Assembly: GCF_004010195.1 (NCBI RefSeq)
Contig: NC_057756.1
Location: 1,172,424-1,236,423 of the forward strand
Direction: 5' to 3'
Source of the DNA: Chiloscyllium plagiosum
Lineage: Eukaryota
DNA length: 64,000 nt
Position numbers and translations under genes: made by a program. How positions within the stretch are numbered: position 1 is the first letter of the stretch; each line of letters opens with the position of its first letter. Shown here piece after piece: positions 1 through 64,000 of this stretch. The notes below the pieces were generated by a model. It was not told the DNA's origin. It worked only from the letters and a program-made list of their open reading frames with translations, and made no database searches.

Positions 1-1175
1 CCTCCCAAGCAGTTCTAGCAAATTTCCCTGCCAATATATTAGCCCCCTTCCAATTTAGGTGCAATCCGTCCTTCTTGTACAGGTCTACCCCAAAAGAGAT
101 TCCAATGATCCAAAAATGTGAATCCTTCTCCCATACACCAGCTCCTCAGCCATGCATTCGTCTGCACTATCCTGCTATTCGTGCCCTCACTAACTCGTAG
201 CACTGGAAGTAATCCAGATATTACTACCCTTGAGGACCTCCTTTTTAAAATTCTATCTAACTCTCTGTAATCTCCCTTCTGAGTTTCAACCTTTTCCCTT
301 CCAATGTCATTAGTTCCAATGTGGACAATGACCTCCTGCTGGCCCCTCTCCCTCCGTGAGAATATTCTGCACCCTCTCTGAGACATCCTTGATCCTGGCA
401 CCAGGGAAACAACACACCATTCTGCTTTTTCTCTGGTCACAGAAAGGTCTGTCTGTACCTCTGACTACAGAATCCCCTAACACAATTGATCTCTTGGAAG
501 CCGATGTACCCCTCATGGCATCAGAGCCAGTCTCAAAACCAGAAACTCGGCTGTTCGTGCTACGTTCCCCTGAGAATCCATCACCCCCTACATTTTCCAA
601 AACAGCATACCTGTTTGAAATGGGTATATCCACAAAAGACTTCTGCACTCGGTGCCGACCTCTCTCACCCTTCCTGAAGTTAACCCATCTATGTGACTGT
701 ATCTGAGACTTTCCCTTCTTCTTATAACTGTCATCCATCGCTTACTGTTGCTGTTGCAAATTCCTCATCGCTTCTATCTGTCTCTCCAACCGATTCAATC
801 GATCTGATAAGATTTGCATCCAAAAGCATTTATGGCAGATATAATCTGCAGTAACCCTTAAACTCTCTTTAAACTCCCACATCTGACAAGAAGCACATAT
901 CACTGCAAAGGCCATTTTTGCTCCTTCACAATCTACAGACCCAGAAAATAACACTGTCATATTCCTCTACAAACACTGCCCCAAGTTAAATTAATAGCTA
1001 TGGCTTATATTTTAAGTTTAATCAAGAGACTTATCTCCAAAAACATATAATCAAGAAAGAATCCACTATACTCGCTACTGCAGTCTTTCTCTTGGACAGA
1101 CTTAAAGCAACAATTAACTTATCTGATTCTGTGCTGTGAACTTCGCCCAACAATTGTGAACTTCGCCCAACAGTT
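1..1175 (-). mobile_element. CR1 LINE 5' region and frameshifted ORF1 (zinc finger/coiled coil + SGNH esterase-like)
   Basis: CASCQMWE...YICHKC; IVLGDSVVRGTDR...MVCCFPGARI; VIVHIGTNDIG across three frames. Confidence 0.9.
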
Positions 1176-1189
1176 AAATTATTAAAAGA

Positions 1190-1600
1190 GATTGGACAGA
1201 TGGCTTGTTTTCCTTCAAGCAGAGGAGACTAAGGGAGAACAGGAATGAAATGCTTGAAATTATTGTGAATTGATAGGGTAGACAGGAAGGAACTTTTCTT
1301 GTTTAGTGCAAGGTTCAATGACCTGAGGGTGTAGATTTAAGGGAAGGAATGGGAGGTTCAGAGGGGAATATAAAGAATTTTTTTATCCCAACCATGGCGG
1401 GAAATTAGAATTCACTGACTAAAAGGATGGTAGAAGCAGCAGCCTTCAACATTGAAGAGGAATTTAGATGTGCATTTGTGATGCCAAGGTACATTAGGCC
1501 AGATGCTTGAGAATAAAATAGATGCTTGTTTTTGACCAACACAGACTCGCTGGTGTGAAGGGATGTGAAGTGTTAACTGTCGGTTGGTCTATGACGGGCT
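1190..1600 (+). mobile_element. Degenerate CR1 3' fragment
   Basis: similar to the other CR1 3' ends in the window. Confidence 0.6.
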
Positions 1601-2836
1601 GGATCAAGTCACCAGGTTACAGTCACATTGTAGCTTGTATTAGGTTCTTTTCGATCATATTGCTTTTTCTCAATTTTTACTTCTATCCCGGAAACCAGAA
1701 CAAACATCCATATTTAAATTGGATGTCTGCCAAATTTTCAATAATCTACGTTTATGGGACAAGTTTTTCACAGCAGATATTTAAAATTAAAATTGAAAAG
1801 TAAAGTTAATGCCATTTTCAAATTTTGTCTTAACTTTTGGCTTCTTTCTCAAATCAGTTTTGAATTGGTGACGCTTTTGGATTCAGTACTGATTTCATTC
1901 GAATGTAAGGGATATTTGCGTTGTAACAGCTGTGAGAATTCTGCAAATACAATCAGTTTTCACATGGAGTTTTTTAGCTTTACCGGGGGAAATAGACCAA
2001 TAAAGAGTTTGACCTCAATCTTAACTGTGCCTGAGGATCCTTCAAACACCCCTTCTGGTTCCTGTGTGATGTATTACTTAGTCGTTTTTTTCTCACTGAA
2101 TGTAAATAAAACAGTGGGGAAAGTGCTCTTCTATATTCCTGAGATTACCTGCCTTGCCTTGCAAGCATTCCTTGTTGCTGTCTGTTCAGAGTTCTGCTTG
2201 ATGTATGTTGGTTTTTAAACTACATCCCTCCTCAAGATTCCTCTTCTTTGCCCATCTTCCATTTGGAGTGGACTGCACCCTTGATAACAAGGACTGCCTA
2301 ATGAGGACTGCATTCTGCGTCTGACCACTTGTTGATATACCCTGTTTCTCAGGAGCAGGTAGTTTACTCTGCGTGAATCATTCTCATCTCACTTCTGAAG
2401 TTCATCTGTTTTCTCCATTTTTGAACGAAGCTATGAGGAGGTCAGAAGGTAAGTGGCCGTGGAAGAACAAAAACCTAGCTTCAGTGAGATATTTACTGCT
2501 AAACATCTGCTTGGTAGTGCTGTTGGTGATCCCTCCATCACTTTACTGATGATCAAGAGGAGACTGATGGAGCAGTAGTTGGGCAGGTTGGATATTTCCT
2601 GATTTTTGTATCCTGGGTAGAGCACAACAGTTTTTCACATTGTTGGGTGCATGCTAGTGTGGTGGCTGTACTAGACCAGGTTAGCTAGGGATACAGCAAA
2701 TCTGGAACATATCTTTTTGACTCATATCATAATATCTTCAGGGACCATAGCATTTGTTGCTTTCAGTTTCTTGTTATCAGCCATTTCTTGTTATTACATG
2801 AAATTAAAACTGCTCAATTTTGGTACATTTATCTAG

Positions 2837-2955
2837 GTTTTCTGCAGGATCGTAGCACCACTTGTACCCGGAGTGTTAGAAATCTGACTGATAGTTGCGA
2901 TATGCTGGCGTCATTGAATGCCGTCAAGTATTATGAGAAGATGTACTTATTATCG
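2837..2955 (+). CDS. TCTN3: Tectonic-3-like, internal coding exon (first in window)
   Basis: atctag|GT acceptor, TCG|gtgagg donor; encodes (G)FLQDRSTTCTRSVRNLTDSCDMLASLNAVKYYEKMYLLS, matching the tectonic GFL..STTCTR..NL..SC...LNA..YY segment; phase 1 to phase 0. Confidence 0.9.
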
Positions 2956-3169
2956 GTGAGGCTGAGATTATTTTGTCTTTCTGTCAGTGACAGCTACAGT
3001 CAGTTTTGCATTATCCATGACCCCTCAAATCAGAATGCTGTATCAGTTTGAACTGAAAACAAAAAAATGCTGGGGATCGCAGCAGGTCAGGCAGCTCCAT
3101 GGAGTGAAAGCAGGCTGATGTTTTGAGTCTAGATTACTCGTCATCAGAGCTTTTTTGCCTTGGCATCCC

Positions 3170-5545
3170 ACCGAAGTACTTTGTAAAGTTATGAGAGTTT
3201 CTGCCTCTACACTCTTATAGGCAGTGAGTTCCAGAGTCTCACCAACCCCTCAGTTTAAAAAAGATTTCCTCACATCTGTTCTAAACCTCCTGCCCCTTAC
3301 CTGAAATCTGTGCCTCCTGGTCATTGATCCCTTCACCAAAACGAAAATGTTCTTTCCTGTCATAAATCTCAATCATGTCCTCTCTCAGTCTGCCCATTCT
3401 CTTTTCAGAAGTAAAACTCTCCAGTCGAAGCAACATCCTGGTAAGTCTCCTGTGCACACTATCCAGTGGTGTCACTTCCCTCCTATAATGTGGATTCCAG
3501 ACATTCACACAATACTCTAGCTGTGGTCAAAGCACAATTTTATCCTGTTCCAGCGTAACTACCTTTTTTCTCTGCCTCATCAAATAAAAGCAAACATCCC
3601 ATGTGCCTTGTTAATCACTTCACCCACCTGTCCCACTACATCAAGAGAAAAATGGATATGCACACTAAGATCCCTCTGATCCTCAGTGCTTCCCAGGTTC
3701 TAACATTAATTAGTATTCCCTTACATAGAATATTACATCAGTACAGGTCCTTTGGCACTCAATGTCGTGCTGACCTGTGAAACTAATAAACAGCTTGTCT
3801 AACAAACACTATTCTATTATCATCCATAAGTCTATCCAATGACTGTTTAAATGCGATTAATGTTGGCGAGTCCAGTACCGTTGCAAGCAGGACATTTCCT
3901 CGCCCATACTGCTCTCTGAGTTAAGAACCTACCTCTGGCATCTGTGCTATATTTATCACCCCTCAATTAAAAGTTATGTCCCCTCATGCTAGCCATCACC
4001 ATCCGAGGAAAAAGACTCTCACTGTCCACCCTATCTCTCTGGTCATCTTGTATGTCTCTATTAAGTCACCTCTTAAACATCTCCCTAACGAAAACAGCCT
4101 TAAGTCCCTCAGCCTTTTCTCATAAGACCTTCCCTCCATACCAGGCAACATCTTGGGAGATCTCCTCTGCACTCTTTTCAGTGCTTCTACATCCTTCTTA
4201 TAACGCGGCGACCAGCACTGTACACAGTACTCCAAGTGTGGCTGCACCAGAGATTTTGTGCAGCTGCGACGTGACCTCATGGTTCCGAAACTCAATCCCT
4301 CTACTAATAAAAGCTATCACATAGTATGCCTTCTTGTCAACCAGGTTGGATAGGGTTGTTAACTTTCAGGGATCTATGCATGTGGACACCAAGATTTCTC
4401 TGCTCATCCACACTACCAAGAATCTTACCATTAGCCAGTACTCTGTTTTTTTTTGATTACTTACAACAAGTCCACACCGACCCGCTGAAGCGCAACCCAC
4501 CCATACCCCTACATTTACCCCTTTTTTTTACCTAAAAACTATGGGCAATTTAGCATGGCCAATTCACCTGACCTGCACATCTTTGAACTGTGGGAGGAAA
4601 CCGGAGCACCCGGAGGAAACCCACCCAGACACGGGGAGAATGTGCAAACTCCACACAGTCAGTCGCCTGAGGCGGGAATTGAACCTGGGTCTCTGGCGCT
4701 GCGAGGCAGCAGTGCTAACCACTGTGCCACCGTGCCCCGTTACTCCTTCCAAAGTGAATCACCTCACACTTTTCTGCATTAAACTCCATTTGCCACCTCT
4801 CAGCCTAGCTCTGCAGCTTATCTGTGTCCCTCTGTAACCTGAAACATCCTTCTACAACTCCACCAACTTTAGTGTCATCCCCAAATTTACTAACCCGTCC
4901 TTCTGTGCCCTCATCCAAATCATTTATAAAAATGACAAACAGCAGTGGCCCCTGAACAGATCCTTGCGGTACATCATTAGTAACCGAACTCCAGGATGAA
5001 CATTTCCCAGCAAGCACCACCCTCTGTCTTCTTTCAGCTAGCCAATTTCTGATCCAAACCATTAAATGACCCTCAATCCCATGCCTCCGTATTTTGTGCA
5101 ATTGCCTACAGTGGGGAAACTTATCAGACTCTTTACTGAAATCCTTATATACCACATCAACTGCTTTACCCTCATCCACCTGTTTTGTCACCCTCAAAGA
5201 ACTCAGTAAGGTTTGTGAGGCACGACCTATCCTTCACAAAACCGTGTTGACTATCCCTAATAAAATTATTTCTTTCTCGATGATTATAAATCCTATCTCT
5301 TATAATCCTTTACAAAATGTTGCCACAACAGAAGTAAGGTCAATCCAGGGTTGCCTGTACTCCCCTTCTTGAACAAGGGGACAACATTTGCTATCCTCCA
5401 GTCTTCTGGCACTATTCCTGTAGACAATCATGAGATAAAGGTCAAAACCAACGGCTCTGCAATCTCCTCTCTAGCTTCCCTTGTTTTGTTTATCCTGTCC
5501 AAGTATTTCAACTCACACTTATCCAGATTGAATTCCATTTTCAAC
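3170..5545 (-). mobile_element. Nested CR1 LINE RT/3' fragments, interrupted by a SINE
   Basis: [52 protein letters not shown] motifs. Confidence 0.9.
4457..4738 (-). mobile_element. HE1-like tRNA-derived SINE
   Basis: A box TGGCACAGTGG, B box GGTTCAATTCC, body gtggagtttgcacattctcccc. Confidence 0.88.
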
Positions 5546-5823
5546 TGACCAGCCACAGTAGGGTGATGCTTTGAGAGGGGGGACGTTTCAACATTGATTC
5601 GTGTTATGAAGCTAAATGAGAAACGCATGAATTGTAGCAAGGCGGCAGGTGCCGAGTCAGGGCTTGCTGCATGTCAAGACAACAGCAGAATGTTAGCAAA
5701 GCTCATGATTTACACGGATGTTCATGTTCTGTCAAGCTTGTCAAGAGGTAGGGGGAGGATGAATATTTTGACTTGATTCTCATGCAAGATTTACTCTGGT
5801 CTCTTTATGTTTTTGTTTTACAG

Positions 5824-5853
5824 ACCCCGAATATTACCTTTGTGGAGAGCTGG
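5824..5853 (+). CDS. TCTN3: Tectonic-3-like 30-nt micro-exon
   Basis: polypyrimidine tract + ttacag| acceptor, TGG|gtaaag donor; TPNITFVESW, phase 0-0; a short exon is expected here from the recalled TCTN3 structure. Confidence 0.72.
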
Positions 5854-6249
5854 GTAAAGCAATTCTATTGTAAAAAGATTTCAATTCTGATGTCTAACTT
5901 GACATAGTATTTCTGTATCTCCAACTCTTCCCCTCTTACCGTCACTTCCATTTCTGTCGTCTTCTCCAAATTTCTTTTTCCTTTTTTGTTCAGTTCTATT
6001 TTGACTTTTTTCTCATCCATTTTTCCTAACTATTTTCTTTCTTATTAATTCATAGCATATGTCTGGTACTGATTAGGCCAGCATTTATTGCCTCTCCCTA
6101 ATTTCCCAGAGGTAGTTAAGTCTGCACCCTCATTGGATAGGTCTGGAGAACTTGTAGGCCACATCAGGAAAGGACAACAGATTCACTTCCTTAAAGAATA
6201 TTTGTGAACAAGATAGGTTTTTGCAACAATTGAAAATGGTTATGTGAGT

Positions 6250-6785
6250 TTCCCCTTACACGAGGAGGGATGTGGATTCATTGGAGATAGTTTGGAGGAG
6301 CTTCACTAGATTGATTGTAGAGATAAGGGGTTTACTTCTGAAGAGAGTTTGAATAGCTGAGCACTATACTCGCTAGAGTTCAGAAGGATGAAAAGACATC
6401 TAATTGAGGCATAAACAATGTTAAAGGGGATTGACAAAGTCAGTATGGAATAAATGTTTCCCCAAGTGGGGCAATGTAGCGTGAGAGGTTGCAGTTTTCA
6501 GATCAGGGATAGCAGATTTTAACCAGATAAAGAGAAATTGACTCTCTCAAAGGGTCATGAATCTTTGGAATTCATTATCCAAGAGTAGGTTGGATGCTGC
6601 GACTTTGAGTAAATTTCAGAATGAAATTACACATTTTTAATTAGTAAGGAGTTGAAAGATTATGGAGAACAGGCAAGAAAGTGAAGTTGATATCAAGGTG
6701 AAATCACTTATGATTACATTGAATGGTGAGCAGGATCAAGAGGCTGAATTGTCTATTTCTGTTCCTCATTCTTATGTCCTACATT
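6250..6785 (+). mobile_element. CR1 3' fragment
   Basis: degenerate ORF2 C-terminus and ttcttatg-type tail. Confidence 0.7.
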
Positions 6786-6939
6786 AGTGTCATTCGGCTC
6801 GTTTTTTATTCCAGATATTATTGCTTTCACATTTCACTACCTATTCTGGTGGGATCAAGCCCACGTCCCAGAACTTTGGCATTGGAATCTGGATTTCTAG
6901 TCCAGTGATATTATGATTGTGTCACACCTCTTCTGTCTT

Positions 6940-7400
6940 CCCTAGTCTCTGCTTCCCTCCCTCTCTCTCACTGCCTCTCTCTTTTTCCCTGACCTGCACT
7001 TCTTTCTTTCCCGACTCTCCCCAGCTCTCTTTTCTGGCCTCTCTCACTCTTTTCTTCCCTCTTTCTTCAATCCTCTTATTATTTTGCTTATATCTCCTTT
7101 CCCCTTTCTCTATTTCCTTATCTATCTCTCTTTTCCTTGTTTTCTCTTTCCTCTCATTTCTCTTTCCATATCCTGTCTTTTTCTCTCTTTCCATTTTTGT
7201 CTCTCTCCCATTTCTTTCTCTTTCCCTGTCTGTCTGTTTCCTCCCTTTCTTTCCACAACTTTGCTCACTCTCTCCACTGCCTATTTTAATCTCTCTCTAG
7301 CTTTTCCTATCACTCTTTCCGTATTTATACCCTGTCTACATCTTTGCCTGTCTCTGTCTCTCTCTCTCATTTTTTCTCTCCCTCCTTCCCTCTGTCTCGA
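6940..7400. repeat. CT-rich low-complexity tract
   Basis: near-pure polypyrimidine on + strand; similar tract at about 9540-10110. Confidence 0.85.
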
Positions 7401-8601
7401 ACCCTTCCGTTCCCTGTTTGGTATGATTGAAAAAAGGTTACGAAAAATGTGTGAAAATTTGAAAGATGATTTTGCAAAACTGCATAGAAAAAGTGAAGAT
7501 GGAGAAGTGTGAAACCATTGTGATGAATGCATAAGTGCATGCAAGCATGAAAAAGTGCATGTTGTGTTTGAAAATGTTTTCAAAAAGAAAACAAACTCTG
7601 CCAAAAAGTTAAAATTTCAACATGCTTAGTTAAGGAGAAAAGGAGAGCAAAACTGTGGAAAGGATCAGAAAGTGCAAAATGGATATAAAAATGCTTCCTG
7701 TTTGTAAACAAGTGAAGGAAATACAGTAACATTTTAAAACGTGTAAAAGGTTTTAAGTAGTAATAAAGTGTGTGCTACATTAATGGAGGAGAAAAGGTCT
7801 GAAGAATGAGTGCAAAATGTACAAGAGTGAATTAATAGCAAAATGTTTCTAATAATGATTCCTCTAAGAAAAAAGTCGGGAGATACTTGAAAAAGTAAGT
7901 ACTGTTTGAGAATTTAAATCTGGAATGTGTATCATAAAAGAAAGGTCCATGGGAATAGAAAGGTTCAAGTAAACAATAATAGTATGTGATGTTAAGACAT
8001 TAGTTTTCCAATATGCTAATCAAACTTTTAAAGTTAATTACACTGGATAATCCTGAATGGTTCTGAACTGTCAGATTCTGAGTAGCCGAAAGAGGGTGAT
8101 GAGGCATTCTGTACCTGACATACATACTCCTGGGTTTTGTGATGGCCCTTCTGAGGATCAGAGTACAGTACACCAGAGGCTTGTTGTAGGCTGAGTGATT
8201 TTGATGTGAAAGGACAGTGCTTTCGACATTCACAAATGAATTGCCTAAAATGGGTCCTTGGGTGACATATGTTCCAGATGAATGAAGTGAATGGGACGAA
8301 GCAACAATTGTGGAACAAAAAAGCAAATCATACAGTAAGTTTCAATATTAATTACATTTTCAAGATGGTAACCAAGAAGTACAGTTCATGGACTGGCAGA
8401 ATTGGTTTTAAAACCTGGAAAGTAATAAAGCACAGCCGGTCTTCGCTTCATCTTGAACTTTGGCTTTTTCTTTCTCTTTCTTTCTTCATGTCTGTCTCGT
8501 CATTTTCTTATAGACTTGCAAAGCTCAAATATTACCATCACTGACATGTTACAACAGTTTTATTGTTGATTTCAATTCTAATATGTATCTTTCTGTCCGA
8601 T

Positions 8602-8770
8602 CTCTGTTACTTCTTCCTCTCTCCCTCACTTCCTCCTCGCTCTGTTACCTCCTCCTCGCTCTGTTACCTCCTCCTCGCTCTGTTACCTCCTCCTCGCTCT
8701 GTTACCTCCTCTTCGCTCTGTTACCTCTTCTTCGCTCTGTTACGCTCTCTTATCTCCTCCTCGCTCTGTT
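8602..8770. repeat. 19-bp minisatellite (CTCCTCCTCGCTCTGTTAC)n
   Basis: period 19 visible, about 7-8 copies with degenerate ends. Confidence 0.92.
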
Positions 8771-8791
8771 TCATCTTCCTCTGTTTTTTTT

Positions 8792-9539
8792 TGTTACGAT
8801 ACAGAGTAAATCCCTCTGCTAATTTAAACCAGATTCACGCAAAAGCTCCCCTCATGACGTAATCTATGAATTTTTGAGTGACAAAGAACTATTCCAAATA
8901 TCACTATTTAAAGAAAAAATTAACAATTTTATTCTTTAAGTCCAAAAGACAACATTATACAACAACTATTTACAACTACTTTCCCCAAAAACGATCCTTT
9001 ACCTCCCACTATACAATGCTGGTCTGATATAAAAAACCTCCAATTAATATTTCCAAAAAAAAATGACGTTTCAAAACCAACCAGCTGGGTCAATTCTCCT
9101 TGGTTGATTTTCCTTTGTAAATTTTCCTGGGTCATCTTTTCTTCGGTTTTCTGCTGCACAGATTCCTTATGGGCAGGTACCTTTCAGAGAGCTATTCTGC
9201 TAGCAGTCGGTTGATGCTTAGCTGCTCTTTGCTGTTCTCTGCTGTTCTTCCCAACTGTTCAAAATACCTGATTTTATATTACCCCAAAAACATTGGACCG
9301 TCTCGTTGATTTGATGCCATCAAAACATCAAGATACAATAAAAATTAAAATTTTAGTATCTTGTGGCATAATGTGTCAAATTCAAATTTGTTGTGTACCA
9401 TGGCAACGCAGCTCCAGCTATTTGTTTCACAATAAATGTTCTATTTTTAAATTGTTCAGCACACTCTGTGCTTTCAGTCAGTCCTTGGTAGCTTTCACTC
9501 TCTCTTAAAGTTACAGTACACACCTACACCTTCGTAACA
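8792..9539. mobile_element. Probable solo LTR
   Basis: 748 bp non-coding segment bounded by TGTTACGA...TCGTAACA (TG..CA with 8-bp inverted termini); target duplication not clear because the flanks are T-rich. Confidence 0.55.
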
Positions 9540-10753
9540 TTTCCTCTTCTCTGTTTTCCCCCATATCTTCCATGTCTATCTGCGCCTCAGCTCTCTGCGC
9601 TGCCTCCTCCGTCTGAGTGCTCCCTTGCCATTCCCTGTAGCCCACAATCCATTCCCTGCAGCCCTTCCCCCTCTATGTGTGCATCCCTTACTCAGTCTGT
9701 TTCTCTTCATTCTCCGTTCTCCCTTTTTTTCTGTCTCTTGCTCTCTTGTTCCCTGTGTGTGTCCCTCTGTTTCTCTCTTGCTGTGTGTCCCTTCGTCTAT
9801 GTGACTGTGTTACGCGACCTTTCCATCTCACTTGATCTGTCTGTTTCTGTCTTTCTGTATGTCACTCTGTGCCTGCCTGTATCTCTCATTCACTTCATAT
9901 CTCCCTCAGTGTAGTCTTTGTACACCAGCTTCTGTCTCCCTTCCTGCCACTGTCTCTTATCTCACCTATTTTTCTTTTTTTTTATTTCTTTATCTCTTCC
10001 TGTGACTCATCTCTCCCTCTCACTTTCACTATTTCACTGTTTTTCTGATTGCTGTCTCTCTTTCACCCTTTCTTCCCTTCCCTTTCTCTTTTATCTTTCT
10101 TTCTGCTGTGCCCAGAAATGTACTTTTTTGTTGTTTCTAACCCTGTTCTGTGTCTGCAAGTCTTTTTCTAAATTGTCCATTCTTGGGATTCATTGGCAAT
10201 CTCAACCTTGTTGCCATCCTTTTATGCATGTGGCAATTGGTGAACCAGATGAGCTTTTATGATAATTCAATTAGGATCGGACCATTGGGAATAAGGCAGG
10301 CACTTTTTCCAGAATAGATTAATGAATTGAATGTAAATTCCATCCCTGCGTGTGGATTACTGCTGCACTACTTTCATATTGCCAACCACTGTCCATGTTC
10401 AATGGGATTGAGTAGGCAGAGCTTTACTCGCGTTTAATTCAGTGCTCTTCCAATCTTAGGAATGTTCGCTTAGACATTGTAAAAACAGCTTAGCTTTAAT
10501 CCTAAAGTTGTGTTATATGTCCTCTGGGATTGATTGATTGATGGGGGACAGTATAGAGTGATCTTTAAATGCGCTTAGAATGTTTGATGGGGATTTTGTG
10601 TGGATAGAGTTTCAGTCTGTATCTAACCTCAGTTATATTCTGTACTTGGTTCTTGCTTTGCTGAAACTTATGTCTGATCACTCATTAGTGCCTGGGGGTG
10701 TGAGTGAATACCAAAGTCAGTATTACACTCTCGATTCTTTTCTCGGTTTGCAG

Positions 10754-10831
10754 GTTCAAATTTCAGTTGGCAATGAAAGTGTGCTACCACCGTGGGTGTC
10801 GAACAACATGTGCAAGAATGTGGTGTCAGAG
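10754..10831 (+). CDS. TCTN3: Tectonic-3-like coding exon
   Basis: ttgcag| acceptor, GAG|gtaaga donor; VQISVGNESVLPPWVSNNMCKNVVSE (tectonic C.NVVS motif); 78 nt, phase 0-0. Confidence 0.9.
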
Positions 10832-11344
10832 GTAAGAGTTAAGGCCCAAGAAGGGATTTGATAAATGCACAGTTCTCCGTGGTGTGACAACTCAGCAGGT
10901 CCCGTAGGGTATGCCACTGTGAGTAAGCAGAGAGAAAGGAAGCATGACTGAAGGAGTTCCGGTCAGCTGTTTGACTGCAAGGTGCAGCACAGCTGAGCCT
11001 GAACAGTCAGTCTGTGAGGAGGTGCACTCACCTTAGAGTACATTTACATTCATTTCGCATGATCTTTGCTTCAACTTTAGAATCTGGAAGACTGAACCTA
11101 CTCTTCCTGGCCTATCAATTCACAGTGCCAATCCTGTGGTTGTGGTTCCACAGCAGCAGTCGATCCACATTTATGATCAAGGTACTGGGTTCACTCGTCC
11201 ATGAAACAGCTTTATACTGTGAGCCTGCGCCACATTATTATTTGATTCCAGCTTTAAACGTTCTAGTTATTTGATTTTGGTCTATCTGAAGATTGGAATG
11301 TGCCAGCTTTTACAGTAAGATGCTAGTTGCTGGGTTCTGAGAGA

Positions 11345-12212
11345 GTGGTGACCATATATTGAGGATAGGAGCTGGAATAGGCCATTTGGCCTTTTCAGAC
11401 TGCTCCACAATTCAATATGTTCATAGCTGATCATCCAACTCAATATTCTGTTTCGACTTAGCCTCAAGAACTTTCTATAACTATTTCCTGAAAGATATTC
11501 AATGTTTTGTCTTAAATCACTTTCTGTGGCACAGGTTCACCACTCTTTGAGTGAGGAAATTTCCTCTCATCGCAATCCTAAATGGAATACCATGTTTCCT
11601 TAGACTGTGACCCCTGGTTCTTAAATATCCAGTTGTCTGTGTTTACCTTATCTAGTTCTTTTGTAATTTTGTAGATTCTGAATAGATCCCTTCCTCATTC
11701 TTCAAAACATTGGCTCCAACCCATCGTTATACACAGTCCTGTTCCAGGAATCAGTCTGGTAAATCAGTGCTCCATTCAATGCGTAACTGGAGCATCGTTC
11801 CTGCACTGAAAAAATCAAACTGCGCATAATACTCCATATGTGGTCTCAGCAAGGTCCCTATAAAATTGCAGCAAGACATTCCTCCTCCTCGACTTGAATT
11901 GTCTCACTATGAAGGCTAACATACAATTTGCCTTTTTCACCATCCATTTGATCTGTATGCTTACTTTCATCAACTGGTATATGTGGACACCTAGATCTTA
12001 TTGCACCTTTCCCCTTTCCCAAGTTACCGCCATCGAACAATGACGATCTGCCTTCATTTTATTTGCTGCCATTATACATCATCTGCAATGCATTTGCCCA
12101 CTCATTCAAGTGTGCAAATCAATGAACATCTCTGCATCCCCTTCCAAACTCACCCTCCCACTTAGCTTTGAATTATCTGCAAATGTGGAGATATTACGTT
12201 GCTTCCCTCATC
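11345..12212 (-). mobile_element. Degenerate CR1 RT/3' fragment
   Basis: reverse complement of CR1 3' end and FADDTK-like region. Confidence 0.7.
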
Positions 12213-14159
12213 TAGATGTTTGAGGACTCATCGACTGAGGTAGTATGAGCTGAGATTAGAAACAGGAAAGGAAAGGTCACCCTGTTGGGAGTTTTTTATA
12301 GGCCTCTGAATAGTTCCAGAGATGTAGAGGAAATGATAGCAAAGATAATTCTGGGTAGGAGCGAGAGCAACAGGGTGGTTGTTAAAGGGGACTTTAACTT
12401 TCCAAATATTGACTGGAAATACTATAGTTTGAGTACTTCAGATGGGTCAGCTTTTGTCCAACATGTACAGGATGGTTTCTTGACACAGTATGTGGACAAG
12501 CCAACAAGGGGCAAGGCCACATTGTATTTGGTACTGGGTAGTGAACCTGGCCAGATGTTAGATTTGGAGGTAGGTGAGCACTTTGGTGATAGCAACCACA
12601 ATTTGGTTATGTTTCCTTTAGCGATGAAAAGGGACAGGGAAAGAGTTATTGCTGGGTGAAAGGCAATTATGATGTGATTAGGAAAGGTTCAGGATGCACA
12701 GGATGGGGAAGGAAACTGCAGAGGATGGGCACAATTGAAATGTGAAGCATACTCAAGGAACAACTACTGTGTGTCCTTGATAAGTATGTACTTGTCAGGC
12801 AGAGAGGAAGTGGTCGAGGGAAGGAGCCTTGGTTTACTAAAGAAGTTGAATCTCTTGTGAAGAGGGAGAAGAAGGCTTATGTTAGGATGAGCCGTGAAGT
12901 CTCAGTTAGGGTGCTTGAGAGTTACAGTTAGCCAGGAAGGACCTAAAAAGAGAGCTAAGAAGAGCCAGGAAGAGAAATGAGAAGTCGTTGCCAGGTAGGA
13001 TCAAGGAAAACCCTAAAGCTTTCTATCCATATATCAGGAATAAAAGAATGACTGGAGTAAGTTTAGGGCTAATCAAGGTTAGTAGTGGGAAGTTGTACAT
13101 GGAGCCCAAAGAATTAGGGGAAGTGCTAAATGAATATTTTTTGTCAGTATTGACACTGAAAACAGACAATGTTGTCAAGGGGAATATGACATATAGGCTA
13201 CTAGACTAGATGAGATTGTGTTTTACAAAGAGGGGTTGTTAGCACTTCAGGAAAGTTTGAAAATAGATAAATCCCCTGGATGTGATTTATCCTACAATTC
13301 TTTGGGAGGCCAGGGAGGAGATTGCTGTGCCTTTAGCTTTGATCTTTATGTAGTCATTGTATGTACAGGAATAACGCCAGAAGACTGGAGGATAGCAAAC
13401 GTCCCCTTGTTTAAGAAGAGGAGTAGAGACAACCCCGTTAATTATAGACCAGTAAGCCTTACTTCGGTTGTGGGTAAAGTGTTGGAATAGGTGAGAAGAG
13501 ATAGAATTTATAATCATCTAGAAAGGAATAAACTGATTAGGGATAGTCAACGCGGTTTTGTGGGATAGGTCGTGCCTCACAAACCTTACCGGGTTCTTTG
13601 ACCAAACAGGTGGATGAGTGTAAAATAGTTGATGTGGTGTATATGGATTTCAGTAAGGCATTTGATAAGGTTCCCCACGGTAGGCTTTTGCAGAGGCATG
13701 GCATTGAGGCTGATTTAGTGCTTTGGATCATAAATTGGCCATCTGAAAGAAGACAGAGGGTGGTGTTTGCTGGGAAATGTTTATCCTGGAGTTCAGTTAT
13801 TATTGCAAGGATCTGTTTTGGGGCCACTGCTGTTTGTCATTTTTATAAATGACCTTGTTAAAGGCTTAGAAGGATGGGTTAGTAAATTTGTCGATGACAC
13901 TAAGGTTGATGGAGTTGTGGATGATGCTGAAGGATGTTGCAGGTTACAGAGGAATATACATATGCTGCAGAGCTGGGCTGAGAGGTGGCAAATAGAGTTT
14001 AATGCAGAAAAGTATAAGCTGATTCACTTTGGAAGGAATAAAGTGTACTGGGCTAATGGTAAGATTCTTCGTTGTGTAGGTGAGCAGAGAGATCTTGGTG
14101 TCCATGGGCATGAATCCCTGAAAGTTGCCATCCAGGTTGATAGGGTTGTTAAGAAGGTT

Positions 14160-15459
14160 GAAAAATGTGATGCTGGAAAAACACAGGCCAGGCAGCATCC
14201 GAAGACCAGGAGAATCGACGTTTCAAGCTGTTCTTCAGGATTGAGGCTGGTGTGCCAGGCGGGCTGAGAGAAAAGGTGGGGGGGGGGGAATTGGGGGGAG
14301 GGGCACTGGGAATACGATAGGTGGCAGGAGGTGAGGGTGAGGGTGATAGGCCAGAGAAGGGGTGGGGGCGGAATGGTCGGAAGAAGATTGCAGGTCAAGA
14401 GAGCGGTGCTGAATCCGGGGGTTGGGACTGAGACAAGGTGGGGGAGNNNNNNNNNNNNNNNNNNNNNNNNNNNNNNNNNNNNNNNNNNNNNNNNNNNNNN
14501 NNNNNNNNNNNNNNNNNNNNNNNNNNNNNNNNNNNNNNNNNNNNNNNNNNNNNNNNNNNNNNNNNNNNNNNNNNNNNNNNNNNNNNNNNNNNNNNNNNNN
14601 NNNNNNNNNNNNNNNNNNNNNNNNNNNNNNNNNNNNNNNNNNNNNNNNNNNNNNNNNNNNNNNNNNNNNNNNNNNNNNNNNNNNNNNNNNNNNNNNNNNN
14701 NNNNNNNNNNNNNNNNNNNNNNNNNNNNNNNNNNNNNNNNNNNNNNNNNNNNNNNNNNNNNNNNNNNNNNNNNNNNNNNNNNNNNNNNNNNNNNNNNNNN
14801 NNNNNNNNNNNNNNNNNNNNNNNNNNNNNNNNNNNNNNNNNNNNNNNNNNNNNNNNNNNNNNNNNNNNNNNNNNNNNNNNNNNNNNNNNNNNNNNNNNNN
14901 NNNNNNNNNNNNNNNNNNNNNNNNNNNNNNNNNNNNNNNNNNNNNNNNNNNNNNNNNNNNNNNNNNNNNNNNNNNNNNNNNNNGTGGTGGGGTCTGTTTG
15001 GAGGTGGCGGAAATGACAGAGGATGATACGATGTATCTGGGGGTTGGTGGGGTGGAAGGTGAGGACCAGTGGGGTTCTGTCCTGGTGGCGATTGAAGGGG
15101 TGGGATTCAAGGGCTGAGGTGCGGGAAGTGGAGAAGATGCGGTGGAGAGCATCGTCGACCACGTCGGAGGGGAAATTGTGGTCTTTGAAGAAGGAGGCCA
15201 TTTGGGTTGTTCGGCCGTGGAATTGGTCCTCCTGGGAGCAGATGCGGCGGAGTCGAAGGAATTGGGAATGTGGGATGGCGTTTTTACAGGGGGCAGGGTG
15301 GGAGGAGGCGTAATCTAGGTTGCTGTGGGAGTCGGTCGGTTTGTAGTATGCCCGAAACGTCGATTCTTCTGCTCCTCGGATGTTGCCTGGTCTGCTGTGT
15401 TTTTCCAGCATCACATTTTTCAACTCTGGTCTCCAGCATTTGTAGTCCTCACTTTCTCC
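14160..15459 (-). mobile_element. Penelope-like element fragment with inverted termini
   Basis: YYKPTDSHSNLDYASSHP..CKNAIPHSQFLRLRRICS (Penelope RT C-terminal region); 14-bp duplication TTGTTAAGAAGGTT at 14146-14159 and 15460-15473. Confidence 0.92.
14447..14983. other. Assembly gap (537 N)
   Basis: run of N. Confidence 1.
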
Positions 15460-17059
15460 TTGTTAAGAAGGTTTCCAGTGTGTTAGCTTTTATTGGTAGA
15501 GGGATTAAGTTTCAGAACCACGAGTCATGATGCAGCTGTACAAAACTTTGGTGCGACCACACATGGAGTATTGCGTACAGTTTTGGTCACTGCATTATAT
15601 GAAGCATGTGGAGGTATTGGAAAGGGTTCAAAGGAGATTTACCAGGATATTGCCTGGTATGGAGGGAAGGTCGTATGAAGAAAGGCTGAGGGACTTGAGG
15701 CTGTTCTTGTGAGAAAGATGTTTGAGAGGTAACTTAATTGAGACATATAAGATGATCAGAGGGTGGATAGTGACAGCCTTTTTCCTCGGAAAGTGATGGC
15801 TAGTACGAGGGGACGTAGCTTTAAATTGAGAGGTGAGAGATATAGGACAGATGTCGGAGGTAGTTTCTTTGCTCAGCGTATTCGGTGTGTGGAACACACT
15901 GCCTGCAACAGGAGTATACTCCCAAGTTTAAGAGCATTTAAATGTTCATTGGATAAACATATAGATGAAAATGAAATAGCGTTGGATAGATGGGCTTCGG
16001 ATTGGTTCCGCAGGTCAGCGCAACATCAAGGGCCGAAGGGTCTGTACTGTGCTGTAATGTTCTATGTTGTTATATTCTAATATTCTATAATCTGTCTAAA
16101 TCTTTATTCACAATAATGTGTATGGAACTTTGCGAAGTTGGTGATGCAAAACAGTACATCTGCCATTCTCACCTGTGGGAAATGGCAAATTTTAAATAGA
16201 ATTAATAAATTCTCCAGCAATTTGCTCTTTTGCCAGCACATGTCTTAATGATTTGTTTGCATTGATGTCCAGTTCTAAAGGCTCTGAAGCTCTCCTTTCT
16301 ACACATCTGATTCGATTACATTTGCTGCTTTTTCTTCCAAACTAAACAGTCCATTTGTAGCTTTCTTCTGTTTACTCCTTCTCAAATGTAGTCCTCATTC
16401 CCAATTGCCTTTGCAAAACATAGAGCTTGTGTGCTACATTCTTGAGTAATCTGCTACATTCTGTACCAAACCCTCACTACTCTATCCTGATTCACAGTAA
16501 GTGTGGCTGATCTATCGTTGCTCTGCTAGCTGAAAGCACTGTGAAGTGTGTATTTAAATCCCACCATGGAGTTGTGCATTCTTGTTGCTGCAACCTGTCT
16601 CAATTCTATAAGTCTTTGTCATCTTTAATAGTTAACCCTCTGTCACATTCCTTCAGCCCTTGTCCCTGTCTATCTCCTTAACCTCTCCCAGCTGCTAGTT
16701 GTTAAACATGGTTCCAAATCTTCTCCTTGTGTCATCCTTCTCTGTCTCAATCCTCCTTCTGTCCTATAATTGCCATCTTCAAGAATCATCCCCATTTTCA
16801 ATTACCTCCACAAGCTGATTGATTCCACCACAACACAAAAGCCATATCTTGCAGATACTGCTGGAGGGCTGAAACAAAAACAGTGCCAGATAAACTGTGC
16901 TGGCCTGGCAGCTTGTTAACTGAGGATGTCAACTTTGTTTCAAACTCCACACACCCATTGAGTTTCTCATTTACTGCAATCTCTCTAACCCCTTTGTTAA
17001 CTTCAGATCCCATCCCTGTTTCCTGTGTGACCTTGTTCCTGCCTGTTCCTGTAAATTCT

Positions 17060-17555
17060 GGTTCAGTTCTAGTCACCTCATTATAGGAAGGATGTAGAAG
17101 CTTTGAAGAGGGTGCAGAGGAGATTTACCAGGATGCTGTCTGGACTGGAGGGCAGGGTCTTATGAAGAAAGGTTGAGAAAGCTAGGGGTTTTCTCATTGG
17201 AGTGAAGAAGGATAAGAGGTGACCTGATAGAGATGTACAGGATGATGAGAGGCATGGATAGCCAGAGACGTTTTCCCAGGATGGAAATGGCTATCATGAG
17301 GAGGCATAATTTTAAGGTAATCGGAGGAAGGTTTAGCAGAAATGTCAGAGGTAGGTTCTTTACATAGAGAGTGGTGGGTGCGTGGAATGCGCTGCCAGCG
17401 GTCAGATACATTAGGGACATTTAAGTGACTCTTGGATAGGCACATGGATGACAGCAAAATTAGGGTATGTAGGTTAGTTTGATCTTAGAGTAGGATAAAA
17501 GATTGGGAAAACATCGAGGGCCAAAAGACTTGTACTGTGCTCTACTGTTCTAAGT
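17060..17555 (+). mobile_element. CR1 3' fragment
   Basis: encodes QFWSPH..KDVEAL.RVQRRFTRML-like sequence and CR1 tail. Confidence 0.85.
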
Positions 17556-17909
17556 TCCAAATTCAAGCTCTACAGCCATTTGAGGTCTTTGCAGCTCTCC
17601 ATCAGCTCTGGCCCCTGGTTGATAATTGATTTCCCTCATCTTGGTGTTGGTGGCAACCCTTTCTCTGCCTGGATATGTAAAGTGCTCCAACTCTCTTTCC
17701 TCCTTGAATATATTCCTTAGTGCTTCCTTTTGGATCGTATTTTCCATCCCCTGTCTCTAATTGTCACTTTCTGTCTCTCCATGTCAATTGTTCCTCAATA
17801 TGATTCCTGTGAAATTTTGGGGATATTTACTACACAAAATATGCTTTAGAAATGTGAATTGTTGTTATTATATTGCATTCTACTGACTGAAAACTACTGT
17901 TTCTATCAG

Positions 17910-18035
17910 GTGACCTATCACATCATGCATGATGGAAATGAAGGGATCGTTGGTGCCAAAGCAGCCTTTCGCTTCACTAATGTCTCCTTCTCTGTCTCCA
18001 AGATCCAGCAGAGATTTAATGTTTTCTTCCTAAGG
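17910..18035 (+). CDS. TCTN3: Tectonic-3-like coding exon
   Basis: ttctatcag| acceptor, AGG|gtaggt donor; VTYHIMHDGNEGIVGAKAAFRFTNVSFSVSKIQQRFNVFFLR (VTY.I...G..GI and QQ.F...F motifs); 126 nt, phase 0-0. Confidence 0.9.
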
Positions 18036-18084
18036 GTAGGTATAAGTTCTGGATTCTTCCAAGGTTAAACTGAAAAGCAACAAG

Positions 18085-18800
18085 GATAAATTTAACCTGA
18101 CCAATCACCACTCTATGGGTTGATTTTCTATTATCAGTAAAGTGATAAAAAAGTGTCATCAACAGCTCTATGATGCAGCATTTTCTTATGAAGAAACTGC
18201 TCCATAATATTCAGGTTGAGGTCCACTCAGGCAAGTCAGCTCTTGGGACTCATTACAGCCTTAGTTCAAGCATGTACAGAAGAGCTAAATTCTAGAGGTA
18301 AGGTGAGAATGATCACTTTTGACATCAAGACCACATTTTACTGAGTGGCATAAAGGAGACCGAGTAAACCTAAAGTCAGTGGGAGTCAGCAAGAAAACTC
18401 TTTGCTCACTGAGGTCTCACCTAACATAAAGGAAGATGGTTATGTTTCTTGGACAGTCATCTCAACAGGAGCCCCTCGGGATCATGTCCTCGGCGGAGCC
18501 AACTTAGAATCAAAGAATTGTCAGAGTGTTTCATCAGTGACCTTTCGACAATCAGAAAGTCAATAAGATTGTAAGTGGGGATGTTTGTTGATGATTGCGC
18601 AATGTTCAGCACCACTCAAGGCTCAATTGCTGAAGCAGTATCTGCACAAATACAGCAAAAACCTGGAAAATATCGAGATTTGTGTTGACAAGTTGAAGAA
18701 GGCAGGTCACTACCATCATCTCAAGGGCAACTAGGGGTTGGCAGTAAATGCTAGTCTGGCCAGCAACTTTCACGTTCCATGAATGAAGAAACAAAAACAT
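18085..18800 (+). mobile_element. Old CR1/L2-group LINE RT and 3' tail
   Basis: degenerate RT; tail ...tcaagggcaactaggg...aaatgct...ggccagc...tgaatgaa shared with copies near 33960-34180, 46900-47290, 52480-52740, 59160-59580, 60340-60580. Confidence 0.6.
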
Positions 18801-19166
18801 TGTTACACTACACTGTACAGGAACTTTCTACTGCAGTTTACTGTCTACTTGTCTCCTGTTTTATTGGGGGAGACTGCACAGGGGTCTCCTTTTCCAGAAG
18901 AAATAGTCTGCATGGGTCTCCTTTTATAGTTCAGCGATAGAGAGTTTATATGAGTTTCCTGTTACAGTACAGTGCAGTTTTCTGTTAACAGCCCATACTG
19001 GTCTCCTCTTAATTACGATAATTTTTCTGGGTGGCAGGCTGTTAACTATTTGCTTGTGTAAGTGTAGTGCTAGGTCCAGAACTGTTCATAATAAATGATT
19101 TGGATATGGGGACCAATATGTCTGATCACACCAAACTGGGGACACTTGTAAGGAGGATGCAACAAA

Positions 19167-19510
19167 GGGCAGCACGATGGCTCAGTGGTTAGCACTGCGG
19201 CCTCACAGTACCAGGGGACCCGGGTTCAATTCCAACCTCAGGCGACTGTCAGTGTAGAGTTTGCACATTATCCCCGTGTCTGCATGGGTTTCCTCTGGGT
19301 GCCTCGGTTTCCTCCACAGTCCAAAGATGTGCAGGTTAGGTGAATTGGCCATGCTAAATTGTTTGTTGTGTTCAGGGATGTGTAAGTTGGGGTGCATTAG
19401 TCGGGTTAAATGTAGGTGAATGGGTCTGGATGGGTTACTCTTCGGAGGGTCAGTGTGATCTTGTTGGGCTGAAGGGCCTGTTTCCACACTGTAGAGATTC
19501 TATGATTCTC
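19167..19510 (+). mobile_element. HE1-like SINE
   Basis: A/B boxes, conserved body, CR1-like ttctatga tail. Confidence 0.88.
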
Positions 19511-21519
19511 TGAAAGGACTTGGACCAGCCAATTGAATGCAATAGAATACATCAGATGGAATATGATGTCAGGTAAGTGTGAAGATATTTCAGTTGAAAA
19601 ATACAGAAAGGCGGAGTATTTCTTACATGATGAGAGACTGTAAAGTGCAGATGTCCAAAGGGATTGAGATGGCCTTGACCATCGCTCACTATAAATTGGT
19701 GTGCAGGTGTTGCAAGGGAAGTAATATGTTGGCCTTCATATCAAAGGGATTTGAGTACAGAAGCAAAAATGTATTCCAGCAGCTTTATAGCGCCTTCGGC
19801 TGGAATATTTTCTCTTGTTTGAGATGGTCATTACTTAGCACCTGTGTGGTACAAATGTTACTTTCTATTTAACAGGCTGAGCATAGGTATTTTCCAGGTC
19901 TTGCCAAACCTGCTTCAGTACCTGAGGAGTCGTAAATGGTGCTACATCTACAATTGTTAACTAACGTCCCCACTTCTTTTACCCCATTGGGCTGGGATCC
20001 ACCATACTGTCAATGGGGTTATATGTGGAGCTTGCACATTCAGTGTGTAAGATTATGAGGGGCATGGGCAGGGTGAATAAAAATCAGCTGTTTCCCTTAA
20101 TTGAAAGGTTAGTAACAAGGAGATATAATTTTAAAGTGAAAGGCAGGAGGTTTGAAGGGGATTTGAGGAAAAACATTTTCATCCAGAGGATGGTGGAGTT
20201 CTGGAATGCACTGTTTGGGAGGATAGTTGAGGTGGGAAAGCTCGCAACATTTTACAAGTACTTGGATGAACATTCGATGCGTCATTACATTCAAAGCTGT
20301 GGACTTAGTGTGGGAAAATGGGATTTGATTTCCACAAGGACTGTGTAGTGGTCACCTCTTAATAAACTCTCTGGATGGCAGGCTGTTATGATTGGGATAG
20401 TGTAAGAGTAATGCTAGGTCCAATACTCTGTACCGTAATGGAGGAGTACATCTGCTCCAAGTAGATTACTGCGGACAAGGTCAAAATAGATTCTTAGCTG
20501 TTGTTATTTTCCTCAACACCTGCCACAGAATTAGTCTGGGAACTATGCTATTTAGGAATCAGCCAACTCAGTTATGGTGTTACTGATGCTCTCTTTGTGA
20601 TGGATCATAGAATCATATAGTATTGAAGAGGGACATGGCAGATCAAGTCTGTATCACCCAAAATATACCATGATCTACAGTCATCCGACCTTCCCACACT
20701 AGATCGATAGCTTTGAATATGATTACACATCAAGTGCTCATCCAAGTACTTTTTAAGATATTGTGAGGGATTCCACCTCAACTACTCTTCCAGGTAGAGC
20801 ATTTCACCCTCTGGGTGAAAACAGTTTTCGTCAAATCCTGTCTAAACCACTTACCTTTCACTTTTCAGGTCTCCCCATTCCTAACTATACCACTATGAGG
20901 AGAGGTTGAGTAGATTAAGCGTGCAGCTCTGGTGAGACAGGATTTACCCAGGAACAATGATAGTGCTGTCTGGGACAGTATGGTGTGTTTCTGTGTATGA
21001 CTATGACAGACCAGTCTGTTGGGCAGCTCTCTTAATATTGGCATCAGCTGCCAGATATCAGCAAAGAGCGCTTTGCAGGATCAAAAGGACTGTGTTGCCG
21101 TCTAGGCTTTTTTTTCTGTTTGGACTTAAAAGTGGTTTAATATGACTGATTCACTTGTTAGGTTAAATATGGTTACGAATGTTGAACCACATTTCTTTGG
21201 GTCTGGAGTCACATGTAAGAATGGCAGACTTCTTTGCCTTAAAGACATTGTGAATAAGGTGTTTTTTGTTATTGACAGTGGTTGCTTGGGCACTAGGTTC
21301 CTGGTTCAGTGACATTGCCACTATGCCATTGCCTCTCTAACTGAACGGGAAGAATGTGCAAGGTAATGAGCAGAAGCAGAAAATGGTTGTATGTAGGTAG
21401 AAGTACATTGTATTTTCCACAGTGCAACAGTAGAAGTTGGCATTAGCTTTTGATCACAGTGGACCAGAATTCACGGTTACAGTGAGAGACAATGTGCATG
21501 GGTCCTGTGCTTTATTACA

Positions 21520-23640
21520 GAAGAACTAGGAGTGGGAGTAGCCATCTGGCCCTTTAAGCCCACTCCGCCATTCAACATGATCATAGCTGATCTTTCCATG
21601 GCCTCAGCTCCACTTACCTGCCCTCTCTCCATAACCCTTACTTTTTTGAACAGGAAAGGAATTATCTATCTTAGCTTTAAAAGCATTTAATCAGGAAGCT
21701 TCAACTACTCCACTTGGCAGGGAATTCCACATATTCACAACTCTCTGGGTGAAGAAGTTCCTTCTCAATTCAGTCCTAAATCTGCTCCCCCTAATTTTGA
21801 AGCTATGCCCTCTTATTCTAGGTTCACCTGCCAGTGGAAGCATCCTCTCTACCTCTACCTTACCTATTTCCTTCATTATTTATATGTTTCCATAAGATAC
21901 CCCTCATTCTTCTAAATTCCAGCGAGTATAATTCCAGTCTATTCAATCTTTCCTTGTAAGCCAACATTCTCAACTCCTGAATTAACCTAGTGAACTCCTT
22001 CCCCCCACCCCCTGCCATGCCAGTATATCGTTTCTCAAGTAAGGAGGCCAAAACTGCAGGCAGTACTCCAGGTGTGGCGTCACCAGCATCCTATCCAGCT
22101 GCAACATAACCTCCCTGTTTTTAAACTGAATGCCTTTAGCAATGAAGGACAAAATTCCATTTGCCTATTTAATTACCTGTTGTACCTGCAGACCAAACAT
22201 CTGTGATTTTTGCACAAGGGCACCCAGGTCCCTCTGCACAGCAGCATATGATAGTCCTTTTTACTGTTATTCCTACCAAAATGGATGACTTCATATGCCA
22301 GACCGTTGCCACACAAATAACAAAGAACATTACAGCACAGGATCAGGCCATTCAGCCCTCCAAGCCTGTGCCGATCCATATCCTCTATCTAAATCTGCAG
22401 CCTATTTTCTAAGGATCTGTATCCCTTTGCTCCCTGCCTATTCATGTATCTGTCTAGATACATCTTAAATGAAGCTATTGATCCTGCCCCGACTACCTCC
22501 ATTGGCAGTGTATTCCAGGCACCCATCACATATATCTCCTGTAAACGTTTTCCCTCTCACTTTGAACTCGTGAACCATAGGAATTGAGTCCTCCACTCTG
22601 GGAAAAAGTTTTTTGCTATCCACCCTGTCTACAACTCTCATGATTTTGTAGGCCTCAATCAGGTCTCCCCTCAACCTCCTTCTTTCCAATGAAAATAATC
22701 TTTATCTACTCAACCTCTCCTCATAGCTAGCACCTTCCATACCAGGCAACATCCTGGTGAACCTCCTCTGCACCTTCTCCAAAGCATTCACATCCTTTTG
22801 GTAATGTGGTGACCAGAACTGTACGCAGTATTCCAAATGAACCAAGGTCTTATACAACTGTAACATGACCTGCCAACTCTTGTACTCAATTTCCCCGATG
22901 AAGAAAAGCATGCCGTATACCTTCTTGACCACTCCACTGACCTGCATTGCTACCTTCAGGGAACAATGGATCTGACCACCCAGATCTCTCTGTGCATCAA
23001 TTTTCCCCAGGACATTTCTATTTAATGCATAGTTCGCTCTGGAATTGCATCTTCCAAAATGCAGTACTTCGCCTTTGTCCGGATTGAACTGCATCTGCCG
23101 TTTCTCTGCCCAACTCTTCAATTTATCTGTATTCTGCTGTATTGTCTGACAGTCCCCTTCACTATCTGCTACTCCACCAACCTTAGTGTCATCTGCAAAC
23201 TTGCTAATGAGGCAACTGACACCTTCCTCCAAATCATTTCTGTATATCACAAACAACAGTGGTCCCAGCATGGATCCTTGTGGGACCACTGGTCACAGGT
23301 CTCTATTTTGAGAAGCTCCCTTCCACTACTACTCTGTCTCCTGTTGCTCAACCAGTTCTCTATCTATCTAACTAGAACAGCCTGGACCCCATGCGACTTC
23401 ACCATTTTCATCAGCCTACCATGGAGAACCTTACTTAAATGCCTTACTAAAGTCCATGTGTACGACATCCAGATCTCCTCCCTCATCAATCAACTTTGTC
23501 ATCTCTTCAAAGAATTCTATTAGGTTTGTAAGACATTACCTTCCCTGCACAAAACCATGCTGCTGATCACTGATAAGCCCATTTTCCTAACCTTTCGTAT
23601 CTTATCTAAGTAGCTTCCCTACCACTGACGTCAGGCTCCA
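21520..23640 (-). mobile_element. Two nested CR1 RT/3' fragments
   Basis: VPQGSMLGPLLFVIY, FADDTK, LEYCVQFWSPHY (ORF 22702..23289). Confidence 0.92.
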
Positions 23641-24019
23641 GGGTGGTGAATCTGTAAAATTCACGACTCCTTAGTGTTGGGGATACTGAGACATTGAGTA
23701 AATTTAATGAGTAGATAGACAAATTATTAATAAGTTACGAGTTGAAGGGCTATGGAGAGCAAGTAGGGAAGTGGAGTTGAGGCCAAGATTAGGTCAACCA
23801 TGATCATATCAAAAGATGGAGGAAACTTGAGCTGAATTGCCCACTCCTACTCCGAGTTCTTATGTCCTTATGTATATTACAGTGCTGGTTATAGTACAGA
23901 TAACTCTTGTTGCAGTGCAGCATTTGTGGGTTTGATTTAATCCTGAGTGAGATTTGGCAGACTTTGTCAGATGTGATTTATCAAAGGACTGAACTGTCAT
24001 GTTTCTCATTTGTGATTAG

Positions 24020-24111
24020 ATGACGGAAAGTATACCAGCAAAGAGACGGAGTGGGAATCCTGGATACCTGAAAGGAAAACCCATCCTGGCCTTCAATGGT
24101 GAAGAAGCTGC
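24020..24111 (+). CDS. TCTN3: Tectonic-3-like coding exon ending at a U12 donor
   Basis: gattag| acceptor; MTESIPAKRRSGNPGYLKGKPILAFNGEEA(A) contains the tectonic RSGNPGY..GKP.LA motif; followed by ATATCCTTT; not in the ORF track. Confidence 0.92.
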
Positions 24112-24189
24112 ATATCCTTTTCCAATATGTAGACTCAGGATCGAAAAATGCCAGAGCAAAGATTCCTGAAATGGACAATGCGGCACCAT

Positions 24190-24870
24190 TAGGCACTGGA
24201 CATTTGTCTGGGTCAGTGCTCACTGTATCCCCTCAGAACTGGACACAACAGTGGTCAGTCCTTTCTCTATCTTCCCAGAGCTGGACCCTTGGCTGACTCA
24301 ATTCTCACTATATTCCCCCCCAACAGATCTGGCAGTAGGATGGTCAGTCTTCTCTGTTTCCTTCCAGAGTTGGATTGTGTCAATTTTCACTTTATCCCCC
24401 TAGAGATTGGACACTGTACTGGTCAGTTCATAGTGTATCCTGCTGCTCAGTGGACACTGGACTGAGTCAGTTCTCATTATCCTGTGGGGAGAGAGACTGG
24501 GCTGAATCAGTTCTAACAGTATTGCTTGGGGACTGGGTACTAGACTGGATTCGTTCTATCCGTATCCCTGCATGTAGATAGTTTGTTGGTTCACTGTATC
24601 CACTCGAATCTAGACTCTGGGTCTGATTGCACTGCATGCTCCTGGGGAGTAGACACTGGGCTGGTCACTTCTCACTGTATCCTGCTGAGGATGGGTAACT
24701 GGGCTAGGGGAGTTGTCTTTGTATCTGGATAATGGGTCAGATTAGATTTCACTATAATCCCTCGGGACTAGAAACTAGACTGGCTCGGTTCTCACAACAT
24801 TCTTTGAGGAATGGTTCCAGAGCTGTGTCTGTGTTCATTGTACCCTGTAGTCTGAAAGTGGGACAGGGTA
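24190..24870. repeat. Degenerate ~43-bp tandem repeat inside the U12 intron
   Basis: recurring ctggacactgg..ggtcagttctcactgtatccc units. Confidence 0.7.
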
Positions 24871-24924
24871 GAGGCTGCATTTCTGAACTACTGAGTCATG
24901 TCACCACGCTTGCTTCTGCACACA

Positions 24925-25010
24925 GAACTGAAAATGTGTTGCTGGAAAAGCGCAGCAGGTCAGGCAGCATCCAAGGAACAGGAGAATCGACGTTTCGGGC
25001 ATAAGCCCTT
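24925..25010 (-). mobile_element. Penelope terminal fragment
   Basis: tgctggaaaagcgcagcaggtcaggcagcatcc...gacgtttcgggc, same as other copies. Confidence 0.8.
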
Positions 25011-25067
25011 GTCAATGAGGAGTGAGATAACTGAACATTTGTTGAGATCCTTGACTAGTTATTGCAC

Positions 25068-25169
25068 AAGCCTAACAATCCTGAAGAGTAGCAGTGACGG
25101 GTCCTGTTCTCAGTTTTTTCGGTCCGACATATTATTTCAGCACAACATGAGAGCTGACTGTTTGCACAG
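25068..25169 (+). CDS. TCTN3: Tectonic-3-like coding exon after the U12 intron
   Basis: SLTILKSSSDGSCSQFFRSDILFQHNMRADCLH(S); CAG|gtgaga donor; 102 nt, phase 2-2. Confidence 0.88.
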
Positions 25170-25882
25170 GTGAGATTTTAGAAATCAGTTTCCAATCCTC
25201 CTTCCTAAATTAAACCTTGTCTTATTCTTTTTGCACTCTGCAACCCAATATCCCACTTCCTTTTCCATTTCAAAGGCCATCAATGACTCCTTCCTTTTTA
25301 TGTGTCAACAGTGACCAGAAACTGAACTGCAAAAGCCATTATGGTTAGAGTCAGGCTTACAATGGCAGCTCAAAGGTGTTGAATTCTGCAGTGAATACTC
25401 CCTATAGCTTATCCAGCAACTACAAGGCACAAGTGAAGAGTGAGAGGCTTGCCTATTTGCAGCCCCACTAACATTCAAGAAGCTCCACACCATTCAGGAA
25501 GAAGCATCACCGCCTTATGTCAGTGATGCACAATGGCGGCAGTGTGTAATACTATCCACACAATGTACAAGAGCAGCTCATTAAGGCTTCTTTGAATGTA
25601 TCTCCCAAGGTCACAAGCTCCACCGCTTGGAACAACCAGGGAATCACCACTGACATGCAAATTCTGTACATGTCACACAGCAACCTGACTTTGAGCTGGA
25701 TCACTATGACTTGATCAGAATCCTGGATTTCTCTGGCCTAACAGCCCTGTGGTTGTTCCTTCTCATGAACTGCTGTAGTTCACCATGAATTTCTCTAGGG
25801 CTAATCAGGATTGGTAATAATTTCTGGTCCATCCATCGAAACTGATCTGCAACGAACGAATTGAAAATTCTCTTTAACTATG

Positions 25883-26086
25883 TTACAAATCACACAACAC
25901 CAGATTATAATCCAACAGGTTTAATTGGAAGCACTAGCCTTTGGAGCGCTGCTCCTTCATCAGGTGGTTGAAGGAGCGAGGCTCCGAAAGCTAGTGCTTC
26001 CAATTAAACCTGTTGGACTATAACCTGTGTTGTGTGATTTGTAACTTTGTACACTCCAGTCCAACAGCAGCATCTCCAAATCATGG
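25883..26086. mobile_element. Fold-back Penelope-derived mini-insert (second family)
   Basis: long inverted repeat; 13-bp duplication CTCTTTAACTATG at 25870-25882 and 26087-26099; homologous to 63765-64000. Confidence 0.82.
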
Positions 26087-26139
26087 CTCTTTAACTATGG
26101 TGTAGTTAAATCCATACTTAAATTCATCCAACTATTTTT

Positions 26140-26590
26140 TTGATAAGATTCGTAACCAACAGCATTTATGGCAGATATACTCCGCAGTAACCCTTGAACT
26201 CTCTTTAAACTCCCACATCTGAAAAGAAGCACATATCACTCTACTAAAGGCCCTTTTTACTCCTTCACAATCTACAGACCCAGAAAATTCTTATTCGCTA
26301 CACTGCCCCAGGTTAAATTAATAGTTATGGCTTATATTTTAAGTTTAATCAAGAGATATATCTCCAAAAACATTGGCCACACCTAAAACAAATTACACTT
26401 ATCTGATTCTGTGCTGTGAACTTCGCCCAACAGTTCCTCCAAGATCAGTTGTGAATTACATTGTTTGTTAATTTTCACAGACGCACTCCGATGTCCAGCG
26501 ATTCATGAATTCAAACAGCAAAGGCAGTGTCATTTTCTTTCTCTCTCTCTCTCCTGTACTGACCTCACCATGTGCTTCCTTTGTCTGGTC
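26140..26590 (-). mobile_element. CR1 5' UTR/ORF1 start
   Basis: highly similar to about 806-1172. Confidence 0.85.
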
Positions 26591-27373
26591 TTCTCAGACT
26601 GGAGGCCTGTGACCAGTGGAGTGCCACAAGGATCGGTGCTGGGTCCTCTACTTTTTGTCATTGACATAAATGATTTGGATCCGAGCATAAGAGATACAGT
26701 TAGTAAGTTTGCAGATGACACCACAATTGGAGATGTAGTGGACAGCGCAGAGGGTTACCACGGATTACAACAGGATCTTGACCAGATGGGCCAATGGGCA
26801 GAGAAGTGGCAGATGGAGTTTAATTCAGATAAATGCGAGGTGCTGCATTTTGGGAAAGCAAATCTAAGCAGGACTTGTACATTTAATGGTAAGGCACTAG
26901 GGAGTGTTGCTGAACAAAGAGACTTTGGAGTGCAGGTTCAAAGCTCCTTGAAAGTGGAGTCACGGGTAGATAGGATAGTGAAGAAGGTGTTTGGTATGCT
27001 TTCTTTAATTGGTCAGAGTATTGAGTACAGGGGTTAGGGTAAATAGACAAAGTCTTTTCCCTGGGGTCGGTGAGTCCAGAACTAGAGGGCATAGGTTTAG
27101 GATGAGAGGGGAAAGATATAAAAGAGATCTAAGGGGCAAGTGTTTCACACAGAGGGTGGTACGTGTATGGAATGAACTGCCAGAGGAAGTGGTGGAGGCT
27201 GGTACAATTACAATATTTAAAAGGCATTTGGATGGGGATATGAATAGGAAGGGTTTGGAGGGATATGGGCCGGGTGCTGGCAGGTGGGACTAGATTGGGT
27301 TGGGATATCTGGTTATCATGGACAGGTTGGACTGAAGGGTCAGTTTCCATGCTGTACATCTCTATGACTCTAT
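26591..27373 (+). mobile_element. CR1 RT/3' end with internal deletion
   Basis: [26 protein letters not shown]; ctctatgactctat tail. Confidence 0.92.
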
Positions 27374-27499
27374 AACTAGGTTACCCACCTACCTCAGTAT
27401 CAAAACAACTCTGAAAAGAGGCATACCTTATAAAATATCTGACAGAAAGTAAACCATAGAATCCATCCTTGTCCTTTCCAATTTGTCAGGAGTCTTTGT

Positions 27500-27850
27500 T
27501 ATGGTTGACTCCACCATCCTCCTCCAAAGCTGTTGTCTGTCTGAGTCGGACGGCACTCGTCTGGTTCTGTACTTATCTAATTGTCACCAGAAAATCTTCA
27601 GTGACTTCCAATCCTTATCCTGCCCCATTAATGCTGGTGTCCTTCAAATATACCTTGGCTCCCTTGTATTTCTCATCTATGCATTGTCTTCTGCAACCGA
27701 CATCCAAAAGTATGTTGACGTCAACACAGCTGACCATCACCACCACCGCCACCATTTGTTCTGACCCACAAATGTCTGAATTGTCAGACCGTGTGTCCAA
27801 AGTGCAATGCTAGAGGAGTAGAATATCCTCCAGAGTAGTATTGTGAAGGC
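27500..27850 (+). mobile_element. Degenerate L2-like RT fragment
   Basis: TALVWFCTYL and GV.Q..LG.L.FLIY-like remnants. Confidence 0.5.
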
Positions 27851-28489
27851 CTTTGGGAAGTTATGTTCCTAAATCTGAACTCATTGTGTGCCTTCTTGCC
27901 ACAAACTATTTCACTGCCATTAAAACAGTCCTTTCCCTGTCAACTGTCTAATGCAAACACAGCCTTTTCACAAACTTGGAAGGGAGACGAGCATCATTGG
28001 ACTTGTAAATCACATGTCCATGGACTGGCTTCCCCTATCATCTACTGAAGCCTTCATCTATGCTGTTTTTAAATTTGGATTGGCACAGAATCTCTACCGT
28101 ATCTCCTGAATTACTCCCAGAAACTTCTGCATTGCTGTGCCACTGTCTTTCCTGCAAGGCTGTTCTCCCAGTCAATTCTACTCCGCTCCTGAATTCACTG
28201 CAACCTCTCTTCTGGGAACTTGGAAGAAGCTCTGCTTTTCTGTCTGTGATTTCTGTTTAAGTTGTGCATCTTATTTGCCTTTGGTGCTAACTGGTTCTCT
28301 CCATAAAGTGTCAATCCCAACTGATTCACTAGTCATCCTTTGAAGATAGGAATTCCCTATCTGGCCTCCCTCTACTCTTAGTATACAGTCTTCAGAATGC
28401 TATTTAAAGCCACCACTTTGAACAAGCGTCTGGTCACACCTCTGTAGTTGCCTTTGTTCAGCTGTAATAGCATTTATCTGTGTATCTAT

Positions 28490-28930
28490 CTTCTCCCTGT
28501 CAATTTGCAATGTAAATTGAATCCTATTGTGGTTACTCCTCCTCCGGGTTCCTTCACCTTAAGCTCCCTCATCGAGTCTGCCTCATTGCATAACACTAAG
28601 TCCAGTATTGCCTGTTCCCCAGTGGGCTCCACCACAAGCTCGCTCCAAAAAGTCATCTTGTAGACAACCCACAAATTTATTTTCTTGCAGTCCATTATGA
28701 ACTTGGTTTTCCCAGTCCACCTGCATATTGAAATCCCCCATGATCACAGTAACTTTGCCTTGCCTACACATCTTTCCTATCTCCTGTTGTATCTTGTGCC
28801 CCAGCTCCTGACTACCATTTGGAGGCCTGTGCATAACTCCAGCTATGGTTTTTTAACCTATGCACTTCCTCAATTCTGCCCACACAGATTTTACCCAATC
28901 TGACCCTACTTCGTTTCTTACTATTGATTT
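28490..28930 (-). mobile_element. CR1 endonuclease fragment
   Basis: HRPPN, IMGDFNMQVDW, EPTGEQAILDLVLCNE. Confidence 0.85.
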
Positions 28931-29380
28931 AATTCTGCCATACCTTGCATTTTATTTTAGCGTTTAATACACTGTGACTTCTGTTCTAGAAATGCTAACT
29001 CTGAAGAAGCTCTGCTTTTCTGTCTGTGATTTCTGTTGAAGTCGTATTTGGCGTTTATTGGTTCCCTCCATAAAGTGTCAATCCAAACTGATACACTAGT
29101 CATCCTTTGGAGAAAGGAATTCCCTGTCTGGCCTCCCTCTACTCTTACTGTACAGTTTTCAGCAAGCTGTTTAAAGCCACTACTTTGAACAAGCATTTGG
29201 TCACCTCACCCAATATCTTCTCATGCACCAAGAGTGGCAGGTTGTGTCTTTTTTTCAACAATCAAAACACAGTTCCCACGAAGCTATCTTAAAATTCCAG
29301 ATTATATTGAATTCAGATTTCACCACCTGCCATGTCAGAATTTGAAACTATGTCGCCAAGCTTTGGGTTCTGGATCACCA

Positions 29381-29703
29381 TGTAGAAAGTGAGGACTGCA
29401 GATGCAGGAGATCAGAGGTGAGAGTGTGGTGCTGGAAAAGCATAGTTGATCAGGCAGCATCCGAGGAGCAGGAGAATCGACATTTCAGGCAGAAACCCTC
29501 CATCAGGAATAAGGCTTGTGGGCCGGGGGAGCTGAGAGATAAATGGGAGGGGGGGTGGGGCTGGGGGGGGAAGGTAGCTGAGAATTCAATAGGTAGTTGA
29601 AGGTGAGGGAGAGGGTGATAGGTCAGGGAGGAGAGTGGAGTAGATAGATGGGAAAGACGATGCTCAGGTCAAGAGGGCGGTGCCGAGTTGGAAGCTTGGA
29701 CTG
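29381..29703 (-). mobile_element. Penelope terminal fragment
   Basis: same terminal sequence as 14160 copy; GGATCACCA at 29372-29380 and 29704-29712. Confidence 0.8.
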
Positions 29704-30598
29704 GGATCACCACTCCAATGTTACATTCCAGCTCCTGCTCCCAGCAGTGATAATGACTATGGACTCATAGTTGAGAGGGCCATACACAGGGGCAGAGTTT
29801 CAAACCTCACCATCACAGCTTGCCCTTTAAATTAAATTCTTCATACCTCGATCTAAAAGCTAATGTCATTAATAGTAGCCATAAAATATCATTGACTGCT
29901 GTTAAGGCAAAAACGGAATTCTGCTTAATTTCGTATCCTTCAGGGAATGAATCGCTGTCCTTACTTAGGATATGTAATCCAGAGTGTGAAATGGCCAAGC
30001 AATCCATTCAGCTTATGGGCAGTTAGGAATGTGCGACAAATGCTGGCCTTCTCGGCTGCATCCTTTTGAAAGAATAAAATAAACTGAAGGAGGCTACATT
30101 GTCTCTTGAACTTATTTCATTGTTCAGTTAGACCATGACTGACCCATATCATAAATCCGTCTCGCCACGTGGGATCTTTAACCCTTTACATGCCCTGACG
30201 CAACAATAAAATCAGTCTCAATATCTGAAATGTTTAACTGTACATCAGCTGCAGTAGATTGCTTTAGGTGGATGGTTATGCTTTTGACAACCTTTTTCTG
30301 ATGATATCACCCCAGTTACCTGACTAACCTAACCCGACTGCAATTGAAGCCTTTGTTCTGAAGTCCTGTATTTAAGGAAATACTCTCGTCCCACACCAAC
30401 GTGGTTGACTCTTTACTCAGTCCGTGAAGTGACCCAAGGATACACTTAGTTTTTCAACTCAAGAAGGCAACCTGCCATCAGGGTTTTGGGGCCACTGGAT
30501 CTGGGCAAAAGCTGCTTGCCTTTGCCAATGAAGCCCATGTCTTTGGAAGGCACAAGTAGCAACAACTATTGACAAGCTTTCTCGGTTTCAATTTTCAG

Positions 30599-30755
30599 TT
30601 TTGAGTCTGGAAGTACGTGTAGTGATCGCCAGACGGACATCAACTCGCTGCTCCTCGGGAATGATCCGCCCGACTCGCTCGGCATTCTGGGCAATGCCAG
30701 CGGTAGAAATCCGGAAAGTCTGACCAAGATCATCAGCCCAGTGCCCGAGGCTTTG
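30599..30755 (+). CDS. TCTN3: Tectonic-3-like coding exon
   Basis: attttcag| acceptor, TTG|gtaatc donor; FESGSTCSDRQTDINSLLLGNDPPDSLGILGNASGRNPESLTKIISPVPEAL (CS..Q..I...L.G...P....I.GNA motif); phase 2-0; not in the ORF track. Confidence 0.9.
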
Positions 30756-31029
30756 GTAATCCAAACATCCCTCACCTCCCTGACCAGATATCTGACTGTC
30801 ACAAAGGCTGGGTCTTGGAGGGAGAAGGTTTGGATCATTTCTGGGTCAGATTGCAGCGGGCTGAGTAGTAGTGGTGGTGAAAGGTGGGGTTACAAGGATC
30901 GTACCACTCCAAGCATGGTGGGTGGGGTTCATTGCTGGAGGGGCAGGAAAGTGGAAATGTATGGGTGGGTTCACTGTTGGAGAGGAAGGAAAGAAAACAT
31001 AAGGGTCAGGCTATTCCAAGACCAAGGTC

Positions 31030-32100
31030 CAGGTAACATAGGAATTAGGAGCGGTATCATGCAATTCATCCCTTCAAGCCCGCTCTGCCATTTAACATGG
31101 TCATTGCTGATGTTATCCTCGTCTCAGCTCCACTTTCTTGCCTGCGCCCCATAGCCCTTTGTACCCCTTTTCATCAGATAACTTTTTTTTCACCTCCACT
31201 GCACTCTAGATCAGCAAGTTCCACAGATTCCCAACCCTCTGACAGTACTAGTTTCTCCTCATCTTAGTTTTGAACCTACCTCCTCTTAACTGTGACCTCA
31301 TGTCTGAGACGATCCCACAAGGGGGATCATCTGTTCAACATCCACTTTATCAATCCTCTTTAGCATTTTATATTCCTCAATCAGATATCCTCTTCATTCT
31401 TTTGAACCTGAGTCAGTACAAGCCTAAGCTATTCAACCGTTCCTCATACGACAGCCCTTTCATCCCTGGAATCAATCTGGTAAACCTACTGTGAATTGCT
31501 TCCAGGGCTACCAAATCCTCCCTCAAGTAAGGAGACCAAAACTGAACATACTACTCCCAATATGGCCTCACCAACACCTGATATAATTGTAACAACACTT
31601 CTTCAGTTTTATAATCCAGTCCTTTTGCAATAAATGTCAGGATTCTGTTTGCCTTTCTTATTATGTGATTAGATTAGATTCCCTACAGTGTGGAAACAGG
31701 CCCTTCGGCCCAACCAGTCCACAACGACCCTCCGAAGAGCAGCCTACCCAGAACCATTTCCCTCCAAATGGTGCACCTAACAGTATGGGCAATTTAGCAT
31801 GGCCAATTCACCTGGATTGTGGGTGGAAACCGGAGTACCCGGAGGAAACCAACGCAGACACTGGGAGAACGTGCAAACTCCACAAGGACAGTCACCCAAG
31901 GCTGGAATCAAACCTGGGAGCCTGGTGCTGTGAGGCAGCAGTGCTAACCACTGAGCCATCATGTCGCCTCATGCTGCACCCACATACCCACTTTCTGTGA
32001 TTCAGGCAGAAGGAAGCCCAAATCCCTCTGAACTGCATTTTGAGTCTGCTTCCTACCTGAATAATAATTTGCCCTTTTATTTTCCCAGCTAAAATGGATA
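31030..32100 (-). mobile_element. CR1 3' fragment containing an HE1-like SINE (about 31665-31968)
   Basis: CR1 3' homology on both sides of a SINE with A/B boxes. Confidence 0.82.
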
Positions 32101-32329
32101 GCAAAAGTTTTGGAGTGTTGAATTCCTAAAGCTGGGAGAAGAAAGGGTCATCTCATCTCAGGGAGGCAGGAAGATGTGTGAGATCACTCCCTATGACCTG
32201 GGGAAAATGATTTGGAATTGTTCTGGATCGATGAGAAGGAAGAGATGTCAGCTTGTTCATGTGGAGAAGTCTTCTGCCGTTGAAACATTCATGGACAGAG
32301 GAGTGATGAGGCATTGCATGATTCTTAGA

Positions 32330-32900
32330 AGAGTAATAATTGATTGGGCTATTGGCTGGAGAGGGGAATCATAGTTTGTCTGTTCCTAGAGTGAGGCATG
32401 ATAATGGATTAGATCATTTCTGGGAAGAAACTTAGATTGGGCCATTCCCAGAGGGAGAGAGGGGGAAAGGTGGATTGACCCATTCCTGTGAGTGTAGAAG
32501 TAATGTTTTGGACCATTTCCCAGAGGGATAATGATGGTTTGGGTCATTCTTTGGATGGAAAGCGATAGCTTGGGCCATTCCCAGAGAGAAGCATAATAAT
32601 TAGACTATTTTCTGAGCAGAGGGTCATGTTGGATTGGATTGGGCCACTCTTGGAGAGAGGGGTAATGGTAAGTTTGACAATGGAGATGATGAATTGGACT
32701 ACGCCTGGGAAAGAGGTGTTGATGGATTAGGCCACTTAGAGGGAAAGGTAATGATGTCTGGATCATTCTTGGAGGGTGATAATGAGTCGGGCCATTCTTG
32801 GAGAGAGAGGTAAAAATACATTGGCCATTAAGAGAGGGGTAATAGGTTGGATCATTTGGACTGTGGTGATGATGACTTGGACCATTCCTGGGGAACTGGA
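32330..32900. repeat. Degenerate ~32-bp tandem repeat
   Basis: recurring ggattgggccattc..ggagagagg..atgat units. Confidence 0.7.
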
Positions 32901-33325
32901 AGAAGGATTAAGATGATTTACAGAGATGTGGGAGTGGAATTTTTCTCCTGTCAAGCAAGGAAAAAAATAAGGATGCAAATAATTAAGAGCAAATAGCATG
33001 GGGTTGAAAGAGAAATCCTAAATAATGGGATGTCTCCCTTTAAAGCAGTTCTCTGGCAATATCGTTTTCCCTCTAAAGAGATTTTTGAACGTGTAAGCTT
33101 TCTTGTAATGACGCTCTTGACAACGAGATTTTCTCTGTCCCTCTGTGGGGTGGGATCTGAGGAACGAATGGCCTAGTTGCAGCTACTGTATTTAAAGGGG
33201 CAGCTGAGAACAAGGTTCACGCCAAGCTTTGTGATCTAATCTTGAAAATCAGCCCCCATTCCACTCCCCCTTGTTTTTAGTTCAATGTTGCTGAAGTACT
33301 TAATCCGCCATTTTTTCCTTTGCAG

Positions 33326-33463
33326 AATGTGAACTGTCAGTCCAGTTGCACCCTGGCTACTGCTTTAGAGATTCAGATTCTGTGGGCAAACGTGGGCCCT
33401 CTCGCCAATCCCCAGGCAGCAGTGTTAGGTGCCCGTTTCCACTACCAGAAGCAAGATGTACAG
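33326..33463 (+). CDS. TCTN3: Tectonic-3-like coding exon
   Basis: ttttcctttgcag| acceptor, CAG|gttagt donor; NVNCQSSCTLATALEIQILWANVGPLANPQAAVLGARFHYQKQDVQ (LEIQ.LWA.VG.L.NPQA.V.G.RF.YQ motif); 138 nt. Confidence 0.95.
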
Positions 33464-34204
33464 GTTAGTTCAGAAGCAAACAAGGAACTGACGTTATATC
33501 TTTAGAAATCATTTGATTATGTCCTCATCTGGGGGAATCATACTCTCACAAGGGTAACAACAACTTGGAGAGGACACAGAGAAGATTTACCAGCACTTTC
33601 TTTACATTGTTCTGTACAACTTGGGAGATGCTGATTTTGCCAGTATTTATTACTGCTCTGTGAAGATGGTGATGAGCTGTCTTGAATCTCTGCAGCCCTT
33701 GTCATCTCGGATACCCATAACACTGTCCAGGATATTGATCCAGTGACAGTGAAGGAATGATGATAAATGTTTGATCACTGGAACACAATGGTCACTATCA
33801 GAGACCCGTTCAGCACCCACTCTCTGGGAGTTGGTTGATCATAGCTCCCTTCCAGCAAAACTGGAGCTTGATGTACACGGGCATAAGACTGGGCAAAATT
33901 CATGGAGACCCTAGGCTCCCCAAGCATCAGGAGTTCCCCGTTTGAAACCTCAGCTCCCAGCCACACACCAGCCTGACTTGGAAACGTTTCGCCATTCCTT
34001 GAATGTCACTGAGTCAAAGTCCCAGCCCTCCTCCTGAACATCAATGTGGGTTTAGCTACAGCAAACTGATTGCAGTGATTTAGGAAGGCAGTACACCGCC
34101 ACTATCTTAAGGGCAACTTGGGATCAACAATAAATGATGGTCCAGCCAGATGCCCACATCCCACGAATGAATAAGAAAAATATAAAAGCACCATGTTTGG
34201 CACT

Positions 34205-34917
34205 GATTAGATTAAATTAGATTCCCTACAGTATGGAAACAGGCACTTCGGCCCAATAAGTCCACGCTGACCCTCCGAAGAGTAACCCACACAGACCCAT
34301 TCCCCCGCTCTATATGTACCTCTGACTAATGCACCTAACACTATGGGCAATTTATCAAGGCCAATTCATCTGACCTGCACATCTTTGGATTGTGGGAGGA
34401 AACCGGAGCACCCGGAGGAATCCCACGCAGACATGGGGAGAACGTGCAAACTCCGCACAGACAGTTCCTTGAGGCAGGAATTGAACCCAGGTCCCTGATT
34501 CTGTGAGGCAGTAGTGCTCACCACTGAGCTACCGTGCCGCCCCAAAGTAAGTTAATTAGCTCTTCATCTCACAGATTTTCATATAATCATACTATCCCTA
34601 CTCTGTGGAAAGAGGCCATTTGGCCCGTAGAGTCCAGACCATCCCTTCAAAGGCCACTCCACCCTATCCCCATAATTACCATGGTTAACCCGTGTAGCCT
34701 GCGCATCCCCAGACACTATGGACAATTTCCCACGGCCAATCCACCTAACCCGCACATCTTTAGACTGTGGAAGGAAACCAGTGTACCCAGAGGAAACCCA
34801 CACAGACACTGGAAGAATATGCAAACTCCACACAGACAGTCATCCAAGGCTGGAATCGAACCCGGGTCCCTGGCACAGTGAGGGAGCAATGCTAATCACT
34901 GAGCCACCATGCCATCC
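34205..34917 (-). mobile_element. Two adjacent HE1-like SINEs (about 34205-34542 and 34580-34917)
   Basis: two complete SINE heads and bodies in the same orientation. Confidence 0.88.
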
Positions 34918-34989
34918 TGATATGGTTATAGCTATTATCGAACAGCTGGTATACTTCTACATCAATCTGCTTTTCAACTTCACTCAACC

Positions 34990-35945
34990 TAGGGAACTTT
35001 TATTGGGTACAGTACAGAGGGAACTTTACGTTCCATCTATCCCCATGTTGGACCTTCCCTGCAAATATTTGATGGGAATAATGTAGGAAAAGCTTTATCA
35101 TACGCTGGACATACTCAGGGAATGTTTAATGGGGACAGTGTCAACAGAGCTTTCTTTTCAGTTTTCAAAGAGAACTCTGTATCTGAACCCGTGCTGTCTC
35201 TGTCTTCAGTGTTTGATGGGGGCAGTGTTGAGAAAGCTTTAATTTCAGTTTAAAATAGTAGAGGGAGCTTTTCTTGATATCTAATTAAATATAGTGCTGT
35301 ACCTATCCTGGGAGTGTTTGATGGGGACAGTATATAGAGAACATTACTTCCAGTTTAAAAAGAAGTTTTATGTTCAGTTTAGAAGAAGAGAGGAAGGTTT
35401 ACTCTCTAACCCCATGCTCCCTGTCCTTGGAGCATTTGCTAGAGACAGTGCAGAGAGAGCTTTATTTTCAATTTACTTTTATCTTAAAAGAATAGAGGTA
35501 GCCACATGCTGTCCTTCCAAAGCGAATGTTTGATGGGGACGGTGTTGAGGAAGGGTTAATTTCAGTTTAATAGAGCAGAGGAATCCTTCATCTGTATCTG
35601 ACCTCATGCTGTCTCTTTCCTTGGACTACCTAATGGGTACAATGTCTTCTTCATAGCTTTCTTCTTTGCCTAACCCCATGCTGCACCTGCCCTGGGAGTG
35701 TTTAATGGAGACAGTGTCGAAGGAGCATTATCCTGTATCTAACACTATGCTGTGGATGTCCTGCGAGTGTTTGATAAGGCTATTGTTGAGGTAGCTTCAC
35801 TCTATATCTAACCCTGTGCTGGACCTGACCCAGAAGTTTGATGGAGACAGAGAATAACTTTGTATTAACCTTGGTCTGGACCTACCTTGGGAGTGTTTGA
35901 TGGGGACAGTGAAGGGGAAGCTTTAGTTTCAGTTTAAAAGAGTCT
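34990..35945. repeat. Degenerate ~60-65-bp satellite-like array
   Basis: recurring ctttactctgtatctaaccc.tgctgt...gggagtgtttgatggggacagtg; related units at about 10410-10640, 36300-36430, 40960-41100, 41660-41900. Confidence 0.8.
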
Positions 35946-35971
35946 AGAGAACTTTATGCTGTATATATGGT

Positions 35972-36297
35972 GGGGTGCACGGTGGCACAGTGGTTAGCAC
36001 TGCTGCCTCACAGCGCCTGAGACCCGGGTTCAATTCCTGCCTCAGGCGACTGACTGTGTGGAGTTTGCACGTTCTCCCCATGCCTGCGTGGGTTTCCTCC
36101 GGGTGCTCCGGTTTCCTCCCACAGTCCAAAGATGTGCAGGTCAGGTGAATTGGCCATGCTAAATTGCCCGTAGTGTTAGGTAAGGGGTAAATGTAGGGGC
36201 ATGTGTGGGTTGCGCTTCAGCGGGTCGGTGTTGTCTTGTTGGGCCGAAGGCCCTGTTTCCACGCTGTAATGTAATGTAATCTAAAAATCTAATCTAA
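35972..36297 (+). mobile_element. HE1-like SINE (young-looking)
   Basis: intact A/B boxes, retained CpGs, taatc/taatg tail. Confidence 0.9.
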
Positions 36298-36429
36298 CTC
36301 TGAGGTGTCCCCATGGACTGTTTACGGGAAAAATGATGAGGAAGGTTTACTTTCAGATATACTTCTACATCAATCCGCTTTTCAACTTCACTTTTCAACA
36401 TACTTTTAAAGAGTAGAGCCAATTTTACT

Positions 36430-37250
36430 CTGCTGTTGTTGGAAGCTGGAGCTTGGAATCTCACCTCTTGCTAATGCTATTGATTGGGGCCCAGTACTTG
36501 AACCCTCTCCTGCTCAAGTCTGGAGCCACTCCTGCTGGAGTCTCTTTCTTGCTAGAGCCTGGAGCCACTCCTCTGGAGCCCAGATACGCTCCAGTGGGTG
36601 ACTGGCACCTCTCCTGTTGCTAATGTTTGGGGTCGAGAACCTGTTTTGTTCTTGACTGAGAATCTGTTGTTACCTGGGGCCTAGTGCTTCTACTACTATT
36701 TGGAGCCTCTCCTGTTACTGGCTAGAGTCTAGAACCATTTGCTATTGCTGTGCTACGGATTGGTTTTAGAGCCTCAGGTGCTACTGTTGTCTGGAGGCTG
36801 TAATCTCTACTGCCGCCTGAGGCCTGGTGCCTCAAATGCCACCTGCGGCCTTTACTGCCACCGAGGGCCTGGGGCCTCAACTATTACCTGGGACTTAGTC
36901 CCTCTCCTGCAGCCTGAGGCCTGGGGCCTAGATGTGCTACTGCTGCATGGGGCCTGGTGCCTCGACAGCCACTGGGAGCCTGGAGCTTCATATAGCCGCC
37001 TAGAGCCTAGATCCGCTATAGCCACCAGGAGCCTTGTACAGCCACTGGCAGCCTGATGCCGCTGCAGCCACTTGGCCCCGGATCCATTACTGCTGCCTGT
37101 GGCCTGGATCCGCTACAGCCGCCTGTGGCCTGGATCCGCTACAGCCGCCTGTGGCCTGGATCCGCTACAGCCGCCTGTGGCCTGGATCAGCTACAGCTGC
37201 CTGGGGCCTGGGTCCACTACAGCCGTGTGGGGCCTGGATCTGCTATAGCC
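36430..37250. repeat. 26-bp minisatellite (CCTGTGGCCTGGATCCGCTACAGCCG)n, degenerate towards the 5' side
   Basis: units begin at 37096, 37122, 37148, 37174. Confidence 0.85.
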
Positions 37251-37289
37251 TGAAAAGACTGTTGGCTCCTTGGCGCATACACGAGTCGC

Positions 37290-37720
37290 AGGTCCATTTC
37301 CTCCATGACCTAGACCTCAGCTCCCCTGTCTTCTACTCGCTGGAAAAAAGCCAGGTCAGCCCAGAGGGTAGCTGACTGACACCTACAACCAGCTGTCCAG
37401 GGGCAAGTCTTTGGGGCCAGAAGGACTGACTGTAGAATTCCTCAGGGATTTCTGGGACATCCTGGGGATGTATGGGGTGTGCAACTATGCACAGGTCCTC
37501 GGAAATGTATCACAACCGGAGAGTTGGCCCTTTCTTGCTGCAGGGCCGTGGTCATTCTGACCAGCAAAGGGGCTCACCGTTTGTAAAGAAAACTGCTATC
37601 TGGTCACCCTCCTCAGCACAGAGTACAAAACTATTGGCACACTGCTTTCATCTTGCCTCTGCACTGTACTGGACCACATGATTCACCCAGAATGATTCTT
37701 TCCTGTCCCAGCCAGAGCAT
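37290..37720 (+). mobile_element. Tx1/L1-clade LINE RT fragment
   Basis: manual translation: RGKSLGPEGLTVEFLRDFWDILG, N..VTLLSTEYK, LDHMIHPE. Confidence 0.72.
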
Positions 37721-37739
37721 CCACCTGGACTGGGATGTA

Positions 37740-39515
37740 AGACAATGAGACATAAGAGCAGAAATTAAGACATTCAGCCCATCGAGTCTGCTCCGCCATT
37801 CAATCACGGCTGATAAGTTTCTGAACCCCATTCTCCTGTTTTCTCCCCATAATCCTTGATTCCCTCGATACTCAAGAACCTATCTATCTCAGTCTCAAAT
37901 ATACTCGATGAGCTGACCTCCACAGCCTTCTTTGGTAATGAATTCCATAGATTCACCATTCTCTGGCTGTAGAAATTTCTCCTTACTTCCATTCTAAAAG
38001 GTCTTCCCTTTACTCTAAGGGTATGCCCTCTGGTCTTGATATCTTATACCAATGGAAACATTTTCCCATCGTCTACTCTGTCCAGGCCATTCAGTATTCT
38101 GCATGTTTCAATTAGTTGTCCTGTCATCCTTCTGAACTCCTTCGAATATAAACCCAGAGTCCTCAAACAGTCCTGGGACCATTCTCTTGAACCTCGTCTG
38201 AACACGCTCCAGAACCAGTACATTCTTCATCAGATATGGGGCCCAAAACTGCGCACAACACTCCAAATATGATCTGACCAGAGCCTTATAGAGCCTCAGA
38301 GTACATCCCTGCTTTTATATTCAAGTCCTCTTCTCAAAATAAATGCCATCATTGCTTTTGCCATTTCAACTACTGGCACAACCTGCAAGCTTACCATGAA
38401 AGAATCCTGTACTAGAACTCCCAAGTCTCTTTGCACTTCAGACTTCTGAATTTTCCCCCGATTTAGAAGATAGTCCATGCCTCTATTCTTCCTATTCTTC
38501 CTCACACTTTGCCACATTGTCTCCATCTGCCACTTCTTTACTCTCCTAACCTGTCCAAATCCTTCTGCAGCCTCCCCCTGTCTCTTTACCTATTGTCTGC
38601 AAACTTATCCAGAATGCCCTCAGTTGCTTCATCTAGATCATTAATGTATAAATTGAAAAGTTGTGGTCCCAACATTAAGCCTTCCAGAACACCACTTGCC
38701 ACTGGCTGAGAAGGACCCTTTTCATAGATTATAGCAGATCATACTTCAGAGAATACCTAAGGTATGGAAACATGCCTTTCGGCCCAATAAGTATACATCA
38801 ACTCTCTGACAAGTAACCCACCCAGACCCATTTCCCCTCTGACTAATGTACCTAACACTGTGCAATTTAGCATGGCCAATTTACCTGACCTGCGCGTCTT
38901 TGGACTGTGGGAGGAAACCGGAGCACCTAGTGGAAACCCATGCAGACACGGAGAATGTGCAAACTCCACACAGTCGCCCAAGGCTGGAATCGAACCCTAT
39001 ATCTGTGAGGCAACAGTGCTAACCACTGAGCCACCATGCCACCCTAATCAAATATTCAGCAATGCCCCAACGTTTCCTCATTTTACTCAGCAGCCTCCTG
39101 TGCAGCACCTTGGCAAAGGCACTCTGGAAGTCCAGATAGATAACATCCATTGGCTCTCCTTGGTCTAACCTGTTCGTTACTTCCTTAAAGAATTCAAGCA
39201 GATTTGTCAGGCAAGACCTATCCTTGATGAAACTATGCTGACTTTGTTCCATTTTACCACACGCTTTCAAGTATTCAGAAATATCATCCTTCAAAATGGA
39301 TTCTAGTATCCATGACCGAAGTTAGGCTAATTGGTCATAATTTTCCATCTTTTGCCTTACTCCCTTTTTAAACGGGATGTCACAGTAGCGATTTTTCCAG
39401 TCCTCTGGGACCCTTCCTGATTGCAGCGATTCCTGAAAGATCACAACGAGTGCCTCCATTGTCTCTTCAGCTATCTCCCTTAGAACTCTGGGTTGTAGTC
39501 AATCTGGTCCAGGTG
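37740..39515 (-). mobile_element. CR1 RT/3' fragment containing an HE1-like SINE (about 38745-39043)
   Basis: SCLTNLLEFF, DVIYLDFQSAFAKV. Confidence 0.9.
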
Positions 39516-40860
39516 GAAATCAGAAACAAAGACAAAATTGCTGGAAAAGATCAGCACGTCTAGCAGCATCTGTGGAGAGAAATCGGAGTTAACATTTTGG
39601 ATCCAGTGAACCTTCCTTAGAACAGGTGGTAGCTAGGAGAAAGTTGTTTTCTATGTAGAAGATAGAGTGAGGGGAGGGGGTAAGGAGTAAACAGTGGGTG
39701 GGTAGAGCCCAAAGGGAGAGAAGAATAGGTGGATTGACAAAGGAGTGGATAATGATTTGCCTGGGAGAATGTATAGCTACTAATGGGGATTATTAGTGAC
39801 TAACAATCGGTTGTTTGTCATATTGGACCATGTGATAACAAGATATGTGAAGGTTTGGGTTAGGATATGGGACAGGGTGCCTCAAGCCCTAAAACTGTTA
39901 AACTATATTGAGTCCAGAAGGCTGCAGAGTTCCCAAGCGAAAAATAACGTAATGTTCTTCCAGCCTGCACTGAGCTTCACTGAAGCATTGTGTCAAGTAT
40001 GAGACAGAGATGTTAGCCAGGAACAAGGCGGTGTGTTGCAGTGGCAGGTGGCTGGAAGCTCCAGGTCTCTCTCGCGCTCAGAGTGTAGGTGTTCTGTGAA
40101 GGTGTCACCCAGTCTCTGCTTTGTGTCCTCAGTGTAGAGGAGACCACATTGTGAGCAACGAATGCATCGGACTAGATTGAGTGAAGTACAGGTAAAGTGC
40201 TGCTTCACTTGGAAGGGGTGTTTGGACCCTTGGGTACTAAGGAGAGAGGAATTAAAAGGCAAATGGTAGACCTTCTGCGGTTGCAGGGGATGCCGCTATG
40301 CAGCCGTGGGGGTTGTTGGAAGTGAAGGACGAGTGGATGAGTATGTCCCAGAGGGAACAGTCTTTGGGGAAGGCTGATAAAAGAAGGGAGGTGACTATGT
40401 GTCTGGTGGTGGCATCCTTCGGGAGGTGATGGAAATGGCGATTAATGATCCTCTGGATGTGGATACTGGTGGGATAGTAGGTGAGGATAAAGGATAAAGG
40501 TCTATCACTGTTTCAGGCGGGAAGAGAGTGGGTGAGGGCTGAAATACAAGAGATGGCAGCCAGTTGAGGGGTTGTCAATTGCTGAGCTGGGGAATCATTG
40601 GTTGAAAAAGAAAGTGGACATTTTGGAGATTCCTTTGTCAAAGTTGGCATCATCAGAACAGATGAGACAGAGGAACTGGGAAAATGGAAGAGTTTTTACA
40701 GGAAGCAAATGTGAGGATGTACAGTCAAAGAAACTGTGGGAGTCAGGTGGTTTGTATTGTATATTTGTGGCCAGCCTATCCCCAGCAATGGAAACCAACA
40801 TGTCAAGGAAGGGAAGGGCAGAGTCAGATGAACCAGGTGAAGTGAGAGCAGAGTGGAAAT
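39516..40860 (-). mobile_element. Degenerate Penelope-like element (RT end + GIY-YIG endonuclease)
   Basis: IQYKPPDSHSFFDCTSSH; FTCTSLNLVRCIRCSQCGLLYTEDTKQRLGDTFTEHL. Confidence 0.88.
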
Positions 40861-41099
40861 TGGAAGTGAAATTGATTCCCAGTTCAAATTGGAAAATTAA
40901 GAGATTGGTAGAGACAATGGTGAAGGATCTTTATTTTCAGATCACTTTCAGTTTAACACAATAGATGGAGCTTTACTTTCAGTTTGCTTTCAGTTTAAAA
41001 GAACAGAATAAGATTTAATTTCAGTTCAAAAGTGCAGAAGAGTCTTTACTCTGTATCTAACGCTGTGCTATATCTATCGTGGGACTGTTCCTTTGGGTA

Positions 41100-41660
41100 G
41101 CTTTACTAGTTGGGATGTCATGTTGAGGTTGTACAGGACATTGGTGATGCCACTTTTGGAGTACTGTGTACAGTTCTAGTTGCCCTGCTACAGGAATGAT
41201 ATTACATTGGAGAAGGTCAGAAAAGATGTACCAGGGTGTTACTATGGCTGAAGGGTTTCACTTATAAGGATAAGCTGGAGTGTCGGAGGTTGAGGGGTGA
41301 ACTTATAGAGGTTTATAAAATCATGAGCGGCATAATAATGTGAATAACAAAGGTCTTTCCCTGAGGATGGCTGAGTTCTAAACTAGGAGGCACATTTTTA
41401 AGGTGAGAGGAGAAAGATTTAAATGAACCTGAGTGGCTACGTTTTCACACACGCAGTGGTTTATATGTAGTATGCACTGCCAGAGGAAATGGTAAATGCA
41501 TTGAAAAAAATAATTGGATAATTATATGAATAGGTAAGGTTTAGAGGGATATGACCCAAATGCAGGCAAGAGAGACTAGTTTAGTTTGGGAAACTTGGTT
41601 GGCATGAATAACTTGTACCAAAGGGTCTGTTTCTATGTGACTGTGTGTCTGTATGACTCG
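41100..41660 (+). mobile_element. CR1 3' fragment
   Basis: CR1 C-terminal homology and tail. Confidence 0.8.
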
Positions 41661-41937
41661 AACCCTGGTATTGACCTGTCCTGGTAATAGTGATGAGTAC
41701 AGTGAGAGGGAGCTTCACATTGTCATCATCACCCACTCCCAGGACAGGTATGGGACTTTACTTTGTTTAAGAGGGAGTTTTTGTCTGATTCTAACCCCAT
41801 GCTGTACCTGTTCTGGGAGTGTTTGATTGATCAGTGTAGAAGCAGCTTTGCTCTGTATCTAAACTTCACTCTTTTCTTAGAATGTGTGATGAAAGGTTTA
41901 CTCTTTCAGATGCTAATCATTGGTCTTTTGTCTGAAG

Positions 41938-42156
41938 TGTTCATCTAGCAGGGTAACTCTGAAAACCTTTGTGACCTTTGTTGATACAACGCGATATCCG
42001 CCAGCACCCAGAGACCAACCAACCATTGAGCAGAAGCTGCCATTCGATTTCTTCTATCCCTTCAAGGTCTACAGTAGCGGAATGCGTATGTATTCAGCAT
42101 CGATACTCGGTACAGTTGGCAGTGTCTTTCTGACAGGATTTCTGGCTCAGCGCTGA
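41938..42156 (+). CDS. TCTN3: Tectonic-3-like last coding exon
   Basis: tgctaat branch-like site, ttttgtctgaag| phase-0 acceptor; CSSSRVTLKTFVTFVDTTRYPPAPRDQPTIEQKLPFDFFYPFKV...FLAQR-TGA; LPFDFF.PF motif and hydrophobic C-terminal tail. Confidence 0.92.
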   Translation, partial: CSSSRVTLKTFVTFVDTTRYPPAPRDQPTIEQKLPFDFFYPFKVYSSGMRMYSASILGTVGSVFLTGFLAQR

Positions 42157-42498
42157 AGTTACAACACACAGATTGATCTCCTATCAAGTCCATTTCAAAA
42201 CCGGTGGGAACAGGATTTTGATCTGGTGGTAGTCAGCAACAAACTGAGTGGAGTGGCTGTCACTGTGTCCTGATCTGGAATTCAGGGAGAAACACTCACT
42301 GTCTCTGCACTGGGATTAGAGGATTAGCTCTCGCTGGTTCTTGAACTTTGATTAGGGTATCAGCTTTCATTGTCTCTCCACTGACAATTTTTCACTGTCC
42401 CTGAACTGGCTTTAGGTGAATAAAGGGCATGCATCGGTATTCGGGAATGAGCTGGTACTCGTTCCTGAATTTGAAAGAGTGATGTAATTGTCACTGTC

Positions 42499-42594
42499 AC
42501 TTTCCTGAAGAAGGGCCTGTGCCCGAAACGTCGAATCTCCTGTTCCCTGGATGCTGCCTGACCTGCTGTGCTGTTCCAGCAATAAAGTTTCAAC
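42499..42594 (+). mobile_element. 96-bp Penelope terminal insert
   Basis: 14-bp duplication TAATTGTCACTGTC at 42485-42498 and 42595-42608. Confidence 0.85.
42502..42535 (+). ncRNA. Minimal type I hammerhead ribozyme motif (Penelope-type)
   Basis: CUGAAGA-A-GGGC(CUGU)GCCC-GAAA-CG-UC; palindromic ACGU stem III; 3-bp stem I UUC/GAA. Confidence 0.65.
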
Positions 42595-43023
42595 TAATTG
42601 TCACTGTCCTCCAACTGGGATCAGGGGAGTAGCTCTCACTGTCCCTCCACTGGGATTATGATAAAGGTCTTACTGGTTCTTCCACTGGGATGTGTGGAGT
42701 TACTTTCGCTGTGCCTCTCCTGGGATGAGATCAGTCGATCTCTCTCTCTCTCTCTCTCTCTCTCTGCACTGGGATCAGGGAGTGTGTAACTCTCACTGAT
42801 CTTTTGACTCACTGGTCTCAGGGGTTTCACTGGTTCCTCCATTAGAATGAGAGGGGTATGTCACATTGTTCCCACACTGGGATTATTTTTCACTGGTTCC
42901 TCTAGTAGGAGATGGGGAATAACTCTTAATGTCCTTCCATGGGGATGTGGGGAGTGACTCACATGGTTTTTCTAATGGAATGAGGGGGAATGGCTTTCAC
43001 TGTCCCCTCCAGTTGGATTAGCA

Positions 43024-43187
43024 GGGTAAAAACAATGACTGCAGATGCTGGAAACCAGATTCTGGATTAGAGGTGCTGGAAAAGCACAGCAGTTCAGACA
43101 GCATCTGAGGAGCAGTAAAATCAACGTTTCAGGCAAAAGACCTTCATCAGGAAAACTGCTGTGCTTTTCCAGCACCACTAATCCAGA
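43024..43187. mobile_element. Fold-back Penelope mini-insert
   Basis: 13-bp duplication AGTTGGATTAGCA at 43011-43023 and 43188-43200. Confidence 0.85.
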
Positions 43188-43465
43188 AGTTGGATTAGCA
43201 AATCAACTCTCAGTGATTCTTGCACTGGGGTTTGGGGAGTAGCTCTCATTGTTCCTTCACTAGGTTTAGGGGAATAGTTCTAAATCCCTGCAGTGGAATT
43301 AGACGATTAGCTCTCACTGTCTCACAATTGAGTTGAGGAAAACAGCTGTCATTTCCTGCATTAAGACTTTTGGCAATAGCTTTGCAGCTGTTACCATCCC
43401 TACACTAAATTGGGTTTTGCTATCCCACTTTAATCACTCCATTTGGAAGACTAATGTCTTCAGGA

Positions 43466-43474
43466 ATAAATAAA
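43466..43474 (+). promoter_or_regulatory. Candidate polyadenylation signal for the tectonic gene (AATAAATAAA)
   Basis: overlapping AATAAA hexamers about 1.3 kb after the stop; alternatives at 42581, ~43906 and ~44056. Confidence 0.3.
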
Positions 43475-44379
43475 GTTAAGTAAGTAAGATTGCTACAATT
43501 TCAAAGGGCCAAAGGGCTACTCTGTCTCGAGAGGGATGACTGGTGGTTGTGAAACCTGAGAGTCACCACACCTCAGGCAAGGGGTGAGGTGAGACTTCCC
43601 CGTAGCCTCAGCTGGTGTGGGAATTGAATGCACACTATTAGTGTCACTCTGCACAGTAAATCAGATGACTAGCCAATCAAAATAACCAACGCCCTACAAA
43701 TTATGACATTTCAGGCTCATCATGCATTTTGGGCCAAAAATCTGGCCCAGTTGGCACCTTCTTTGGTAAGGGTCAGAATCAAAGAGAACACTCCTGTGGA
43801 ATCTGTGCATTGGGTTGATCTTTCTATGGTCACTTCATAATCAGTCCCAGTAATTTAAGGTCAAAGTGTATAATTTGTCTACTTATTCTAATCTAAATCT
43901 TTGTAAATAAATATGATTCTTGTAATTGTACTGTTGATGAGTACCTCAATCTTGCTTCAATCCTGTTCTCAATATTTCTCAGCTCCATTGTGTGATTGTA
44001 TTAAGAACTCTTGGGTAGAAAGACTCGACTTCTCTGAAATCCCTTAAATATGGAAAATAAATACTAGCATACATCCCTAGAACAAGTCTAAATAGAAATT
44101 GCTTTCAATTCCTTCTTTCTAGTCATCTACAAGGTCTAAGTCTTGCTGAGATCACACATAGCCAGATTTTGTCACAATTGACTGAATACACTCTTGAAAT
44201 GGAAGGCTAGGAGTTCACCTGACAGGTTTTTTTTGGGATTGTTAAAGGATTCAATAGGTTTAGGGTTTGATATAGAAACATACTGAGATGAGAACTAAGG
44301 ATCATACATTTGAGATAGTCTCCAAGCAATACAAAACTTCATAAGCCAAGGGGAAGCAATGAGATCCAAGTATTGTTAA

Positions 44380-45345
44380 TAGAACGTAGAACAGTACAGC
44401 CGTTCGGCTTATGATGTTGTGCCTAGGATTTATCTTAATCTAAGATCTACCTAACCTACACACTCCTCAATTTACTGCTGTCCATGTGCTGGTCACCTAA
44501 ATGCCCCTAAAATGCCTCTGACTCTACTACCACCACTGGTAGAGCATTCTACACATCCATTACCCACTGCATAGAGAAGTGCAGTCCACTATCAACTACC
44601 ACTTGTTATCTTCTTTTGGCCAGCCAATTCTGTATCCAGACAGAGAAATTTCCCTGTATCCCATATCTCCTAACTTTCTGAATGAGCCTATATGGTGAAC
44701 CTTATCAAATGCCTTACTGAAATCCATATACACCATATCCACTGCTTGATCTTCATCAAATTGTCTTGTCACATCCTCAATAAGGCTTGAAAGTTGTGAC
44801 CTCCCCTCACAACGCCATGTTAACTATTTTAATTAGACTGTTTTCCAAATAGTCATAAATCTCATCTGTCAGAATCCATTCCAGTATCTTGCTTACCACA
44901 GATGTAAGACTGTGACTGGTCTGTAATTCCCAGGGATTTCCCTATTCACTTTCTTGAACAGAGGAACAACATTCACCTCCCTTCAATCATCTGGTACTAC
45001 TTCTGTGGAGAGTGAGGATGCAAAGATCATCGCCAGTGGTGCAGCAATCTCGTACCGTGCTTCCTGTAGTAACCTTGGATATATCTGGTCTGGCCCTGGG
45101 GACTTATCTATCTTAATGCTTCCCAGAATTTCCAGCACATCCACTTTTCTAATGTGAATCTTTTCAAGCTGACTAACCTGGTCCACAGTGATCTCATTAT
45201 CAACAAAATCCCTCTCTCCAGTGAATACTGAAGCAAAAAACTCATTTAGGGCCACCTATACTTCTTCAGACTCCAGACACAAGTTGCCTCCACTATCTTT
45301 CATTGTCCCTACCCTCTCTCTGATCATTCTGTAATTGCTCACATA
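44380..45345 (-). mobile_element. CR1 ORF2 fragment with deletions
   Basis: LNEFFASVFT, IDKSPGPDQIYPRLL. Confidence 0.85.
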
Positions 45346-45971
45346 AGTAAGTGTTCTGGGTCAAATGATGACCCTGAATCGATTGCTGATCTAAAAAATG
45401 TATCAGGTTCGCTGATGTCCTTCAGGGAAGGTAACTACTCTCCTTACCTCATCTTGCCTACATGTGACTCCAGACCCACAGCAATGTGTTTATATAATGT
45501 GCAATTCAGATGCCTCGATATCGATCTTGTTACCCTAAGAGAGACAGGATGAGGAGGAGGTCAATAGAAGGAGGGAGGTGGTAGGTACGTACAGGAAGGG
45601 GTTTGCAAGAGACAAATGACCCTACTGATGGGAGGTGCTTCACCATTATAAATAAGCTTGTGTGGCATTTTAGCAACATCCTCATTCTTGGTCGTCCTGA
45701 GATAAGTGCACAGCTTGTGCCTGTCTGGGTCACCCTAATGAGTAATCAGCATATCACTATCATCCGTGTAGAAGAAGTGTCAATGCCAGTAAGGAATTCC
45801 ACACTGACCTTGAGGAATCTCTTGCATCTTCCCACTTTGATACACTCCTATGAAGTCATCCGCTCAGTTTGTAGATCCTGCATTGGAATCAAAAACAGCC
45901 AGCTCTTCAAACTGGAATATAAGTGAGTCATCTTCGATCCTGCCTGAGAAAACAGAGTTATGGATTTCAAA

Positions 45972-46180
45972 ATAAAAACCAAGAGAACTGCAGATGCTGT
46001 AAATCAGAAACAAAAACAGAAGTTGCCGGAAAAGGTCAGCAGGTCTGGCAGCAAGAGAAAATAAAGTTAACGTTTCAGATCCAATGACCCTTAGAACGGA
46101 CCCCAAACATTACCTTTGATTTCTCTTTGCAGATGCTGCCAGACCTGCTGACCTTTTCCAGCAATTTCTGTTTTTGTTGC
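45972..46180. mobile_element. Fold-back Penelope mini-insert
   Basis: 13-bp duplication TATGGATTTCAAA at 45959-45971 and 46181-46193. Confidence 0.82.
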
Positions 46181-48389
46181 TATGGATTTCAAATGCTAGG
46201 TACCAAGTTTGCAATGTGAACTCACATTTCTAGATCATTGATACTGTACTGGTAAAATAATCAGGGAATTTGGGGATGGTCGATGTAAAATAATCAGGGA
46301 TCATTAATTACAGAACAATAGTGCACAGTTCCACTCTGGACCTTACTCTCCAATCACTTGGTTCTCAGGCATGGCTCTCGGGGAGTGCTCCACTCAAAGC
46401 CTCATTTCTGTTCTGTTCTTCCATCTATTGGAATTTAAGACGTTACAATGAGGCTCCATTTTCCCTTCCTTGATTCGCTGAGGCACGGAATATAAGAGCA
46501 GGAAGGCTATGCTGGGGCAACATCAAACAGTAGTTCAGCCAAAACCCAAGTACCTTGTGTAGCACAGTCACCTTATTACAGAATTTGCAATGTTGCAACA
46601 CCAAAAGGGATTAAGAGATTTACAAGGATGTTGTAGCAGTAGTGTGTGAATTGCTCCTTCTGAGGCCCAGCAGGCATATGAATGGATGCTTATGCCCGTG
46701 GCTGTACTAGTTCTATAATTTGCTTCTTTGGATGGATACAAAGTATCCAATGGCACTGTTTTGAAGCAGATAGTTGCTTGTGGTGCCATAGCATTTTTAA
46801 AACCCTTAATCAATTTCACAAAATCAGATTTTTTTTTGTTCACAAACATGCCCTTTCATGCAACTTTCTGTGTACCCAAATTGCTTTTATTATTTTTTAC
46901 TCACTTGTGGAACTTGAGTGTTGCTGGCTGGCCAGCATTTATCATCCCTAGCTGTCCTTGAACTGCTGCCATCCACATTTTGTCTGTTGACCCATCGTCC
47001 TTAGGGAGGAAATTCCAGGCTTTTGACTCAGCGACACTGAAGGAACAATGATATATTTCCAATTCAGGTTGCTCGGTGGCTTTGAGGTAATGGTGTTTGC
47101 AGGTATCTGCTGCCTTGGCCCTTCTAGATGGAAGCGGTCATGGATTTGGCACATGCTGTCAGATGAGCCTTGGTTATAATGCACATTGTTGCAACTGATC
47201 ATCAGTGCAGGAGGGAGTGGATGTGATACAAACCAAGCAGGATCGGCAATGAGGAGGCAGGAGGTGAGTTACTTGCTGCAGTATTCCTAATCTCCTGGGA
47301 GAAAGATTTAAAAGGGGCTTGTGGGGCAACTTTAAAGTGGTTTGAATGTGGAATGACCTGCCAGATGAAGAGGTAGATGCCGGTACAGTTACAACATTTA
47401 AAAGACATTTGGATAGGTACATGAAAGGAAAGGAGTGGGCAAGATCTGGTGATTGGAGTACCCTGTGGCAAAATGTGATAATGTCCAGTTTTAGTCAAAA
47501 TTCTATCTAAATGGTAGAGGTGGCAGAGCTCTGAGATTCAAGGATTTTGGGTGCTGAGTACATGATACCTGAAAGGCTAGCTTTACTGTGAGGGGAATTG
47601 AATACAGAAGTTTGCTCGAGTTACACAGGGCATTGGTGAGACCACATCTGGAGTACTGCACGATGTATTTGGTCACCTTATTTATAATATGAATACATTG
47701 AATATGCTTACCAGACCTATACCTAAAATGAGTAGGTTATCTTATGAAGGAAGGTTGGTCCAGCTGGGCTTGAATCCACTATGAGTTTGGAAAATTAAGA
47801 GGCTATGTGATTGAAACAACAAACAAAAAGTCCTGACGGGTTCTTGGCAGGATGGATTGAGGGGGGTATTTCCTGTGGTGGGAGAAACTACAACTAAGGA
47901 TCACTGTTTAAAAATAAGGATTCACTAATTAAGCTAGAGATGAGTTTTAATCCCTCATCAATCAAAAAATGTCTACAACAATTTTAAATATGACATAGCT
48001 CTCCACTGTTTCTTGGGAAAGAGAATACCAAATGTTAATGACCCTCTGAGAGAAGATATTCCACTTCCTATCTGTTTTAGATGAGAGATCCCTAAATTTC
48101 AACCCCGCAGTTCTAGATTGGTCGACAGAGAGAAATCTCATCTGTGCATCTATCCTGTCAGCCCCCCTTAGAAATTATGTCTGAGATAGACCTCTAGAGC
48201 CTATAGATGAGCAGAACCTAAAGCTATTCCATTAATTAGAATCCATCGACATGTTCCTTGCCTTTGGGTACTATCTGACAGTTTGGTCAAATATGATATT
48301 AAGATTTCATAGGAGAAACTTCTGGTGACATATCTGTGTCATTGTTAAAATCAATAATTTCCATCTCTGAAACATTGTCTAATTGTCCA

Positions 48390-49957
48390 GTGTCCTACAG
48401 AGGGCTGTGGTGGGAGAGGCGTTCAAAAAGGAAACGAGGAGGATACAGGCCCTACATGTTCCCTCTGGGGTGATAAGTAGTAGCATGCCCAAAAAACCAT
48501 GGATGACTACAGATATTCAGGATACAACGAGAAGGGAAATAAAGACTTTTAGCAGATACAAAGGGAACAAATCAGTACAGGCATTAGTGGAAAGTGTAAG
48601 GTGGAGCTTAAGAAATCAACTAGGAAAGAGGGGATGTGAGAAAGCTCTGTCTGGTAAAAGGAGGGAAAGTCTCACTATATTCTATGACAAGAGGAAGAGG
48701 ACAACCTAGGAAAGAATGGGGTCCATTAGACACCATAAGGGCAATCTGTGCGTGGAGCCAGAAGACATTGGTAGAGTTTTGAACCAACACTTCTTATTTG
48801 TCTTTACCCAAGAAAATGAGGATGAAGGTTAGGAGCCCATTGGCAGAGACTACAAGGTGCTTGAGAAAATTGATGTGAATAACAAGGTATTGGATGTGTT
48901 GGCACACTTGTGGACCAATCGCCAGGTCCAGATTAATTGTGTCCCAAACTGCTGTTGGAGGCAGGGGAGGAGATTGCAGGGCATTGACCCAAACTTTTAG
49001 TTCCATTCTGGCCATGGTGGGCTTAGCAGAGAACTGGAGAACAGCTAATATGGTTCTGATATTTAAGACTGAGAACTATAGACAGTGAGTCTCACGCCAG
49101 TGGTAAGGAAAACTATTGGAGAAAGTTCTGAAGGAGAGCATCTATCTCCACTTGGAGGAGTAAGATGATGTGGGATAGTCAGCATAGCTTTGTCAAAGAG
49201 ATCATGCCTTATAAATCTGATTGAATGTTTTGAGGTAACCATGTTGGTAGATGAGGGTGGTGTCAAAGCCTTTGACAATGTCCCACAAAGGGACTTACCA
49301 AGAAGTCAAGTCCACATGGGATCCAGAATAATTTGATGAAGTGGATTCAAAATTGGCTCAGTTGTAAGACAGAGAGTGATTACAGGAAGCTGCTTTAGTG
49401 ACTGGAGGCAGTGTCTAGTGCTGTACCACGGGAATCTATGCTGGGTCCCCTTTTATTCATCATTTATATATAAGACATAGATGACGGTGCGGGATTGGAT
49501 TATTAAGTTTGCATATGACACAAAGATTGGATGGGTGGTTAACAGTGCCGTTGAGTGTCTTGGGTTACAAGAAGATAGAAGTGGGATGGTCAAATGGGCA
49601 GATAAGTGGCAGATGGAATTTAACGCTGAAAAGTGTGACATGGTACTTTGGAAGGAGTAACTGGACAAGGGAGTGTTCAATGAATGACATGACACTTGGA
49701 AGTTCTATGGAACAAAGGGACCTTGGGAGTCTTTGTCCATAGATCTCTGAAGGCAGAAGGATATGTTCGTAGGGTGGTGAAAAAGGCATATGGGACACTA
49801 GGCTTTATCAATCATGGCATTGATTACAAAAGCAGGGAAGTCATGTTGGAGTGGTATGAACGTCTGAGTGTCCACACTTAGAATACTGTGTACCTTTCTA
49901 GTCACCACATTACAGGAAGCATATGATTGCATGGAGGGAGTGCAGAAGACATTCACC
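48390..49957 (+). mobile_element. Degenerate CR1 ORF2
   Basis: PWMT, ENWRTAN, VVKKAYGTLGFI..GIDYKSRE. Confidence 0.85.
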
Positions 49958-50283
49958 GGGTGGCATGGTAGCTCAGTGGTTAACACTACTGCCTCACAGT
50001 GCCAGGGACTTGGGTTTGATTCCAGACTTAGGTGACTGTCAGTGTGGAGTTTGCACATTCTCCCAGTGTCGTGTGGGGTGCTCTGGTTTCCTCCCAAAGT
50101 CCAAATATCTGCTGGTTAGGTGAACTGGCCACGGTAAATTGCCCATGGTGTTCAGGGATGTGCATTAGTCAGGGGAAATGTAGAGTAATAGAGTAGGGGA
50201 ATGTGTCTGGGTGGGTTACTCTTTGGAGGATCGGTGTGAACTTGTTGGGCCTAATGGCCTGTTTCCACACTGCAGGGATTCTA
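49958..50283 (+). mobile_element. HE1-like SINE
   Basis: SINE head and body. Confidence 0.85.
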
Positions 50284-53200
50284 CACTTCTGCCTTTTCTT
50301 TCTTTCAGAAGGTCACAAATCTATAGACGTCACTTCCTGAAAGGTGGGGAAAACAGTACCTTTAATTAATTTCTGAGGCCAAGATGGGTGACCTTTTTGA
50401 TATGCAAGCTGGTGAAAGGATGTGAGAGGTAGGCAGAAATGTAGATTTGAGGTTACTATCAGATGAGTCAAAATTGTAGTAAATAGTGGAGCAAGCTTGA
50501 GGGGATGAATACACTCCCCCTGTTCTCTGTGTGTTATTGGCAGAGAGAAAACCCTGAAGGAGAAGTTTGTGACTGCTGCCGGGATACCAGACATTAAAAC
50601 ACCTGCTTCTTAGCCTATGGTCACACATTAGTTGAACTTGGTTCCAACATCTGGCAGAGTAGGCAAGTGACACCCTCTGTACTTTCAGTCAGTGGTACCC
50701 TGGTGTTGCATGCATTTGTAAAGGCTGCTCTGTATTTTTTTCCATCCTGGTGGCTCAGGCTATGCCCGACTCTTGTTGAATTGGGCCACTCTTGTGGGTA
50801 GAGTGCTGTATTGGCTTCTACAGCATGGCTTAGCAGTAAGCGCTCCCTTCGATAACATCGACCATCGTGCCTATTGAAAGCATTCACAGGCTGACAACCT
50901 GTTAAAAACATACCTTCCAAAGCCGATCAGTTCAACTAACCAGTAAGCAGTCAATGATCTGCAGTCACATGTAGGCCAGGATGGCAGTTTCCATTCTTAA
51001 GGGACAGTAGTGAACCTGATGGATTTTCCCTGACAATTGGCAATGAATTCATGGTCATCATAAGACTCTTAATTCCAGTTTTCTTATTCAATTCAAATTC
51101 CACCTCACGCTGTGGTAGGATTTGAACTCACGTCCTCAGGACATTACTTGGTTGTCCAGTGACAATACCACTAGCCTATCAGCTTCCCTGTAATAGGACT
51201 GGTGAGGACTGTCTTCCTACTGCTGAACATATGTTGTGATGGGGTCAAAAACAAATCAAACGACACTAGCTATAGCTTTGGGGTCTCGAGTATGTTACAC
51301 CTCACTACTCCTGGAGGCTTAACATGTTTATCGAAGTACACAAAGTACTGAGAAGATAGACTCAGGCTAGCAGAAAACACAGACAAGGTTTCTATATGTA
51401 ACAAGGATTCTTATTATTACAAATAAATAGATTGTAACCACAGGTGAACAACTATAAATTGTCAACATATAACTCTCCCTTCTGAAGAGCCCTCTACACA
51501 CACACAGAGAGAAATGGAAGAAAATAGTGTTATGCATGGAGTGGATAAAGAAACAAAAACTGGGTAAGTGTTTCAATAGCCCATATTGTCAGGAAAAACC
51601 CCATAGCATTCACGGAGGAGATCCTTTTGCTTGCCAGAATTTTCTGTTCTTTAATCGCTTTCTTCCAGGTTCTTTCCACTTCTTCACAGGAGGCAGAGGC
51701 AATCGGTACATTAGCTGCAAAGTCTCCGATCTACTAGTGATGGAACATAAAGTACCTTTCTTCGGTCTTTAGCAATTTTACTTGTTAGAAAGACACACTA
51801 CTTTGTCCCTGCAGCAGTCTGAAGGCTTCTGCCAGTATTGTTCACACACGGAAAGTTCTTCAACCTACCTAGAGCCAGTTAGTTGTTGTCATGCTCATGG
51901 CCTTAGGAATCCACAACTTGACAAAGCCAGTTGCCAGCCAAAGCTCACTTTGCACATAGTCCCTGGACTGGCCGGTCTCTAAATTGCCTCCCCTCCTGCT
52001 TGAACAGATCAGCAGCGTAAGCACAACTTACAATACAATTCAGTAACTTGATTTTGAGAAAGTGCCACAATTCCTCATTCAATCCTTTTCTTTCAAATTT
52101 AGTCCACGAACAAAAATACACAAATATAAACAGATATTGCCTTTAGAAACGAGACTACACAGTGTTGAATATCAAGTGACCTCAAGGATTGGCTATTCTG
52201 TATACATTTTATGATTTGATTTGACTTATTGTTGTCACATGTACCAAGGTACAGTGAAAAGTTTTGATTTGTGAGCAGCATAGGCAGATCATAACAAACG
52301 AGGACACTTGCTTGCATGAATGTCCATGGAAGTATGAAGCAAGCTTGATACCACACCACCCTTTCAACCCCCCGTTCTCTCTGCTGTCACAATTTCATGT
52401 TATTCCTCTTGAAATAAAAAAACGTTCCCTGATGTTACTGCACCAAATCTGCTTTTCATTCTTATTCATTCATAAGATTTGGGTGGCATAAGCATATTGT
52501 CTGTCATTAACTACCCTTGAGTAATTATTGGTAGGCTAACTTCTTCAACTGCTGCAGTACATCTGCTGTATGTGCACCCACAGACCTATTGGGGAGGGTA
52601 ACATCCAGGACTTTGACCCAGAGACACTGAAGGAACAATGGCGTAGTTTTTCCAAGTCTGGATGGTGTATGACTTGTATTGGACATAGTACGTGGTGGTG
52701 TTCTCAAATCTGCTGCACTTCCTGCTCCAAAATAATTGCAGTGTCTGTGCATTAGCTCACACTCCTCCTGATGAACTTTCACTTGCCCTTTTTCTGCCAA
52801 ATCGGACAAATCCACTTGCTGCAGTGTGCAGTTTTCTGCTTTATTAGCAGCTATGTGGCCAATTGTTTTATCATCCATCAACATTTTTGTTAAGTTTTCT
52901 CTCTTTGATCTTGGCTGGGATCTTTCGCTGGCAAGTGTTTGTTGCAGACCCCAAACTGTGGTTGGCGAAACCGCTTGAGAGGGTAACCACATTGCTTTGG
53001 CTCTGGAGTCATAGGCCAGATAAGAATGGCAAACCTCAAGAAAGCATATTCACAGTTTGGCTTTTAGAACTACTGATGATAGTTCCAAAACTGGTTTTGT
53101 GTTTCAGACTTATTAATTAATTTTAACTTCCACCGTGGTGGGGGTTGAAGCTGTGTCTCCACAGCATTAGCGTTATAGGGTGAAGATTTGGATAGAAAGG

Positions 53201-53319
53201 GAAATGGGAAGAAGAACAGAAGATGGTAACTAGGTAATAGAAGCATGTCAGGGTGAATGGCCTCTTTCTTCACTGTAACAATTCTGTGATTGATTTCTTG
53301 ATTATTCATAGAATTAGAG

Positions 53320-54410
53320 ATGTACAGCACGGAAACAGAGCGTTTGGTGCAACGCGTCCATGCTGACTAGATATCCTAACAGAATCTAGTCCCATTTGCC
53401 AGCACTTGACCCATATGCCTCTAAGTGAAAGTTAGGACTGCAGATGCTGGAGATTAGAGACAGGACTGTGGTACTGGAAAAGCACAGCAGTTCAGACAGC
53501 ATCCGAGGAGCAGGAAAATCGATGTTTCGGGCAAAAGCCCTTCATCAGGAATCAATCATTTTCCTGCTCCTCCGGATGCTGCCTGACCTGCTGTGCTTTT
53601 CCAGCATCACACTCTCGACTATTCTCCAGCATCTGCAGCCCTCACTTTCATCTATTCGAATTTAACCTCACTGTGAATCCTCTGCCAAGGATGGCTACCT
53701 TGAAGAAGTTCTCCTCCTCTCCATATGCCTATAAACCCTTCCTATTCATGAAACCATCCAGATGCCTTTTAACATGTTGTCACTGTAGCGTTGGACTGAT
53801 ACAGTTACAGGCCCTTTGGGCCAAACTGGTCCATACCAATCAAAATGTCAATGCTAACCCCTTTTCCCTGCACTTGACCCATATCCTTCCAAACCTTTCC
53901 TATCCATGTATTTGTCCAAATGTCTTTTAAATGTGCCCGCCTCAAACACTTCCACTGGCAGCTCATTCAAAATGTTTATTACCCTCTCTTGTCAAAACGT
54001 TGCCCCTCAGGTTCTCATTTATTCTTTCCTCTCTAAACTTAACCTGATGCCTTCCAGTCCTTGACTCCCCAACTTTGGGAAAGCGACTGAACACACTTAC
54101 CCTATCCATGCCTCTCATGATCTTATGGAAATTTATAAGATCTCCCGTCAGCCTCTTACGTTTTAAAATAAAAAAGTCCTCGCTTGTCCACTGAGTCCTG
54201 GCAACATCTTTGTAAATTTCTTACACACGCTTTCCAGTTTAATGATGTCCTTCCTACAGCAAGGTGACCAGAGCTGATCACAATACTCCAAGTGCGACCT
54301 CACCAACATCCTGTATAACTGCGACATAACATCCCAACTTCTATATTCAATGCCCTGACAGATGAAGGCCAGTGTGCCAAAAGCCTTCTTCATTGCTCTA
54401 TCCACATGGA
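53320..54410 (-). mobile_element. CR1 3' fragments with a Penelope fold-back insert (53425-53720)
   Basis: LVRSHLEYCDQLWSP; insert flanked by CCATATGCCT(C/A)TAA at 53411-53424 and 53721-53734. Confidence 0.85.
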
Positions 54411-54737
54411 CACATTACCAATATGTCACATTCTCCTAAGCTTACACACCCGACATGAAACCCACATCACGGATACTGATACAAACAGCGAAGAACCCAG
54501 CATGAGTCTAGCAGAAGCTCGTTGGAAAGCAGTCCTTCCCATTCCCAAGTTGACCATAAGCTTGTTTGTTGCCATTGGGCAAACTTTGGTCCCACTGGGC
54601 CACTTTGCAGTGAGCTTTTAACTGACAGACCAGACTGTAGCAGCACCCTACTGCGCCTAACGTCAGACATTCTCATGTCCTTCGTCACCAATACAGGCAC
54701 CCAGCAGACAAAGGCAGGGCTGCAAACTGGGTAACAC

Positions 54738-54743
54738 TTTATT
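54738..54743 (-). promoter_or_regulatory. Candidate polyadenylation signal (AATAAA) of the minus-strand gene
   Basis: tttatt on + strand about 200 nt downstream of the TAA. Confidence 0.55.
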
Positions 54744-54945
54744 GATTCATATAAATTCTGTGAACCAACACGGTCACCCAGGTGGAGTTTGCATTCTGGT
54801 TCGGAAGTGCTTTCTTTGCTCCTTTTAGTGTTTCTACAAAAAGGTGATTTCTGCAACACCCCCCAATTCGCCTGTCTGCTCCCCCCAACAAACATCTCCC
54901 TCTTAAATAAGTGGCACTGGTACTCGGTCAGGGCTGGCGAGGAGC

Positions 54946-55790
54946 TTACGGTCGGCGATCTCGAAGAGCCCGGGCACGAGGGGCTCTGGCTTCGGGTGGA
55001 GGTACCATCGCTGCCTCCGGGGCAGTGGGCGGTTGGGGATGCGGTGAAGGTGTGGACGCGCTGGAGTCCCGAGGGGGGCAGGACCGCACCACTCCCGTCG
55101 CACCGCCCCGTGCCCGGGCCTCGTCGGCGCCCCCGCTGGCCGGTGGCAGGGCAGACTCCAGGAGGCCGGTGACGCGGCCGAAGCCACGGTCGATGCGCGC
55201 TCCCAACCTTTCCAAGCCTGAGGAGATGGTGCAGGCCAGGGCCTGGATGGCACTGGTCTGAGCCTCGATCAACGAGGCCAAGGCCGGTGCCATGGGCTCC
55301 AGAACGGGGGGCTTCACCGCCGCTTCCACTGAGCTAACCATGTGCTCCATGGCAGACTGCAGGGTGGTGATACCCTGAGGCAGAACGCCACACAGTATGG
55401 AAGCAGAGTCTTCAACACTCTCCGATAGGGTGAGGCAGCTCCGAGACAAACTGTCCAAGGCTTCCAGCAGTTGGTGGTGAACGTGGAAGATCTTACGCTT
55501 GAAAGCCGGGCCACTCAATTCCGCGTCTCGGTGCTCCTCGGCATAGCTGGAGTCGGAGCTGGCCCTGTGGCCATCTGTCTCCTGCAGTGTCCTTTCCAGT
55601 ATGTTCAGCTCCTGCTCGCTACTGCCGAACAATTCGCCGCGTGAGGACTCTTGGAGTTCGCCCTCTCTCCCATCAGCCATGCTGATCTCCGTGTTGTGGT
55701 ACTGAAAGGACGGAGCTGATGATGGCACCTCTCCCATCAGGGGGCGCTCCTCCATCTCGTGCCCGGCCAAGCCCAGATAATGGGACAGAC
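54946..55790 (-). CDS. Last coding exon of the same putative Myb/SANT-type gene
   Basis: ccctttttcctccag| acceptor in phase 1 matching the upstream exon; 845-nt stop-free frame (ORF 54946..55770) with acidic/Ser-rich linker, helical heptad-like region and Pro-rich tail; ends TAA. Confidence 0.72.
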
Positions 55791-55965
55791 CTGGAGGAAA
55801 AAGGGAGAGGGGAGAAGGGGGTCAGCGGGCACCCGGGAGCCAGGGGAAGAAATAGCTGCACGGAGTGGCCACCCACCCACCCCCCTCCCCACCAATCCGG
55901 GGCGACCGCGCTTCCGACGCCACGCCTCAGCGAATCACGAGTGGCTACAGGAATGCAGAAGGCAC

Positions 55966-56125
55966 CCTGTGAAACTTGGCCTCCAGCCTCGCCGTTCTCA
56001 ATGCTCCTCCGGCTGTAGATCTCCACAATGTCCAGGGCCTCCTGCTCCATCTGGGTGGGGGCTTGGATGGAAAGCGGGCGCTCTCCACCGCCCAGCGGGT
56101 TCCTTGGTTTCTGCGCCAGCTTGTC
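55966..56125 (-). CDS. Penultimate exon of a putative Harbinger-derived Myb/SANT-type (NAIF1/MSANTD-like) gene
   Basis: ctaac branch site and ctctttccgcag| acceptor; DKLAQKPRNPLGGGERPLSIQAPTQMEQEALDIVEIYSRRSIENGEAGGQVSQ(G), resembling the KLA...GGG....T.ME..AL.I segment that follows the Myb/SANT domain in Harbinger DNA-binding proteins; CAGG|gtgcct donor, phase 1. Confidence 0.68.
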
Positions 56126-56457
56126 CTGCGGAAAGAGCCGGGAACCCGAGTTAGTTGCTTTGTTTATTTTTCTTTCCCCCTACGTTCAGCAATGTTCGGA
56201 AGAACTTGCTGCATCTTCTACCTACGTTCCAGGCGTCGAGGTGAAATTCTCATTAGGCATTAGCAAATTGCCGATTAAAAGGGATTATTGCTTGTTAATG
56301 ACCTTATTAGTTCCAGATCTCACCACCTGAATTTTAGTTGCTTTGTTTAATTCACTTGCAAGATGGAATCATCAGCTAGGCCAGCATTTATCACCCATCC
56401 CCAATTGCCCAGAAGGCAGTTAAGAATCAACTGTGTTGCTGTGGGTCAGGCCTCATG

Positions 56458-56810
56458 TCATAGAATCCCGACAGTGTAGAACAGGCCCTTTGGCCCAACA
56501 AGTTCACACCAACCCTCTGTAGAGTAACCCACCCAGACCCATTTCCCCACTTTATTATCCTTATATTTTCTCTTGACTAATGCACCTAGTCCACACATCC
56601 TTGAACTTTTTGAGCAATTCAGCATGGCTAATGCACCTAAACTGCACATCTTTGCATTGTGGGAGGAAACTGGAGCTCCCGGAGGAAACCTACACAGACA
56701 CGCGGAGAGTGTGCAAACTCCACAAGGACAATAGCCAGAGGCTGGAATCGAACCCAGGTCCCTAGTGCTGTGAGGCAGCAATGCTAACCACTGAACCACC
56801 TTGCCACACC
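56458..56810 (-). mobile_element. HE1-like SINE nested in an older SINE/LINE-tail repeat (about 56360-57030)
   Basis: SINE head/body; flanks join into the ggccagcatttat...atgtaggccagac repeat. Confidence 0.82.
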
Positions 56811-57189
56811 ATGTAGGCCAGACTGGGTAAGGATGGCAGTTTCCTTCCCTTAAGGATATCTGTGATTCAGATTGGATTTGTCTGACAGTCAACATTGAGT
56901 TAATGATCATTAGACTCTTAATTCTGGATTTAAAAAAAAAAATTCCATCATGTGCCAAGGCAGAGTTTGAACCAGTGTCCATGGAATATTACCTGGGTCT
57001 CTTGGATGAACAATCTAGCGATTACCCTACTACCCTCCCCTAACCTCCATTCCCCTACTGCCAGTATGGCCAGCTGCTGTAACAAAAAAGGGCTGTGAGT
57101 CAGACACAGGGAGAGTGGAGCAGGATGGTCTGGCACAGATGGCACACAGCAGCAGTAGCATCTAAAAATGGAAAAGGGAGCTTTTCACA

Positions 57190-57503
57190 GAAACATAATC
57201 TCCACCGTGCAGATACAGGCCATTCAGCCCATCGAATGGCCTGTCCAGACAACCTCTGCTCCTGAATTGCCAACATGGCTAACCCACCTAGCCTGCACAT
57301 CCCTGGATACATCACTGGGCAATTTAGCGTGGACAATTGACGTAACCTGCACATCTTTGGATTGTGGGAGAAAACCGCAACACCCGGGAGAAACCCACCC
57401 AGACAGAGAGAGAATGTGCAACCTCCACAGTCAGTCGCCCGAGGTTAGAATTGAACCACTGTCCCTGGTGTTGTGAAACAGCAGCGCTAACCACTGAGCC
57501 ACT
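57190..57503 (-). mobile_element. HE1-like SINE
   Basis: SINE head and body. Confidence 0.8.
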
Positions 57504-59265
57504 GGGCTGTACGTTCTTGTGGAAGGTCAGTGACCTAAGGTCAACTCTCGCTTCCCTCTGCAAGAACTGTTGGCATTTACCAAAAGGGGTAAAAGTTGGG
57601 TAGATTGTAGCCATAACTGACAGAAAATACACAAAATCATCACACACAGAGGCCAGGAAATTATTGGAGTGTGAAGGAAGTTGGGGGTTTGGAAAGTGTG
57701 AGTATTTGGTGCAGTGAGGCCATCCGCTTTGAATATTTAGCAAGTGCTTCATGCCAATAAGACAAATTACCTTCAATATCTGTCCCCTGTTAATGTTTGT
57801 AGCAGGAAGGATGAGGGAGAAACAAAACAAAATAAGAATTTGAAAGAAACATGCTTTCAGCATAGACTGAGTTAAGGGAGACCAATGTCTGTCTGAACTG
57901 AAATATGTGGGAGTTTGTGATTGTAAGATTAGCCTCCTTAATGCCTCTGATGCAGTTACCTTGAATCTGAGGGCAAGTCCTCTTTTTTCAAAAAAAATTA
58001 TCCCAACATGTTGGCAATGCTGATTGTGCCAGCATTTATTGACCTCCCCCTAACTGCCCAAGGGAAGGTGCTAATGAGACACTCAAATACTGCAGTCCAT
58101 GTAGGGCAAGGTACGCTGCGAGATGTTGTGGTTTAGGTTACCTTTAACCCGCTCACCTGCTCGCTATATTCATGAATGAATGGGAACCCAGTATTAATAA
58201 CTCCTTTACTAACCCACTCACAAGCGAATACTGCGTTCATGTTTCATTCATGCATAACTCCCTACTCAAACACTGTTTCATTCATTCATGAATAAAACTC
58301 CAGTTCTGTAGTATATTTTACTATCATAAGATAGAAAGTTTTGTTTTAAAATTTTGTCTAATCAAAACAGCCTTTTCAAGCCCATTCACACCTTATCGGC
58401 CCTTGCTACCTCTGACTAAGTGTAGCATACAGATCAATATCATGACTGCCATCAAGTCTCCATGAAAGATTATAACATTAATTAGCCCTTATCAACCGTC
58501 TCTCAGACCTGAATAGATTACAGGACAAACAGTTTCCCGAATTAGTATGTACTTGTTAAAATATCTTTTAAACTGGGCCATTATCCCTTTAAGAAACTGT
58601 CAAAAGCAGTGCTTCCATGAAATCACATGAATGAATGAAACTCACACTGGCAAATAGTAGACAAACCTCACAATCCAACTGCGATAATCAATTTATTAAT
58701 CTTTATTCTTTTATTAGATACAGGTACAATTTCTAACTTAGAGCACTTATTCACTAACTTAAAAGACAGAAGGACTAACACTTCTTAATTATGCAAGCAG
58801 ACTGGACAGACACTCAATCCTATCAGAAGTAGCAGCCAGCATTTGACACGCTTTAACCTATCTCCTGTCTCCCAGGACAGAAGCCCCTCAAACCTTTGTG
58901 TTCCATAGATAAAACAATGTAACATATATTAAAATTCCATTACTATGGTAAGAACTGTGCATAAAAAGGCTCGTGTGAGAACTGTATTTCAGGACTCTAT
59001 TGCTACCTTGAACTTGTGCTACTTGCGATTTCTGAATAAAGAAGCTAGTTTTGCCACTCACTGATTTTGATCATTATTTGAACATGATGCCATAATGCCC
59101 AGAATTTTTAGTGTAGGGAATTTCAGGATGTTGACCTCCAACAGTCAAGAAAAACAGATTTAATTCCATCGTATTATCCCTACTTGGAAAATCAGTATCA
59201 CTTCATTGTCGCAGGGTTAATACCCTGTAACACTCTTCCTAGCAAGTGTGGATGTTACAACAGCA

Positions 59266-59451
59266 GAAAATGTGTTGCTGGAAAAGCGCAGCAGGTCAGG
59301 CAGCATTCAAGGAGCAGGAGAATCAACGTTTCGGGCATGAGCCCTTCTTCAGGATTCCTGCTCCTTGGATGCTGCCTGACCTGCTGCGCTTTTCCAGCAA
59401 CACATTTTCAGCTCTGATCTCCAGCACCTGCAGTCCTCACTTTCCCCTGGG
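59266..59451. mobile_element. Fold-back Penelope mini-insert
   Basis: near-perfect inverted arms; 13-bp duplication TGTTACAACAGCA at 59253-59265 and 59452-59464. Confidence 0.88.
59319..59358 (-). ncRNA. Minimal hammerhead ribozyme motif (Penelope-type)
   Basis: GGAAUC-CUGAAGA-A-GGGC(UCAU)GCCC-GAAA-CG-UU-GAUUCU; stems I and II pair. Confidence 0.68.
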
Positions 59452-59679
59452 TGTTACAACAGCACAGTGACTGCAGAGCTTTAAGAAAGAGACTTCCCAT
59501 CACTTTCTCAAGGGCAATTCAGAATGGGTCACAAATACTGGCCTTGCCAAAGATATTAACGTCCCAGGAAGTGATATCAAAACAACACAGAAGGGTCATA
59601 TAATGAGAGAGCTACAGCTCAGAAAAAGGCTTTTTGGCCCATCACATCTGTACCAGTCAAAACAACGACCTAACAAGTA

Positions 59680-60290
59680 GATAGGACAGTGAAGATGGTG
59701 GTGTTTGGTTTGCCTTTACTCATCAGTGCGTTACGTATAGGAATTGGGAGGTCATGTTGCAACTACACAGGACATTGGTTAAGCCAGTTTTAGAATACTG
59801 TGTGCAATTCTGGTCTCCTTGCTACAGGAAGGATGTGGTGAAACGTAACAGTTTAGAAAAGATTTATAAGGATGTTGACAGGGCTGGAGGGAGAGGCTGA
59901 ATAGGCTGGGGCTATTTTCCCTTAACATCGGAGGCAGAGGCGTGACCTTATAGAGGTTTATAGAATCATGAGGGGCATGGATAGAAAAGGTCATTTCCCC
60001 AGGGTGGAAGCGTGGAGAAGTCCAAAACTAGAGGACATAGGTTTAAGGTGAGAGAGGGGAAAGATTTAAAAAGGATCGAAGAGGCAACTTTTTCCATGCA
60101 TAATGCAGTGTGTGTATGGAATGAGTTGCCAGAAGAGGTACAGTTACAACATTTTAAAAAGACATCTGGATGGGTATACAGTACAAATATGAAGGGCTTA
60201 GAGGGATGTGGGCCAGGTGCTGGCAAACAGAACTAGATTTATTTAGAATACCTAGTTGGCATGAAGCATCTGTCTCTGTACTGTGGATCT
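59680..60290 (+). mobile_element. CR1 3' fragment
   Basis: KTRGHRFKVR, VCVWNELPEEV. Confidence 0.85.
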
Positions 60291-60589
60291 CTGATGCCAA
60301 CAATGCAAATTCCATTTTGTAGCACTTGTCAAGTTTTTTTTTATTTACTCATGGAATGTGGGCATCGCTAGCTGGCCAGCATTTATTGCCCATCCTTAAT
60401 TGCCTTTGAACTGCATGGCTTGCTTGCTCAGCTATTTCAGAGGGCACATGAGACTTAACCACATTACTGCACACCTGAAGTCACATGAAGGCCAGACCAG
60501 GTGAAGATAGCAGATTCCTTCCCTGAAGGACATTAGTGAACCAGATGAGTTGTTGTTGTCAATCGACAGTATTCACGGTCTGGAGCAGA

Positions 60590-62960
60590 ATCACAGAGAC
60601 GTACAACATGGAAACAAACCCTTTGATCCAACTCTGGTGCATTCCGACCAGAAATCCTAACTTAATCTGGTCCTATTTGCCAGCACTTGGCCCATATTCC
60701 TCTAAATCATTCCTATTCATATATCTATTAAATGCTGTAATTGTACCAGCCTCTACCACTTCCTCTGGCAGCTCATTCCACACACAAAACCACTCAGTGT
60801 AAAAGAGTTGCCCCTTATGTCCCTTTTAAATTTCTCCCCTTTCACCCTAAACTTATGCCCTCTAGTTCTGGACTCCCACACACCACAGAAAACACCTGGT
60901 CTATTTACCCTATCCATGCCTCTCATGATTTTATAAACCTCTATAAGGTCACCCCTCAGCTTCTGATGCTCCAGGGAAAACAGCCCAGCTTATTCAGCCT
61001 GTCCTTGTAGCTCAAAACCCTGGCAATATCCTTACAAATCTTTTCTGAACCCTTTCACATTTCACAACATCCTTCCGATAGGAGGGAGACTAGAATGGCA
61101 CGCAATATTCTAAAACTGACCGAACCAATGTCGTGTATGGCCGCAACATGACCTCCCAACTCCTAAAGTCAATACACTGACCAATAAAGGAAAGCATACC
61201 AAATGCCTTCCTCACTGTCCTATCTACCTGCAAGTCTACTTTCAAGGATCTATGAACTTGCACTCAGAGGTCTTTGTTCAGCAACACACCCCAAGATCTC
61301 ACCATTAAGTGCACAAGCCCTGTTCCGATTTGCCTTTCCAAAATGCAGCACCTCACATTTATCTAAATTAAACTCCATCTGCCACTCCTGAGCACATTGG
61401 CCCATCTGATCAAGATCCCGTCGTACTGAGGTAACTTTCTTCACTGTCCACTACACCTCCAATTTTGGTGTCATCTGCAAATTTACTAACTGTACCTCCA
61501 ATGTTCACATCCAAATCATTTATATAAATGATGAAAAGCAACAGACCCAGCACTGATCCTTGTGGCACACTACTGGTCACAGGCCTCCAGTCTGAAAAGC
61601 AACTCTTCATCAGCACCCTGTCTTCTACCTTCAAACGAGTTCTGTATTCAAATGGCTAGTTCTTTCTGTATTCTATGAGATTTAACTTTGCTCAGCAGTA
61701 TACCATGAGGAACCTTTTCAAACGTCTTACAAAAGTCTATATCTCACATCCACCACTCTGCCCTCACCATACATCTTTGTGACTTCTTCAAAAATCTCAA
61801 TCAAGTTCGAGAGACATGATTTCCCAAGCACAAAGCCATGTTGACTATTGCTATTTAATCCTTGCCTTTCCAAATGTGTAAATCCTGTCCCTCGGGATTC
61901 CCTCCAACAACTTGCCCACCACTGATGTCAGGCTCATTGGCAGTTATCTGGCTTTTCCTTACCACCTTTCTTAAATAGTGGCACCACATTAGCCAACCTC
62001 CAGTCTTCCACTACCTCACCTGTGACTATCAATGATACAAGTATATCTCAGCAAGGGACCCAACAATCACTTCCCTAGCTTCCCACAAAGTTGTAGGGTA
62101 CACTTGATCAGGTCCTGGGGATTTATCCACATGTGTTTTAAGACATCCAACACTTCCCCCTTTGCAATACGGACATTTTTCAAGACATCACCATCTATTT
62201 CCCCACATTCCATACCATCCAAGTCCTTCTCCACAGTAAACACTGATGTAAAATACTCATTTCTGCCCCATCTCCTGCGGTTCCACACATAGGCTGCCTT
62301 GCTGATCTTTGAGGTGCCCTATTCTGTCCCTAGTTACCCTTTTGCTCTTATTGCATTTATAAAATCCCTTTGGATTTTCCTTAATCCCATTTGCCAAAGC
62401 TATCTCATGTCCCCTTTTTGCCCTCCAGATTTCCCCCTTAAATATACTTCGACTGCCTTTATACGCTAACAATTCCCTCGATCTCTGCCTTCTATACCTG
62501 ACATGCTTCCTTATTTTTCTTAAACAAAACGTCAATTTGTCTAGTCATCCAGCATTTCCTACACCTACCAGTCTTGCCTTTCACCCAAACAGGAACATAC
62601 TGTCTCTAGGCTCTTGTTATCTCATTTTTGAAGGCTTCCCATTTTCCAGCCATTGCTTTACCTGCTAACATCTATTCCCAGTCAACTTTTGAATGTTCTT
62701 GCCTAATACCATCAAAATTGGCCTTCCTCAAAAGTTCCACTTGTAGATCTGGTCTATCATTTTCCATCACTACTTCAAAACTAATAAAATTATGGATGCT
62801 GGCCCCAAAGTGCACCTCCACTGATATCTCGGTCACCTACCTGGCCTTATTTCCCAAGGATAGGTCAAGTTTTGCAGCTTCTCTCATAGGTATATCCACA
62901 TATGTTTTCTTGTACACACAAATTCCTCTCCACCTAAACCCTTAACACTATGGCAATAAC
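60590..62960 (-). mobile_element. 5'-truncated CR1 ORF2
   Basis: [43 protein letters not shown]. Confidence 0.92.
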
Positions 62961-63292
62961 TTCTTAATTCCAGAAATTCGGGTTTCAAATTCATGGCAGG
63001 ATTCAAACTCAAGTCTCCAGAACACTAGTGGAGTTACTGGATTAATAGTCTAGTGATAATACTATGAGGCCTTCAACTCGGCAGTAACATAATATCATTC
63101 ATTTGAAGAATAAGTTTGAGGCTTTCTACATCTACCATTCTTACAGGTAGTCAGTTCCAGATGCCCATCACACTCTGGGTGAAAAGATTTCTCTCGCATC
63201 TGCTCCAAACCTTCTGTCCCCTCCCTTAAATGTACGGCCCTGGTCAATAATCCAGTGACCAAAGGGGAAAAGTTCCTTCCTGTCTACCTATC

Positions 63293-63585
63293 ACAGAATC
63301 ATCGATTCCCTTCATTGTGGAAACAGACCTTTTGACCCAACATGTCCACACCGACCCTCTGAACAGTAGCCCAACCAGACCCATTCCCCTGACTAATGCA
63401 CCTAACCTACACATCACTAAACATTATGGGCATTTAGCATAGCCAATTCACCTAACCGGAACATCTTATGGGACGAAACCGAAGCATGTGGAGAAACCCG
63501 TGCAGACAGTTGCCCGGGGCTGCAATTGAACACAGGTGCCTGGCACTGTGAGGCAGCAGTGCTAACCACTGGGCAACTGTGCCAC
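63293..63585 (-). mobile_element. HE1-like SINE within a CR1 3' fragment
   Basis: SINE head and body. Confidence 0.78.
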
Positions 63586-63764
63586 CAAATCTATGTCTGT
63601 ACCCATCTTTGCTTCTCGTAAATGTATACATCTCAATCACATCCCCTTTTCAATCGGCTAGAAAGAAAATTAACCCCAGTCTGACTAATCTCTCTTCAAA
63701 ACACTGAGTGGAACTTTTGCTCCATGCCTCAGGTGGCATTAATGTATCTAATAATACACATGTT

Positions 63765-64000
63765 AACCAAGATTTGGAGATGCCAGTGTTGGACTGGGGT
63801 GTACAAAGTTCAACATCACACAACACCAGGTTATAGTCCAACAGGTTTAGTTAGAAGCACACCAGCTTTCGGAGCGACGCTCCTTCATCAGGTGATAGTG
63901 GAGGGCTCAATCGTAACACAGAATTTATAGCAAAAATTGACAGTGTGATGTAACTGAAATTATACATTGAAAAACTGATTGTCTGTTAAGCCTTCCATCT
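63765..64000 (-). mobile_element. Penelope terminal region (second family), truncated by the window end
   Basis: homologous to 25883-26086; minus strand CTGATGAAGGAGCGTCGCTCCGAAAGCT hammerhead-like core. Confidence 0.72.

What the first reader, a model, noticed from the sequence alone, without database searches (positions are those of the whole stretch)
54738..56160. Intact, spliced, CpG-rich gene resembling a domesticated Harbinger Myb/SANT protein, convergent with TCTN3
Seen: two minus-strand exons (160 and 845 nt) with canonical splice signals, compatible phase 1, no stops over about 334 codons, and an AATAAA 200 nt downstream, whereas every other element-derived ORF in the window is broken. 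Known: Harbinger transposons encode a Myb/SANT DNA-binding protein that vertebrates have repeatedly domesticated (NAIF1, MSANTD family). Inference: the KLA...GGG...T.ME.EAL.I segment resembles the post-Myb region. No transposase or TIR is evident and the upstream intron is long and SINE-filled, which favours a host gene, possibly cartilaginous-fish specific. The Myb domain itself is not visible here.
Basis: partly seen in the sequence, partly recalled or inferred. Interest (0 to 1): 0.7.

Follow-up and report, generated by a model that had tools for sequence, protein, structure and literature searches.

The report
Tamed Harbinger Myb twin, sharks/rays
This is a real, spliced three-exon bamboo-shark gene, kept by sharks, rays and skates, that likely descends from the DNA-binding helper gene of a Harbinger jumping element and is predicted to be a gene regulator; an inverted twin 200 kb away has, in sharks, likely kept copying about half of its sequence while the DNA-binding ends stayed different.

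Summary
Observation confirmed, interpretation supported. The two exons are exons 2-3 of a 411-aa protein (RefSeq LOC122544159, Chiloscyllium plagiosum). Exon 1, 26.4 kb upstream and outside the window, holds the predicted Myb_DNA-bind_5 domain. Sequencing-run contigs show both junctions. Orthologues exist in sharks, rays and skates (Myb domain 68-77/77 identical); none was named outside elasmobranchs. No transposase lies within 386 kb. Harbinger ancestry was tested: 7 of 56 dispersed Myb-relative loci in this genome have a transposase remnant, all 7 facing the Myb exon, against 0 of 58 control windows. In sharks, residues 116-198 and 273-411 group by species (gene conversion) while 1-115 and 222-272 group by paralogue; in batoids both partitions group by paralogue. 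Most likely a nuclear trihelix DNA-binding regulator with an oligomerising helical domain; function untested. It is a new member of the NAIF1/MSANTD class, not found in my paper searches. This scan had already reported the twin gene (same genome) and a ray orthologue.

The parts
56126..64000 (-). Window part of intron 1 (26,391 nt in all, phase 0), filled with LINE/SINE fragments. It leads to exon 1 (231-nt CDS, aa 1-77, the Myb/SANT trihelix domain), which lies OUTSIDE the window at G000:C47:1255170-1254940, about 18.5 kb beyond its end, in a GC 65%, CpG o/e 0.77 region.
   Evidence: junction; Pfam
55966..56125 (-). Exon 2 (160 nt, aa 78-131): basic stretch plus post-Myb helix 102-120. aa 78-115 are paralogue-specific; aa 116-131 are homogenised with paralogue B in sharks.
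55791..55965 (-). Intron 2 (175 nt, phase 1), alignable to the 141-nt intron 2 of paralogue B
54946..55790 (-). Exon 3 CDS (aa 131-411): acidic disordered linker, predicted long helices 225-287 and 298-343, Pro/Ala tail ending in a basic motif
54738..54743 (-). AATAAA polyadenylation signal
   Evidence: PolyA single-cell reads (X20) pile in bin 54668-55001 on one orientation and are absent from 55002-55669. Contigs also run on to 54363, so longer 3' ends are not excluded.
33323..33466 (+). Exon of the convergent tectonic (TCTN) neighbour gene; context only

Best explanation
This is a spliced, conserved host gene of sharks, rays and skates that likely arose by domestication of the Myb/SANT helper gene of a Harbinger transposon, and its protein is predicted to be a nuclear DNA-binding regulator whose long C-terminal helices likely assemble it with partners. 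SHOWN: three exons, splicing, Myb_DNA-bind_5 domain, orthologues, no nearby transposase, a linked inverted paralogue B, and a mosaic A/B history. INFERRED, step 1: an ancestral elasmobranch Harbinger lost its transposase and ends, and its Myb gene was kept under a CpG-island promoter. INFERRED, step 2: an inverted duplication of a SPRY-gene+Myb cassette made A and B before sharks and rays split. INFERRED, step 3: in sharks, repeated gene conversion between the inverted copies has homogenised aa 116-198 and 273-411, while selection has kept the DNA-binding end (1-115) and the first long helix (222-272) different, so A and B would read different DNA sites and pick different partners on a shared scaffold. 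INFERRED, step 4 (analogy to NAIF1-HARBI1 and plant ALP2/HDP2): the trihelix binds a specific DNA motif, and the helical domain oligomerises or carries a domesticated transposase or chromatin complex there.
For: Host gene: exact CDS; junctions; 2 copies; no transposase in C47:940,001-1,326,423, 9.6 kb of it gaps; Myb domain 77/77 identical to whale shark and horn shark, 75/77 to Hypanus, 68/77 to Leucoraja, while the tail falls to 14-17/64 in batoids; A vs B dN 0.16, dS 0.57. A and B types share a longest-contig length in 7 species. Harbinger origin: 7 of 56 Myb-relative loci carry a transposase remnant, all 7 on the opposite strand and downstream of the Myb exon; 0 of 20 offset windows and 0 of 38 C47 windows; p=0.006 against all controls; 7/7 opposite strand p=0.008; P0043 matches profile positions 5-385 at E 5.5e-43 and its 8 of 8 hits are from one species, Heptranchias, on contigs of 8 different lengths, two of them embedded in unrelated gene models; A/B/C clade 98/92 placed next to that family inside a 99/95 clade whose named members are elasmobranch. 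Conversion: shark quartet sites, orthology:conversion = 211:5, 183:0 and 116:6 in the protected blocks; 3:279, 1:99, 0:111 and 4:416 in the converted blocks; the two partition trees conflict, with A 99 and B 100 in one and species pairs at 98-100 for 5 of 7 shark pairs in the other; dS 0.69-1.2 in protected vs 0.2-0.47 in converted blocks. Fold.
Against: No DNA binding or localisation was shown. Harbinger co-location is not significant against the 20 matched windows alone (p=0.11). An earlier pass with a cruder profile found it in only 1 of 20 Myb loci and 2 of 32 transposase loci, those two in tandem rather than convergent. The fossils share only about 28-48% identity with exon 1, and the helical domain was not detected next to any transposase remnant. 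The tree rests on 75 columns, and the node joining A/B/C to the transposon-like family is weak (89/44). Segment borders for the conversion test were chosen after seeing the alignment, quartets are not independent, two pairs mix species, and aa 199-221 are ambiguous (35:50). The two carpet-shark pairs have only 46-50 support as species pairs. The model's pTM is 0.31 and the long helices have pLDDT of about 52-75. Orientation and neighbours in other species were not seen.
Confidence: 0.8

Rival explanations
1. The gene was domesticated to police Harbinger elements: its Myb domain still binds Harbinger terminal repeats and silences them, or poisons their transposase.
For: Harbinger Myb proteins bind TIRs and import the transposase (PMC9392472, introduction read). 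Harbingers were abundant in this lineage: 144 transposase matches, of which only the top 6 are long stop-free ORFs covering the whole family. A related family still looks recently mobile in Heptranchias.
Against: The Myb domain is almost frozen, not fast-evolving as expected in a conflict. The fossils in this genome are only about 66-78% alike, so the target seems long dead here while the gene persists.
Confidence: 0.12
2. It is an old host trihelix factor of non-transposon origin, and the transposons captured or merely resemble it.
For: PF13873 also covers host genes (11 stop-free loci in this genome). The tree is short and midpoint-rooted.
Against: No named orthologue outside elasmobranchs: 32 of 32 hits and 40 of 41 with 1 unnamed. 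The 4 bony-vertebrate hits among 29 representatives looked up match only the first 124 profile positions. Its dispersed relatives sit facing transposase remnants.
Confidence: 0.05
3. It is an ordinary, recently inserted or neutrally decaying Harbinger copy.
For: Same domain class as transposon-like relatives.
Against: Two copies only, 26-kb intron, no transposase, no inverted repeat above 14 nt between the 3-kb flanks, orthologues across sharks and batoids with strong constraint, spliced.
Confidence: 0.01
4. The A/B mosaic is an assembly or annotation artefact rather than gene conversion.
For: Some pairs are 92-100% identical in the shared blocks (Heterodontus, Pristiophorus), which can confuse assemblers.
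Against: In this genome A and B are two separate loci 79% identical in DNA, and run contigs separate them. The same block borders recur in 7 shark lineages, with a paralogue-specific block inside exon 3 between converted blocks.
Confidence: 0.04

Closest known systems
NAIF1 and MSANTD1-4: vertebrate genes domesticated from Harbinger Myb-like ORFs (PMC9392472; parts 1-2 of 9 and passages read)
   Same: N-terminal Myb/SANT trihelix domain, few exons (three for MSANTD1/3/4), fixed without transposase, purifying selection.
   Different: Those were found from human proteins and date to jawed vertebrates or sarcopterygians. This gene has named orthologues only in elasmobranchs, groups apart from other PF13873 loci of the same genome, has a C-terminal helical domain with no Pfam match, and forms an inverted pair under partial concerted evolution.
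Myb-like second ORF of PIF/Harbinger transposons (PMC9392472 introduction; PMC9179366 abstract and passages)
   Same: Domain, post-Myb motif, and decayed relatives that face a DDE_Tnp_4 transposase.
   Different: No transposase or terminal repeats here, long first intron, two copies, conserved orthologues.
Plant co-domesticated pairs ALP1/ALP2, HDP1/HDP2, HHP1/SANT1-4 (passage in PMC9392472 Discussion)
   Same: Myb-derived DNA-binding partner; this genome also holds 6 intact transposase-like ORFs, 5 of which lack at least one residue of the apparent DDE triad.
   Different: No interaction or chromatin complex was tested here; the link is an analogy.
Segmental gene conversion between linked paralogues (e.g. 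red/green opsin or RHD/RHCE-type mosaics; recalled, from no call)
   Same: Tract-wise homogenisation with protected function-defining blocks.
   Different: Here it acts on a transposon-derived DNA-binding gene pair, persists across shark orders and appears to have stopped in batoids.

Membership tests
Myb_DNA-bind_5 (PF13873) proteins | Score above the curated cut-off (21.7 bits) | tested here: met
   50.6 bits, aa 5-82; three helices at pLDDT 84-94
Domesticated Harbinger Myb-like gene | Homology to Harbinger second-ORF Myb proteins | tested here: met
   7 of 56 Myb-relative loci face a transposase remnant vs 0 of 58 controls; full-length homology to a dispersed single-species family. Not significant against matched controls alone (p=0.11).
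Domesticated Harbinger Myb-like gene | Low copy, no transposase or TIR | tested here: met
Domesticated Harbinger Myb-like gene | Orthologues under purifying selection | tested here: met
   Protein conservation by segment; paralogue dN/dS 0.28. Cross-species codon models not run.
Domesticated Harbinger Myb-like gene | Same genomic position across species | tested here: inconclusive
   A and B share contig length in 7 species; flanking genes in other species could not be fetched
Domesticated Harbinger Myb-like gene | Transcribed and spliced | tested here: met
   (the contig runs are not on record as RNA, but carry the intron-less joints)
NAIF1 / MSANTD1-4 orthologue | Orthologue in bony vertebrates | tested here: not met
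   No full-length bony-vertebrate hit (29 of 150 listed representatives looked up); separate clade. Word-index searches can miss distant relatives.
Active Harbinger transposon | Transposase ORF, TIRs, many near-identical copies | tested here: not met
NAIF1-like function | Binds DNA and a Harbinger-derived transposase, nuclear import | not tested
   Needs binding assays; no model with a transposase was run

The most novel reading that the evidence does not exclude
Elasmobranchs carry a whole lineage-specific regulatory kit co-domesticated from Harbinger: at least five Myb+helix genes in this genome and several catalytically dead transposases. In it, A and B are two DNA-address subunits that plug into the same complex, and gene conversion has kept their shared docking parts matched throughout shark evolution while selection guards two different DNA specificities.
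Probability: 0.25. Interest if true: 0.75.

Novelty: new member of a known kind. Interest (0 to 1): 0.5.

Why it matters
The published survey of vertebrate Harbinger domestication started from human proteins (PMC9392472), so lineage-specific cases were out of its reach. This is a solid elasmobranch case, with sister genes. The A/B mosaic is a natural domain map: it points to aa 1-115 and 222-272 as the specificity-bearing parts and makes the function testable with two swaps. It is also a long-lived example of conversion that continued in sharks and stopped in rays.

Tried and rejected
X linkage: considered because the contig is small. Rejected, because the preprint 10.1101/2025.02.26.637739 (passages) infers chr43 as X in this species and gives X sizes of 16.4-28.8 Mb, while this contig is no. 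47 and 10.7 Mb (equating contig number with chromosome number is my assumption; the preprint's tables were not visible). Passages of PMC11406177 and passages plus one section of 10.1101/2025.03.13.642935 were also read for this and do not mention the gene. A-B heteromer of aa 215-350: complex prediction gave no answer (score 0.03); no evidence either way. Foldseek against PDB: nothing at E<=0.001; the best weak rows were Sap1, TRF and Zeste DNA-binding domains. ESM Atlas for aa 215-350: best 0.80, a lead only. No RNA holder was listed on record. Run X21 laid no reads. GC-biased conversion as the cause of the high GC/CpG: not supported, since GC3 is highest in unconverted exon 1 (0.86) and family member D on C39 is as CpG-rich. 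Myb-transposase fusion models: none among 86 of the 150 listed representatives scanned. DNA-level matching of Myb-fossil and transposase-fossil flanks was uninformative. C39 was first taken for a third close paralogue; it is the orthologue of P0038, a separate family member. The C-type paralogue of other sharks and rays was not found in this genome. PDB search with the tectonic exon: 0 hits. Literature: 8 searches found no paper on this gene or on shark-specific Harbinger domestication; the library lacks most subscription journals, and supplements were not read. Matched control windows number only 20, which leaves the matched-only test underpowered.

Full report
OBSERVATION. Exon 3 is 63.8% GC with CpG o/e 0.71, against 0.29 for the window. 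A tectonic gene lies on the plus strand, so the arrangement is convergent; the name TCTN3 is from recall.

THE WHOLE GENE. The exon-3 peptide is 100% identical to a 411-aa protein named LOC122544159 of Chiloscyllium plagiosum (XP_043539125.1). Its first 77 residues map to G000:C47:1255170-1254940, 26,391 nt upstream of exon 2 and 18.5 kb beyond the window. The three genomic exons translate exactly to that protein. Residues 5-82 score 50.6 bits on Myb_DNA-bind_5 (cut-off 21.7). In one search, 3 of 3 contig runs show the exon1/exon2 junction and 1 of 3 shows the exon2/exon3 joint; the raw-read run laid nothing. In one search, polyA single-cell reads gather just upstream of the AATAAA in one orientation. 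AlphaFold2 (22 sequences, pTM 0.31) gives a confident trihelix (11-81), a helix at 102-120, a disordered linker, long helices at 225-287 and 298-343 of middling confidence, and a disordered tail.

HOST GENE, NOT TRANSPOSON. A DNA search finds this locus, one 79%-identical copy and a 64-bp flank match. No transposase is detectable in C47:940,001-1,326,423 by tblastn or by a fossil-trained profile; 9.6 kb of that span is gap. No inverted repeat longer than 14 nt links the 3-kb flanks. All 32 hits and 40 of 41 (1 unnamed) are sharks, rays or skates. The Myb domain is identical in whale shark and horn shark, 75/77 in Hypanus and 68/77 in Leucoraja; aa 222-272 are 47-51/51 identical; the tail drops to 14-17/64 in batoids. 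Of 17 exon-3 differences taken from the long contigs of one other run (the table was truncated), 11 are synonymous and all 6 replacements lie in the tail. Of 29 representatives looked up from the 150 listed, 24 are elasmobranch, 4 are bony vertebrates matching only the Myb end, and 1 is unnamed.

HARBINGER ORIGIN. The genome has 144 scored DDE_Tnp_4 matches, mostly broken, and dozens of dispersed Myb-exon relatives, many with stops. A first pass was weak. With a profile enriched by fossils, 7 of 56 Myb-relative loci had a transposase remnant within about 1-3 kb, every one on the opposite strand and downstream of a Myb exon; controls gave 0 of 20 offset windows and 0 of 38 C47 windows. Four loci with only C-terminal or no Myb match (L131, L133, L134, L136) were left out of the 56. 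Fisher p is 0.006 against all controls but 0.11 against the matched ones alone; 7 of 7 opposite-strand has p=0.008. The convergent layout as typical of Harbinger is recalled. P0043 of Heptranchias aligns over both the Myb and the helical domain and behaves like a mobile family: 8 of 8 hits from that one species, on contigs of 8 different lengths. One decayed copy in this genome keeps both the Myb and C-terminal parts 1.2 kb apart (L132). In a 75-column tree, A, B and a third type C form a clade (98/92) beside that family, apart from the other PF13873 loci of the genome; the joining node is weak.

THE TWIN. Paralogue B has the same three exons on the opposite strand at C47:1011165-1031484 and an intact 407-aa frame. 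Between B and A lie a methyltransferase exon (PF10294) and the tectonic gene. Outside each lies a SPRY exon pointing the same way as its Myb gene, the two 44% identical: an old inverted duplication of a cassette (inferred). A and B types occur in sharks and batoids and share a contig length in 7 species. Across 7 shark pairs, quartet sites support orthology in aa 1-77 (211:5), 78-115 (183:0) and 222-272 (116:6), but same-species grouping in 116-131 (1:22), 132-198 (3:279), 273-296 (1:99), 297-347 (0:111) and 348-411 (4:416); aa 199-221 are mixed (35:50). Trees on the two partitions conflict accordingly, and the two batoid pairs group by paralogue in both. In this genome dS follows the same pattern. 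Exon 1 could escape conversion simply by distance, but aa 78-115 and 222-272 are contiguous with converted tracts, so selection against conversion is the likely reason (inference). Caveats: borders were chosen after viewing, quartets are not independent, and two pairs mix species.

MECHANISM. Most likely (0.8) a domesticated Harbinger Myb gene encoding a nuclear, sequence-specific trihelix regulator with an assembly helix, working like NAIF1 or plant ALP2/HDP2 (PMC9392472: parts 1-2 of 9 and passages read). A and B would differ in DNA address and partner choice. None of the biochemical steps is shown. Rivals: transposon policing (0.12), non-transposon origin (0.05), artefactual mosaic (0.04), ordinary transposon (0.01).

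NOVELTY. The class is known; this member is unnamed in RefSeq and absent from my 8 paper searches. PMC9179366 (abstract and passages) even reported Harbingers as undetected in elephant shark and asked for other cartilaginous fish to be examined. After the conversion analysis I looked up the scan's own notes by words (the look-up by sequence was empty): the twin gene in this genome and a ray orthologue had been reported with the same reading, and a note on two-gene shark Harbingers preceded my larger co-location test. Those are unchecked notes and add no support. Verdict: real gene, new member of a known kind, with an unusual and testable mosaic history; interest 0.5.

Noticed in passing
Exon 1 of A (G000:C47:1255170-1254940) and of B, after codon 20: Both carry an in-frame donor-like site. 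Database isoforms in 4 species (P0014, P0017, P0022, P0023) jump from residue 20 to exon 2, deleting most of the Myb domain: a possible natural DNA-blind, dominant-negative form. Not seen in the contigs laid here.
   Followed up: partly
G000:C39:16536752-16540908, C27:48433082-48437087, C22:44298716-44300790, C94654:13266-13835; also C37:1621886, C98663:8098: Further stop-free Myb and/or helical-domain family loci. C39 matches Heptranchias P0038 (89% in Myb), C27 matches Narcine P0045 (92%), and C22 groups with the P0048 cluster: several conserved sister genes.
   Followed up: partly
L061-L066 (C1, C17, C37, C11, C88124, C31): Six intact DDE_Tnp_4 ORFs among 144 matches; five lack at least one residue of the apparent DDE triad. 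Candidate domesticated transposases and possible partners.
   Followed up: partly
Proteins P0050 (Heptranchias) and P0066 (Rhincodon): A SAMD1 winged-helix N-terminus (PF21524, E 1e-25) is joined to this family's C-terminal helical domain; P0066 similarly joins KH domains to it. The helical exon may have been captured by other genes, or these are model fusions.
   Followed up: no
G000:C47:994521-995030 (+) and 1297144-1296644 (-): Mirrored PRY/SPRY exons, 44% identical, flank the A/B pair.
   Followed up: partly
window 54000-54740: Run contigs continue past the AATAAA to 54363 and 54000: a longer 3' UTR, read-through or DNA.
   Followed up: no
L210 (G000:C9:45850000-45859999): Two decayed Myb exons head-to-head 400 bp apart, one followed by a convergent transposase remnant.
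   Followed up: no
window 14447-14983 (C47:1186870-1187406): Assembly gap inside a Penelope-like fragment (the Penelope label is recalled).
   Followed up: no
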